Part shown: piece by piece, positions 1 through 64,000 of the stretch
How positions within the stretch are numbered: position 1 is the stretch's first letter
How the letters are laid out: each line of letters opens with the position of its first letter
Assembly: GCA_973895155.1 (NCBI GenBank)
Contig: OZ316893.1
Location: 2,192,420 to 2,256,419, forward strand
DNA from: Marsupella aquatica
Lineage: Eukaryota; Plantae; Marchantiophyta
Direction of reading: 5' to 3'
Length of the DNA: 64,000 nucleotides
Notes under the pieces: generated by a model
Seen by the model: only the letters and a program-made list of their open reading frames with translations
Databases searched by the model: none
What the model was told of the DNA's origin: nothing
Position numbers and translations under genes: made by a program

Positions 1-3000
1 AGTCCATGTACACGGCCCACCCCAACTCAACTTTGCCCCTCATCCACCCACCCACTAGGGACCCTTTATTGCATGCAGTTTGATTTACCCTAAGAAATTG
101 CACCTTGCAGTATTTTAATATCACCTCGTGCGACACGAATTGTTCAGTGGTGAGGCCATGATTGGAAGCCGCCAGGAGCCTTTCTAAATATTCCCACTGA
201 AACCTCCGTGAGAGATAAACATATTTAACTTTTACGTTTGGGAACCATCACCTCTAAAACCATTATGACCGGATCGAGACGTCCAAAGGCTGCTGCCACT
301 AAAATAATGTGAGGTTATAGTAACGCCAACGTCCTGCGCAGTATTCACTTCCGTTGGATAAAAACATTCCTTGTGCACGATAAAATTAGTCATTAATAGT
401 TCCTCTATAATGTGCCTGACTTTGTTTGTCAACGAGGAACAAGATTGCATGATTTGCATGATTTGTGATAGCATGGCAAAAATATACAGTGTTCACCGAT
501 ATCAGTGTTTGGGTTTGTCCATTACCGACTGGAAGTAGTGTTTGAAGCTCATTTTAAGTAACAATAATTGAGGCTTGTGGCATTTAGTGTTACAGCAGCA
601 TTAGTGTTAGTCAGCCCAGTATAACCAATTAGGGAGAACAGTGTTAGTAGTTTTTTCTTAAGGTCACTACCACTAAACCCACATAAGCTTTACTGAGTTA
701 CATCACGGACTAATAGTGCACATAACACTAGATACAATCCAGCCATAACTCGAGCCCAGCAGCATGAAACCCCATAAACCTCACACCAAAAAGGATAGGG
801 TAAACGCAGAGTCACACATGAAATTGCTAATAATGATTGAAATCCAGTAGTTTAGCCTTCAACATAGTATCTAGAATACTGTATGGCATCAGCAAACCCT
901 TACTATAACAAAGCAATCAGAGGTATTCTTCTTCCTGTGAATAGTCGGGCCTAGAGGAACCTAACTCCACAGGTGCTAAAATTGAATTGTAGCGAGTTTT
1001 ATTGTTCCCTCTCCATTGTAGCTAGCTAGTAGCTTTTTGCAATTGTGCTTGACCTGTGCTTTAAATAAAGATCATATCATTTGAAAGAGAAATAGCAGGC
1101 AATAGAGATTGAGCACAAAAAGGAGGAAAGGAACTCAGACAGACCAAAGAAAACCTTGAGTACAATTAAAACACTCCTCAGCAAGCTATTTCCCTTGTGA
1201 GTTGTCTGCCATTTCACGCACCCTTGCAATAGTATTATTTATGGGATTAGGTCTACGTCAAGGGTTGTCACTAGATTTGCAAGATAGACATGGATATCTC
1301 AAATGGATCAACCCTCTGATGACGTTGGGGCAGTAATGCCTACTAACTAGCTAGTAGAGATCTAGGCTAGATAGCTCCTAAAGTTTGTTAGTACCAGAGT
1401 AGGGTAAGGCGGGTTCATCCATAAGGATCATCGGCACATATAATGCCTCTCCCATCAGAGATATATATGACACTCCCAAAGAAGAAAAGTACCAATGGGA
1501 GACCAAATCAAAGGGAAAAAGCAAGGGAGAACCAAGGACCAAAGAGCAAAAAACACCTTGAGAGGCTCACACAATGGCCAAGGAACTAAAGCCCAGGTCT
1601 ACTCAGCAGTAAACTAAAATACCTGCTATTGTTCCCCAGCAAACCAATTGGACCCCTGAATCAATGTTACCTGTCAAACTAAGCAGACACACTGTCAGAT
1701 GTGCTTCTTGTCCAACAAGGGGTCCAACATTTAATAACTTCTCAAATTTTTGTCATACCATTGTTAGGAATTGACTGAACTTCCCGAACATAGTTAGTTG
1801 GGCCTAGTATGGTTAGTTAACCCTTGATTAACTTGAGGATTAGGTTAGCGTAAGATCCGCTTACTTTTAGGCCCACACATCTTAGCTCCCCTTGGGGGGT
1901 ATAGGTTGGAGGGAGAACATTCTCTTCCTCATTTTTTACATGTACTCTCATATGCTATGGAACTTTCAAGAGTTTCTCCACTTTGATGTCTCATTGGTGT
2001 AACATATGATCCAGTGTGCTCTCAAGTTTTGCATTTGCTAGCTAGTCTGTGCCTACAATTTCTCACAAACATCCCTTGGCTTTAGGGTATTTTTCATTCC
2101 AAAGTCACTGCAAAGATAATAGACATGATCTAGCAATTGAGGAGCACCTTCTATGAATTATTCATGATTGGACAAGTGTGCATATGGGAAGCAAATTGGA
2201 AGTTATCTCCGCTCCTCTCTTTCCACAAACACATGTAAGAATGCAAGATGCTTCAAAGCAATGCATTGAACCGAGCATTGAACAGAACAAAAAATATGAA
2301 TTATTTCTAAAAAACATCATTTGTCTGTACAAGCATCTTGCATTCTTACATATGTTCTCCTGGATCTCATCAAGGTGGAGATTGATCATAAGGTCTTCAT
2401 GCTGCAATACAAGGAGGTGCTCCAATCATGAAGGTGGCTCTTGCACCTTAGCAGTAGGAGGAGCAAATTGTGGATGATGAGGAACAAATTGTTGTTGTTG
2501 CGCCTCAAATTTAACCAAAGTAGATCAAAACCTTCAACTCAACGGTCTTCTAATTGTTCTATTTGAGGTCCTGAAGAGTATGGAAAATGGGCTGACTCAT
2601 CATAGTTGAAAGATAATGATATTTTTCCTTATAATGATGGTAATGCATTGATTTTGAAGGAAGGGTCACCTTCTCCATATAAGAGATGAGTGATTCAAGG
2701 GTGACAAAGATATAGTCATTGATGGGAGTATAATAAAACTTTTAGGGCTACCATCTTCCCCCTGAACACACAGCCTGGGCGATGTGTTCAAATCTGGTAA
2801 AACTGGGGAGTTGTGACAAAAGAAATGTTTGTAGCCCAACAGAGCGCCGGGACGCTGTGTTTGAAGTTGAATTTGTGTTTGACAGTTTTGGAATGGTGTT
2901 GTACCAGAGTCCGAACCCCCAGACTCGCCCCCAGAACAGTATGGGCCCCCCAAAACCACGACCCAAGCCTCAAAGTTGTGTTGGCAGCTGGTTTTCAGAC

Positions 3001-3240
3001 TGTACCTCCGGCTCAATGTGAAGACGAGGTCCCCTTTGTGTAAGCAATGTCATATGTGGAGGAATCATCAACTACTCTGGACATGGTGCCGCTCTCATTT
3101 CTTTACAACAGGATTCTTTAGCTTGGTTGTGCAGCGTTTGGATTCATTGGACAGTATGAATGTTATCCACGAGATTACCAATGGCTCACCTTTGATTTTG
3201 TTGAGCAAATACCAGAGAGAAGTGATTCCCGTGTTCTAAG

Positions 3241-3777
3241 GAGATAGTTAATCTCATCAGTTATCATTCACTTCTATTAGTAAACCTGACATCAGCTGCC
3301 ACCTCATCTCAATGAGGCCTCCAAGTTGCAGTGCAAAAAAACTGAGAAAAAAAATTGATTTTTTTTCAAAATTTTATTTTTTTTTCAAAATTTGAGGGCT
3401 TTTCTTTTGGGGGGATTCTCGGGGGATTCTTTTTCACTATGGGCGTCTGTACGGTATGGACACCCCATCTTGAGGTCAGCCAAGATGGGCAGGTGGCCAT
3501 CTAGTACAAACGCAAAAGAATTCCAATTTTTCCAATTTGTGTTCTTCAAATTTTCCATTTTTGTTTTTGGTTTTGGTTTTTCTGGGTCCGTATGCCCATC
3601 TCAGTGAGGTCAACCTCAGCTGCCCAACTGAGATGCGTGGAGATGCAAAGGCCCCATTTCAGCTACTCAGCTGAGATTCAGAAAAAAATTGAGAGGCTGA
3701 TATTCGTTATCAGTCACTTCCATCAGTCGATGTGATATAAACAATAGTCACTAATAACTGATGATGTTGTGTACCCC
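3241..3777. mobile_element. Non-autonomous Mutator-like element (MULE-MITE)
   Basis: 9-bp direct repeat TGTTCTAAG on both sides (3232-3240, 3778-3786). The ends align without gaps as imperfect TIRs (GAGATAGTTAATCTCATCAGTTAT vs revcomp GGGGTACACAACATCATCAGTTAT). No ORF. A 9-bp TSD with G-starting TIRs is typical of Mutator. Confidence 0.7.
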
Positions 3778-5029
3778 TGTTCTAAGTTTAGTAGTTCTGA
3801 GAATTGGAGTTGACTCGTATGCCAGACCTTTTGGAAAGACTCCAGTAATGACTTGTTTTATGGATTGCTGAGAGAAGTCCTATCAAGTCAAATTGGAATT
3901 TTGTACAGAAGTTTTCAGCAAAAAAATCCTAGCTGACTTTGTTCACTTCTCAATTAGCAATCTCGATTGGAAATTTTTGTTGACTGGGTCTTTGAGTTGA
4001 GCTTTTAGTGACTAACAGTCTGTAGTTTATACGTAGCTCTGTACATTTGTTGGTTAAAAAAACTGTACAGATTTAGATATGAGGCCATCCATGACAGACA
4101 TATATGCACTGGAGTGTCAGTAAAGTGAATGGTGCTAGAGCTCTCCACAAGTTACTAATTAAGGCCTCCTGAATAAGCAAATGATGGATTATTGTTCTCA
4201 TATCTACAATTTACTCAATCAATCAGCAATTGCACAAGTGTTCCCACTAATTGTCTGCAATGGATGGATATATGTATACAAGGCGGGATCAAAGGACTAG
4301 AACTGCAATCCCAAAGGATCGTGATAGATGGTGTCAATTCTCGTGCCAATTACTTAGCTCAAAAAACTATTTTAGACTTGGAAAGTGAGACAGGATGTGT
4401 CTTTAGAATTCTAAAGTCTGGCCATGTTTCATATCTTGGTACTGTATGCAAAATTGTGGAGGACCCTGTCAAGACGGTTCATTTAGCACAAACAGACAAA
4501 ATTTACTTCTGCGTTGAAGGGTTGATGTAGTGTTTGCAGAGAATGTTTGTTAGGGGAATTCACCATTGGGTGTGTTCCTTGCATCACTAGATCTCATAAT
4601 GGTAGACTTGGTACTTACAATTTGTAAGGTCTTCTTTTGTATATGACAGTTTATTTCCCTTGACTGTGTAGTTTCAGTGTTTAATAAAGTTACCTACACA
4701 TTCCCAACACTTCTCTCTAAAACATCAATTGTATGCGTATCATTCTTGCTTACACCCTAAATCATCTCATAATGCCACAACTTGAATAGAGCGGCAAAAC
4801 TTGAACACAATGCCAATGTTCAAAGACAACGCTGCAAGTGAAAAAATCCAAAACAAAGCTTCAAACCCAAACACATTGTTTGGGGTGCTGTATTTGAATG
4901 GAGCGTCCCCTGGCCCACTATTTGAATATAGGACGATGGTGCTGTGTTGGGGGAAGACGGTAGTCATGCAACTATCAACTATTTGATAGCAAGTCAATTT
5001 TTAAGCTAAATCTAAGATAATAATACAGA

Positions 5030-5600
5030 TTTCTAGCTTACGCTGGACTTGTTGCCAGGCCAAGGATTCATACAAAGGGAAGGTGTAGATTATAATGAGG
5101 TTTTCAAGCCTACTGTTAAGTAGTCAACAACACAACTATTTTGTGCACTTCTTGCGGAGTTGTCAAAACTTTACTCTATGGTACTTTGGAAAAAGTAATC
5201 TTTATGAAATAAGCACTTGGTTCTGCGAAGAAACACCAAGAGCATTTGATTTGGAGACCATCAAGGTAGATTGCTTCCTTGTATGAATTAAAGCAATCTC
5301 CCAAGATAGTGGAATTAATGGTTTACTATCTTATTTTTTGCATTATAATCTAACAGGGCATGTTTGATCCTTGTGTCTATTTGAAGCCTTTGAATAATGG
5401 CATCTATGCCACTATTATTCTATTATTAATTTGATGACATTATTATTGCAACAATAATAAAATGAGCAAGAAAATGAAGACATTTTGTTGGGCATTACTA
5501 GGCACAAAGTTTTAAATGAATAACAGAGGCCCAACAAAGAGGAGAGGATTTGGGGATGGAGATCACAAGGGACTTTAAGAATGATGAACAATTATATATC
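5030..5600 (+). pseudogene. Decayed Ty1/copia reverse transcriptase fragment
   Basis: Frameshifted motifs in canonical order: GFIQREGVDYNEVF (~5064-5105), LYELKQSP (~5279; consensus LYGLKQSP), FDPCVY (~5363), LGMEITRD (~5551). Confidence 0.85.
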
Positions 5601-5652
5601 AAATCCAAGGAAGATGCATGGGAGACAATGACAAAAGTGGGTTCTTAGGTAT

Positions 5653-7590
5653 TTTTTTTAAAGGGTAGCAGTGCGTCCGTTTATTCCAGAGGCCACCGTG
5701 GCAAAGACCAGCAGGGCACAAAAAAACAACAAACGCAGAGGGCCAATGCACGCAAGTACCACACTTAAAGGGGCAAATCCACCCAAAGAAAACACCCTAA
5801 ACACTACCACCCCACACAAAGGATGACATGCAAAAACAAGGGCTGCCCACCCAACAGAAGGCAAGAGCCCTGAAATAAAGCACCTCACAAAAGAGGAGTT
5901 GGCTGTCCCCTAGGCAACAGCAAGTCCCCAAAAAAAAGGATCAAAGGGGGAGCATGGTCATCGCATCTCCCGGTCAATCATAGTAATGATGTCACTGAGT
6001 GTTTGACTTAGCCATCGAGCCTTTTGTACACTGGTAGTACATTGAAGTGTAGCGTGAACAGTTACTGCAGCTCCATGGAGAATGAGATGCAATGGTAACC
6101 GAGCAGAGTTAGCTCAAAAAGTGCATTGGCAACGCTCCAACCATTTGCTACAAATCATCGTGTGAATAAGAAGAAGGAAACCAGGGTTGCATTTTTGGGA
6201 CCTAATCGCAGTATCAAGCTTGCCAAAGAAAGAGCAGCCTGCAGCCTTGCCTAGACTAGTGCCCACGGCTGTGTGCCCAAGTTGCATCCATCATGCCATG
6301 GGTAAAGCTGACAGCAATCATAGAACATATGTTCAACTGTTTCACTGGCCTCTTTACACGCAGTGCACAGTCCATCACTCTCGTCCCATTTAAGAGCACG
6401 AGAGTTCAAGGAAAACCCAGCGTGAAGCACCTTCCAAAAATCTAGCTTAACACTAGGAGAGGATAAACCTGTCCATCGATGGATCCACCTACTCCTCCAT
6501 ATCACATGTGAATCAAGAGAGACCCAACGGCAATTGAGTTGTGTAATGGGAGGCATAGGCTGTTGCAAGATGGTGGCCCAGGTTTTAGTGGGAAGATTCC
6601 ACCCTTTTTTAACTCCCGTCTGCCATGTCCACGTCCACCCATCAGAGTTACGCAAAAGCCCTTCTATGAACGCCTTGGAGCTGTTCAATAAAGCAAGGAG
6701 ATATGGGAGCAGTTGCAAGGTCAGGCCGAAGTGATGAAGCCCAGCCTGAATCTGGTCGATAGTTTTCCAGCCCTGGCCATGGGTGACAAGATCCGCCGCT
6801 GTGTGGATTTGCCGAGTAGTCAAAAAAAATTACAGTCCCGCAGCTCCTGCTCTGTGGCATTCAGGGAACTCTTCAATACAAGAAAAGTTGGTCAATTGAG
6901 AGATAAGTGGGGATTTTGCCATCACTAGGATGAAAGTCAAGATTGCAGTGAGTAGACTCCCCACCCCGCGCCCTAAGCATGGAATAATAGTAGGAGCAGA
7001 AAAAAATTTCAGACAAGGAGAGAGGAGGAGGAGATCACTAGGATCCCAAAATTCCCGCTCCTTTTTAAATGGGCCTTTCCTAGCAGTGAAATTGAGCAAG
7101 AACCACGACATGTCCACCCCTGCAGTATCAAACCCAGTGAGAAGCTTGGTGAGGTTCCTCATGTTACACGCTTGAGATTGCAGCTCAAACGGTCGAAGAG
7201 CTAGCCACCCTTCATCATAAGGGCAGGAGATAGCGTCTCAAGCAAAAAGAGCTTTTTTTGTTGGCACCATCGAGAGTTTGGCCCCACAAGAAAATATGAC
7301 ATATCTTTCAAGTTGCTTATACCTGGCTAGTCTTTTGATTATTAAGCAACATGAGATGATACACAGGAATAGGACGGAGGACATGCTTCAACAGGACCAG
7401 ATGACCAGCCTGTGAGAGTGTCCAATTGGTCCAATGCTGTAGATGATTTCTGACCTTGCCCATGAGAAACTCAGTCTCCTGTGCGGGTCAAAGGCCAGTT
7501 CCAATGGGACAGCCCAGGTAGGTAATAAGCTCCCCCTTCCTAGCAATGCAAGAACCAGAGCGCTCAATCCATTCAGGACTCTCAGAATTA
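5653..7590 (-). mobile_element. 5'-truncated LINE (L1-type; post-RT region, zf-RVT, 3' UTR, poly-A)
   Basis: TSD TCTTAGGTAT at 5643-5652 and 7591-7600, with a poly-T run at the left end. Minus-strand motifs include YLGCPIG, LSQAGHLVLLKHVL and the zf-RVT FWKVLHAGF...CTACKEASETVEHMFYDC. Disrupted by frameshifts and stops. Confidence 0.88.
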
Positions 7591-10153
7591 TCTTAGGTAT
7601 GTTAATAGTACCATTGATTATGTCTTTTATTCAGTGCAAACAATGTCAAATCATTGACAGACTATGTAGATTTTGACTATGAACAAAATCAAGATCAAAG
7701 AACATTGACAAGTTTTTTGCATATATGGTGTCCACTCTGTTGTCCATCGCCTGGTTTATAGGAAGATGTAAGGCTCTACCTATCACAATGAAGATTCACA
7801 TTCACGTGTGACAATCCTATTAATATCCATGATAAGCTTGTCCAACCAATTTTTTCTCTTGGCTATTTGTGGTGCTAGAACATATTCAAATCCTATAGTA
7901 CATAGATCTATGCACTTCTACAAGATACTCCTCCAACTTATGCACTCATTACCAAGCGTGCATAAGGGTAGATTTATTCTTGAAAATTGAATGTTTAAGA
8001 ACAACACGATAGTTTTTTATAGGCTCTCAAAAAGAATAAAGGGTACTGGGAGTGTGTGTTTACAAAGGCTTGGGGCCAAGGCTCTTGTGTTGACTACTTG
8101 TGTGTTTATTGAATATTACATACCTGCATGTTACCACTACAGTTCTTTTACTCAATATATTTGCCTATTATGTGGTCACTTTCAAGTGTTCAGCTTTTAA
8201 GTACACTACTGTAGCCCTTGACTACCCATCCTTGAACGGGGAGAGAGAGTGAGATAGGACAAAAAAGTACATTGCACAAAAAAATGTTGCTGGCTGTTTT
8301 CCCTTTGGGTTTTGTGAGTTAGAATAAAGTCAGGGTCTAAAGGGTTCACTGTAGACCGAAGGCCTTAAAAGTAGCTTCCGTTTCATGAATTATTAGTAAG
8401 ATTGTCATTGTAAAAGTGTTGAAATTGACAGTCTTACCACTGTTCTTATTGATTCACATCTATCCTCCACTTTTTGTATATGGTTACCTTGGTAAAGTTG
8501 GTGAACTTGTCCGAGAACTTGTCATTCACATATGAAAACCATGATATATTCCTAAAATACAATATAAACAATGACATTATTGACAATAAATTGGAACATG
8601 CAATTGGAACATGCATCTTTAGTGTCAAAGTACTTAAATAAAAGCTGTTCAGTGGTTGTGGTTATGAAGTGCCATAATAATTGTCACCAACCTTGGGTAG
8701 CCATTGTCTTGGCCATTGTGCAAACCTTGGCCTTTTTGTGAATGGGAACCCCAATGACCCAAAAGGACATAAAAAATGGAAAAGCCCACTAAAGGGGTCT
8801 GGGGCAAGGCCTTTTGATTACTGGTGGCATGATTGACTGAACAACATAAATTCATGAGATAGAAACTCGTAGTTGCAAAATGGCATACTTGGGTAGGGTA
8901 GTCAAGAAGAATATTGCACATCCAAGACAATATGCCCCACGGACATATAACTTTGCTAACTATATTCTCTTTCATCACGAACCTATTTTATAATGCAATG
9001 AAGAAAATAGTGTTGCTAAATTTTGTGGTTACTTTGTAAATTTTTCTTTTACTCCATGATACTTTGTTGGAATTTTCTGTAAACTTTTTAAATTAACTTT
9101 TTCCCTTAAAATGATTAAAACTACTAGTAGCCCCCAAATTTATCTTCACTATGAGGCTGCCCAATATTTTGTACTGGTTTAGACTATAATAACCCCAGAG
9201 GGTATGCAATTGGTCAAGGACATATGGAGGCCTACTATTTGCTATGTGCTAGACCTTCTAGACCTTCTACCCATACCTTGACTATGGACCAAGTTGTGCC
9301 ATTCAACTATCACCAGAACCTCATCAGGACTTGGCTGTAGGCTGCCCACGAGCAAAAAGTTAGTGTTTTGGTATCCCTCATTTCCCTTACCTTTATAGTT
9401 GGAGGGCTTTGCTTCGAAAACTATGAGTGTCCATATGCTCCCAAAAGATAGGGGTCAGTCTAGTTTGATTCAACCAACTGGTCAACTGGATAATCCAACT
9501 AGTGTAGGCAGGTGAATAATTTTCACTAGTTTGGGACAGGAAAAATCATATTCTAGGAAATTGATCCTATTAAAATAACAAGTCCAATATTAGAGGTCAA
9601 TTATAACAAGAATTATATTAGAGTTCAATCAATCTTTATGAAAAAATAGTTGAAACTGTTTTTATCAATTATTATTTAATTTTAAGGAACATTATTTTAT
9701 TACTGAAAAACAAATTTAATTGATATGGTTCCCAGAAGTAAACTTGGATCTACAAAGGGGAAAAACAACCATTGAAATACGATGCAACCTGTGTACGTCT
9801 TTACAGTAGAGTACACCTAACTTATAGGTATAGTACATTGTACTCTACAATATACGGTTTATCAGGCGGCCCACGTGCGCGTGACTGGCGGAGTAATAAT
9901 ACGAATTCTCCGTATGTATAGTTGGATTGGTGTACGGTACAGCTGTACGAGAAAGGTATGGATACGATGCTGCAAAGCGCAATAATCATCATAAGGGGGA
10001 ATTAACAACACTATACAAATATTAGTATCCTTATTTTCGTGCACGGAAAATTGACACTTAAATTTAGAAAGTGAAGCCCACCACTCTCCCACCACGTTGG
10101 ACACAATGCTCAAGTGACTTGCATTTTGCTGGTACATGAGAGTTTTGGGATAT

Positions 10154-11409
10154 TTATTTTTATTTTAAAGGAAGGGGAGAAAATACAACACCCCCGGGAT
10201 GAAAGCCGCCTAGGGAGGAAAAAGCACAACCAACACCTAATCAGGCCATGGGAACCGGAGGAGCCACCGAGCGGTGCTGACCTTTGGGCCCCAGTAACAC
10301 TCAGTACTCTTCTTATTTCTATGCTATCTATGGTTGGAGTCACTCTTCAGAGAGCAGGCTGTCTTGTTCTCCTTGGACACACGGTTCCTGCTGATCAGCC
10401 CCAGGTGGTGCTGATTAGTGCGCCAGGAGGGAATCCTCTTACAAATACATCTGGTCATGCCCCCGCCCCCCCCCCATCATCATGAGGGTGGACAGCCTGC
10501 GTGTCACCAAACCAGGAAGGTTTGAAATCTCATTCATCATCGTTGTTTTGGTTCATAGGATCGGGCCCCTGCATGACACGGTTCGGCTCTGTCCAGCGAT
10601 CCGTCACATTAATATAGTTGAAGAACAAATGTTCAGTGTGTTCAAAACAAGTCTTACACCTGAAGCACAGTCCATGCTGCCCCTACCACTGGTGAGAAAT
10701 CCATGGTTAAGCAACCTTCAAGTAAACAACCGCACCTTCGGCATGATCCAGCCCCCTCACAGCTACTTCCATAGTATGTGCTGCTCAGTAGTTCTCAGTT
10801 GCCCCCATCTTCTGTTCAGTTTGGTGAAGTCTAGTGGACTAGAGGAAGTAGGGCAGTTAGCCCAGACTTTGTTAGGGAAGGTCCCAAGCGTGAGGACTGG
10901 CTCTTTGCATATCAGCCTCTCAATAGGCATTTCAGAGTAGGAGATCCATTGATGATCAGCTCGCCACTCAGGAGATGAGCCTCATTCTGGGTCCACCATC
11001 TTCTCTCCTTTTTCCAGGGGCCATTCTTGGGACCCTTAACAATGATCTCCTAAGCCATCTGTACTAGCCATTTGCAATTCTCACCAGTGATGAGCATAGA
11101 GATGTGTCGCATCTTCTCGGCTTGGGTCTGTTCAGCAAAGGATAGCAGCCCCAACCCCCTCTCTTTGGGTGCTGCAATATCCTTCCAGGCAATTGAGGCT
11201 TTCTTGTGTCCCTTGGATCATGGCGATTGTCCTTACAGAAACTGTCTGCAAATCTTCTCGAGCTATAGGTATCCTCAGATTCCTATAGGTATCCTCCTAT
11301 AGCCTCAGATTTTATGACCCTCATAACATGCCTTGGATGGATAGATCGGCCGGCCATATATTGAGAGGCAGCGGTTGGTCCTATCCGGGGTCCTATCCAA
11401 GAAAATATT
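10154..11409 (-). mobile_element. 5'-truncated LINE (zf-RVT remnant)
   Basis: TSD GTTTTGGGATAT at 10142-10153 and 11410-11421, with a T-rich tail at the left end. Minus strand reads WIMPKVRLFT*RLLNHGFLT...LCFRCKTCFEHTEHLFFN with disablements. Confidence 0.85.
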
Positions 11410-13919
11410 GTTTTGGGATATAGTGTACATCATGACTAACCTAACCAAGTGCAAATAAGGTTAGGCCCAACTATCATTGTAGTCATAACTCTAGACTTAA
11501 GAGTAAATGCCTAACACAATTCACAACATAATTATATATAAAGATCATAATGCAAAGGTACCAAAAGGCTCAAATGGGAGAGATGAACTCATAGGCTGAA
11601 TACCAAATAAAGGAGGAAACAAAAGGGAGATCATGTACACACACTAAGATTAGTTAAGAATGGAAATGGACTTGCTTGCATTTTTTGGAAACTAAGCCTG
11701 GACAAAACACATTTCAGAAAAACTTGGATAGACCATGATTGCAATCGGACATAATATTTTAGAATGCTAGTTGGAACTCAAATAGTATATTTACTTTGGA
11801 TAAATGATCACAAGAGCATTGGAGTTGCATGGTTTCACACAAACAAGCAAAACAAACCTATAAACCAACTGATTTTAATACTTTGGCTTGGGATTGTTTT
11901 GAAGAATCTGGCTTTAATTAAGATGAGCAACAACATTAAATTTGAAATGAATAGTTTATGCAATCACTCTTTGGGCTAGCTTGGTTGAATCCATTAAGAC
12001 TGAGATAGCTTGTTGGGATCTCAACATTAGTGTTCAGGAGTTGGAGACCGGAGAGAGAGGAGAAGACGGTCCATACAACAGCTTCAGAGCTTGCAAGGCT
12101 ACGGAAAATGTATTGAATTGGACATAGTGATTTTTTCTCTTGGCAGTGGATGTAGCCCAGACGGGGTGAAACACATATCTCTGTGTAACTTTTCTGTTGT
12201 ATATTGGTTCTATGTGACCATGTAACCAATTGTGACCATGTAGCCAATTACTTCAGCTAGGCAAAAATGACAATAACTCTGTAACCAAGCCACCATAGAC
12301 TGTGGATTCACATGGAGGGTCAATATTTGGTTACGGTGTTCAACTACTTTCTCAGTCAGGTTCCAGATCCTTGCTTGATGAGTTGAGGGAGTCACACTTT
12401 TCCTTCTTTATGTATGGTGAAATGTGGGCTGTTCAATAGTAAAATTGCTCATAGTTACCTTTCCACTTGCTTATCCTATATAGCATTCAGTTTGCCCCTT
12501 GTTTTGGATTGGTGGAGTCAAGCTTTGACAAAAGTTTCAGACCACTAGTAGAGGTTGAACTTTCTTTGCCATTGTGATATAAGTCTGTTAAATTAACTGA
12601 GGACCCACCATGAATATTTTGGACTGGTTTGGCTTTACAGATTAAGACAGCCCATTCCCACAGGCTTGTTGGAAAGGCCTCCTTATTGCATCAGTTCTCA
12701 ACTACAGTAATTTATGTCGCAATGTGGGGGTGAAGGAAAGAGAAGAGAAACCCCGTCAAACAGAGGAGGCCACTCAATTAGCTCACAAAGGCAAGTAAGG
12801 GAAACCTTAATGTTATTGCACAAATTAAAAGACAATTTAATGCCTTGAGTGGAAACCAAATTCTGGGAAACTAGTGGGTCAAGGTCATGGGGAAAAAAGT
12901 TATGAAGCAGCAAATTCATGATTCATGAGCACTTGTTGTGGAAATAATCATATATGACCATGACCACAAGTCAGTGTAGAGGCTAGTGGAAAACAACTTT
13001 TACAAACTCTGACAAAATATACGGCCACTGATTTATGGCCAAAAGCTTCACTTACAACAATGAATGTTACCCCAAACTATTTTAATTAGTAAGTTGCCTG
13101 CATGGTTTCATGTTAGAGCACATTCCCCTTTCCTTTCCCCCCTTTGTTGGCTTTTCTGCCTTTGGGGTCGTACCTCACAGTTTGACATTTTTGTTCTTGG
13201 GCATTGTGATATAATCATATCTTTGAGTTGTTTATGAAACATTTATGACATTGCTGTATGGAAAACCATGGTAACCTTCTTTTTTCCCTTTTTATTCTAG
13301 CATAAATTAGAGTTTTAATGTGATTTTAAGGTAAGACATTCATCAAAATAATTAGCCTGGGTATGATTTTCAAACCAAAAAAGAAACCATTACTTTTAAT
13401 TTTTTGCCCTTAAAGGAAACGTAAGTTTGTACATTTAAGCCAAATCCCAACAATGGCAAAAGAACATTTTTGAATACAAAACTTGTAACTAAACCGACCT
13501 AGTACATGTGAAATTACAGCAGTTTTTACACCCTGCATATGACAAATGACTCTAATTTTTCCAACTTGATACTTTCCATGGTGAGAGGCAACCAGGTACC
13601 ATTTAATCACATAAATCTTTCCAATGAAAAGCTGTTTTCAGCAATGGCGGATTTTGTTCTGTAAGAGAACACATGCATAAGCAGAACACAGTCAAGGATA
13701 TGAACCCTGAACTGTCCAGAGAACTATACAGTCTTCCAAGCAAAGGTATGCCTGGGCCCTCCTCTAAAACATTGAGGGCTGCAAACAAAGTGTTATGAAC
13801 TGAATGAATGGGATGACTGTTGGAGTCTCCACCGACCCGAAGTAGAGAGAACTGAACCAAACATTAATGTGTGCGGTCACTCTCAAAATCCATATCAGAA
13901 ATCAATCATTGATATCAGT

Positions 13920-14170
13920 TTAGCTCAGCGTCCTTGCCGAGGGCATACATCCCTCCAGTGGCCTTGCTGAGTCCCTTCGGTGACCTCTCCAAAGTCCTTC
14001 AAACAATAATGGGTTCAGCACTCTAAATCCAAAACTAAAAAACGTTGCTAAGTCACTTCAGCGGTGTTGCTGAGTCACTTTGGGGGCCATTTTGTGACCC
14101 TTGTCAAGTCCTTGAAAAAATGATGGCTTCAATACTCTAAGTCCGCAACTCGGCTTGAGTCACTTCCAAT
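13920..14170. repeat. Degenerate short tandem repeats (TTGCTGAGTCACTT-like motif)
   Basis: The motif T(T/C)GCT(G/A)AGTC(A/C)CTT recurs about 5 times, together with CTCTAA(A/G)TCC spacers. Confidence 0.5.
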
Positions 14171-14899
14171 CCTATTTACAACCACTGATATCTTCCATTG
14201 ATACCTGATATCTGTGGGGCGTACCTGATACGGTTGCAACACTCCCAAATTCCTGGGATGTAAGAGTCAAGATAGCCATTGCTAGTCTGTGAATCAGGAG
14301 AACTGGATCTTCTTTTGTACAATTTAAATTGCATTCATCTTTATTCCCAAAAGCTTGATCGTCGATTGAACTATGATTAGCCCAATGCAGTAGACATGGG
14401 AAACCAGATATGAATGCTAGATAGCAAGAGTAGAGGTCATTCAGGCTGAAAGAGAAGCACCACCAAGAATACCAATGCCAAAGAGGCAGCACCGGACCAA
14501 GCAGGGCCAAGCTGGAGATACTACAAGCAACACTGAAACCAAAATGAGCTCCCAAAAGGCCAGAAGGAGCATTGAGCCAACCACCAACAGCTAGCAAAAC
14601 AAGCACAAGGAGCCAAGGCTGAAACAAAGACAGCCAAATGAACCTGAAACATCAGAAAGATCAAGAAAATGATCTAAACACACATTTGAAACAGAGCTAA
14701 AACTAGCCAAAATAGTGAAGCACACAGTGAAAAAACAAGCGCCACAAGAGCAGAGCATTGAGAGAGAGCAAGCTGCAACCAAGGGCAGAAAAATGACAGC
14801 ACAGCACAGAAGAACCAAAAAAGTGAGAGCACAGGCATCAAGCACTAGCAGCCCAGCCTAAACTGGTAGCCACCACCCAAGCATCAAAGAGATATAGCA

Positions 14900-15140
14900 G
14901 CTCAGCCCTTAGAACTCCATTTGAACAGCAATGAGCCCCTAGCAGTCTATCAAGACAGCAGTTTATCAATTAAGCATGGCAGGTAAAGCAATGAGCCCCC
15001 CTCCATTCAAGCACAGCAGGTAAAGCAACGAGCCCCCTCCATTTGATGACTCAGTTCAGCCCCCAGCACTCCATTTCAACAGCAACAAGCTCTCCCAGCA
15101 GCGGCCCCAGCAGGTTGACCCCCCCCCCCCATCCAAGCAC
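14900..15140. repeat. Degenerate tandem repeats (GCAATGAGCCCC...CTCCATT)
   Basis: GCAGGTAAAGCAA(T/C)GAGCCCCCTCCATT occurs twice and related units recur about 5 times. Confidence 0.55.
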
Positions 15141-18020
15141 AGTAGGCTCACATCAATGAGGATGTTGAGCATCAGACACCCAACAGAGCCCTAGCACTCC
15201 AGCACCTGCAAACAATGGCAATAAATGGAGCATAGTAGGGCAGCCAGCTAAGGCAAAAAATGAGCAAATTAAAACAAGAGCACAGCCCAAGTCGGACGAG
15301 CATCATAGTAAGAGAACAAGCAAACAAAGCACAGCGATAGATGAATGCCGACTAATCTAATTAGCAAATGACATAATTAGTTTTTCCTTGGTGGGACCCC
15401 TAAACTTGCCGCCCTAACCTGGTATACGCCTTTAGCTCCTACACTGTCCTAAAGTTTTATGTGGCTTTAAATCATAATGTTTTTGCAGTACAAAACAAAA
15501 AATAAAGCAAGTTCCAAAATGAGCCCGCTTTATGACATGTGGACAATATAGTGATGAAATTAGTTTGGGGGCAACTTAGCACTTTGCTCAATGTTGGGTG
15601 TGCCATAGTACAAAAGGGTTTCTTTAAGCTGGGCTTTACTAGATTGCTACCATTCGTGGAATATGATATCTTGCCACCTTTCATAGATTAATTACTACAA
15701 TGTCACTTTTTTGTGATGGGGTAAATCATGTAAGTGTGGCTAGCCACAAGAGATCTTCCATCCTGAGATCGTGAAAAATGAAAAATCTTCTGGTTTCCAT
15801 TGCCCTCGGATCACTTTTGCACACCCCAGCACGAGTCCTCAAGTGTAGAGTTCTGCATTCCATGTATGATCCACTCAGCTTTGCCTCCCTATTCCCAGAA
15901 TGCTATCCCCTGTCCTTACAGTAGGTGCCTCCCACCACGCAGGCGGCTCCGAGGATGATGCAAACCCTCAGAATCTCCAATGTGGCTATTTCAGGGCCAC
16001 AAGATCTTCTACAGCTAACCATGGTTAAATCACTTGAATCTGGACGGAAGAGGCTATATTAGATGCTTTGACTTTAAATTACTGCAAGAAATGATATTTG
16101 AATTAAAATGGGGCAGTCTACTGAAGCCCAACCAGTTTTAGTAATTTCCTACCTTACCCTTTTTAATTTTAGTATCCCCATGAGAAGTGTTTTCCAAATT
16201 CTGTAGCATTCATTACTTCCGCTCGGAAGAAACAAGACAGTATAAGATTGTGACACATAGAAAATGATAGTTAGTGTTTGACGTCTGGCTAACAAATATT
16301 GTAAGACTACAGTAGTGAACAGCAAAGAACAACAAGAAAATTCGAAATTTAAATATCATTTAACAAGAATGCACGGAGAGAGAAAAAGTACTATTTGACC
16401 TTTTATTATAGCTTTTTTTACCTTTGGAATATAAGGCCATCGATAATTTCTGTCCGGAGGGCTGCCCGTCCGTAGAGGTTGCACAGGTCCCGCCGAGTAA
16501 TGGGTGGTCTACGGTGATGGGTATGCATGTACGGTCTGGACCTTATCCTTGCAAAATACTCACGTGTTCCCTGAGAAATTAAAGTCCCCACGTAAATTAT
16601 TAGGAAGGCGAATTGAAGTCAGATAGCTTTATTTGTCCCTTTCGTTGCACTAATTAAAATATGTACATCTAAGGATGTCAGTTTGCCGAAAACATTCATT
16701 CACGCACTTAGTCAATAATCTTGAACAATTTTAAATTATTTTTTAGGAGACGTGGACACCCATGAGGGGAGGGGATCATATGCAGGTAAGTCATGGCCTG
16801 TCAGTAAATTTGAACATGACACATCATGAAGTATTATGTTTACAAAAAGTTTCTGCACTTTTAGCCTTGCATTCGTCGAGAGCTTCAGTGTGCAAATCCT
16901 TTCACAAAATCCGAGAGAGTGCAGGGAATGTGAAGGCGGAGGAGGACATGAAAATGTGCAGTGCAAAGGTAGGAAATATGTTTTTGGCGACAGGGAGAAA
17001 TTGCGGGGGCCCAAGCTCTTTGTGGGGGGGGGGGGGGGGGGCGTTTCAGTTGTGGGATACTCCTGCATGCCTTTTCAGGAATGCATTCACTGAGGGGTGT
17101 GCATCCCCAAATTGTGAAGTTAATAATTATTATTGTCCTTGTTGACTGTGAAGGAGATCCGCCATTTTGTCGGATACCATTATGAAACAAAGTCTGCTCG
17201 CTGCTTTCGCCAGGGAAAAATAAGTTGAACATTGTTTTCTGACGGTGCTCAATGAACCGCGGGATTAATTTTGGGTAATTTCGCTTCTGTGACAATCATG
17301 AGATAGACAGACGCCGAGACGCTCTTGTAGGCTGAGGTTGTGGAGACTGTAGTTCTTGTAGAAGAGGGAGAATCAGCACAAGGAGAGAACCTGCGGCGAA
17401 GCTGTCACGACCGCCCCCGGCCCCACCAGGGGCCGCACGGACCTGCCCTGCCATAATAATAATAAGGTCGCCTTTCATCATTCCGTCCTCCCGGAGGTGC
17501 AGTCCATCATTTATTTATCATCAGAGACTTTATTTACGGGAATTCATCCTTACGACATGCTATCGGGAATTTAAAGCACCACGCTGGCCGTTAGATCCGA
17601 TCGTAAAGAGCTGCCGGTAGTCGGGTACCTTAGATCTGCGCGAGGCAATAACTACTTTTGATTTCAATAAATAATTCAACACCATCATTCATTCGCCCTG
17701 TGTTCCTTTTCCAGTTTAAAAAACCTCGGCCTGCACTGAAACGTCAGTGTTTACTCCACGATGCAGAGAAGATTCTCGACGGGTACGGAACCCGTGAAAA
17801 ACGATTTCAGTACAGAACCGACCGGAGACGGTGGCCTACGGAGGGGGTTTCCGGCGGGGGAGGACGGGCAGATGTGTACGAGTGTACAGGGGGAGGCCGG
17901 GAAGGGCATTATGATGATTTGGCGGAGTTAGATCGTCGACGACACCCGTGGCGGGCGAGCGGGCATGGCAGGCGGCAAGGGGGAGGTCGGGAGGAGGAGT
18001 GATGAGGAGGCACTGAGGCA

Positions 18021-18021
<1 letters not shown>

Positions 18022-18060
<39 letters not shown>
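18022..18060. repeat. (AGT)13 microsatellite
   Basis: Perfect trinucleotide run. It explains the poly-S/poly-T/poly-Y spurious ORFs here. Confidence 0.95.
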
Positions 18061-18061
<1 letters not shown>

Positions 18062-20245
18062 TGGTGCGAGGGACGACGGGGCAAGCCGCAACCATCATTC
18101 GTCGTCAACGACGGCAACGACGGCAGATCCGTAGGAGCAGCAGCATCCTTTTGCTGGCACACAACTTTCCACGGCCTTTCTTGCTGCCTTGTTCTTCGTT
18201 CTTCTGTCTCCCGTCCCTTCCGGTCCCGTCCCGTCCAGACCTCCCGTCCCGTCCCGTCCAGAATAGAATAGAAGAGAAGAGAAGAGGCTATCGTGTAGTA
18301 GATTCGTTCGTCGTCATGGATAGAATAGAAGAAAAGAGAAGAGAAGAGAGGAGTGTGGAATTGCATTTATAGATAGGTTTCGAATTGGCGAGGGGCGGGT
18401 AGTCGCGTTGATGGCCCTCCGTCTGGCCGGTTAGGCGGGTTTGGGCTAATAATAATAATGATTAAGATTGCGGTGGGGCGTGGGGACTGGGGAGGACTCC
18501 AGGAGAGAGGGACACAGGGCGAGAAAGACACAGGTGCGACGACGACGGAGGAGTGCAGCGTACCGAGGAAGGAAGGACAGTGTAGTGACGAAAATCGGAT
18601 CGGGCGGAGAGAGCAAGTGAAGATTTGATTGATATGATGAGGGTGATGATGAGGGTGGTGGCGGTGGTGGTGGAAGAGGAGGAAGGAAAGGGGAGGAGTG
18701 CGCAGGCGGCGTGGGCGCTTGATGTAAGAATGGAGAATGGGTGGTGGGTGTAGGGACGATTGCTTATGTTGCAAATCGTCGGGTGACGGTCGGACTAGCT
18801 TGGGAGGTTGAGTGCAGTGCGTGCGGATAGAGGAATGGAGCGAGGCACCTGACGAGTCCGGAAGGGAATCGTGGTCGATGCTATTTGGTTGTAGTGGTGG
18901 ATTGATACTACGGTTTTATTATAGGAGTGGTCGACGACGACGACGAAGAAGAAGAAGCTTGCGATCAGCTCCAACTCTCCAAGACATGGTTGCTTCCGGA
19001 GATGGTGGAAGTGGAGCTGGTGGGGGGACATGATTAGATAGCTAGTTCTGGTTTATCTCTTTACTTTGTGGAGCAGTTCAGTCTGGCATGGCAGGCCCGG
19101 CCGACCGTTTGACCGTGAGCGCTCTGTGCACAGTGAAGTAGCCCGCTGTCATTGTCTTATCTTATAACAGTTTCGTCGGACTGCGATGTGAACGACACGA
19201 CTCGGGGGTTGCCGAGGACGCCTTTCACGAACTTCACGAGCCCGTTCTACCTGGATCTCTGAATTATTGTCTGACTGAAACTCGACGTTCGAGTGTAGTT
19301 CGTTGGTCGGACAGGGAATCATGTAGTCAATCTATATGGTCGTATGCGGTCGGCGGTGGTTAGCCGGATGGCAGCTTAGGCGGACCACCACTGCGCGGGA
19401 TTGGGACCAGACTGGCAAGGAAGCGTTCTGGCTAGAGGTGTGCGTGGTAAACAGTCTTCGAGCGAAGCTCTTGGAACTTTAGGAGTGCGAGAAATTTTTC
19501 AGCTACCGCAGGTTTAGAGCAATCAGGACCCAAGTGATTTCAATTCAACTTCTTTCATGTATACTTTTCCAGGAAACGATTACCGCTTTCCGTTGCCTGT
19601 CCGAAGAAGCGGTCCGCTCGGTTGGGGTCTTACAAATTTGCGCCAACAACTCTTCACAATTACGTAATAGGTATCCAGTTTTGCGATAGCTCCTCTTCTC
19701 AGTAATCTCATCTCTCCACTTATTAGGCAGGCACGATCGCTTCTCAAACGAAGCGTGAAGCAATGCACATGCAGACCTAGCAACAGTGTCGAGAAGGCGT
19801 TACCAGGGACAGACTATTACGCCTGCCTAGTTTAGGAAGAGCACATTCATTCCGCACGTTCTCTAGACTGTTCTTTGGACTTTATGAATCTGTCCAAAGG
19901 AGATTCTGATTTGGGTGAAAGTTTGTGTTCGCTACTGCGGGGAACGGGTTTGAGGTTGGTCGAAACTAACAGTCATAATTGGAGAGTATGTGTGTGAAAG
20001 TGGGTCTTGGTACTTGAGAATGGACAGCTCATTTGACATCTACAATCGGGTTTTTGCAGTCCTCGGAAGACACCTGAAACCGCTGCACCGGAGACCCAAG
20101 GTTTGGAAGGTGGTAGGTTCTACTGGGCAATGCTCTGTTGCAGGCCTGTGAGAGAAGGTAAGGTAAGGGTGAGTATCATGCTGAATGGATTACACAGACG
20201 GGACTGACGACACGCCACAAGCGGCCAGCATTGTAGGGGCAGAAC

Positions 20246-22503
20246 ATGGCCGTTTGTGGATTGTTGTCAATGCTTTGTGTGTCTCCCATTCAACCTGATA
20301 TGGACTCTTGCCCAGGCCACTCTTCTGGACCTACGAGAAATCATCTCACATTTTGGCAGTCTGGTGTTGGACCACGAGCGTCTTCTTGTCTCTCGTCGAC
20401 TATGGTCGACCGCAACGACCCTGACGATTCCGGATCATCTCAACCTCCCACTCCCACTCGCACTCGCTCGGAATCCAAGTCGCACATGGTCATTCGTGAT
20501 AGCTCCCTACCTGGGCATGAACTCGAGCTATCCATAAGTTTGAATGACGCACAGCGACGCACTCCTTCAAGGGCGAAATCTGTGAAAGACGAATTTGATT
20601 TGACTTCTGCAAGTACTATTTCAAGGGACGATACATTCGGACGATCTGGTGGCCTCGAGGAAGAAGGCTCATTTTCAGGTCCTCCTCGGAAGCGTGCGCG
20701 GACAAGCCCGATAGGATTTAGATTAGAAGAAACTCAAGCAGAGAATGTACGTGAGCAGCAGCAACGGTATCCAGTAGTGTCAACGAGTAGCGCTGGAACG
20801 GGGGTGCACAGTTTGATGCAAAGTATATCGTTGCCATCATTCCGTTCAACTGAAAGAGACCCCAGTCCGAGTCCAAGCCGGGGCGCATCAAGCGGGAGTA
20901 AGCCCCCGATGTCGTGGTGGTTAGGGCCTGGTCCAAAGAATTCTGCCATGATTCCGAACGAAATACAGCAAGGGTTTCACTCTTCTGTTCAAGAGCCACC
21001 GCGTGGAAATTTTTCTATCGACGGACGGGGCATGATACCTGGGACGTCCCTGCAAGAGAGGGATTTCCCATTCAAGGAGCCATCGTATTACCCTAATATG
21101 CTCAGTAGTATGGAAACATCCGAACAGGTCCGAAGAGGGGAGGATGCTATCTCACCGGCGGGAGGAAGGCCAAAGGATCAAAGGCGTCCTCAAGCAGCAG
21201 CCCTTCCGGATGTTCCCGAGCATTCCTTCTTTTCTAGGAAAGAAAGCTCTACATCGCGAGTAAGTAGTACTTCGACGGGAAGCGAAGAGACGGTCCCAAG
21301 GCCGGGCGCTGCATTCTTTGGCAGAAATAGAGAGGCATCCCTCCAGCAGGACCCCAATACTTTATATGGGCAGCAGAACCAACAACAGCAACACCCATTT
21401 GAACTTCAAGGAGGGAGGAGAAGGTATACGACTGCATCTGAATCTCAGCAAGTGGACCTCGAAAGGGAACCCCCGCACGGTAGCGTTGTCAGGCTACAGC
21501 AAGTCGAGCAACAAAGGGTTTCACCTCAAGGTGATCAGAGATCTTTGCCTGGTCCGACCGGTGGGAATGCAAATACCACATTTTACGCTCGGATTCTCGA
21601 TGCCGCGCAACAGCCTGCTTCAAGCCCTTTCTCCGAAGGGGGTGGATATCCGGGTGCTTTCAATACAAGCCTTGGCTTCAATCTCGCAGGACAGTCGCTC
21701 CCTCCTCGGGCATCTTCTCAATCAGGCGCTGGCCAAGTTCAATTCGGTGGCGAAGCAGCTAACTTGAATCTTGCGCAGAAGCAAGCGAACAGTGAAGCTC
21801 TACGCAATCTCTTGGCTGCCCATCCCAGTACAAGTTCTATTCCTCCATTCATGTCTCAACAAGTCCCAACTCCTGAACCAGGGCTCCGATTGAGTTTCCC
21901 CAATCTTAGTTCCTTAGACTTTTTGCAGTCTCTTCAACAACGACAATCCTTCCCTCCTCAAGGAATGGACAGGCACAGGCATTCCGCACCGCCGGGGCAC
22001 GTGGTGGGGAATCATCCACAGCCACAAGGGTTTTCATTTCTTGGTGCTCCACAATCCTCACAGCACAGTCTACCTGCCGAATTAAGCCCTCCTCTACCTC
22101 CTCGTGGCCGTCAGCCTGGCAATTTGCAAGCTTCGGCAGGTCTTCGAGATTTTTTGTCTCCTCAAGCTCCAAAAGGAGCATCCTCTCTAGGTTTAGGGCG
22201 GGGTCCGGCAACTGGACCGCAGGAGATTCCGACGCATCTGTCGTTGCAAGCCCCTGAGCTACCGCCTCCCGTGACGGTTGTCATGGAAGGACGATCTATT
22301 GGTCGACGGATCAGTCTAAATGATTACGAGGGATACGACAGGTTCGCAGCAGCAATGAGGATGATGTTCGATAGTCATTTCTCTTCTCATGAGCTTCCTG
22401 CCCCAGAAGGGAATTGCACTCTAGTGAATGCAATTCCTGGATATGTTATCGCATACGAGGATGAGGAAGGAGATGTTCTCCTCGCTGGCGATCTACCTTG
22501 GAG
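20246..22503 (+). CDS. ncIAA: Non-canonical Aux/IAA (IAA33-like), large coding exon; true start may be the ATG at 20402
   Basis: The 753-codon ORF ends in PPVTVVMEGRSIGRRISL...NAIPGYVIAYEDEEGDVLLAGDLPWR, closely matching the PB1 domain (III/IV) of Arabidopsis IAA33-type proteins. No GWPP degron. NLS-like PPRKRAR at ~20681. Donor AG|GTAAAT at 22503/22504. Confidence 0.9.
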
Positions 22504-22675
22504 GTAAATTACTTCATTCGATCTCGGTTTAATTTCTTGTGCTGTTAAATCTTTTGTCCCGACTCCGACTTGAATGTGTCGAGGGTCTTGCTTTTCTATC
22601 ACTGTGAAGCTGCTCACACCAAACTTACAGTCCGATGGTTGGTTAAAGCTAGCTCTTTGCATTGTCCGAACGCAG

Positions 22676-22802
22676 GGATTTTGTACGCATGGCGAAGCAA
22701 ATTAGGATTGTACCATCAGCTAAGACGAGTTTCAAACTGCCAACGGGTAAGACCATGAACCCCTTTCTTGTGTTCAGGATGTGGTCGTCCCTTGTACAGT
22801 AG
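22676..22802 (+). CDS. ncIAA: ncIAA downstream coding exon
   Basis: Acceptor CGCAG|G ends a 172-nt phase-2 intron. Splicing gives W-R-DFVRMAKQIRIVP, completing the conserved PB1 end (IAA33 WKDFVRVAKRIRILP). Stop TAG at 22800-22802, but a further donor at 22747 (GTAAGA) is possible. Confidence 0.82.
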
Positions 22803-25800
22803 TCTTGTTTGACTATCGGAATTTGAACTGTCATTGGAAGCTATAAATATGACAACGCGTCGTAGTATAGACACGTTTACACAACAAAATCAGGACGCCT
22901 AGTCTGTACGAGTGCGATTGGGAGCGACGTTCCGCAAAGATTGGTTTCGTGATACTGGCGGGATGGTTGTCTTCGGTGCAAATTATTTGAAGTTACTTCT
23001 GCACTCGTCTAGTTTGTGCTCTCGATGAGTTTGTGCTCTCGATGCTCGAGGAGAAACAACAGTTGATAACCAAAACGCCTCGGGTTTGAACGTTTGAACG
23101 TTGACAGCTTACATTTCTTTTCCGCACCGGCCGTTTCCCGTAGCCACTAGATGTCGTCTCCTAAACGATCCTTATATACCGCTCGGAAGCCAGCGAGGCA
23201 AGCTGCGGTAGTTCGTAGACTCACTGAACGACCTGTCTGACGTGATAACTGCCCTACAGTCGTTGCAATCCAGTTGCAATCTCACCCCACCGTTTCTATC
23301 CGAGGAAAGAGATGTTTTAGGATAAGGTCAATATTCAAGTATCTCTATGTTGTCCAACAGTGGACGAGATGTTCTATTATTCTTTACCCACGGCCTTGAT
23401 CGCCATGCTGTCGCCGAGTTCGAGCCTTGACATGTCCAGTCCACGAATGTCGAATGGTCCTCTTCTTCCAGTTTAAGAATGAGAGTTCAGAGCATAGTTG
23501 TCCGTGAAACTCTCGTCCATGTTCACCTACGAAAGAAGGGATAGTGATACCGACATGAGGAGTCTGATTGCAAGTCATTCCCACCCCCTTCGCTTCTGTG
23601 TTGAGATGCAACCTGCCCTATTTAACCCTTTTGTTCCACAAGTCGAGCAGGTACTGTGCAGCAAACTTCTCGCACTGTCTGTGCTTTTTGTCCAAGCTTT
23701 GTCGGGACATGTTATGTCCGACATTCCTGATCCCGTGGACTGCAATTTGATCCGTTCGTGTCATTCAGGAAGTGATCAATTGCCCCCGATGTCTGCGCAG
23801 CGCGACTTAAACTCAAAGTCTGATATCTCGATTGGTTTGGTTTACGATCAACACAGCAGGTCATTAAATGAACTAGTCATATTTGAAATGTGAGAAGGTA
23901 AAGTTGGGAGGAGACTACTATCGGTTCGGTAGACGATAAGAAGAAGCGCGCAGTCACTTGAAAATGTATCTTCGATTTGTATGGATGGATATACATTGAA
24001 CTAGTCGTACTAGCTCTTGTCTTGCATAGCCAAGCCAATTTGACGTGGATCGTTCTGGTGTTTGCAGGCCCCCATCGGCAATGAGAGGATATTGCCGGCA
24101 GCTCCACGCGAGACCGCCTACCATCAAATGCGTGTCCAGGAGATTAAGTTCACTTTTCAGCAGTCCAAATTCTTCAGCAAGCCGGCAAGACACGTCTTGC
24201 TTCATTTTTTATGGAATAAGATTCACAAGCGTAAGAGGTCAACGCCCCGTAGATGCCCGTAGCAGATCCACAGACCACTTTGTTTCCGCAGAGACGGCGA
24301 CGGTCGAGAAGGACACGGTTTGTGGATCTTGTTGTACGAAGAGGTCTTTCTTGTAACGTTTCTCAATAAAAAAGAATTTACAAAGCGACTCTTGTGCTTC
24401 GACTCACGTTTTGGCTTCATATTGTTGCTATGGATGGGAGCGAATCCAAATGTACATATGATAACACACTCTCTGCTGTCTTCTTTCGCCCGAGCTCGCA
24501 CCTTTGCTCTTAGCGCATTACGTTCGCCCGACAATCGAACGCAAATTGACGACAGAAAATTCCTGATAGCGAGTAGGTCCGGCCCGATCAAGTCGAGAAT
24601 ATCATTAGGATCCATGTCGAGAATAGAGCTGTGCCACGGAGGTCTTCGAACTCTTTGTTTTGCAGTTGCCTAGATTTAACCCGCTTCTTCTGGATTTCTG
24701 TAGTTCTAGTCATTCTTTGTCTCAGACTTCGCGCGGAGTATCGTGAACAGGCCTAGCAAGTGGGGCGGTGACAATCTTCAGAAGCATGCGCGTAGAACAA
24801 GCCAGGAATATTTTGCAGTCGCGGAAAGCCAGGGGTAGAGAGTTTTGAAATAGAGTTTCGAGAATGCCAGCCAGCTACCATTGAGGATGTCGATCTGTCA
24901 GCCACCGTCGTGTTGCATGTTCGTCCTGAATTCAAGCCTTTGTGTTACTTCCATTTGTTTCGAGCGGTGAATTTGACTTTAGACTTAACAGAAGTCGTGT
25001 CCAGTATGCAGACTGTACTTTCAAAGTTAGCACCCAAAAATCAGAATGACGGTTCGCCGAAGAAGATCAGGCGGTTGCTGTTCGGTAGTTGCATATTCTA
25101 TTGTTCTAGTTGATCACCTCGGATCATATCGATCGACATCGTTCTGATAATAATCTTCTCTTCCTGATTCTCGTAAAACGTGCAGGACCTTCCGCCTCCT
25201 GAGGCCCTCTTCAGAACCCCCGTTCCATGTTCGTTGGAATCAGCCGCCCACTGTGACCCGTCTGTCTGATCCTTGGCCCTCGCGAATCAAGAGAACTCAG
25301 TTTCTATCGGTTATCCCAGTGACGGCTTCCTCCGATGTCTTCTCAGCTTCCGGTGGGTTGGAAGCACGAGGCCACGGCAGTTGTGTTCCTGAATCACACT
25401 GCAACTGGTTCAGATCGCAGTTGAAGAAATAGGGTGTGTGGATTTTACAGGCTTAATTACATTTCTGGCACGCTGATTGCAGTATCGCTGTTGCTGCAGG
25501 TGCTCAGTCTAGAATTAAGACAACCTCTGTGACTACAGAACCAGTGCAGTACTGCACTTCCCAGATCCTTGCTTGAACCTCCGTCCCTCCCTCCCTCCCT
25601 CCCTCCCTCCCCCCTCCCTCACTGACTGTTGTCGGCCGGGTAGGTCTCTGTCTAGTCTATAATCTCTATTCCAAACAGGCCACCCGTAGGGTAAGAGTGA
25701 GCACGCCATGATTCTGTCGCCAGACTTGAAAGACTGACTGTGAAATCCGAGGCCTTCCATCGAGTCGTTTCTATTCCTGAGCTCGGTAGTATCAGTGCTC

Positions 25801-28132
25801 ATCCGGTGTTACTCCACCAGAGTCCAGACTTATTTATTATTACAACAGCCCCTCCACGACGTGCGGCAAAATACATTTTCCACGGGATGGGGTATCATCT
25901 TCTGGCGCATGACTCTTGGAGACAAGCTCCCGAGCTGTGATGAAGCTCATCAGGACTCACAGAACGTCAGAGAGTACGGTCACAAGGTAACAAGGTGAAT
26001 CACGGATGGTATCTCTGTCAGACTCCCGTCCTGATTCTCCGGGATGTTCGTCGAGGCTTCTCCATGCGTGAAAATGCTACAGCAGTTCATTACTCTGTCG
26101 GTTTCGTGGCCTTTTGCCAGGCGGAACTGCAAAGGTGGCGCCAAAGCCGCTCCGCTTGGCTCGTCTAATAAGAATAGCAGCTGAGCGAAATTGACGGCAA
26201 AATTTTCCCTCTTTCTGACAGCTTCATTCTGTTGGATCTGTGCCTGTGATCTGCACTTGATATGTTGCGTGTTTCAGGCCACACTGCGGTACCGTCGTGC
26301 TTGCACTGACGCTTTCCGCAATAATTGTACCAAAACACGGATGACGGAATCGTCCGATTAGGCACACTCATTCGGGCCCTAAGCTAATCATCAGAAGATG
26401 CTCCTCCTCCTTAGTGACCTCCTCATTTCTGGCCTGGTCTGATGACCGGTGCGCACACCAAATATTTGTTCCACTGGCACGCACAGAAATCTCATGCTCC
26501 TCCACACTCTCAATGACGAGCTGAAGTGCTGAATTATTACTCCTTCCTTCCGCGCATGGGCTTCAGAATCCGGCCCCTCATCCCTTCAATGCCAATGGGA
26601 TGATGATGCTCCGTGACATTCATCTTGGGCTGTGTCGCCCACTTGTCAGGCAGGATCGAAGGTCACGATGGCCCAACGAGTAAAGCTACTGTAGGCACCG
26701 CCATCCACGCCAAGTGAGTGATGATAATCTTTGCCGATGATTGTTGCTGTGTACCACCGTCCCATTTGTGAATCTTTCCGCCTTTTTCTGCTGGTCATGA
26801 CAGTTAAGAACTTTCCTCGGCAGTTGGTTGGGTCCATCGACACTTGAATACTGAATGAGTGCTTCTGTACTACCATTCCAGGCCAGGGGTTCCTCGCATG
26901 CCTCGCACCATCACAGCAGTTCAGCAGATAAGTTTCCCTCTCCCCTCCTTCTCAGAGAGCTCCCTTTACTCCTCTGCACGTCCCGGCCAACCATATACCG
27001 CCTACCTACTACCAACTGAGCTCATCATGTACCGCCACTAAAACAAAATCGACTTGACTGTTCGCCTTGAATGTCATTTCAAAGGCTTCCCTCTCCTCAT
27101 CTTCCAGTTCTTCGTAAGTTATTCTCGCCAAAACGTTTCTGGAGTTATTTGCTCACGTCCTCACTCACTGTCGAGTCCTGACCGGGATAACTTTCCACAA
27201 GCGCGCAAATATGACAATCATCCAATTACCGGGACCTACTGACGCCACAAATGAAGGCTGCTAGAGCTGCTGTAATTTGAATGGCGCTGGAATTGTCAAC
27301 GTCAGCGCTCAGGAGGATTTCTAGCCGTGGAATGCATCGACATCATGAGGTGTGTCTAGGTATTGGTAACACCGTGTGGATGCTTAACGATTTGCTTCAT
27401 ACCCATCGAGTAGTTACGTCATAACGATCCTTCAGTCAGGAATTAGAAGCATCACTTCAGGAATTAGAAGCATCACGAGTGCTGTTGATCATTCAGCTTT
27501 GGGAGTAACGTCAACTTGTCATGAGAACCCTTGGTGGTCGCTCGTCTTAATACTTCAATGTTCAATCGCGTGGGCTTCTAGTCCCACTGTACAATCGTGT
27601 GGGCTTCTAGTCCCATTGCCCGAGGGAATTTGAACTTTGCTGAGTCATTCCATTTCATTATACTGTAGGTCATTTACTTGAATTCTTGAAAGGACTCTGA
27701 CGATAACATAGTACGGGACACTCGCAAACTTGCGTTTTGGGACAATGGAAATCACTCGTTCTGATCAATCGTCAAATTTCGTCCACACAGGAACTTGATT
27801 GACGCCCAATGTTATATAATCTCATGTGTAGGTTCATGATGCATGCACGCTTCACGCAAGCTTTGTCGATTGGACCTCCACTTCTTACCCCTTAACTCAA
27901 TACCACCACAGTCATGCATTCGCTGGGAAGCCACTTAACTGAAGTATGCTAATCAGTTGACAGACATCTATTGCACTGTTCTCTTATGCCTGCAATTGCC
28001 TTTATCTGATCATGGGCTTCGAGCGGGCAATGGAGAATGATAGAAACGAGAATTACATTGCTCCTCTGGTAAATACCATTCCGTCAGACTCATAAATTGT
28101 TCACTGCGCTCATGAAGTTTTCATTCCATCGG

Positions 28133-28318
28133 TTCACATCGACAGTGCTTTCTTTCTCTCTCCAATCTCTTTAAGACTGTTCATCATTCTCCCTCTTCTC
28201 CCTTTCTCGTGTTCCAATGCTCACTTTCACATCGACAGTGCTTTCTTTCTCTCTCCAATGTCTTTAAGACTGTTCATCATTCTCCCTCTTCTCCCTTTCT
28301 CGTGTTCCAATGCTCACT
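28133..28318. repeat. 93-bp near-perfect tandem duplication in a CT-rich tract
   Basis: TTCACATCGACAGTGCTTTCTTTCTCTCTCCAAT...GTTCCAATGCTCACT starts at 28133 and again at 28226. Confidence 0.9.
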
Positions 28319-31300
28319 CTTTCTTAATTCCGTCACTCATTCCTCTCGTTGGTATCCTTCTGCAACCTTCTCTTTCTTTCTCTCTCTCAACAATCTCTTC
28401 TCTCTCTTCCCCCTCACTTCTCAACCAAGCAATCCACTTTTCAATCCAGAAGCACTTCATTCAGACCATCAATGTGCCAACCCGTATGAAGTGCAAGCCA
28501 AATAATTAGCCAAACCCACCCATCATCACACTCAAAGTCACTCACTCTCGCAGCCCAAAAGATCGGATCATGATACTGATGATTGTCTTTTTCAGGCTTC
28601 TGCGCGTGTTTCATTATCCCAAGGAGAAGTAATAATTCTGGGCCTCGAAAACCCCACAAATTCATTCTCGTTCCCTCCATTATTAATAAACTGAACGAAG
28701 ATCACACAAGAACCAAAATATCCACCAGAGGGCACATTCCCCATGAATCCATTTTCCAAAGTCCCGAGCTCTGCACTCTGTCTAATAGTGAGCTTCCGAT
28801 GTCCCAGTCTCATTTACCAGAGCCCCAATCGACCGCTCAGAACTGCCTGTGACACTGACACAGGGCCTACGACCGTCGATTGAACGCAAATTATTCTGCC
28901 TTGCTATTGGGCCACGGAGATCTGCTGCTCAAAAAGCCACCAATCCATGAGTTATTTGCCTTCTCGATATTACTCCACTGCCCCAAATCGCGTTTCGAGA
29001 TCTCCCCATCTGCACCGTCGAGAAACCCAGATTCACGACACCGACAGGATCGGTCAGGCCGCGGCAAATGACAAATCATCTTTGTCCTGCAGCGCGAAGG
29101 AGATGCCGGATTGCCCGGGATCGAATCTTCCCCGTTTCCACGTAGTGCGCTGTGGCGGGCAGCTCCCTTAATCAGGTCACGATTACGTCGCCCGAGTATG
29201 GGGGAATGTTAATTAAACACAGAATGTTCTCTGTAAACAGTCTAATTTCACTTTCCTTTCCTTTCCTTTTCTTGACGTAACCGTAATTGTACAAGAATTA
29301 TAAAACGAGGACTAATTAATTAATTACTGCAGCATAAGCATAACTATTCTAAACTAATAAACTTATTACTTTCTGTATGACCGTACTTTCAACGTACGGT
29401 TTCGAGGCGTCCCAGTCTTCCATATTGTTGGGCTCCGTTTCGATTGTCTTCTGTCATAATGGACTTTTCACTGGGATCTTTATTGGTGCCGGGATCTGCG
29501 GCGGACTGCTGCCCCTGCCCGGAAAACTGAGCCCAGACGAGCGACGTGGATCTTGTCGCTCTCAGACAAAATACCCTCTTTCGACCGCGACGTGGCAGCC
29601 TCCAAGGACGTTCAAGTGAGTGCATTCTTTTTTTTAACAAAAAAGCTTTTTCAGATGCTTTTTTAGATGCTTTATAAAGTTTGGGGGAGTTAATGAATCT
29701 CCACTCATGCTCCTTTTCACATACTAATTATCAAAATAAATCCAATGAACATAAATTAGAAGATCTCCTTCCCCACCTGTCTCTATGTGTTTAAAAGTTA
29801 AAAAGAATTGCATTCTTTCTTCTCCACTTCATTTTGTAGTCCAAGGTAGTGTCATAAGTCATAGCCTCTCAGACGCTGAAAGTTTCAGGTTTCTTCATTC
29901 TAGACATTCTTCCTAGTACATAATCAGTTTCCCACCAAGCCCATTCTCTAGAATTCCTTCCCGACTGTAGATTATGGGGATCAACCAATTATCAATCCAC
30001 CAGCTGCCCACATGGAATTGATGGCGGACGGCCAGCTCTAGCAAAATGAAACCAATATACGTGGTCAGCCTTGAATTTGAAAGCATTTCTTCACAAAATT
30101 GATCCTTAACCATTTCTTCGTTCCTTCAAAGCAAACGCCAGCTTTGGTAAAGGACCGTGTGTGTTTTCTTTGTATTACATTCCGCTAAGTTCTAGTCTAG
30201 CAAGCAGCACTTTGCAGGGTGAAATTGTTGTGCATCTCAATTTACAGGTTTTAGTTTGAGCAGCCTCAATTCCCTCCATACTTCCCTGTATACACTTTAC
30301 ACATAATGACACAGCAGGGACATCGGCTCAATCGTCCATAGAACACGTATGTGAGGGTGGGATAGAGCTGGTATAGCAGATCGCACTTTTTCCTGAACTG
30401 GCACAAGTGATAAGGGCTGCATTGTGAAGGACAGTCAACATGCGAGTTGGCCCTAATGATAATTGTCAAATAGAGGGATCTAACTATTCAAAATTAATCA
30501 AGGATTAGATACAGTAGAAGTCACTCTGTAATTGATCCTAGGTTAAATTTGTTTGATTACTCTAGATTCAAGTATGAAGGTTGCATTCTACACTCTTCAT
30601 CTTGATTAGTCTTACTAATTCTATTTGGGTGGCTGCTCAAGATTTGGACCTCTCAAGATTTAGCCTTGCCAATGTTAATTTTGGAGTGACACTATTTACA
30701 TGTGTATAAAATAAAATGTGGCTACTAGTAATTAAAGTGTTTAGATAAGATTAATTCAACGTGTCTGCAGAGCCTAGTTTGTGATAGGAAATTATATTTT
30801 ATGGTTATGGAAAAGCAAAATATTGTGAATCCCCATTTTAAAATGGATGAATCAATCAAGATTTCTATTCATCAAACATATGAAAACAAATCAATACACC
30901 ATTATTCTTTAATTGGCAAAAATGAAAGATTTGAAGTTTTAATCTTTAAATCACAAATACAATTTAAGGTTATAAATGATACACAATTACTCTTATTTTC
31001 TCGTCAAAACATTTCATCATTTGATTTAGACTACTAATGCTTGCCAAAACATTCCATCACTTGATTGAGATTTACTATGCTAATTGAGTGAAATACTAAC
31101 TACTGTATATTGGGGTAGGTAGTAAAATGATTAATGAATTACACTCAACTTACGTAATTTTCTCCAAATCTATTAGACAACAAAAATCCAGCGAATTTTC
31201 GCCAAAAGTGCTGAACACAGTTTAGACAGCTAAAATCCAGCAAAATTTCCGCCACTGACAAACGCTGCTCTCGGGAATGTTTACTTGTCAGAGTGTGGCT

Positions 31301-32059
31301 GACAGGGAGCGGTAACTTCGAAAACGTTAAAAAGTGCGAAACTGAAATTAAACTTTCGGGCAGACCGGGTTGTCGGAAATGAATAGGTATGGATTCTGCG
31401 CGGTAAGTACTAGGAAGTGACGGAACGGTACATGTTATGCTATGTGGATGATCTGTCGATGAGGATAACTATGTGCTACATTTTCGGGAAACGTGGGTGG
31501 CTGCCCTTATTAGATGCTGACGATGGTACGGTCTTAGCAAGTCAAATTGTTTTTAGGATATTAAGTGTGAAAAATAAACTGGACAGCCCCCAGCCAAATT
31601 ATATATTTCTGGACAACGTGGGTGGCTGCCCGCACTCGATGCTGTAGTTAGGTTTTTCGGAGAATAATGAATTTATGAATTGGAAAATAATATGATAGCT
31701 CCCACACGGGTAATCGAAACCTGTGAGTAACCAGTATTAAAAAGTAAGAAAACCTAGTTTCATTAGCAAAATTAGTCTCTAACCAGCCAAAACATGGTTA
31801 GTAAAATTCATTGTCCTCTTTTGGCTGGTCAAATAAGTCTTAGAAATGCACTCAAAGTATTAAAGTCAGCAAAAATCAAAAGAAATTAAAAATCACTAGT
31901 GACTCACTAACAACATTCTCCTAGATATCAAAAATTCCTGTTTGCTTGCATCATGCAATACCTCCTCCCAGCCAAATGGGGGTTGCGGTGCTGGGAGCCA
32001 CTTTATGGAGAGGTTTGTGGTAGGTCTCTTTTCTCAATCCCCATAATTGGGTCTTGCAA

Positions 32060-34010
32060 AACTCGGGCCCACCAGAAACTGCATCCAGTGTGTCACAAGT
32101 GGCGAGTTGGGGCATGCATTAGCAGCCTCAGTCCTGTCTTGCCAAAATGTATGTGGATGGAGGAATCATCCAATATCTTTTCTGGATACATCTCTTGTCA
32201 ATGTTCACTTGCCATTGATGGTCAATCTCCACTCATTGGAATTGGTTGGAACAGGTCTTCTGAGCAGCTATGTTTGACATTCAATATCCCCCACTCCATA
32301 CTAATGGAAGAGGCTATTTTTGAAGCTGCTATATGGTGAATGCACATCTCAGATTTTGTCTTATTCAATTTTTTGTGTAATGTATTTTCATTTCAATCTG
32401 CCTTATCAAGGGGCAGCCTTTGTATTCTATACATTTTTAATTTATTTTTAGACCCCTTTAGTTTTAGGTATTCTAGAGTGTTTTGAACTTATTTTGGCAG
32501 CCCCCTTTCACAGTATGTGTTTGCTTAGAGATGAAACCAAAGGCTCCACCACCACGAGTGAGAGAAATGATGCTGAAGAACATGAATGCTTAGCCTCTTA
32601 AGTTCTTCTCGTGTTTTTCTTTCCTAGGTTTATGGTTTTTATTGAAAGGAGTATCATTCATAAGGCACCCTGAGTTAAGTGCACACATAGTAGCATCTTT
32701 TGATTGTACCTTTTCTTGGTCACTGTGCTTTTCTTGGTATACACTTTACTTATATAACAGCACATCTATGCTCTCATATGTTATTTATTTTCAGATCACT
32801 ACAAGACAAAAAATAAAGCATGTTCCAGGATGAGCATGCTATATCCCCCACTCCATACTAATGGAAGAGGCTATTTTTTAGCTCATTAGAATTGGCTTGG
32901 AAATATGTTTTCAGTGAGCCTAGTACAACAAAATTCATTGACAATTGAGAAACATGAATTTCCAAAAATGACTTTCCTGTTTTCTTGTCACATTTGACTC
33001 ACCTATGTCATATGATATAGCACATAATATGAATTTGCTGCAAAAATACTCCTGGTTATGTCTGTTTACACACTTGAATAAAGGAAACCGTAAACAAAAC
33101 CTAGCCAAAAAATGTTACTAAGGGGTTCAGGCACTCCGGGCTTCAGTGAAATGAGGTGCCCAAGGGGCAATACTTCTTACTAGAGTGGCTGATACAGGCT
33201 ACATGGTAAACCCATACTTCCATAACAATCCGCATGTAAATAGTAAAATTGTCACAAAGAAAAGCTGTCTTAAAATGGTTTGATTGTGAGCTCTTTCCTC
33301 AACCAGGTCATGGGAAATTTGTAACTCGCGCTCCAGGCTCACCAGAAGCTGCCTCCAGGAAGCCACAAGTGGCAAGTTGGGGCATGCACTACTAGTGCCT
33401 CCAGCATGTCAGAAGTGGAGTTGGGGCATGCAGTAGCAGCCTCAGCCCTGTCTCGGCAAACTGTGTGTGGATGGCATCAATCATCCAATCTCATTTCTGC
33501 GTATATCTCTTGTCAATGTTTGCAGTTGGGGCATGCAATAGCAGCCTCGGCCCTGTCTCGGCAAACTGTGTGTGGATAGCATCAATCATCCAATCTCACT
33601 CATCCAATCTCACTCATTCGAAGTGGCTTGGGAGTATCTTTTCAGTGAGCCTAACATACTAAAAATTTGTTGAGAATTCAGAAACATGAATTTCCAAAGA
33701 TAAATATCTGATTTTTCTTGTCACATTTCACTCACCCATGTCATATCTTAACAATATAATATTTAATTGCTCCAAGAATGTTCCCAGTGGTCTCTTTGAA
33801 TAAAGAGAACAAAACTTAGCCCTTAAATTCCAAGGGTTTCTGGCACTGTGTATATTGATTGAAATGTGTGCTCAAGTGCGGGCCCAAGTGACAGTACTTA
33901 TTACGAAGTGGCTGATACAGAGTGTACCTGTACTGCCATCAGAATCCGCACATGAAAGGGTAAAATTGCCAACAACAAAATAAATGTGTTTCTTCTAAAG
34001 GTTTGGATGT
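32060..34010. repeat. Nested local duplications
   Basis: The block GTTGGGGCATGCA..AGCAGCCTC..CCTGTCT..TGTGGAT..ATCATCCAAT occurs at ~32106, ~33420 and ~33525. The block TTTTCAGTGAGCCTA...GAAACATGAATTTCCAAA...TTCTTGTCACATTT...GTGGCTGATACAG occurs at ~32908 and ~33639. ATATCCCCCACTCCATACTAATGGAAGAGGCTATTTTT occurs at ~32284 and ~32841. Confidence 0.8.
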
Positions 34011-34309
34011 GAGCCAAAGAGTGAAAGAAGGAAAAAAGATTTCTATAAAAAGTGAATAATAAACAAGTGAAATGGGTATAACCTTTAAGTAAATGACAAA
34101 AGAGAAAAAGGACAATGAAGAACTTCAATTGGATTCTTAACTTTAGATTCATGCAAAAAGGGACTCATGGAGAAACAATGACACCCCAATCTGAGATTCA
34201 AGTAAAAATAAAGAATCTATCCTGTGTGGAAAGAGATAACGCCCACGGATCTAATTTCCACCTAAAATTAATGGTCAACTTTTGTTGCCTTGAAATCCAA
34301 AAGTAGACA

Positions 34310-34619
34310 CATCCAACAGAGGATAAATGCTCTAAGTTGGAGCCCGCTTTGGAGTATGGACCACTATAGGCTAGCCCACAAGGGGAGACTATATCCAAGG
34401 ATCCAACAACTACCCAGACCAGGAGGGGGAGAGGGTGGGTTGAACCAGGGCCCCAAAGCAGGCTAGTCATGGGCTGAGGAGAAACCAAGACTCTCGCCAC
34501 TACACCTTACCCACACATACACACACATACCCTCCACACCCCTTACGTGTGGAGGGGAGAATGAACCCAGTGGCACCTCTCGGTTCTAGGCTCATACTCT
34601 AGCCAGCTGGTTAATGCTC
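34310..34619 (-). mobile_element. Possible tRNA-derived SINE
   Basis: The minus strand begins GAGCATTAACCAGCTGGCTAGAG (A-box-like) and has GGGTTCATTC (B-box-like) about 35 nt downstream. No clear TSD or tail was found. Confidence 0.35.
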
Positions 34620-35658
34620 AACTCTTCATGCATGGATTGAAGCCACGCATGAAGTAGTACAAATCAATTCATACATCTATAATGAGCACCTAAGTAAAGT
34701 GACATAAGCCTCCAAAATATACACTAAATGTAATCAAATTTGTAAATTATTTGTGACAAGGACCTAAGACAACCTCGACGAGCAGTCTGCTTGAACTGAA
34801 GGGGAAGTGTTCTTTAATTTTACTGCTTCCCTCCAAATAAATAATGCGCATAGAAGCCCCCAAAATTGAAAATATCATGGGTAACAATCAGGAAAAGATT
34901 ACCTGTTAGATGCGCTTTAAGTCATCATACTAGTTTGTTTTATTATTGGCTCATGTTAAGTGATGACAATATGGTATGTGAAAAGATACTATACATGGGC
35001 ACATGAACTATTTTTACCCCTATATTCTGGGATATTCCTAAAGGTCTAAAGAAGACAGCAATGTTCTATAATTCTCAAATTTGGATTGGAAAAGCCATGC
35101 ACAAGACCCATATTGCATTCCATAGCTACAGTAGGAGATTCAGTTCTTTCTAAAACTGTGAAAGCAATTTACTCACATGTGATTGGTATTAGAGAACAAA
35201 TGAGGTCCCCCAAACATTTCAATGGCCATTGTAGTTTTGGCAGAACTTCATTGCAGGTTTATCTCAGGGGGTTTCACTTCCACAAAAATGACTTATCACG
35301 TGTGATAAATGATAGGGTCATTTTATTGGTTCAAAGGGAAGATTTAAGAATTTTCTCAGAAAAACAATAGGGTCTTTTAAATCCAATTTTGAGACTTGTA
35401 AGAACATTAGGGTCCTTCTAACCAAAAAATTGGAATATTTCAAGAATATTCTAATTTTGTAGGGGTTGAAAAATAATTATTTTCTTACATTTTTGGGGTT
35501 TCAAGACCTAAAAATGTTGCAGGTGATGAGGGGAGGCCTCCATATGGTGAGACCCCCAAGAGGTTTATCAACCAAATGTGGTAGATAATGGCCAATGTTT
35601 TTGATACTGCTATATGGCAGAACACACTTTGGTTATCTTGTCTTATTAGAATTGTTTG

Positions 35659-35684
35659 ATATATATATATATATATATATATAT
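35659..35684. repeat. (AT)n microsatellite
   Basis: Perfect AT run. Confidence 0.95.
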
Positions 35685-36616
35685 TTATTTATGTTAGTTT
35701 GGTCTATTCTATGCTTTTTGTTTGTATTTTTCTGAATTAAGTGATTTCTTCCAACCCCTTTAATTTTTTCAAGTACTTAGTTTTAAGTATGTTACATAAA
35801 TTTCTATAATCTTTTTATTATGACACCTTATCATATTCCTCTAGTTTAACTATTTATTTATGCTATAGGCACTCCTCATCTTCATGATGAATTTAAACTC
35901 TCCAAACTCAACTACTGTATGACACTATCTAACCATGCCCTGTAACTTATATGTCTATTGTTAAGAAAATTCCAATGCTTATGGTTTATAGGTTAATAGA
36001 TGTCAACTAAACAGAGCCCCTAACTAAATAGAAAGCCCCCCATATTTTAGAAAGGTACAAAATTAGTTTACTTCGCTTTCATCACAAAATACTTGACTGA
36101 CAAGGTACATTCACTTGTACAATCAACTTAATGTACTTGTTTCACCCACAGAGTAATGTGCATCTTTTCATTTTAATGATATGTATTTTTTTATAATATT
36201 CAATAGTCTTGAATAGAAGATAATAGCTTGTGTTGCATAAATTATATTTTATTGTGAATAAATTAAAATAGATGTGTATTAGAACTGGCGATTAAGTTCT
36301 AGAAGTTATTTTTGATCTACAAGCAGAATTTATAAATAAATGAGAACTTTGAGGAACGTTTTATGCCTTTTGCAAACTACTATGTACTAACAGTATTCTT
36401 TATTCCTTAGTTTAGCTCTTTGTAATGCACACCCTTCTCATCCATTGGGCGGATCAATAGGACAGGTGACTGTGCTGCAAGTTCAATCATTGTCTACACA
36501 TATATGTCATTTTTTAGGTCATTGAAAATTCATCCCTAATTGGTACCATGTAAGACAGTTGTCAAAACCATCAATGTGATTTGGGTTTGTGTCAAGTACT
36601 TTATTAATGACTCGAA

Positions 36617-37438
36617 ACTACCGAACATATGTTTTTTAGCTGCAGCACTGTTCAAAACCGGTGGAGAGAGAGGTGTGCACTCTATTGCATGGATCGGACG
36701 CGATGCAGATTGACACGGGATCCCTTTATGACATCATCTATACTGCTATCAAGAGGCACAAGAGGAGACCTGGCCCCCTTGTCTTAATTATGGAGATGTG
36801 CTCAAGCATTTGGAAGGAGAGAAATGCAGCCACTTACACACAATTCCTGGGGAGACTCCCGGGATGGGTGGTATTACGGCAAACCGCCACACATCTTCTT
36901 GCCATGCTTGATGTCAGCAGATCAGAAAACAAAAGGAGACAATTGAGGAAAGCTATCAGTCAACTCCAAGTGGTTTCGCAACCCTGGGAGACTGTGGAGA
37001 GCCCACGTTCAATCTGCATGGACGATAATGATGACTGACAGGATGTTTTTTTGCGCTAGTAGCCAACACCTTAAGTGTGTGGGACATATTGGTTGGCATT
37101 GCGCTCGCAAGAGCGAGAAGCCCAAGAGGGGTAATAGCCAGGAGAATAATCATGACTGGAAGCATCTCAATGAGGACACCAATGATAAGTGTCAGCTTAG
37201 GGGTAATACTCGAAAACATAGGATTCATAGAGAGGGAAAGGAGAAGTGTAGTTTGATGAATTCCAGGATCTCTAGGGTGGAGAATCTGTGGTGGCATTGT
37301 TGGGCTCTCTGGCCTGACTAGGGTTGGTGTTTCTGGGGTCTCTGGCCCGGGTGTTGGGCCCCTTTGTTTTCTTCCGGGTGGCTTTTGTCCCCATGCTTGT
37401 TATTGATGGGCCCTGCGCTCCCCTTTTTTGAAAAAAAA
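36617..37438 (+). mobile_element. Strongly 5'-truncated LINE 3' end
   Basis: TSD AATGACT(C/T)GAA at 36606-36616 and 37439-37449, with poly-A at 37431-37440. Coding remnant TEHMFFSC...IWKERNA matches the LINE ORF2 C-terminus. Confidence 0.85.
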
Positions 37439-38431
37439 AATGACTTGAATGTCAACATGGGAGGTGTCTCTTTCAATTTAAAGCACCTTACAAGAGGTGT
37501 CAATAAATTCATGTTTCTCATTCTTGAGCAACTACCGGTATTGAGAGAAATGGAAAATCAAGCCAGACTTTCAAGTTTTTCATCTTTGGTGATGGTCGCC
37601 ACCATCCCTTAAGTTAACCTCAACACCCCCTAACACCCTAGACCAGGAGGAACGGGGAAGTGGTCAACTAACCCAAGAGGGTTGCAAAGGGTGCGGTGCT
37701 TAGGGTAGAGGGACAACCATCCAATGGTGCTACCTAGCCAGAGTTGACCATCAAATTGTCCGTAGCTAACCTTAGTAAGTTAGATTGCTTCACCAGTAGT
37801 GGAAATATATGGCAATGTGGTAAATAAACTAACAATTGGAAAAGTGTGTATTTGAATAAAGTTTGGTCCCTTGAAAAAAAAGTGTCAGTTATGGTATATC
37901 TCACAATCCCAAAATTGAGGTTCCTCATTCTTGAGCAATACTGGAGCAATACAAATAATAATTTACAAGCAAAATGGAAAACTCAAGACCATAGCTCGAC
38001 ACATTCCACAACTAGGAGATTCAGATCTTTCTAAAGCTGTGAAATAATTCCTCGGAAAGGAAAATCTCAAAACCTTTCACCATTACTATAGATTGTCCAC
38101 AATTGGCCAGCACAAAAGGCCTTAATGTTGACAACATCCCAACTTTGAACTTATCCTCCATGACTAAGACTGCAAGTAAAGGGCAATTACTCTAAGGAGA
38201 AGAGGAAATTAGGAACAAGATCAAAAATGCCCTAGCCAGTTTGTGCAGAGAAATAGAATGTATGGATTTAGATGAAAACAGGATATGAGGACGCTCATTT
38301 TGTAATTGCTGCAAGGGTTACCATTGTTCTAAAAAGGAGAAGAACTATCAGAAAAGAAATATACTGCCAAACTTTCAGAATAGAGACACACACTACAAAG
38401 ACTATCAAGGACTGGCAAGAATTGACTAGCT

Positions 38432-38610
38432 ATGGCAGATGTTGTGCAAAAATGTGCACATTTGATAGAAGCCCTGAATAATGCTCAGCCCAATGCAAAA
38501 GTGTTTAGGAACCATTGCCTTGAAATCAGTTCTTGTGCAAATCACCTTCTCCCCCAACTTAAGGAAGTACAAAAAGAGTTACCTCAATTGGGTCATACTC
38601 CTGATGCCAG
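38432..38610 (+). CDS. Exon 1 of a four-helix-bundle (PUB N-terminal/MCAfunc/MLKL-N-like) protein gene
   Basis: ATG start. MADVVQKCAHLIEALNNAQPNAKVFRNHCLEISSCANHLLPQLKEVQKE resembles the 'A..FR..C..L......L.P.L.E+' pattern. Donor CAG|GTATGT, phase 2. Confidence 0.65.
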
Positions 38611-39797
38611 GTATGTCCTCACTAAGTCATGCATGGATAGCAATATGTTTCAAAAGCTTTCTCAGGGAGCTAATTCACAGTGACAACATGCACGCTATCT
38701 AAGAAGTGCAGTCATGCTTCATTGGGGATATTGCTTGCCTTAGCTTGTCGCACATGAAGTTATTATTTCCAAATGCTTGACCTAAAACCTCCAATGTCTT
38801 GTTGTCTCTGTCCATTTAGCTATTTCCAATTAGACTAAAATGGCTTGCATAATAGTTTACAATCCTTTGGCAAGACAAAAGGAATGTCTATTTCTGTGTA
38901 ATCTTCCTACTCAATCTATGGTTATAGTGAACAATTGAATTATTTTACAAAGATTTATCATGGAAGTTATGAGTGGTGAAATTGCTAGTGAGACAAGCTA
39001 TTGATGTGATTTTCAAACATTTTACTTAGATAATGTCTCAACCAAAGGGACCAATGGGATTATTTCAGAAGGGGTTGGATGCTTTCGTTTGATTCTCTTG
39101 AGATAATGCAGCCTCGGCTTATTTCTGTGATTTTCTTAAAGCTTAAGGGATGACTCCAGTGTAGCTGATAGGGGTCTCCTTATTTTATTCTTTCGTGAGG
39201 GGATTGTAATCTCTATTGTAATGCCTCAAATGAATGGAGTCGCTCTATGCAGGCTGCTCCACCGTCCTCTCTCACTCACAGCTTCCATACTTGTGATAAC
39301 CCATGAAATTCAAGCAATACAATGAAGATTTGCTTTTTACAGAGGGACCTCGCATTTCAGTCGTCAAAAATGCCCTAATTGCTTGCATGATCTGAAAGCA
39401 TGCTGCATCTCACATTCCTAAAAAACTTCCAATGAATTGAATTATTTGTCAAAACAATACAAATTGGACGTACTTGCACCCACCATGCCCTGCTCTGGAG
39501 CGAGTGCCTTGTCCTTTAGGGCCATGCATTACTGTGCAATATGAATTCTACTACAGTGCCCTCTCCTAGTGGTGAGCTAAGTACAATAATGGTTTGTTGG
39601 TTGAAGACTCCTTCAGACTAGGCTGAACCTGGCTTTCACATATAACACAAGTAGTCAGTTTGAGGCACAAGTCTGTTAAAGATCATTTGAGATTTATTTG
39701 AGTGAAAATGGAGGCACCGAGAAGAAGAATGTGCAATGAGATGAACATACTCTGAATGAAAGACAAATAACATAATACCTGGGTTGCAACTGTTCAG

Positions 39798-40107
39798 TCT
39801 AGTGTTCAACAGGTTGAATGCAGCCATGGAAGAGGCCTTGGCATTGTTGCGCAAGTGTGCTACAATGAGCAAGTTGGACAAAATGATGGACCAGAGTTTG
39901 TCTTTTGTTCACGAGCAGACTACGTCGTTGCAATCCCAATTGCCGCCAGGGCTTGTGCCCACAGGGCTCATGCCAAAAAACCTAGTGCCAGAGAAGGTTA
40001 TGCAAGGGTTGTCCAAGACCATCTTTGGTGAGCAGGGCCCCCCATCAGGAGACACTAAGCAAAGCCTTGTCTCAATTCTCCAAGAACTTAAGAAGGACAC
40101 GCAAGAG
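39798..40107 (+). CDS. Exon 2 of the four-helix-bundle protein gene
   Basis: Acceptor TGTTCAG|T is phase-compatible with exon 1. It continues S-LVFNRLNAAMEEALALLRKCATMSKL, matching the 'L..L..ALE.A..LL..C...SKL' helix. Donor GAG|GTTAGT at 40107/40108. The terminal exon is uncertain (candidates at ~40227 or ~40246). Confidence 0.65.
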
Positions 40108-41499
40108 GTTAGTACACTGCCTACCTAAGTACTCCTCTGCTCTTAGTTTTTTCAAACACATTCCAAGCTATAATTGTTTCTGCATTTACATCAACCTTAG
40201 CTTGCAATTAACTTTCTCACTTTAAGTACCTAGAATTACATGTAGAAAGAGCAAAAGACCATTGATGACTTCAATTTATGGAGATTGGCTGGCGTGCAAC
40301 AGGATTCCATGACTATGAGTTATTATGAATTTCAGTAAATCTAAGCTACCTTGCAAGTTTGGCATTTGCAAATACTGGTTGTGAGGGTTACAATAGGGCA
40401 AGGCAATTGTCACTTGTATGGAAGTAGATGCTTACATTCTTGTCCAGTAAGCTGAGATCCAATCGTAACAACAAAGTCGTAGTCCTTTCCTCCCAAATTT
40501 CCCATATTTGCATCAAGTGCAAATAGTCATGCACAAGAAAGTTTTGTTCTAATGGTTTAGAGAATTTCAAGTTTACACATACCCTGCACAAAAAGTAAGC
40601 ATTTTTCTTTTCAAACTACTGACAGTACAATGGCACAATTATTTTTACAATCTAAACACTGACAAATCAGTGATTACAAATAAGGCTTAGAATGTTCCTA
40701 AACTATGCATTGTAAATATTCCCAAAGTTTTGTAAGCACTACATATTTTTTTGGTCACATGGACAATTTCAATTAATTATTATTTTCTGTGCAAACCTGA
40801 TTGTCCCCATGGTTTGAATAGTGTAGTGACCCTTGGCCTCCAGGGAATTTTTTTTCTTCCTTTTGTTTTATAGAAAGCTAGGGGTTTCCTGGGCTCGGTC
40901 TTGGGGAGCCAATTGAGCAGCCCACTTGCTCACAGATCTAATTTCAGTTCCCTTTCACAACAAGAGAACTGCAGACCAGGCCACAAACAAGGGTGGGTCC
41001 TGTAACAACAACGGTCAGGTTAGGCATGTAAATAACACAAGACATCCATTTGGTGATCAGAGTTATCACCAAAACTGCTATAATTCTCCTGGAACAACCT
41101 TTTGACTACATTTATGAATTGTCTTTCTATGTCCACAAACTTTACTGTTTGTTTGAAGTGGGCCCAGAAAACTTGTGGTAGATTAGAGTTGTCCTAAAAC
41201 AAAGGCTAGATTAGAACAAGACATCAAGAGGGTTGGAAACGGGCCATGTCCGGACTGAAGTTTAACTCACGAAAGGACCTTCCTTTCGTGTACAATGGTT
41301 GGTGATTTTAGGCAACTCCAAGGGGATGGGCAGGCACAACATCTTGGTCGGGCAGGCACTTTGCATTTTGGGATACTATGGTTGCTAAGTCTAGTATGCA
41401 TCCAGAAATGATCAGATATTCATTTTTGGCACACTGCGCTTGTTACAGACAGTACACTCGTACATACAGATATTAAAACCATGCACTCATCACTAGATT

Positions 41500-42230
41500 T
41501 AATGTGTACGGTAAAGCAATAGAGTAATGGGTGGGGGGAAAGCTTGTCAGATATTATTAAAGAGGCAACTGTGGAAACGCATTAGGCTTTATTCAACGCA
41601 TAAAGTAAGGAAATAGAGTAAATGGTGGGAAAAAGCTCGCATACAGTATATAGAAAGGCAACATATTGAGCTATATTTAATGTCTGGAATAATGAAATAG
41701 AGTAAAGGGTAAGATAATAAAGCTTGCACATACAGTATACTGAAAAGGGGGCAACTCTTTACCCTATATGTAATGAGTAGAGTTAGGAAATAGAGTAAAG
41801 GGTGGGAAAACAGCTTGTTACGTACAGTCCATTAAAACAGGGCAACTCGCTCGGTTATATCAATGTCAAATTGAGGAAATAAAGTAGAGGGTGGGAAAAA
41901 GGTGTATATTTGAAAAAGGGAACTCATTCATTACGCCATACTTAACGTATAGGGTAAAGAAACAAGAGTAAAGGGTAGGAGATGCTCTTATTATTTTCAT
42001 ATTTCATAAGTGAGAGATGTTAGTATTTAAAAAAAAGGCAGCTCGTTAGGTTCTATTCAATATTCAGTGTATGGAAATGGAGTACGGTGTGGGAAAAAAA
42101 AGGTATATTAATAGGCAACTCATTCATTACGCTATATTTACTTGTACAAAGCAAAAAAACAACGTGAAGGGTTAGAGATGGTTTCATTACTTACATATTT
42201 CAATAGGTGGGAGGGATATGGAGTCCACCT
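41500..42230. repeat. Diverged tandem array, about 8 units of ~81-115 bp
   Basis: Core AAATAGAGTAAAGGGTGGGAAAAAGCTTG...GGCAACT recurs at ~41518, 41611, 41695, 41788, 41877, 41960, 42075 and 42156. Confidence 0.85.
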
Positions 42231-43212
42231 ATGAGCAAATATTCTCAACATCATTACATGCAAAAAAATGGTGGTTCTGAGACGGACCTTCCCGACAACC
42301 TCTGAAAAGGGTGGCGCTTTAATTATAGTTTGGGGGGAAAGATTGCAAAGAATTGGTGGCCTCCAATTGCCAGACGTATTGTCTGCTGGTAGTGCACAAC
42401 CGTATCATCACAAAGCAGTGCCACTTTTCAATCCTGTTCCGGTAAGGAGTGTAGGGTAACCAATGGCGTTAAAAATATAAAACTTTGAAGCTTCATCTCC
42501 TGGCGAGGCTGTCGAGGGCGTTACCTTTGGGGACAAAATAAAACACTGGTGGGGTATAGACTCAATTTACAAGTGTTTTATTTTGTTTTTACTTGTGGCA
42601 AATTGGGAAGCCTCCGCTAAGCGAAAATGATTTGCAGTTGCATTGCAAGTGTTAGATCTGTATACTGACAGATCTGGACTATTGATTTTGGCCAATAAAT
42701 TACTAAAACCATATTTGCATCATGTGTAAGCCCCTTCACCTAGTAGCAATTGTGCAGAAATTTTCCCATGGAAGAAAACATTGCTCCCCATTGCTGTCCC
42801 CTTGATGATGATGCCCAAGACCATCTCCTATGTTTCCTCTACTCTATGAATTAAATATCAGGCTCTGATACCTGTTTCAGTCTACTGGTTCAGTAGATAT
42901 ATCAATGATTGCAGGATTTTTATGTACACTCTATTCATTGTGTACATGCATATGGCCTTGTCCATCGAGATACCCTTCTTGCATAGAGAACTAGCCTTCC
43001 CTCACCATATGATGCTCACTTTTCACAAACCCCATTCACTGGTCAAAGGGTATATGAGCTCCCATATCCCATTCTGACAAGAAAATACAGCGCAAGCGAG
43101 ATTTGCACGAGTGTTCCCATAATCGTGGTGGACCTGCATTTCTTACTCACCTTCACTGGGTTTGGTCAAAATTGTGTTAGCATGATCCAACCCAGTATCT
43201 ATAGTGGTTCCG

Positions 43213-43364
43213 GTAATGGCACATAAAAAACAGACACCTAGATATGGATTTAGAATAACACTCAATGATTTAAACAGAATAATAAAGTGGGTAATGGCAC
43301 ATCGAAAACCAACACCTAGATATGGATTTAGAATAACACTCAATGATTTAAACAGAAGAATAAA
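43213..43364. repeat. 78-bp tandem duplication
   Basis: GTAATGGCACAT...CACCTAGATATGGATTTAGAATAACACTCAATGATTTAAACAGAA starts at 43213 and again at 43291. Confidence 0.9.
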
Positions 43365-43874
43365 TTAGGTTTATCATGGTATGGAGTGACATAGTACGTC
43401 ATATTTCGTCACATGCTTGCCACAGGAGAGGTCAAAGTTGCTCTATTGTTGCATTTTCATATGCAATCAACTAGAGGCAGACAATAGGAGAGGTCAAAAT
43501 TGCGCTGGCATGGCCCAACCCAGTAATCATAGGAGATACTATGCTGTAGGCAGTGCACAATTTGTGTCATGAGTTGGTCACATTGGAAATTAATGTAGGG
43601 TGAAAGCTAGTATTTGTCAGGTGGCGAACAATTATAAGTTTATGCACACTGATGATGACACAGTTGTGTAGCAAAGCTACTGTAGAATGATTCAGATCCG
43701 GGCTAAATAAGGAAGTGATGTGCCTCCATGGTGCAAAGATAGCCTAGTGAGCGAAGGCGGCTGAATCTGCTCTCAACATACTCATCACTCCCCCTGCACA
43801 ATTCCAAATCAAGCTACCGAAGAATGACAGTAGCTTTCGATGGAAAGGAATTCGAAGAAGTAGAAGAAAAGTTC

Positions 43875-45235
43875 ATGGAAGCTAAGCTTCCTTGTGGAAC
43901 CCTATTCATCTGGGAATTCAAGGTACAACGCAATCACATCACATCATGCTGGCAGCAGTTTTGTGACATTTCCACACCAGTCAGAACCTTCAAGGTCATG
44001 AATGGGGTCCTGCATAAGATTGCTACATCAGCCCCCCCATCAGACACAACCTTACATCGTGTGGTGACCAGATCCCACAGGACCACTGGCCCCCATCACT
44101 TGCGCATTGGGCGACCAACCAATCTATTGGCTATGCTACTCCAATATGAATGGAAGGACGGAACTCCATTCCTGGAGACTAACACTGCTCATCTCAGGGA
44201 GGTCCAGGGCCCACTCAGGACAACAACTCACAAGGCGGTAAGGAAGTGGGCAATTCAACTGAATTGGACCCCCAACCTGAAGATGTTGTGGGCTAATACT
44301 TGGATTCCATACAGGGCTGCGAATGAGAATTGTTTCTTATGGCAATTAATCTACAGGATACCAGCTACACATCACTGGCGCCTACCGACTCTTCCACCGA
44401 CGGATCCCGACACATGGTGCACTAGATGTACTCTTAATCAGCACGAAGACCTGGTTCATTGCATATGGAGTTGCCCAGTCTCAGAATCAGTCTGGTCATG
44501 GGTCCAGTACGTTCTACAGAAGGCGGCAACCACCAGCAACAGCAGCATTCAACTCCAACCGGCTCACATTTTTGTTGGGGCTCCTCTGCCTGATTTCTGG
44601 GATGTACCAGAGAAATTATGGCATACCCTACGGGCCATTACTTGCTGGTACATTTGGAAGGATCGCAACTCACATTGCATCGAACTTACTAGATCGAAGG
44701 CAAGGACAGTAATTCAGATGTCTTGGCACCGCCTCAGTGTGTACCTCCGTCGAGATTGGTCTAATCACAAGTCCAGAATTCAGTCTGGCAAGTCCTCTTT
44801 TGCAGATGCGTTCAATGACATGTCTGTCAACGATGGGACCTGGGCTGGGCTGTGGGATATCCACGAGGAGATACTCCAAGTGCCACCAGTTCCCCCACGC
44901 CCGCCATGAATCACCTGTGTGTTCAGGTTGGGGAGCTTTGCTGCAGGTTAGGCCGATAGTTTTTTTGCGACTCTATCACGGATCCACTGATGGGTACCTT
45001 GCCGGTTCCCTGTTCACTGGCCGGTCTTTGGGGGTTTTGCCGCTCCTTCTGCAGTTGTTAAATTTCTTGTTTAGCTCCCATTCTGGGATTGCTTCTTCCC
45101 TGGTGCCGGCCCCCCCGGCTTGTGTGGCTTAATGACCTCCGGGTCCATCTGGGTGCCGACCCCCTTTGTGGGCCACCCCCATTGTATGTTGGCTTTTTGA
45201 ATGAAATTCAATTGGTTTTTTTCGAGGCAAAAAAA
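43875..45235 (+). mobile_element. Young 5'-truncated LINE with an intact ORF2 C-terminal frame (zf-RVT)
   Basis: Perfect 13-bp TSD AGAAGAAAAGTTC at 43862-43874 and 45236-45248, with an A-tail. The frame is uninterrupted to 44909 and contains FLWQLIYR...WCTRCTLNQHEDLVHCIWSCP...WYIWKDRN. Confidence 0.9.
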
Positions 45236-47987
45236 AGAAGAAAAGTTCCAATTCCACATTTTGGCAAGAGTAACAATGCTGCACAGGGTCCTCGACATGG
45301 AACTCATAATTGAGGAAAACATAAAGTTGTCAACAGTGATTGGGCCCCTTCCCCTGTCTGGATGAAGTGGAGGTGGTGGGCGTAAAGTGCTCTGATCAGA
45401 ATGGGAGCACAATCAATACTGGGATAGAAAATGTGTCACTCGGTGACAAAATGATTGGAAGGAAGGTTAGCTACCATTCGACTCGTACAATCATTATCCT
45501 GTCAGACCGATCCGATTCTGTCCCAAGAGGTAATGGCGTGCCGGAGCCTATGTGAATGTTAAGAGGACTGGTACTGTGAGTCTGTGACTACTACTGTCTG
45601 TCTTCGATGTCCTCACCGATGATAATTTGTTACGGCAGCACCAAAACAGTAGAAACATTATCGTCCAGTACTGCACTGGGGTGGTATCTCTACCTCGATC
45701 CTGCCTTACCTCCGCAGCCGCAGAAGCTATAGCCCAGTCAGGCCAGACTTTCTTCTATTCAAGCGAATCCTTGAGGACTCTTTTTGACGTGGGATCCATC
45801 AATCAAAAGCTTAATTTCCTGAATCTATACTTCCTGTCCCTACGAAGTCCCCCCTCTAGATGCTACGGAGTGAAGATACCCCTAGCTCGCTGAAAAAAAT
45901 CATGGCGAGCAAGCAGAACGCAGGGATTCTTACTGGAAGAAGCAACTCGAAGTTCCTTCTAGGGACTTTCGTTTCCTGTTTGGATAGGCGCAGTACTGAA
46001 GGGAAGGACAGCCTAGTACATTCATTCCGGACTTTCTGTTGAGAGGCTGACCCACTGACTTGTGCTCGGACTTACCCCCTTCTGACATCCCGACTGAGTG
46101 TTCAAGCACATTGGTCGGGCCTTTCATTGTTGATCGTAGCTGGGTTCAGTGGGTTGGTTGGCCTCCTTCGCTTTTGTGTCTGTGCGTGTGTTTTGCGTGT
46201 GTTATTTGCGTGATGGTGCTGCCTGCCAGGCGAGAGAGGATAATATCACAGCAGGGGAGAGCGGCTACCATGTAGCTAGTTCCCACAAGGTTGCTGGGGT
46301 TGCACAGGGTTCCATCCTAAATCAACCTCTGGGTCACAATGCGGGGCCTGTCAAAGCTAATTCTGTAGGACAGTACCTGGAGAGGCTGGAGGACTTGTCG
46401 GGAATTTTTTTAAAGATTCTCCCCCTTTCAAAGTTTAGAAAAGGCTGCTACTGAGCAAACCAAGCAAATCAAGCTATTGAGACTGTTTCCTCCAACAACA
46501 GTGCTTCGAGTAAGACACTCTCCTCGCCTCTCCTCACCTCTCTGCTGCTGGAGCGAGCGTTGTGATCGAGAGGGACGGTAGCACAGTCTTTGAGGATATA
46601 ACTCTGAAGAGCAACAGCAGATGTGTGGGTGGGCGGTAGACTGCATTCGGTTTAGGGTGCACTGTGTGTGGGGGGCTGGGCGGTCGTCTGCAGCACCTGG
46701 ACTGTGAATTCCCAGAAGGTCACGATTCACGAATGAAGGATACACTGTATGTGTAAGGGCCCAATTGGTGCCTAGTGCCCTGAGCCAACAGCAGTACAAT
46801 ACTGTTCTAGGGAAGTTGAGTCCGTCTCGGGATTGTGCACGCAGCACTGCATGTCTGTGGACGGAAACAGATCATAGCTAGATTGGATGTCTCGCTTTGC
46901 TCTTTCTCCTTGGGAAGGAATCTTCGCTACGCTCCCATGAAAAACTTCATCGAAGGGCCGCCAGTCGTCTCGTCCACAGATCCTCAATTGACTGTTCCAA
47001 GCATCAGTGAGGAGAGCAACACTTTCTAGATTCTCGTCCTCGGGATAGATGGTTTCAAATTCTCTGATTGTCGGATTTGAACGAGAACTAGACCACAATT
47101 GAGGGTAATAAGTCATTTATCTTGTGTTAATATGTCATTGTTAGCTCCTATTGCTAGCTTGTGCTTGCCAGAGAGGTGCCAGAGAGATGCCAGCGAGAGA
47201 CTAGAGTTCACTAATAAATGACCCTGGGGTAGGATTTACGTTACAGAAGTGCCAGGGACCTGGCTGGAATGATTGACCCCAAGGTTGTATTGTGTGGTTG
47301 AGAACAAGGGTATCAACCACATGCAAATCTGTAGTGCACTATTTGAGCAGAGGACAAGTGACATCGGCATGAATAGACTACAATTAAAATCAATATCCTG
47401 ATCCTTTGTTCATTTACGTGGCCATGCAGGTCGAAGCATACATAAAGTATGCTTTGAATTCCAAGTTCCCAGGGGGTTCATCATCGAAGCCTGATGAGAG
47501 TAGAAAGGACTTACTTTCGTGACTGCCACAGCGAACTCTTCACACAAGATCTAAGAATTGCAACTGACACACAAGAAAATCTTGACAGCCGAAGACGCCG
47601 AGCTGAGAAGTAGCAGTTATCAGGGGACCTGTTAAAATAGAAGAAGTTTCAGTCTTGACCATATATTTTATTAAATTCTTGACCATTTAAATTTGTACAT
47701 TGAGTGTCCTACCCAAAAATGGGAAGGTCGTAGCTACCTAATTGTTGCTAATATGGAGTAGATTTACAAATGGTGTGAACTAGCTTTGTTAAGTATCTGT
47801 AATGTTCACAATACTTTAGATCTCTCTAGGGAAAAGTGTTGGTCGAGAGTTTTGCCTAAGAACTGGTGCGCTCTTGAAGGCTTCATAAAAAATGCCCCAC
47901 AGATAATCGATATAACTGTCCCTTAAAACAATGTTGTCCATGCTGGACGCATACATATATGTAGAACAAAGATATCCTGGTAAAACC

Positions 47988-48059
47988 TCATCCCGAGCCC
48001 TTGTTCTCTGCAATGAGCGATATCACAGTAACGACTGCAGCGACAGTGATCACCAAAGC
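47988..48059 (-). CDS. L18a-like membrane protein, terminal exon
   Basis: Acceptor GTGCAG|GCT. Encodes ALVITVAAVVTVISLIAENKGSG*, completing the last hydrophobic helix. Total CDS is 327 nt (108 aa). Confidence 0.85.
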   Translation of the reverse strand, partial: ALVITVAAVVTVISLIAENKGSG

Positions 48060-49757
48060 CTGCACTCAGGTCACAGGAATGCCACACAATGAGATCAAAA
48101 AGTGTCTTAAGCAATGTGTTAAAAAGAGTCTTGATAAAGCCTTCGTCAATCTTCCCCGCAATCTTCTAAGAATCTATGGAAGGTACTCGCATGCAACTAT
48201 CGGCTTTCTTGTCAGTGAACCCTTTGGCTGGGTGGGCTCCACCGATTCATTAAAAACAGATTTTGGCTTCAAGGGAATTTCACCAATCGAGAAAATGGAC
48301 CTTCAAGAAAACTGAACAATGCAAGAAACAGTAAGTAACATGTCTGGAAGGAGAATGCTTCAAAGTGTCGGCGACTCCCATGCGAAGGACCTCTCCCATT
48401 CTTCTTATTTCTGTGGGATCTTTACTCTTTGGGATAACCTTCTGTGAGGACTACCGGACGATGAAAAAATTCTAACAAAATTAAGCGATTCACTCGAAGG
48501 GGATGACAACAACAGGTTTGTTTTAGTCACTAAATGTGGATGAGTAAATATTCAAATCCAGTTTCAAAACTGTTGGTCAAGTTTCTAGATGCAAGGTGGA
48601 TGGTTCAGAATTTGGTGCACAAGAGATTCCTATAAGTAGAGATTGTCCAGGGGCAACATTTTTTAAGGAAAGGTGGTTGGCTTCATCACCAGGGAATGAC
48701 TGGCAATTCGTGTCTCTATGGGACACTAAACAAACGTCTGCATAAAATTTGTCAGAATTGAGAATTCTGGTCCATGTTAGACTTCATTCGTAGAGTTGAT
48801 GTCGGAAATATACGGAAATCCTTAACCGACCAAAATGTAGATATAGTTTTCTACACATGTTACCCTTTGAGTGACCATCGTATGAAAGTGGATTTAGTGT
48901 CTTATGCCATAGAAGGTTTGCACTAAGTCCAAAGAAGAGGTACTGTACACGTTCGTGAATGACTAGGCTTTGGGAAATACAGCAAAAGACGGTGAACCAG
49001 GTCATGCACACCACTGACAATTCCCAGGTGACCCAGGCAAGACACAAGAACAGAAACCTTGTCACCACAACCCAGGAAAATGCTATGAGGTACTTGAGAA
49101 GAAAAGAATTGTCTTCAGGACTATCAACCCACGCACCTCAATTCAGCTCGGGAGAGAACCCATCACGCCATACGTGAGAGCTATAAATTATTATGTACCC
49201 CACTTACTGAATCAGTGCCCCAAGCCGAAGAGATGGGCCAATGTCCTAGTTGTTGAAATGAATGGCACTCAGCTTTCCAAACAGGAGAGGATTAATCAAA
49301 ACAATTGGCAACCAAGAGTAAACAATGCAGTAATCAGCCCAGAAGTCAAAATGATCACTAAAGGAAAAGTACTGAAAGAGGGTAACTTGGTTGTAGGCCC
49401 TACAGTGAAACCTGAACGATAGATTGACAATCAGATCGACTACACATACTTGAATAACGTCATAAACTGATAACCTCAACGAGTCGTTACCACAGCACGA
49501 GTAGACCCAATTGCTCATGAGAAACAACGACTCGAGTTGAATACTCCAGAATACAAGAGTTTACGAGATAGAACTTGAGGAAGTGACAGCTTACTGTTGT
49601 GTTAACGTTAGCAATCGTGGCGGGTAAGGTAGCAATATCAAACTAACACTCACACTCTTCACTCGTTGTCCATCATGCACATTTGGAGCCTTCAAACAGT
49701 ATTACTGACAAACATTAGTGAACGGGGCTTGGTCCTAGAGAAAAGGTTACAACTTAC

Positions 49758-49875
49758 AGCAATTGCACAAGCTGCCAGGCCAGGTCGTTCACGAGGGTCA
49801 CGTCGATAGTTGTTGGTGAAAAATAGGTAGGTGCCATAGTACCAAGTGAGAGGGATCAGAAACCCGGCAAGGAAT
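49758..49875 (-). CDS. L18a-like membrane protein, second coding exon
   Basis: Acceptor TTGTTCGCAG|A is phase-compatible. Encodes FLAGFLIPLTWYYGTYLFFTNNYRRDPRERPGLAACAIA (family motif DPRERxGL). Donor GCT|GTAAGT. Confidence 0.9.
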
Positions 49876-50538
49876 CTGCGAACAACGATACGAACAAAAC
49901 AATTTTTGAATTTCAGCTTGCATTCTAGCATCTTTGGTGGGCACAGACTCTGCACTCGCTAAACAACTCAAATCTGCACGGAGCTTCAAGCATGAAAGGG
50001 GCTGGCACTCACAAATCTTAGCCAATGGGCCAAACAATTCAAGTGCTTTATTTGAATAAATTAATCCGCGAGTATGCGCAAACTTGCTGTTCACATCGTT
50101 ATCTAAGCTAAAAATTCGACGAAAACGTTAAATTAGAAACAGTCACTTAGTACTTGAGAATTTGTAATTCAAAAATCTCTGTTTTCGCTACCAGGCTTTC
50201 TATCTAGGAAATCGTTTCCGGATCATTTTGTCTCAGTAAACATCGTACTGGTGCGATATATTTCAGAATACTCAATGCTGCCTACTTTTCCTGCACAGAT
50301 TCATGTACTATCTGTGGGAACTTCATGGCCAGCAAACAGCAAACGGAGGAATTGACCTGCAATAATCTCATTTTCATCGTCATTCCACTGCTCCGATCTC
50401 AAATGTTGTATAATTTCGGCCTAAAATCTAATATAAGAGCGTATCTGCTTGCGACCTAATGATTCATGACACACATAAGGACATGAGCAGATGCACATGA
50501 CAAGAAAGCTTTTGCACCAACAAAATAGAGGAACTTAC

Positions 50539-50675
50539 GAACACCATCCGATACCACAGCCAAAACAAGGGAGGGGCCGGTCAAAGATGCTCTCGTATGA
50601 ATGGACCTCGCTCCTTTCTAAAAGTGGCGAGTACACTTCGTGGCGTTTCTGGGCTTCAGAATCCATGTTGACCAT
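50539..50675 (-). CDS. '60S ribosomal protein L18a-like' (eL20z-like) small membrane protein, first coding exon
   Basis: MVNMDSEAQKRHEVYSPLLE...FDRPLPCFGCGIGWCS contains the family motif LPCFGCGIGW. Exon acceptor TTGGCAG lies at 50763-50769; donor TC|GTAAGT at 50539/50538. Alternative ATG at 50666. Confidence 0.88.
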
Positions 50676-53129
50676 CACTAAGCTCCTGAAGAAGAGTTGT
50701 TTTAATTTCCTCCGTTCATAGAGTAATTGACAGCAGTCCTGCTCAACTGGATAGAAAGCCACCTGCCAAGACGGATTTAGAACGCTAGACAGATCATTCA
50801 CAACAATGCTAGAAAGCCTGAATGAACCCAACAACTTGCAATAATATACAGACTCAAACTCTAAATTACTTCTAACAATGGGAACCGTTATTCCGAGACC
50901 GAGGGTTACATATCCACCTTTCTACCCGCGTTAAGTACGAGACCGTAGATTGTTCAGACAATTCTGCAGACAAGAACGAACGCAACAATCACAATGCGAT
51001 GACATGACATCCTTGTATTACTTTCACGTACACACGATTTGTAACAAGCAGTAATGAAACCAATAATTCAGCGAAGACGTAGAGACGGCTTTATCAATCC
51101 TAAACTTGACCGGTCCGATATCGTGTTCGATTTTCCCATTCAACCCGTCTTTACATCTTAAAGTTGCTAGTCCCATTACTTCCAAAGTTTTTCAAAACGA
51201 GGAAGATTAACGAACCGAAATAGTTGATCGACACCGGGGGACATCGGACAACAAAGTCGGACAGCAATTGTTAAAAGCTGCAGATCACAGACACTCCAGA
51301 TTTCCAGCACTTGTTCTCTCAATCTGTCCTACTTCAGTTTCCGTTGCCGGAAACAGTTTTAATATGACCTTGGACCAAACAAAGGCTCCTTAGAGAATTC
51401 GTGATCGGCACAATTCAATGAGTTGCAGTCCGATGTCTTGAATCACTGAGTTCCCAAAGGTGTGAAAAACTCTCAAGATAATTTGGACACTAGAGAACGG
51501 ATAGTCCTGTGGAAGAGCATCGTTCGAAACCCTAGGATCGGGAGCTATCCGAGATTCGACGGTGCTATTTTATAGGACATTTTATTTTATGGAGCGAGAA
51601 ACCGCGACCTCCATCCGGTCAGAAACGACCATTTGAACTTCCGAAAACGAAGCAAACGATTCGACGGCCTGCCTGAGGGAATCAGCGAGAACAGAGTGCA
51701 TGAAATATTCCTGATCGCGTACAAATTTCAAAGCATCACTCTGATGCAAACAAATGACGGGAGTTAGACCCAAATCCCCTAATTGAAGCTATGGGGATCC
51801 CTAATTCTCACCTCAACCCCAGCAATCTCACGAAGCCACGTTCCTCTGCATACAGACGTACACACTCTGCTCCTCACCAGGGAGAAGAAGAACCGAATCC
51901 AAGGGGCATAAATCCACCTGATTCCAAGGGGCATAAATCGAAGAACCACCATCAAGCAAAGCAATTTACAGGCTTCGATGTACGACTCGACGACCACTTG
52001 AAGGGAACGAATGAGAGACATAGATTGCAATTTCCACAGCCCTTTGAGGAAGCAAGACTTTGAGTTCTTTGTGGCATGAAGCCGCAAACAGGAAATTGGG
52101 ATTGGTTGCATTGATGTGTAGGGTCTATCCGACAAGAATGAAGAGCTTCGGTATTCTGAGATGACGGCATTTCAAGAAACATCCGAGTTCCCAGAAAAGA
52201 AGAGAGAAAGGTTACCTGAGTCTAAGCCTAATGGCCATCAACTACAACATGTCGTTGCCGCAGCGTTAACAGATCCAAAATGTCGTCAGAAATCTGCTTT
52301 GAACCGCAAATCTTTGAAAAAACTGGACTGCAGGGAGCAAAGTTCTGGCTCGTCATCATCTGAAGACTAGCTGGTCCATTTGAATCTTCCCTCCAATTTC
52401 TCACAGATGCCAATCTTTCCTCGAACCTTCTTCCTCTCCACACGCACTCCGATGCATGCATGCACACATTTAGAGTTGCCTTCTCACCGTCAATACTGAC
52501 CCGCCAGAGAAACGCCGCCTGTCGCTACTTTTCGTTCTCCCGTATCCAACCAGCACGCCGCACGGTGCGAATTTGGGGTATAGACCTCTGTCCCGCACAT
52601 CATCCGGTTGCCCTCATCTCCCAGAAATTTGCTGCCAGTCTGAAGCACAATTCGCACTCTGATCGGGGCCTCCCTCCGATGGGTAGCTCGGCAGACTTCA
52701 CTTCTCACCACTTAATTTGGTCGGAGGCGAGCGCAGTCGCGACTTTAGGAGGAGCAGAAGTACCGGTAACTGGCGAACACGCATTTTGCATTTCGATTAT
52801 ATAACGAACAAGGATTCTGTCATTCACGACCTCGTTCGTAATCATCAGGCCCACCACATACAAAAAGCGCTCCAACCACTGTTTGATGCGGTGTACGGAG
52901 GTATCGCGCACACATCACCACTCAACGCCCCATTAGTGATAACATCGAGGCACGGATCACAGGGAGAACGACAGAAGCACAACATCAGCAGAGGACAACA
53001 TTGCCGTCATTCCTCTTCAAACAAGAGCTCATCATCGGAACGCTCTCCGGGGGCCAAGAATCGCAACCGGAGGGTACGATACTCACGAAGACGAGGAGCT
53101 CACCCGAATTAAGTGACTTCACGAATGAT

Positions 53130-53745
53130 TACTCTCCCTACTCTGTTTCTTCCCTCTCAAATTCACATTGCCAAACAGAGGGCAGCAACAGAGCAACAGA
53201 TCACTCTCGCCACAGACTCCTTTGTTTCTATCCGTCTCCAATCCAATTCAATTTTCTTCCCCCAATCCAATTCACATTGCCGAAAAGAGGGGAGCAAGGA
53301 GAGAGTAAGCCCCGAAAAGAGGCCAGCAACAAATTACACCACTCTCGCTACAGAGCTTCTTCCCTCTCCAGTTCACCTTGCCGAAGCGAGACGAGCAACA
53401 GATTACTCTCGCCACAGATTCCTTTGTTTCTTCCGTCTCCAATTCAATTCAATTTTCTTCCATCTCCAATCTAATTCACATTGCCAAAAAGAGGGGAGCA
53501 AGGAGACACTAAGCCCCGTTTCTTCCGTCTCTAATCCAATTCAATTTTCCTCCATCCCCAATCTAATTCACATTGTAAGCCCGTTTCTTCCGTCTCTGAT
53601 ATAATTCACTTTCCCTCCATCCCCAATCTACTTCACATTGTAAGCCCCGTTTCTTCCGTCTCTAAACCCAATTCAATTTTTCTTCCACACCCAATCGAAT
53701 TCACATGGCCCAAAAGAGGGGAGCAAGGAGAGAGTAAGCCCCGTT
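53130..53745. repeat. Modular tandem array (TTTCTTCCGTCTC.AAT.CAATTCAATTTTC / AATTCACATTG / AAAAGAGGGGAGCAAGGAGA)
   Basis: The modules recur 4-6 times in varying combinations (~60-bp and ~190-bp periods). Confidence 0.85.
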
Positions 53746-53954
53746 CTGTTACGAGGTCAAGGTGACCCGTTGAGTGCATTACTGTGCTGCAGCCAGCTGC
53801 TCCTGAGCAGCAATCAGCAGGAATGCTCGACCGAAGTGTCCTCACAAGCCACTGATTGCTGCGGATGGAGTTTCTTCCCTCTCGGGATGACACTCTCTGC
53901 CCGACTGCAGCATGTGAGCTGCAGAAGCTCGGGGACTTTCTCTCGGCAAGATTT

Positions 53955-54700
53955 TAGACATTGATAGAGTTCATCATCCCCTACTAGAGGAATTCCTCGT
54001 TAGAATGCCGAAGCACTCGTTCTCCTTGCAGATGGCAAACTCAACAAAATGGGAATACCTATACCCCATTTTTGGACAGAGAACTAAGCTTATGGTTTTT
54101 TTTAGTCCTGTCCTTGACAATTAGACAAAGGTAGGGGGGTGGGGTTTTCATAGTCCCTGGGCTAAGGCAAACGCATCAAGATTTGGACATTGATAGAGTT
54201 TATTCATTCACTAGAGGAGTTCCTTGTTAGAATGCAGAAGCACTCATTCTCCTTGCAGATGGCAAACCCAAGAAAATGGGAACAAATCGAGGCACTCATT
54301 CTCCTTGTGGTTGGATCTCTCAAGGACATGATAATGGATATACCCCACTTTGGACAGAAAGCTAAGCTTGTGGTCTTTATAATTGTATAGTGGTATACTC
54401 CTAGCCAAAGGGAGTAGGAGTGGGGGTTCTCATATTCGCCTGGGCTAAGACAAAGACATTCACAAGGTTTTACGAGAATGGCAAAAGATATAGGGATGGC
54501 ACTTTCTACCGGACTAGAGTGTAATTTGCTGGAGCTCGGAGAATTTCCCTCAGTGTGGGATTGACGACACAATAAACCCCATTTTGGATAGAACACTAAG
54601 CTTATGGCTTTTATAATCCTATAGGTATACTCCTAGACAAAGGTAGTGGGAGGAGCTCTCATGATCTCCTGGGCTAAGACAAAGACATTCACAATGAAGA
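53955..54700 (+). repeat. Left arm of foldback-like host: ~230-280-bp tandem units
   Basis: ACCCCA(T/C)TTTGGA(C/T)AGA..CTAAGCTT(A/G)TGG...CCTGGGCTAAG occurs at ~54062, ~54342 and ~54576. Confidence 0.8.
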
Positions 54701-56222
54701 AAAGCTTGATGAGATTCAAAGAATTGGGGTATAGACTACAGACATTGTGAAAGACTGGAATTGCACCCACAAAAATGAAGAAAAGCCTGATGTGGGGATG
54801 AATAATGGCCAGAAGGTCAATTCCCCAATTGAACACTTAAGAGTGGGGCCTGGTGATCAGCTCAAGTAGTGAGGGGCAATTTGTAAGGTTGTAAGCTCTT
54901 AAAAGCTTATCAAATCTGTGTTGTGGCTGCCCATTGTGTGTGTAACTCCTCTTTGTCCCAAGGGACACGCCTATGCTATGAACCAAGAGTGTATGTGATA
55001 AGTAGGACCCTGACTGGATATTTGTTATCACATGGAAATTACTTGTCTGCGGAAGAAAAAAGAATATTATCAATTTCTGACAACACTAATAACTAATCTG
55101 CCATTGAAGGCATGATGGACGGATGCTCACTTCCCCTTGGGCTCATGTCCTCACATCCCATTAAGCCCCCTCTCCAGTACTTTTTTATACTTTTAAATTA
55201 GTTAGTAATTTTAATTACATTTGAATTGGTTAGTGAGAGGACAAGCATTGACTTCCTAGAGAATTATGACATTTCTTGTGTACATAAGATATTACAACAC
55301 ACTTGGTTTTGGTTTCTAAGAAGTGCCCCCCCAACCTTTGTCTAGGAGGATAATGTGAGATAAGGATGTTTATGAAAGAAGGTTAACTAACCGTAAATTT
55401 TAGAATTTTTAAGTTTAAGATCTCTAATGAGGCTGAAAAGGGACCTGAAGACTATTTTGAAGTGGTATGAGACTTTCAAGCCCATCTGAGGTCAACCCGG
55501 ATTGTTATTAGAGAAGGAGGATCGACCCGAAACTTTTTACTATAAGCCGTGATGAGATATAAAAGCTTACAACACGACTCTACTGAACAACAGCTGTCCA
55601 TTGCCAAAGTTTTTAAAACCATAAGTCAAACACAAGCACGACCACAGCAGAATCCGGATATAAGGAAGGAGAGTCGATCCGGCCTCTCTCACCTCTCAAA
55701 GCCAAACATAGTAGGTTTTGAGCTCTCGAGCGCATTAGGCTGTTTAAGCAGTAGATTGAGGAGGCTATACCCTTTTGGTAGAGGATCTTGGGTCCGGATT
55801 ATAGGACCAATCTTGCATTGCATGATGAGAGCCTGGATATGAAGGTACTGACTGATTTGTTGTGAGGGGAATGCCTACTCCACCACTGGGAGTGAAAGCA
55901 GGAATTTTGAAGATCCTGATCGTGGATACATCGGTTGTGAGAAGGGCGGCCAAGTCGATCCAGACATCCCCATTGCAGGCCCGATTAAGTCTAGCTTTTC
56001 CCCAAGTTCAATGCACCTGCATTGTGGTTGACGGAATCTTGATACACTTCTCCAGAAAAGCTTGTCAGTTGATCAGAAACGCTACGGCCAGGTCGACCCG
56101 GATATTTCTACCATTGGTCGACACCGAAGCGATTGATCATTCTGAAGTCGCAGAATTGTAGAGCTCGCCGTAGAGGAGGCAGACCATTTATTGGAAATCA
56201 ATTTGTTGCTTCCAGCAATCCT

Positions 56223-57822
56223 ATGGAGCAAGGGGCGGATCCAGCCAGAATGTCCACTTCTCGCGTTTCTAAGGGTCATTCAACCTCAACATCACCTGCA
56301 CCCACTCCGGTTAAAGCCCCTGTGAGACGATCAAAGAGAAAGGAGGTCCCCATTGCCATGAAAATTCTGAGGCCAACTATTCCGGACAATGAAGCTGAGA
56401 AGGTCAAATTGAGGGAGTCTTTGCTCAGGATGGGCTGTGAGTCTCTGATGGAGCTACCCTGGAGTTATTAGAGGGAAGATATGATCAGAGAGATCCGATC
56501 CAAGGAGTGTCCGGCTGAGTTTAAGGATACCTCCAGAGGCCGACCTGAGCGATGGACTCAGATGATGGTTGTAGGAGCTTTTGTATTAGAGGATGAAGGA
56601 GAAGGTCCAGTGGGGAGAGCTGTCAATCTAATCTTTCCTTACTTCAAAGGAGCCATCAACAGTAAGGACGGGTTCAATGTTTCTAAGTGTTTGGATCCTG
56701 ATCTGAAATGAGTCTTCAGCTTCCTGCTACCCCTGCTGTATCCTGAGAAGCCAAGAAGAGTTATTGTTGGAGTTGGCTCTACCATTGTTGCTGCTTACAA
56801 GGGAGAAAGAAAAGTCAACTGGGCTAAGCTTATCTTTGATCTGATAAGGAAGTTGGTACAGAACCTGTCCAACAAGGGTCCTACTCCTCTCTCCTGCTAC
56901 CTGGTACATTTATATAGCTTTGAAGGAGTCTTGTTTAGAGAGGAGAAGAAGTTACTATTGGCCAAGTTCAACTTCATAAAGTATGGAGAGGCAGATCCAG
57001 ATATCACCCAGGCCACCTCTGATGACAGTGAGGATGAGGAACCAGCAGAGACAAATCCTCGAAAGACCCGGTCTGCTGCCCGGAACCTCGACCCGGACTT
57101 TGCCGAGCCGGCCTTCATCGACTCGGCTGAATTTCCGGATGCACTCGGCCATGCCTCCCAAGACACCCTAGCTGGTTTCCAGATCATCTCAGACACATTC
57201 CAGAAGGTGAAGAGGAAGATCACTGTGATGGAGAAGGTCATCACTGACATTTCTCAAAAGTTAGGAGTGAAACCAGGGTAGATTCTTGAAAAGATCTCCA
57301 CCATGAGTGATGCCACAGATAAGAGGAGGTTGGAGAAGGAGAATGAGTTCCTCAAGAAGAAGGTATCTGAACTCAAACAACAGTTGGAAAGGAGTAAAAA
57401 GAAGAATGAGCTTGAGCATACTCTCCAACTCAGTATCACTCAAGAAGAAGGTATCTAAACTCAAACAACAGTTGGAAAGGAGTAAGAAGAAGAATGAGCT
57501 TGAGCATACTCTCCAACTCAGTATCACTCAATCTTTGGATCTGATTGAACCTTTGACTAAGATAGTTTCTCTGGATCTTCTTAAGGCCCAGATTTATGAT
57601 GAGTATTTGGCCAAGAACACCACACCCATCCTTTTCTCCAAGATTAACCATTTAGTGGTAGATGTGAGTGCCAAGGTGGATGATGCACTTGCAGGCCTCT
57701 CAAAGACCTGTGAAGCCTTAAGGGAGATGAGTGACTTGACTACAGAGGAGCTATTAGCTGATATTGAGATTCCTCCCTTTACTACCAGGTCTTTCTCTCC
57801 TAGTCCTCATGAAGGAGTCTAA
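56223..57822 (+). pseudogene. Decayed ~503-codon retroelement-associated ORF with coiled-coil C-terminus
   Basis: One continuous frame is broken by TAG 56469, TGA 56709, TAG 57279 and an 88-bp duplication. After removing the duplication, 1512 nt = 504 codons. Motifs GCESLMELPW, RGRPERWT, KDGF...C, LLYPEKP, KVNWAKLI and LSCYLVHLY recall repetitive hypothetical proteins of bryophyte genomes (from memory, unverified). Confidence 0.75.
57353..57528 (+). repeat. 88-bp tandem duplication causing a frameshift
   Basis: CAAGAAGAAGGTATCT...CAGTATCACT occurs at 57353-57440 and 57441-57528 with 2 mismatches and CTCAA microhomology at the junctions. Confidence 0.92.
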
Positions 57823-59045
57823 TTCCACTGGCCCCTCATCACCCCTCAACCCTCCTGGTTTCCCCACTCCCAGTACACACTTCCACTCCCATTCTTACAC
57901 TTATTCTCATGACCCAAGTGCTCACCAGGAGAACATGGATATTGACCCGTCCATCCCTTTTACCACTGGCCAGCAAGGAGTTTTCCTTCGACCAGAACCC
58001 CTTGCCATGGCTAACCCTGAGGAGGTTCCTTACCAAAAGCTAGGACCATAATAGAGTTATATTTAGAGAGTTGGAGCCACATTAGTTTAGACCTAGAAAT
58101 AGCTATATAGATTAGTATATGAGTAAGTAGACTCCAGTATTTTGTTTATGTAGTTATTGGAGACTCTACTCCATTTTTTACTAGGGTAGCTTACATTTGT
58201 TTACATATTCCTTTAGACTTGAGTTTTGATAAGGCATGTCTTTTCATAATTCCCTCTTTTAGTATAAAAGGAGGAGAACTCGAAGTCAAAGAGGGAGAGA
58301 AAATATACATTTGATTTCCTCATTGCCTTTGAAGGAATCTATGTCTTTTCTTCCCTTCTTTTTACTATGGTTGAGTAAAAGGAAGAAATTTAGCAACCCT
58401 TGAGTTGTTGTGAAGTGTTCAATGAATGCTAGAGTGTGCCTTAATGATATTGGAAGATCAATGAGGTTTGTGACCAATACATTTGGAAGATTCACCAAAG
58501 AGGAAATTGACATTTGCACAAAACTCAAACAAGCAATCTTAAGGATTGTAGGAGAAGTAAGCCAATTCGAGTATCCGAGTACCGTCCTTAACAAGACCAG
58601 AAAAGTGTCCCGGGTTGATTTACATTCATGTCTTCTAAATTCAATAGATGGAGAAGAGTTGCTACGAGAAAATCAAAAAGCATAGAAAATGTTGATTTCT
58701 GAATCTTAAATTAGGCCATAATCCTTATTGAAGGAGTGGTGATGGTCAGAAATTCAATTCCCTTGTATTTGAAACCTCCTATCTACTCTCCCTCTAGTTT
58801 CAATCTTTGTTAATTCTAGTCTTTATTATTGCACTGTGAATCCTAAGGATTACCCACTTGAGTTGTGGTTAAACGCTTGTGTTAAGAAGATCATTAGAAA
58901 TCTCTCCAACCTAGATAATGTTGGTGAAAACTTCTCAAATTATGTTAATTTGGTCTTTTTGATCTCATCCACTCCTAATCGGAACAAAATCGAGTTGTTA
59001 AGGAGTAAATAGTCATTTATCTCTTTATCACCTTGCTACAGATAA

Positions 59046-59459
59046 GACTACATGACTATGAGCACGATGAAATTAGTTTTCTGCCCAAAATGGGGTATAT
59101 TATTAGCTCCCATGTCCTTCCCTCACTCACCTGCAAGGAGAAATAGTACTTGGGTTGGTTAACTAGATTATCCTGTAAGTGATGAAGAACTCTATGAATA
59201 TCAAACTCTCACCAAGCTCCAGCATTGTACATTGTAGTCGGGTAGAAACTACTTCTTTTGCCATTTTTTGAAAACCTTGTGAATACCTTTGTCTTAGCCT
59301 AGGGGAATATGAGAAACGACACCCCTACATCTGCCTAGGAGTACATCTGCCTAGGAGTACACCACTATAGGGCTATAAAAACCACAAGCTTGATTTTCTG
59401 TCCAAAATGGGGTATATTTGTTACCATGTCCTTGAGAGATCCAATTGCAAGGAGAATAA
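59046..59459 (-). repeat. Right (inverted) arm of foldback-like host
   Basis: The reverse complement of 59210-59459 aligns with ~54297-54540 (ATTCTCCTTG..TTGGATCTCTCAAGGACATG...ATACCCCATTTTGGACAGAAA...GCTAAGACAAAG..ATTCACAAGGTTTT...GCTGGAGCT). The arm continues after 63963. Confidence 0.85.
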
Positions 59460-59953
59460 GAGTTGTGTTCCATCAGCCCTGAATCGCAATACCCTTAACG
59501 TCCAAGTAGTCAGGAGCCAATGAGAACTCTCTAATATTTCAGGGTGATCCTCAAGTTGACGTGCAGGGTGGAAGGCCAGTCTAGCCTTCCACCCTACTTT
59601 GAGTGCCCTGAAGATGACCGGGAACTGGCGATAGTGGGTTGCACCCAACGTGACGACTTGTTATCTCCGGTGGCAACAAATAGTTCGGACGGTGTGCATG
59701 GACATTGGCAAACATCGATGTCCCACTCAAGGCATGGCGGTAGCGCCTAGTTTTTCTACTTGCGCCCAATACAGACATTCCGCCATGGATTTTCAACGTA
59801 AATTTCCAGTATATTGCTTGCACTTCGATTGCAACCAAGCACCTTCATCCAAATCTTGCTACTATTCTGCTCAAGGCGTTCAACTTGCTTTTGCCTGGTT
59901 CTACTGTGATTTAGTGAATTATGGATACATAGTCGACAAACCACAGCACCACA

Positions 59954-60883
59954 ATGGCTGGAACTGAGGAGGCGCACAATGCACCTACAAATGTCAATGT
60001 TATCCGTCTTCCAGAGCAATTCTCCAGGAGGCAGTGGAAAATGCATGAGCTATGTCTGCTCATTGCTGCCAAGCGATTAGAGCACGAATTTTCTTTGAAC
60101 AACAGCTCCAAGGAAAGGATAAGAACTGCTGATCAGAAATGGAGAGATATCCAATCCGCCCTTGCTAGAGATGGGGTCTTACGAGTTTCTATGCAGATAA
60201 AGAAACGATGGGAGAAATTGGTTACAGATTTTAAAAAGGTTTATGATTATCAGAATCATGTCGGTAGCGGACAGCCAAGCTACTACGAGATGGCGAGTGA
60301 GGAAAGGAAGACCAGGAAGCTTCCCATGAATTTTGCTCATGAGCTATTCGAGAGTATGGAACCTTGGATGGGGACTCAGAGAGCCATTAATCCATCTCCA
60401 AATCAAGTGGTGGATACTGGAAATGTGCAGGAGGAGGCTCACAATGAGAGCGAGCAGACCCCTGAAGGACCAGCTAGCAAAATTTTGGGGAACGACATGG
60501 AGGTCGATTCTCCTCCACCTGTTCGAATGGAACCCTCCTCTACAGGAGCTGATGCAGCACAACGTCGAACACCACCTATAGGACTTGAGGACAAAGGCAT
60601 CAAGAAAAGTTGAAGAGACAGACTCGACGACCAATTCAAAAAGACAAGTGCTAACTTCTTGGAATTTCTGTGAAAAGACTCAGAGCGCAAAAGTAGACTA
60701 GAGGAAACAAATAGAAACTGGGAGAAGGACAAGCACGATAGTGTTATAACATTGGATTTAAAAAAGCATCAAGACATTTTAGACCAACAATCTAAGATGA
60801 CTGATGCGATGGCAAATACAATTGGTGGAATTTCTCACTCCATTCGGTTCTTTGCAACGGAGGTAGCACGTAGATTAGAGTAA
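59954..60883 (+). pseudogene. Harbinger ORF1, Myb/SANT (trihelix-like) DNA-binding protein
   Basis: RQWKMHELCLLI...KWRDIQSAL...QIKKRWEKLVTDFKKVYDY. The same frame continues past TGA at 60611 and 60671 (both likely from CGA) through a coiled-coil region to TAA at 60881. Confidence 0.85.
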
Positions 60884-61888
60884 TTTAATAGGTTTGTGTG
60901 CCAGCACAATGTTTTAAAACTGCTGGAATCGTGTTTTGGCTTTCCATGAATGATGTTCAAGTTTTTGATGAGTTATTTGTAATTTTTGTCCTTGACTTTT
61001 CTGTGTTGTCTTGCATTGCGGCTGCATTGCAATTTTTTCTAGCAATAAATGGCTCCTTGGAAACAGAGAAAGCATCAATGAAGCCCTAAGCAGTATGATA
61101 CTATCTCAATCAGTAAGCTTCCAGTGAGATTGGTTTTTGGAAGTCGGAAAAGGACTTTGGGCCATCCCAAATTCACCATGGACAAATCCCTAGAAATATT
61201 ATAATTTTCTAATGTGAGGGATTTTGAACTTTACACAGTTCCAAATTGGCTCAATTGTCAAGAGTCAGTCAGGTTCCTGACCTGTCCACAATCTTTTTCC
61301 TTCCGATTGTATTATTGATGAATATGATTGTTATTTGAGGGGAGCCACCAAAGTGAGGAGAAATGGGCCAAGACGCAACGGAAGCAGTCAAAGAGACATG
61401 GAAGAGCATTGGGATTGATGCACAACTAATTTGAATAGCCAGCAACCACATGGAAGGCATCAAGCTCATGGCATATAAAATACTTCTAGAAAGTGACGTG
61501 AACTAAAAGCACAGGTGACACTTTGCAGACCTTTTGGTAATAAAGGTGACTCTCATTCCTAAAAAATCTGGTAAAGAAAAACTTATCATCACAACAGCAA
61601 AGAGAGCGTAGGTGCAACTTGAACCTATGGAATGCCATGTGTGATGCCAGAATCCAAATAACCACTTTATAGAGTACTGTGATAGGCATGTGCTCATTGT
61701 AAAGGTGTCTTTGCAAAAGAAAGTTGCAAAATAAGCCAGCTGACATTGAATTGAATGTATAAAAAACCTCATGAAAGCGCTTTTTCAGGTAGTCTTTTGT
61801 GAATCAATCTCCCTTTCTTGCAAAAATAACTGGCGTACAAAAAGGATTTCTAGATTATGCTAGTTGAAGTGCAGGATTGGAGCTCAAT

Positions 61889-63610
61889 CTAGGGTACCCT
61901 TGCCCTTGCGCTCCTTCTCTGGTCTAGAATGTCAACCTCATTAAGCAGATTGTCCCGTGCTTCTGGCCCTCCTTCCATGTATTCTCGTTTGGGCACATGT
62001 ACTCCACTGTATCCACCAGGGTGAGCTTGTTGAACTAAGACGTCATTCGCAATGACCATACAACCATGACTCATTCCATGCACACATAGTCGAGACAATC
62101 TCTACGTGGTTCACCTCTTCTCTAAGGCTACGTCCACACGAACACTCAAGCTTTTACTTCAAGAGTAGACGAACACACATGCTCTCCCTCTTCCTCAAGT
62201 TGCTTCGTTACAATAAGTAAGCACCACACACCCCAGCGGCTTACACTAGCCCTGGTATATACAAGGTCACACACAACTAATCTAACCTTAACTAAGACCC
62301 TAACTGTGGTTGGTCTAAGTGCCGTAACCTTTGAGTCACAAGACTAAGAGCAATCCTTAATAGAGCTGTAATCCCCCGAATCAGCTCAGGGCTAATGTGC
62401 TCACCATGGTGAATAAGAAAGTTGTGGAGAATGCAACAAGCGTAAATCATAGACCCGATCCTATCTTTTCTTGGTTTCCAAAGAATTCGGCTAAGGATTC
62501 TCCAGGTACCTTTCAGTTGTCCAAATGCTCGTTCCACTGCCATTCGTGCTTGAGAATGTCGATGGTTCCATCTGTCGTGTTCATCAGATAAACCATTTGT
62601 GAAAGGGACAATCAACCATGGATACAAGGGATATCCTGCATCCCCAATAATGTACTCCCTCAACACGGAGGTGTCATCTTGACATAAATACTCCAAGCCA
62701 TGCAGCCTTGTACGTATATATTCAACATCTCTAAAGAAGGTAGAAACTCTAAGCAATCTGGTATCTTGTATGCTACCTGGCCAACCTGCTACAACATCCA
62801 AGAACCTGAGGTTAAGATCCACAATGGCCTGCATAGAAACCGACATTTTTTTCTTGAAATCAAAGTAATCCTGGCTATGCTCTGAGGCTGGCAGTTCAAC
62901 TGGGAAATGTGTGTTATCGACTGCCCCACAATAGTTGGGGAAACCCCATCGTGCAATGAACTCCAATTTCACTTTTTCAAGCTGTGTTGCACTCGGCCAT
63001 TGATCAGATGTCTCCCTTGCTTGATTATTGCTTGAATAAACTTCCAGGTGACCTTGACTATAGTTGCATGAGAAACTCCAAACAGCTCCCCGATCCCAAG
63101 ACATTGATCTCCTGTGGAAAGCCTTCTAGTTGCAATAGCCACCTGCCTCTCGACAGAGAGTTTTCTATTTGGCAGTGTACAGAATGCTGTCGGTGGATTT
63201 GTGACCATGTCCCCATGAACCATCTCACATATTGCATAAAACGTCCCGGGGCTAACACGGAAAAATTCCTTGAATCTATCAGGATCATCGTAAGGAACAA
63301 AGTCAATAAACAGATAAAACCACTGGATGGTTCTAGGTTCAATGTACCAGGGGCAATCAATCTCTCTTTTTCTCATGAAATAGCTTCTCAGAACTTGAAT
63401 GAAGGCCCACACTTGCGGCCAAATCTCATCATCATCACGACGTCTTTTCCTTGACTCGAAATTGAACACTCTATTCAGCTATGATGGATTTGTGAGCCTC
63501 CCAATATGAAGCCCAGGAAGAAGCGTAACAAGAATTGGCATAGACGTTGTTGCATAGCTCATCACCAATGCAGCCAGGGAATCTAGCAGAACCTCATCTT
63601 CAAATTCCAT
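61889..63610 (-). pseudogene. Harbinger DDE transposase (HARBI1/DDE_Tnp_4 family)
   Basis: Motifs FKEFFRVS, GAVDNTH, QAIVD, GWPGSIQD, GDAGYPL, VERAFGQLK and CCILHNF. Start ATG at 63610. Disablements are an in-frame TAG at ~63480, a 1-nt frameshift near 63000 and a ~331-bp insertion before the C-terminal EARDNL segment. Confidence 0.92.
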
Positions 63611-64000
63611 CTCAACAATAAAAATGGAGCTCACTGCAGCAAAAGAAATTGAAACCTCTCCGCAGAAGAAATAAAATCAATCAAGAGGGGAACAAGCACG
63701 GGCGCAAGACAACAGAGGTGGCATTTTAGACAGTGCAAGAGTCCTCTTTCAACACTCACAGGAGAGATTGATAGGAAAATAATGGACCGACAGTTAAGGT
63801 GACCGTCGTTCAAATTTGCCGGTACACCGTCAATGCTACTGCGTGGGAAAAGTTCTTAGGGGGCCCATGGAAAGAGATGTGATAGGGCCCCTCAAACGCT
63901 GTTTCAGGGCCGGGCCGAAGGAGGGTGAGGGTCGGTGTGAGGGCTGATGGAACAGTGTTCTAAGTGCTTTTTGCGTGGCTAACTAGATTATGACTATGCA

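Follow-up and report, generated by a model that had tools for sequence, protein, structure and literature searches.

A putative solo LTR in a liverwort genome contains a broken gene that may encode a VANC21-like DNA-binding self-regulator

Why does a repeated liverwort element of 3687 nt hold a protein-coding gene and no retrotransposon enzymes, and what might the gene product do? We addressed this question for the high-copy element at 55354..59040 (+) of the window, the whole 64,000-nt stretch of Marsupella aquatica DNA that was analysed. With a rough probability of 0.55, we read it as the solo LTR of a Ty3/gypsy retrotransposon with a gene for a VANC21-like, sequence-specific DNA-binding self-regulator. 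According to passages of two reviews, what extra ORFs do in plant LTR retrotransposons is unknown (PMC7264820, PMC11963269), and an excerpt of PMC5418596 calls it fully open how gypsy-borne and genic PMD proteins are related by descent. A word search of partial texts of the open-access literature, a scope that includes PMC11728184, PMC12885004, PMC7466625, PMC10508981, PMC12859917 and 10.64898/2026.08.24.746577, found no description of a protein-coding gene inside a plant LTR, and likewise none of anti-silencing by such an LTR-borne protein.

The element begins with TGT at 55354, ends with ACA at 59040 and lies between identical GATAA 5-mers at 55349..55353 and 59041..59045 (both +), as an earlier note on this DNA had claimed; these are the TG…CA ends and the 4-6 nt target-site duplication of a solo LTR. 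That note also held that a host repeat rejoins across the insertion. When one GATAA was removed, the joined flanks indeed gave alignments that span the junction, with four further copies of this repeat elsewhere in the window (identity 67-73%, E 2e-13 to 4e-11), suggesting a clean insertion. The target is a diverged repeat of ~230-300 nt at 53940-55350 and 59046-59470, several copies of which surround the element in both orientations, 65-83% alike. The Phygy lineage has a 4-nt NCGN duplication, according to passages of PMC6317226 that also give LTRs of up to about 5 kb; the duplication here, from one insertion only, is 5 nt and not of that type.

Six public runs contain part of the stretch, and contigs from four runs (X1-X4) were compared with it. 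Summed contig depth, which is not equal to copy number, was 600-38,800 across 55335-59074, whereas the left flank had 0-223 and the 370 nt next to the element on the right had 10-192, an excess of ~40- to several-hundred-fold over the left flank (4/4 runs throughout). At the 5' end, loose contig ends read TGTGAGATG, and the two flank letters listed before it differ. Around the 3' end, no more than five bases from 59040, depth dropped from thousands to 10-105. Long contigs of low depth ceased to match at 59040 and continued into mutually unlike flanks (3/3 runs). Many copies with the same ends thus occur in different flanks, and the proposal of a single 3.7-kb unit with shared ends was borne out by raised depth in 4/4 runs and by contigs ending at 59040 in 3/3. 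Among the consensus rows listed, loose ends after 59040 were flank mixtures in which no common PBS continuation could be read. Seven short PBS motifs were also sought in the element and in the related loci L001-L004 described below, and none matched.

The earlier note had seen no internal direct repeats. Self-comparison agreed that neither end is repeated inside, but revealed, as the sole internal direct repeat, a private 88-nt tandem duplication, without which the element measures ~3.6 kb. The reported lack of gag, protease, reverse transcriptase and integrase held up: none of nine element ORFs reached the cut-off of any Pfam family, these included, and tblastn with a related gypsy pol as query gave no match anywhere in the window. 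No Rfam match was found in 55000-59400. A second LTR copy and gag-pol are thus both absent from the interior. The TATAAAAG-type TATA box claimed at 58263 is present as TATAAA, and TATAAAAG (58263..58270, +), which lies past the gene, could serve as the TATA box of the LTR. A further TATAAA at 55558, in the non-coding 5' part (55354..56222, +), is a possible promoter of the ORF. We conclude that 55354..59040 most likely represents a single terminal repeat left by a liverwort retrotransposon; its origin by recombination with the gene inside appears very probable.

The gene (56223..58051, +) starts 869 nt after the TGT and is broken in the window. It encodes a basic N-terminal part, a folded domain, an acidic linker, a predicted coiled coil and a P/S/T-rich tail. 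The frame is interrupted by TAG at 56469..56471, TGA at 56709..56711 and TAG at 57279..57281 (all +) and is shifted by the 88-nt duplication (57351-57438/57439-57526, together 57351..57526, +; units 98% alike). The codons at 56709 and 57279 are sense codons in other copies, in the 40 of 489 contig rows listed, and some contigs from other copies jump over roughly one 88-nt unit, at joints and loose ends. The 503-aa ORF (56223-57822) proposed earlier could be reconstructed (1512 nt) when the three stops were read through and one 88-nt unit was discounted, but its end did not stand. Depth lacking one base at 57821 was 5327 of 5327 in X1, 2631 of 4075 in X2, 5446 of 5694 in X3 and 788 of 788 in X4. 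Because most contig depth lacks this base, the stop at 57820-57822 looks private to the window copy. Together, the sense codons, the skipped unit and the absent base suggest that the family ORF likely runs over 56223-58051 and encodes about 579 aa, with a P/S/T-rich tail like that of its homologues. The window copy is dead. An env-like protein was considered and rejected, as there is no transmembrane stretch (highest 19-residue hydropathy 0.89-0.95 in three sequences).

Relatives of the ORF number 498 at the 50%-cluster level and 211 at E<=1e-10. Four of 30 that were looked up carry a species name, in each case Calypogeia fissa; the others are unnamed proteins, mostly on short contigs. Among the Pfam matches listed (25 of 118 families, which take in every single-member match down to E 0.043), none of 100 aligned members reached a cut-off and none matched DUF1985 or PF10536 (PMD); the element ORFs had no PF10536 match either. 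Transposase_32 (PF20167) appeared in one of the 100 members, at E 0.005 and 17.2 bits against a gathering score of 45. It also made up 23 of 30 named language-model (Atlas) neighbours of a C. fissa homologue (similarity 0.90), alongside ATHILA clusters, a proximity that is a lead only. Structure prediction for the conserved domain of ~220 aa (56340..57008, +) gave a fold closest to VANC21 (PDB 9LNK), with which the model aligned over about 190 residues at 11-13% identity. The sole solved structural match is a DNA-bound transposon protein. The fold and family comparison raised in the earlier note thus yielded VANC21 as the nearest predicted fold, but Foldseek returned no match at E<=0.001 against the PDB or viral models, and Pfam, as above, no PMD match. 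Profile searches of PDB sequences gave coiled-coil matches only, among those listed. Judged on the model, homology of the domain to the VANC/PMD-type fold is likely.

No related locus was confirmed by a metagenome scan with a four-sequence alignment (0/598 pattern matches) or by scans of viral contigs (0/2 and 0/39), and a scan of prokaryote genomes found none. A second metagenome scan confirmed four of 110 candidates, L001-L004, the longest of 6092 nt. L002 has an intact RT-RNaseH-integrase frame that ends at 2487 and has no chromodomain, and non-chromovirus Ty3/gypsy affiliation is accordingly seen in this relative rather than in the window family itself. The best named full-coverage relatives of its RT region are Riccia and Calypogeia proteins (61-67%), with angiosperm proteins at about 50%. 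The frame is followed by the purine tract GAAAAAGGGG, TAA and then TGT at 2525, and an intact 630-aa homologue begins 572 nt past this TGT. L003 is 98% alike with an identical junction, and in this related family the polypurine tract (PPT) thus directly precedes the 5' end. L004, from a different family, matches the L002 LTR start at 22/28 nt and is colinear for about 170 nt; upstream of the boundary it has no purine tract and 6/26 matches, and its ORF starts 701 nt in. In three families, those of L002, L004 and the window element, the gene is therefore preceded by an LTR-type boundary at a distance of 570-870 nt. The earlier claim that the ORF lies in the LTR gains support from the related family, in which pol, polypurine tract and TGT precede the homologue. 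Against it, L002 has a further purine tract and TGT at 5361-5377, after the ORF. L001 has no clear boundary, L002 runs out 3568 nt after the TGT with no recognisable end, and the window element has no purine tract with TG downstream of its ORF. On balance, the ORF probably lies in U3.

Between L002 and L003 the domain differs by five synonymous and no replacement changes (p 0.0008), and the part after it has a pN/pS of 0.64, which is not significant. Such purifying selection on the domain, in this one pair of sequences, points to a working protein. The LTR starts of L002 (2525-2546) and L004 (27-48) form a short inverted repeat, TGTGGGA…TCCCACA, with differing loops; it is absent from the window family. 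Downstream of the L002 ORF, the CCGGA-rich non-coding part has a 155-nt direct repeat (5440-5591 / 5690-5843, 74% alike). L001 has TATA-like boxes, seen by eye, at about 379 (~215 nt upstream of the ORF) and about 2385 (~130 nt downstream), and the presence of such boxes on both sides of the ORF in L001 and in the window (55558, 58263) is a hint of two promoters per LTR. Many ORF homologues sit on contigs of 2.5-3.9 kb. Proteins of 1316-1402 aa that are close gag-pol relatives of L002 come from contigs of 5.4-9.9 kb, several of them around 6.0 kb or 9.3-9.9 kb long. These sizes look as if assemblies break at LTRs of ~3.5 kb, which is circumstantial. Many liverwort gene models called 'unnamed' or 'hypothetical' are likely LTR sequence.

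Could the element instead be an internally deleted, non-autonomous derivative, in which short LTR ends enclose an ordinary internal Athila-type extra ORF and the whole is amplified as a unit? LTR elements need end repeats for reverse transcription, and neither end is repeated inside. Contig depth keeps to the same order throughout the element, no short ends of high copy number stand out, and neither a PPT with TG downstream of the ORF nor a PBS-like match is present. The boundary upstream of the ORF in L002 and L004 also speaks against a deletion. Such a derivative would fit the usual place of such ORFs, between pol and the 3' LTR in passages of PMC7264820 and PMC6317226, as well as the second PPT-like tract of L002 and the unreadable PBS continuation; overall we consider it improbable. 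A non-autonomous, Ginger-like DNA transposon with TG…CA ends that captured a VANC-like gene would fit the TGT…ACA ends, the 5-nt duplication, the lack of an LTR pair and the fact that VANC is a DNA-transposon gene. This origin is very improbable, since no terminal inverted repeat extends beyond about 3 nt and a gypsy pol with its PPT accompanies the homologue.

Elsewhere in the window, a Harbinger-like pair occupies 59933-63478, near the point from which contig depth climbs again (about 59450). It comprises a Myb/SANT ORF (59933-60613, +; PF13837, E 3e-9) and a DDE_Tnp_4 nuclease (62292-63125, -; E 6e-34) with its upstream part in another frame (62969-63478). LINE-like C-terminal remnants lie at 6251-6829, where zf-RVT is just under cut-off, and at 36640-37038 and 43743-44909, which have no Pfam match and were judged by eye. 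A long ORF at 20237-22507 has a C-terminal AUX/IAA (PB1) region, closest, over the region searched, to Calypogeia fissa (82%) and Marchantia ncIAA (62%), matches that indicate a probable leafy liverwort as host. Further diverged short-repeat arrays were seen at 41573-42097, 53131-53745 and 32066-33715.

The most enriched 5-mer of the window element, counting either strand, is CCGGA (15 vs 3.0 expected). Spotted post hoc, it then recurred as the top 5-mer in three other families: L001 (49 vs 10.7), L002 (117 vs 20.7) with its family member L003 (48 vs 9.7), and L004 (26 vs 5.9). CCGGA exceeded 200/200 dinucleotide shuffles in 11 of 13 element regions, the exceptions being the last 1218 nt of the window element (zero CCGGA) and the L004 ORF piece (equalled by 2/200), and 500/500 synonymous-codon shuffles in three coding regions, pol included. 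Trinucleotide shuffles weakened the excess in four regions besides the empty one. In the non-coding 5' part (55354..56222), seven CCGGA/TCCGG compare to a shuffle mean of 1.1, several in a longer GTCGAYCCGGA-like context. This longer motif is not above chance over the whole window (15 vs 12.3); nine of the 15 matches, including all five with <=1 mismatch, fall inside the element, which is circular as the motif was drawn from it.

The same architecture would fit a solo LTR whose protein has another job, such as chromatin or integration targeting or binding of RNA or a host partner, with CCGGA as a host-factor site or a by-product of mutation or methylation bias. All evidence on architecture fits this equally, and CCGGA is common to four families with proteins only about 30-50% alike; VANC motifs, by contrast, vary from one family to the next (passages of PMC5735166). 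Excerpts of PMC13547354 and PMC5418596 further indicate that MAIN has the VANC21 fold and acts in silencing, and Sirevirus LTRs have repeated motifs with a CGG-CCG core (passages of PMC2829016). On the other side, the sole solved structural match is bound to DNA, and CCGGA ranks 243rd of 512 5-mers in the host window left of the element, shows no excess outside it (52 vs 53.8 expected) and is missing from the LINE-like (0 in 1167 nt) and Harbinger (0 in 3546 nt) stretches. A genome-wide bias is therefore unlikely. We regard another job for the protein as a real contender that is nevertheless less likely than self-regulation.

For the self-regulator reading, we envisage that LTR-LTR recombination left the element with the gene in U3, where it would precede the TATA box at 58263. 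Expression of the gene would start at a promoter within the first 870 nt or rely on spliced genomic RNA. The protein may bind CCGGA-containing motifs of its own element, as motif enrichment suggests; on the predicted fold, such binding as a self-regulator is slightly favoured. It might then relieve silencing as VANC does, the weakest step, and VANC-like demethylation of cognate copies, by analogy, is doubtful; the anti-silencing guess of the earlier note nevertheless gains some support from the predicted structure and the motif. With the gene located in the LTR, every insertion would bring in two copies of it. Every solo LTR would still have one, which could act in trans before decaying like the window copy; solo-LTR formation, the usual host deletion route, would leave the gene in place. 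A bolder reading, less likely than not, is that a widespread bryophyte gypsy lineage moved a VANC-like, sequence-specific anti-silencing gene into its LTR and seeded its genome, pol included, with the CCGGA target, and that every solo LTR, as a self-contained pair of gene and target, might reactivate the family in trans. If true, retrotransposons would have their own equivalent of the VANC system, and the VANC/PMD fold would have been present in them before angiosperms. The family lends itself to a concrete test: the domain is compact and modelled with confidence, there is a candidate target of 5 nt, and L002 provides intact homologues. Marchantia is a tractable liverwort model.

How does this arrangement compare with known systems? 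Retroviral U3 regions encode MMTV sag and HIV nef, which likewise place coding capacity in an LTR that is duplicated on insertion. In contrast, the present protein is unrelated (a viral structure library gave no match), belongs to a plant element and comprises ~580 codons wholly inside the LTR. A short CG-containing motif also recurs in Sirevirus LTRs, where it precedes the TATA box and has an extra ORF nearby, the binder of these CGG-CCG boxes being unknown in the excerpts of PMC2829016. Sireviruses are Copia elements with palindromic, family-specific boxes in clusters, whereas the 5-mer here is dispersed and pervades pol too. Passages of PMC6317226 sort extra ORFs by position, either 5' or 3' of the polyprotein. 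The Athila 3' extra ORFs (PF20167; ATHILA ORF-1, PF03078) resemble our gene as sense ORFs downstream of pol in gypsy elements of non-chromovirus type, and theirs are the nearest named Atlas clusters; they lie in the internal region, whereas the present gene probably lies beyond the PPT, inside the LTR. The gene is probably a distant relative of these Athila-type ORFs. The plant mobile domain (PF10536: MAIN/MAIL1, Ogre PMD-A) includes the gypsy-encoded PMD-A but is described for angiosperms (excerpts of PMC5418596), and our family lacks a PF10536 match; passages of PMC13547354 report VANC21 and MAIN as structural homologues, through which the fold link would extend to PMD. VANC21 of VANDAL21, an Arabidopsis Mutator-like DNA transposon, shares the predicted domain fold (9LNK), a coiled-coil region, the role of a transposon-encoded accessory protein and a short motif accumulated in the element. 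The motifs bound by VANC21 and VANC6 are 8-9 nt long and have built up in non-coding regions of their transposons (passages of PMC5735166), and VANC proteins are described as dicot-specific (passages of PMC13547354). The present host is instead a liverwort LTR retrotransposon, with no DUF1985 match and the motif also in coding DNA, and the LTR-type ends and the gypsy pol beside the homologue do not fit a VANDAL/Mutator origin. Together, these comparisons suggest a gene product that, in our reading, works like a VANC but is not one.
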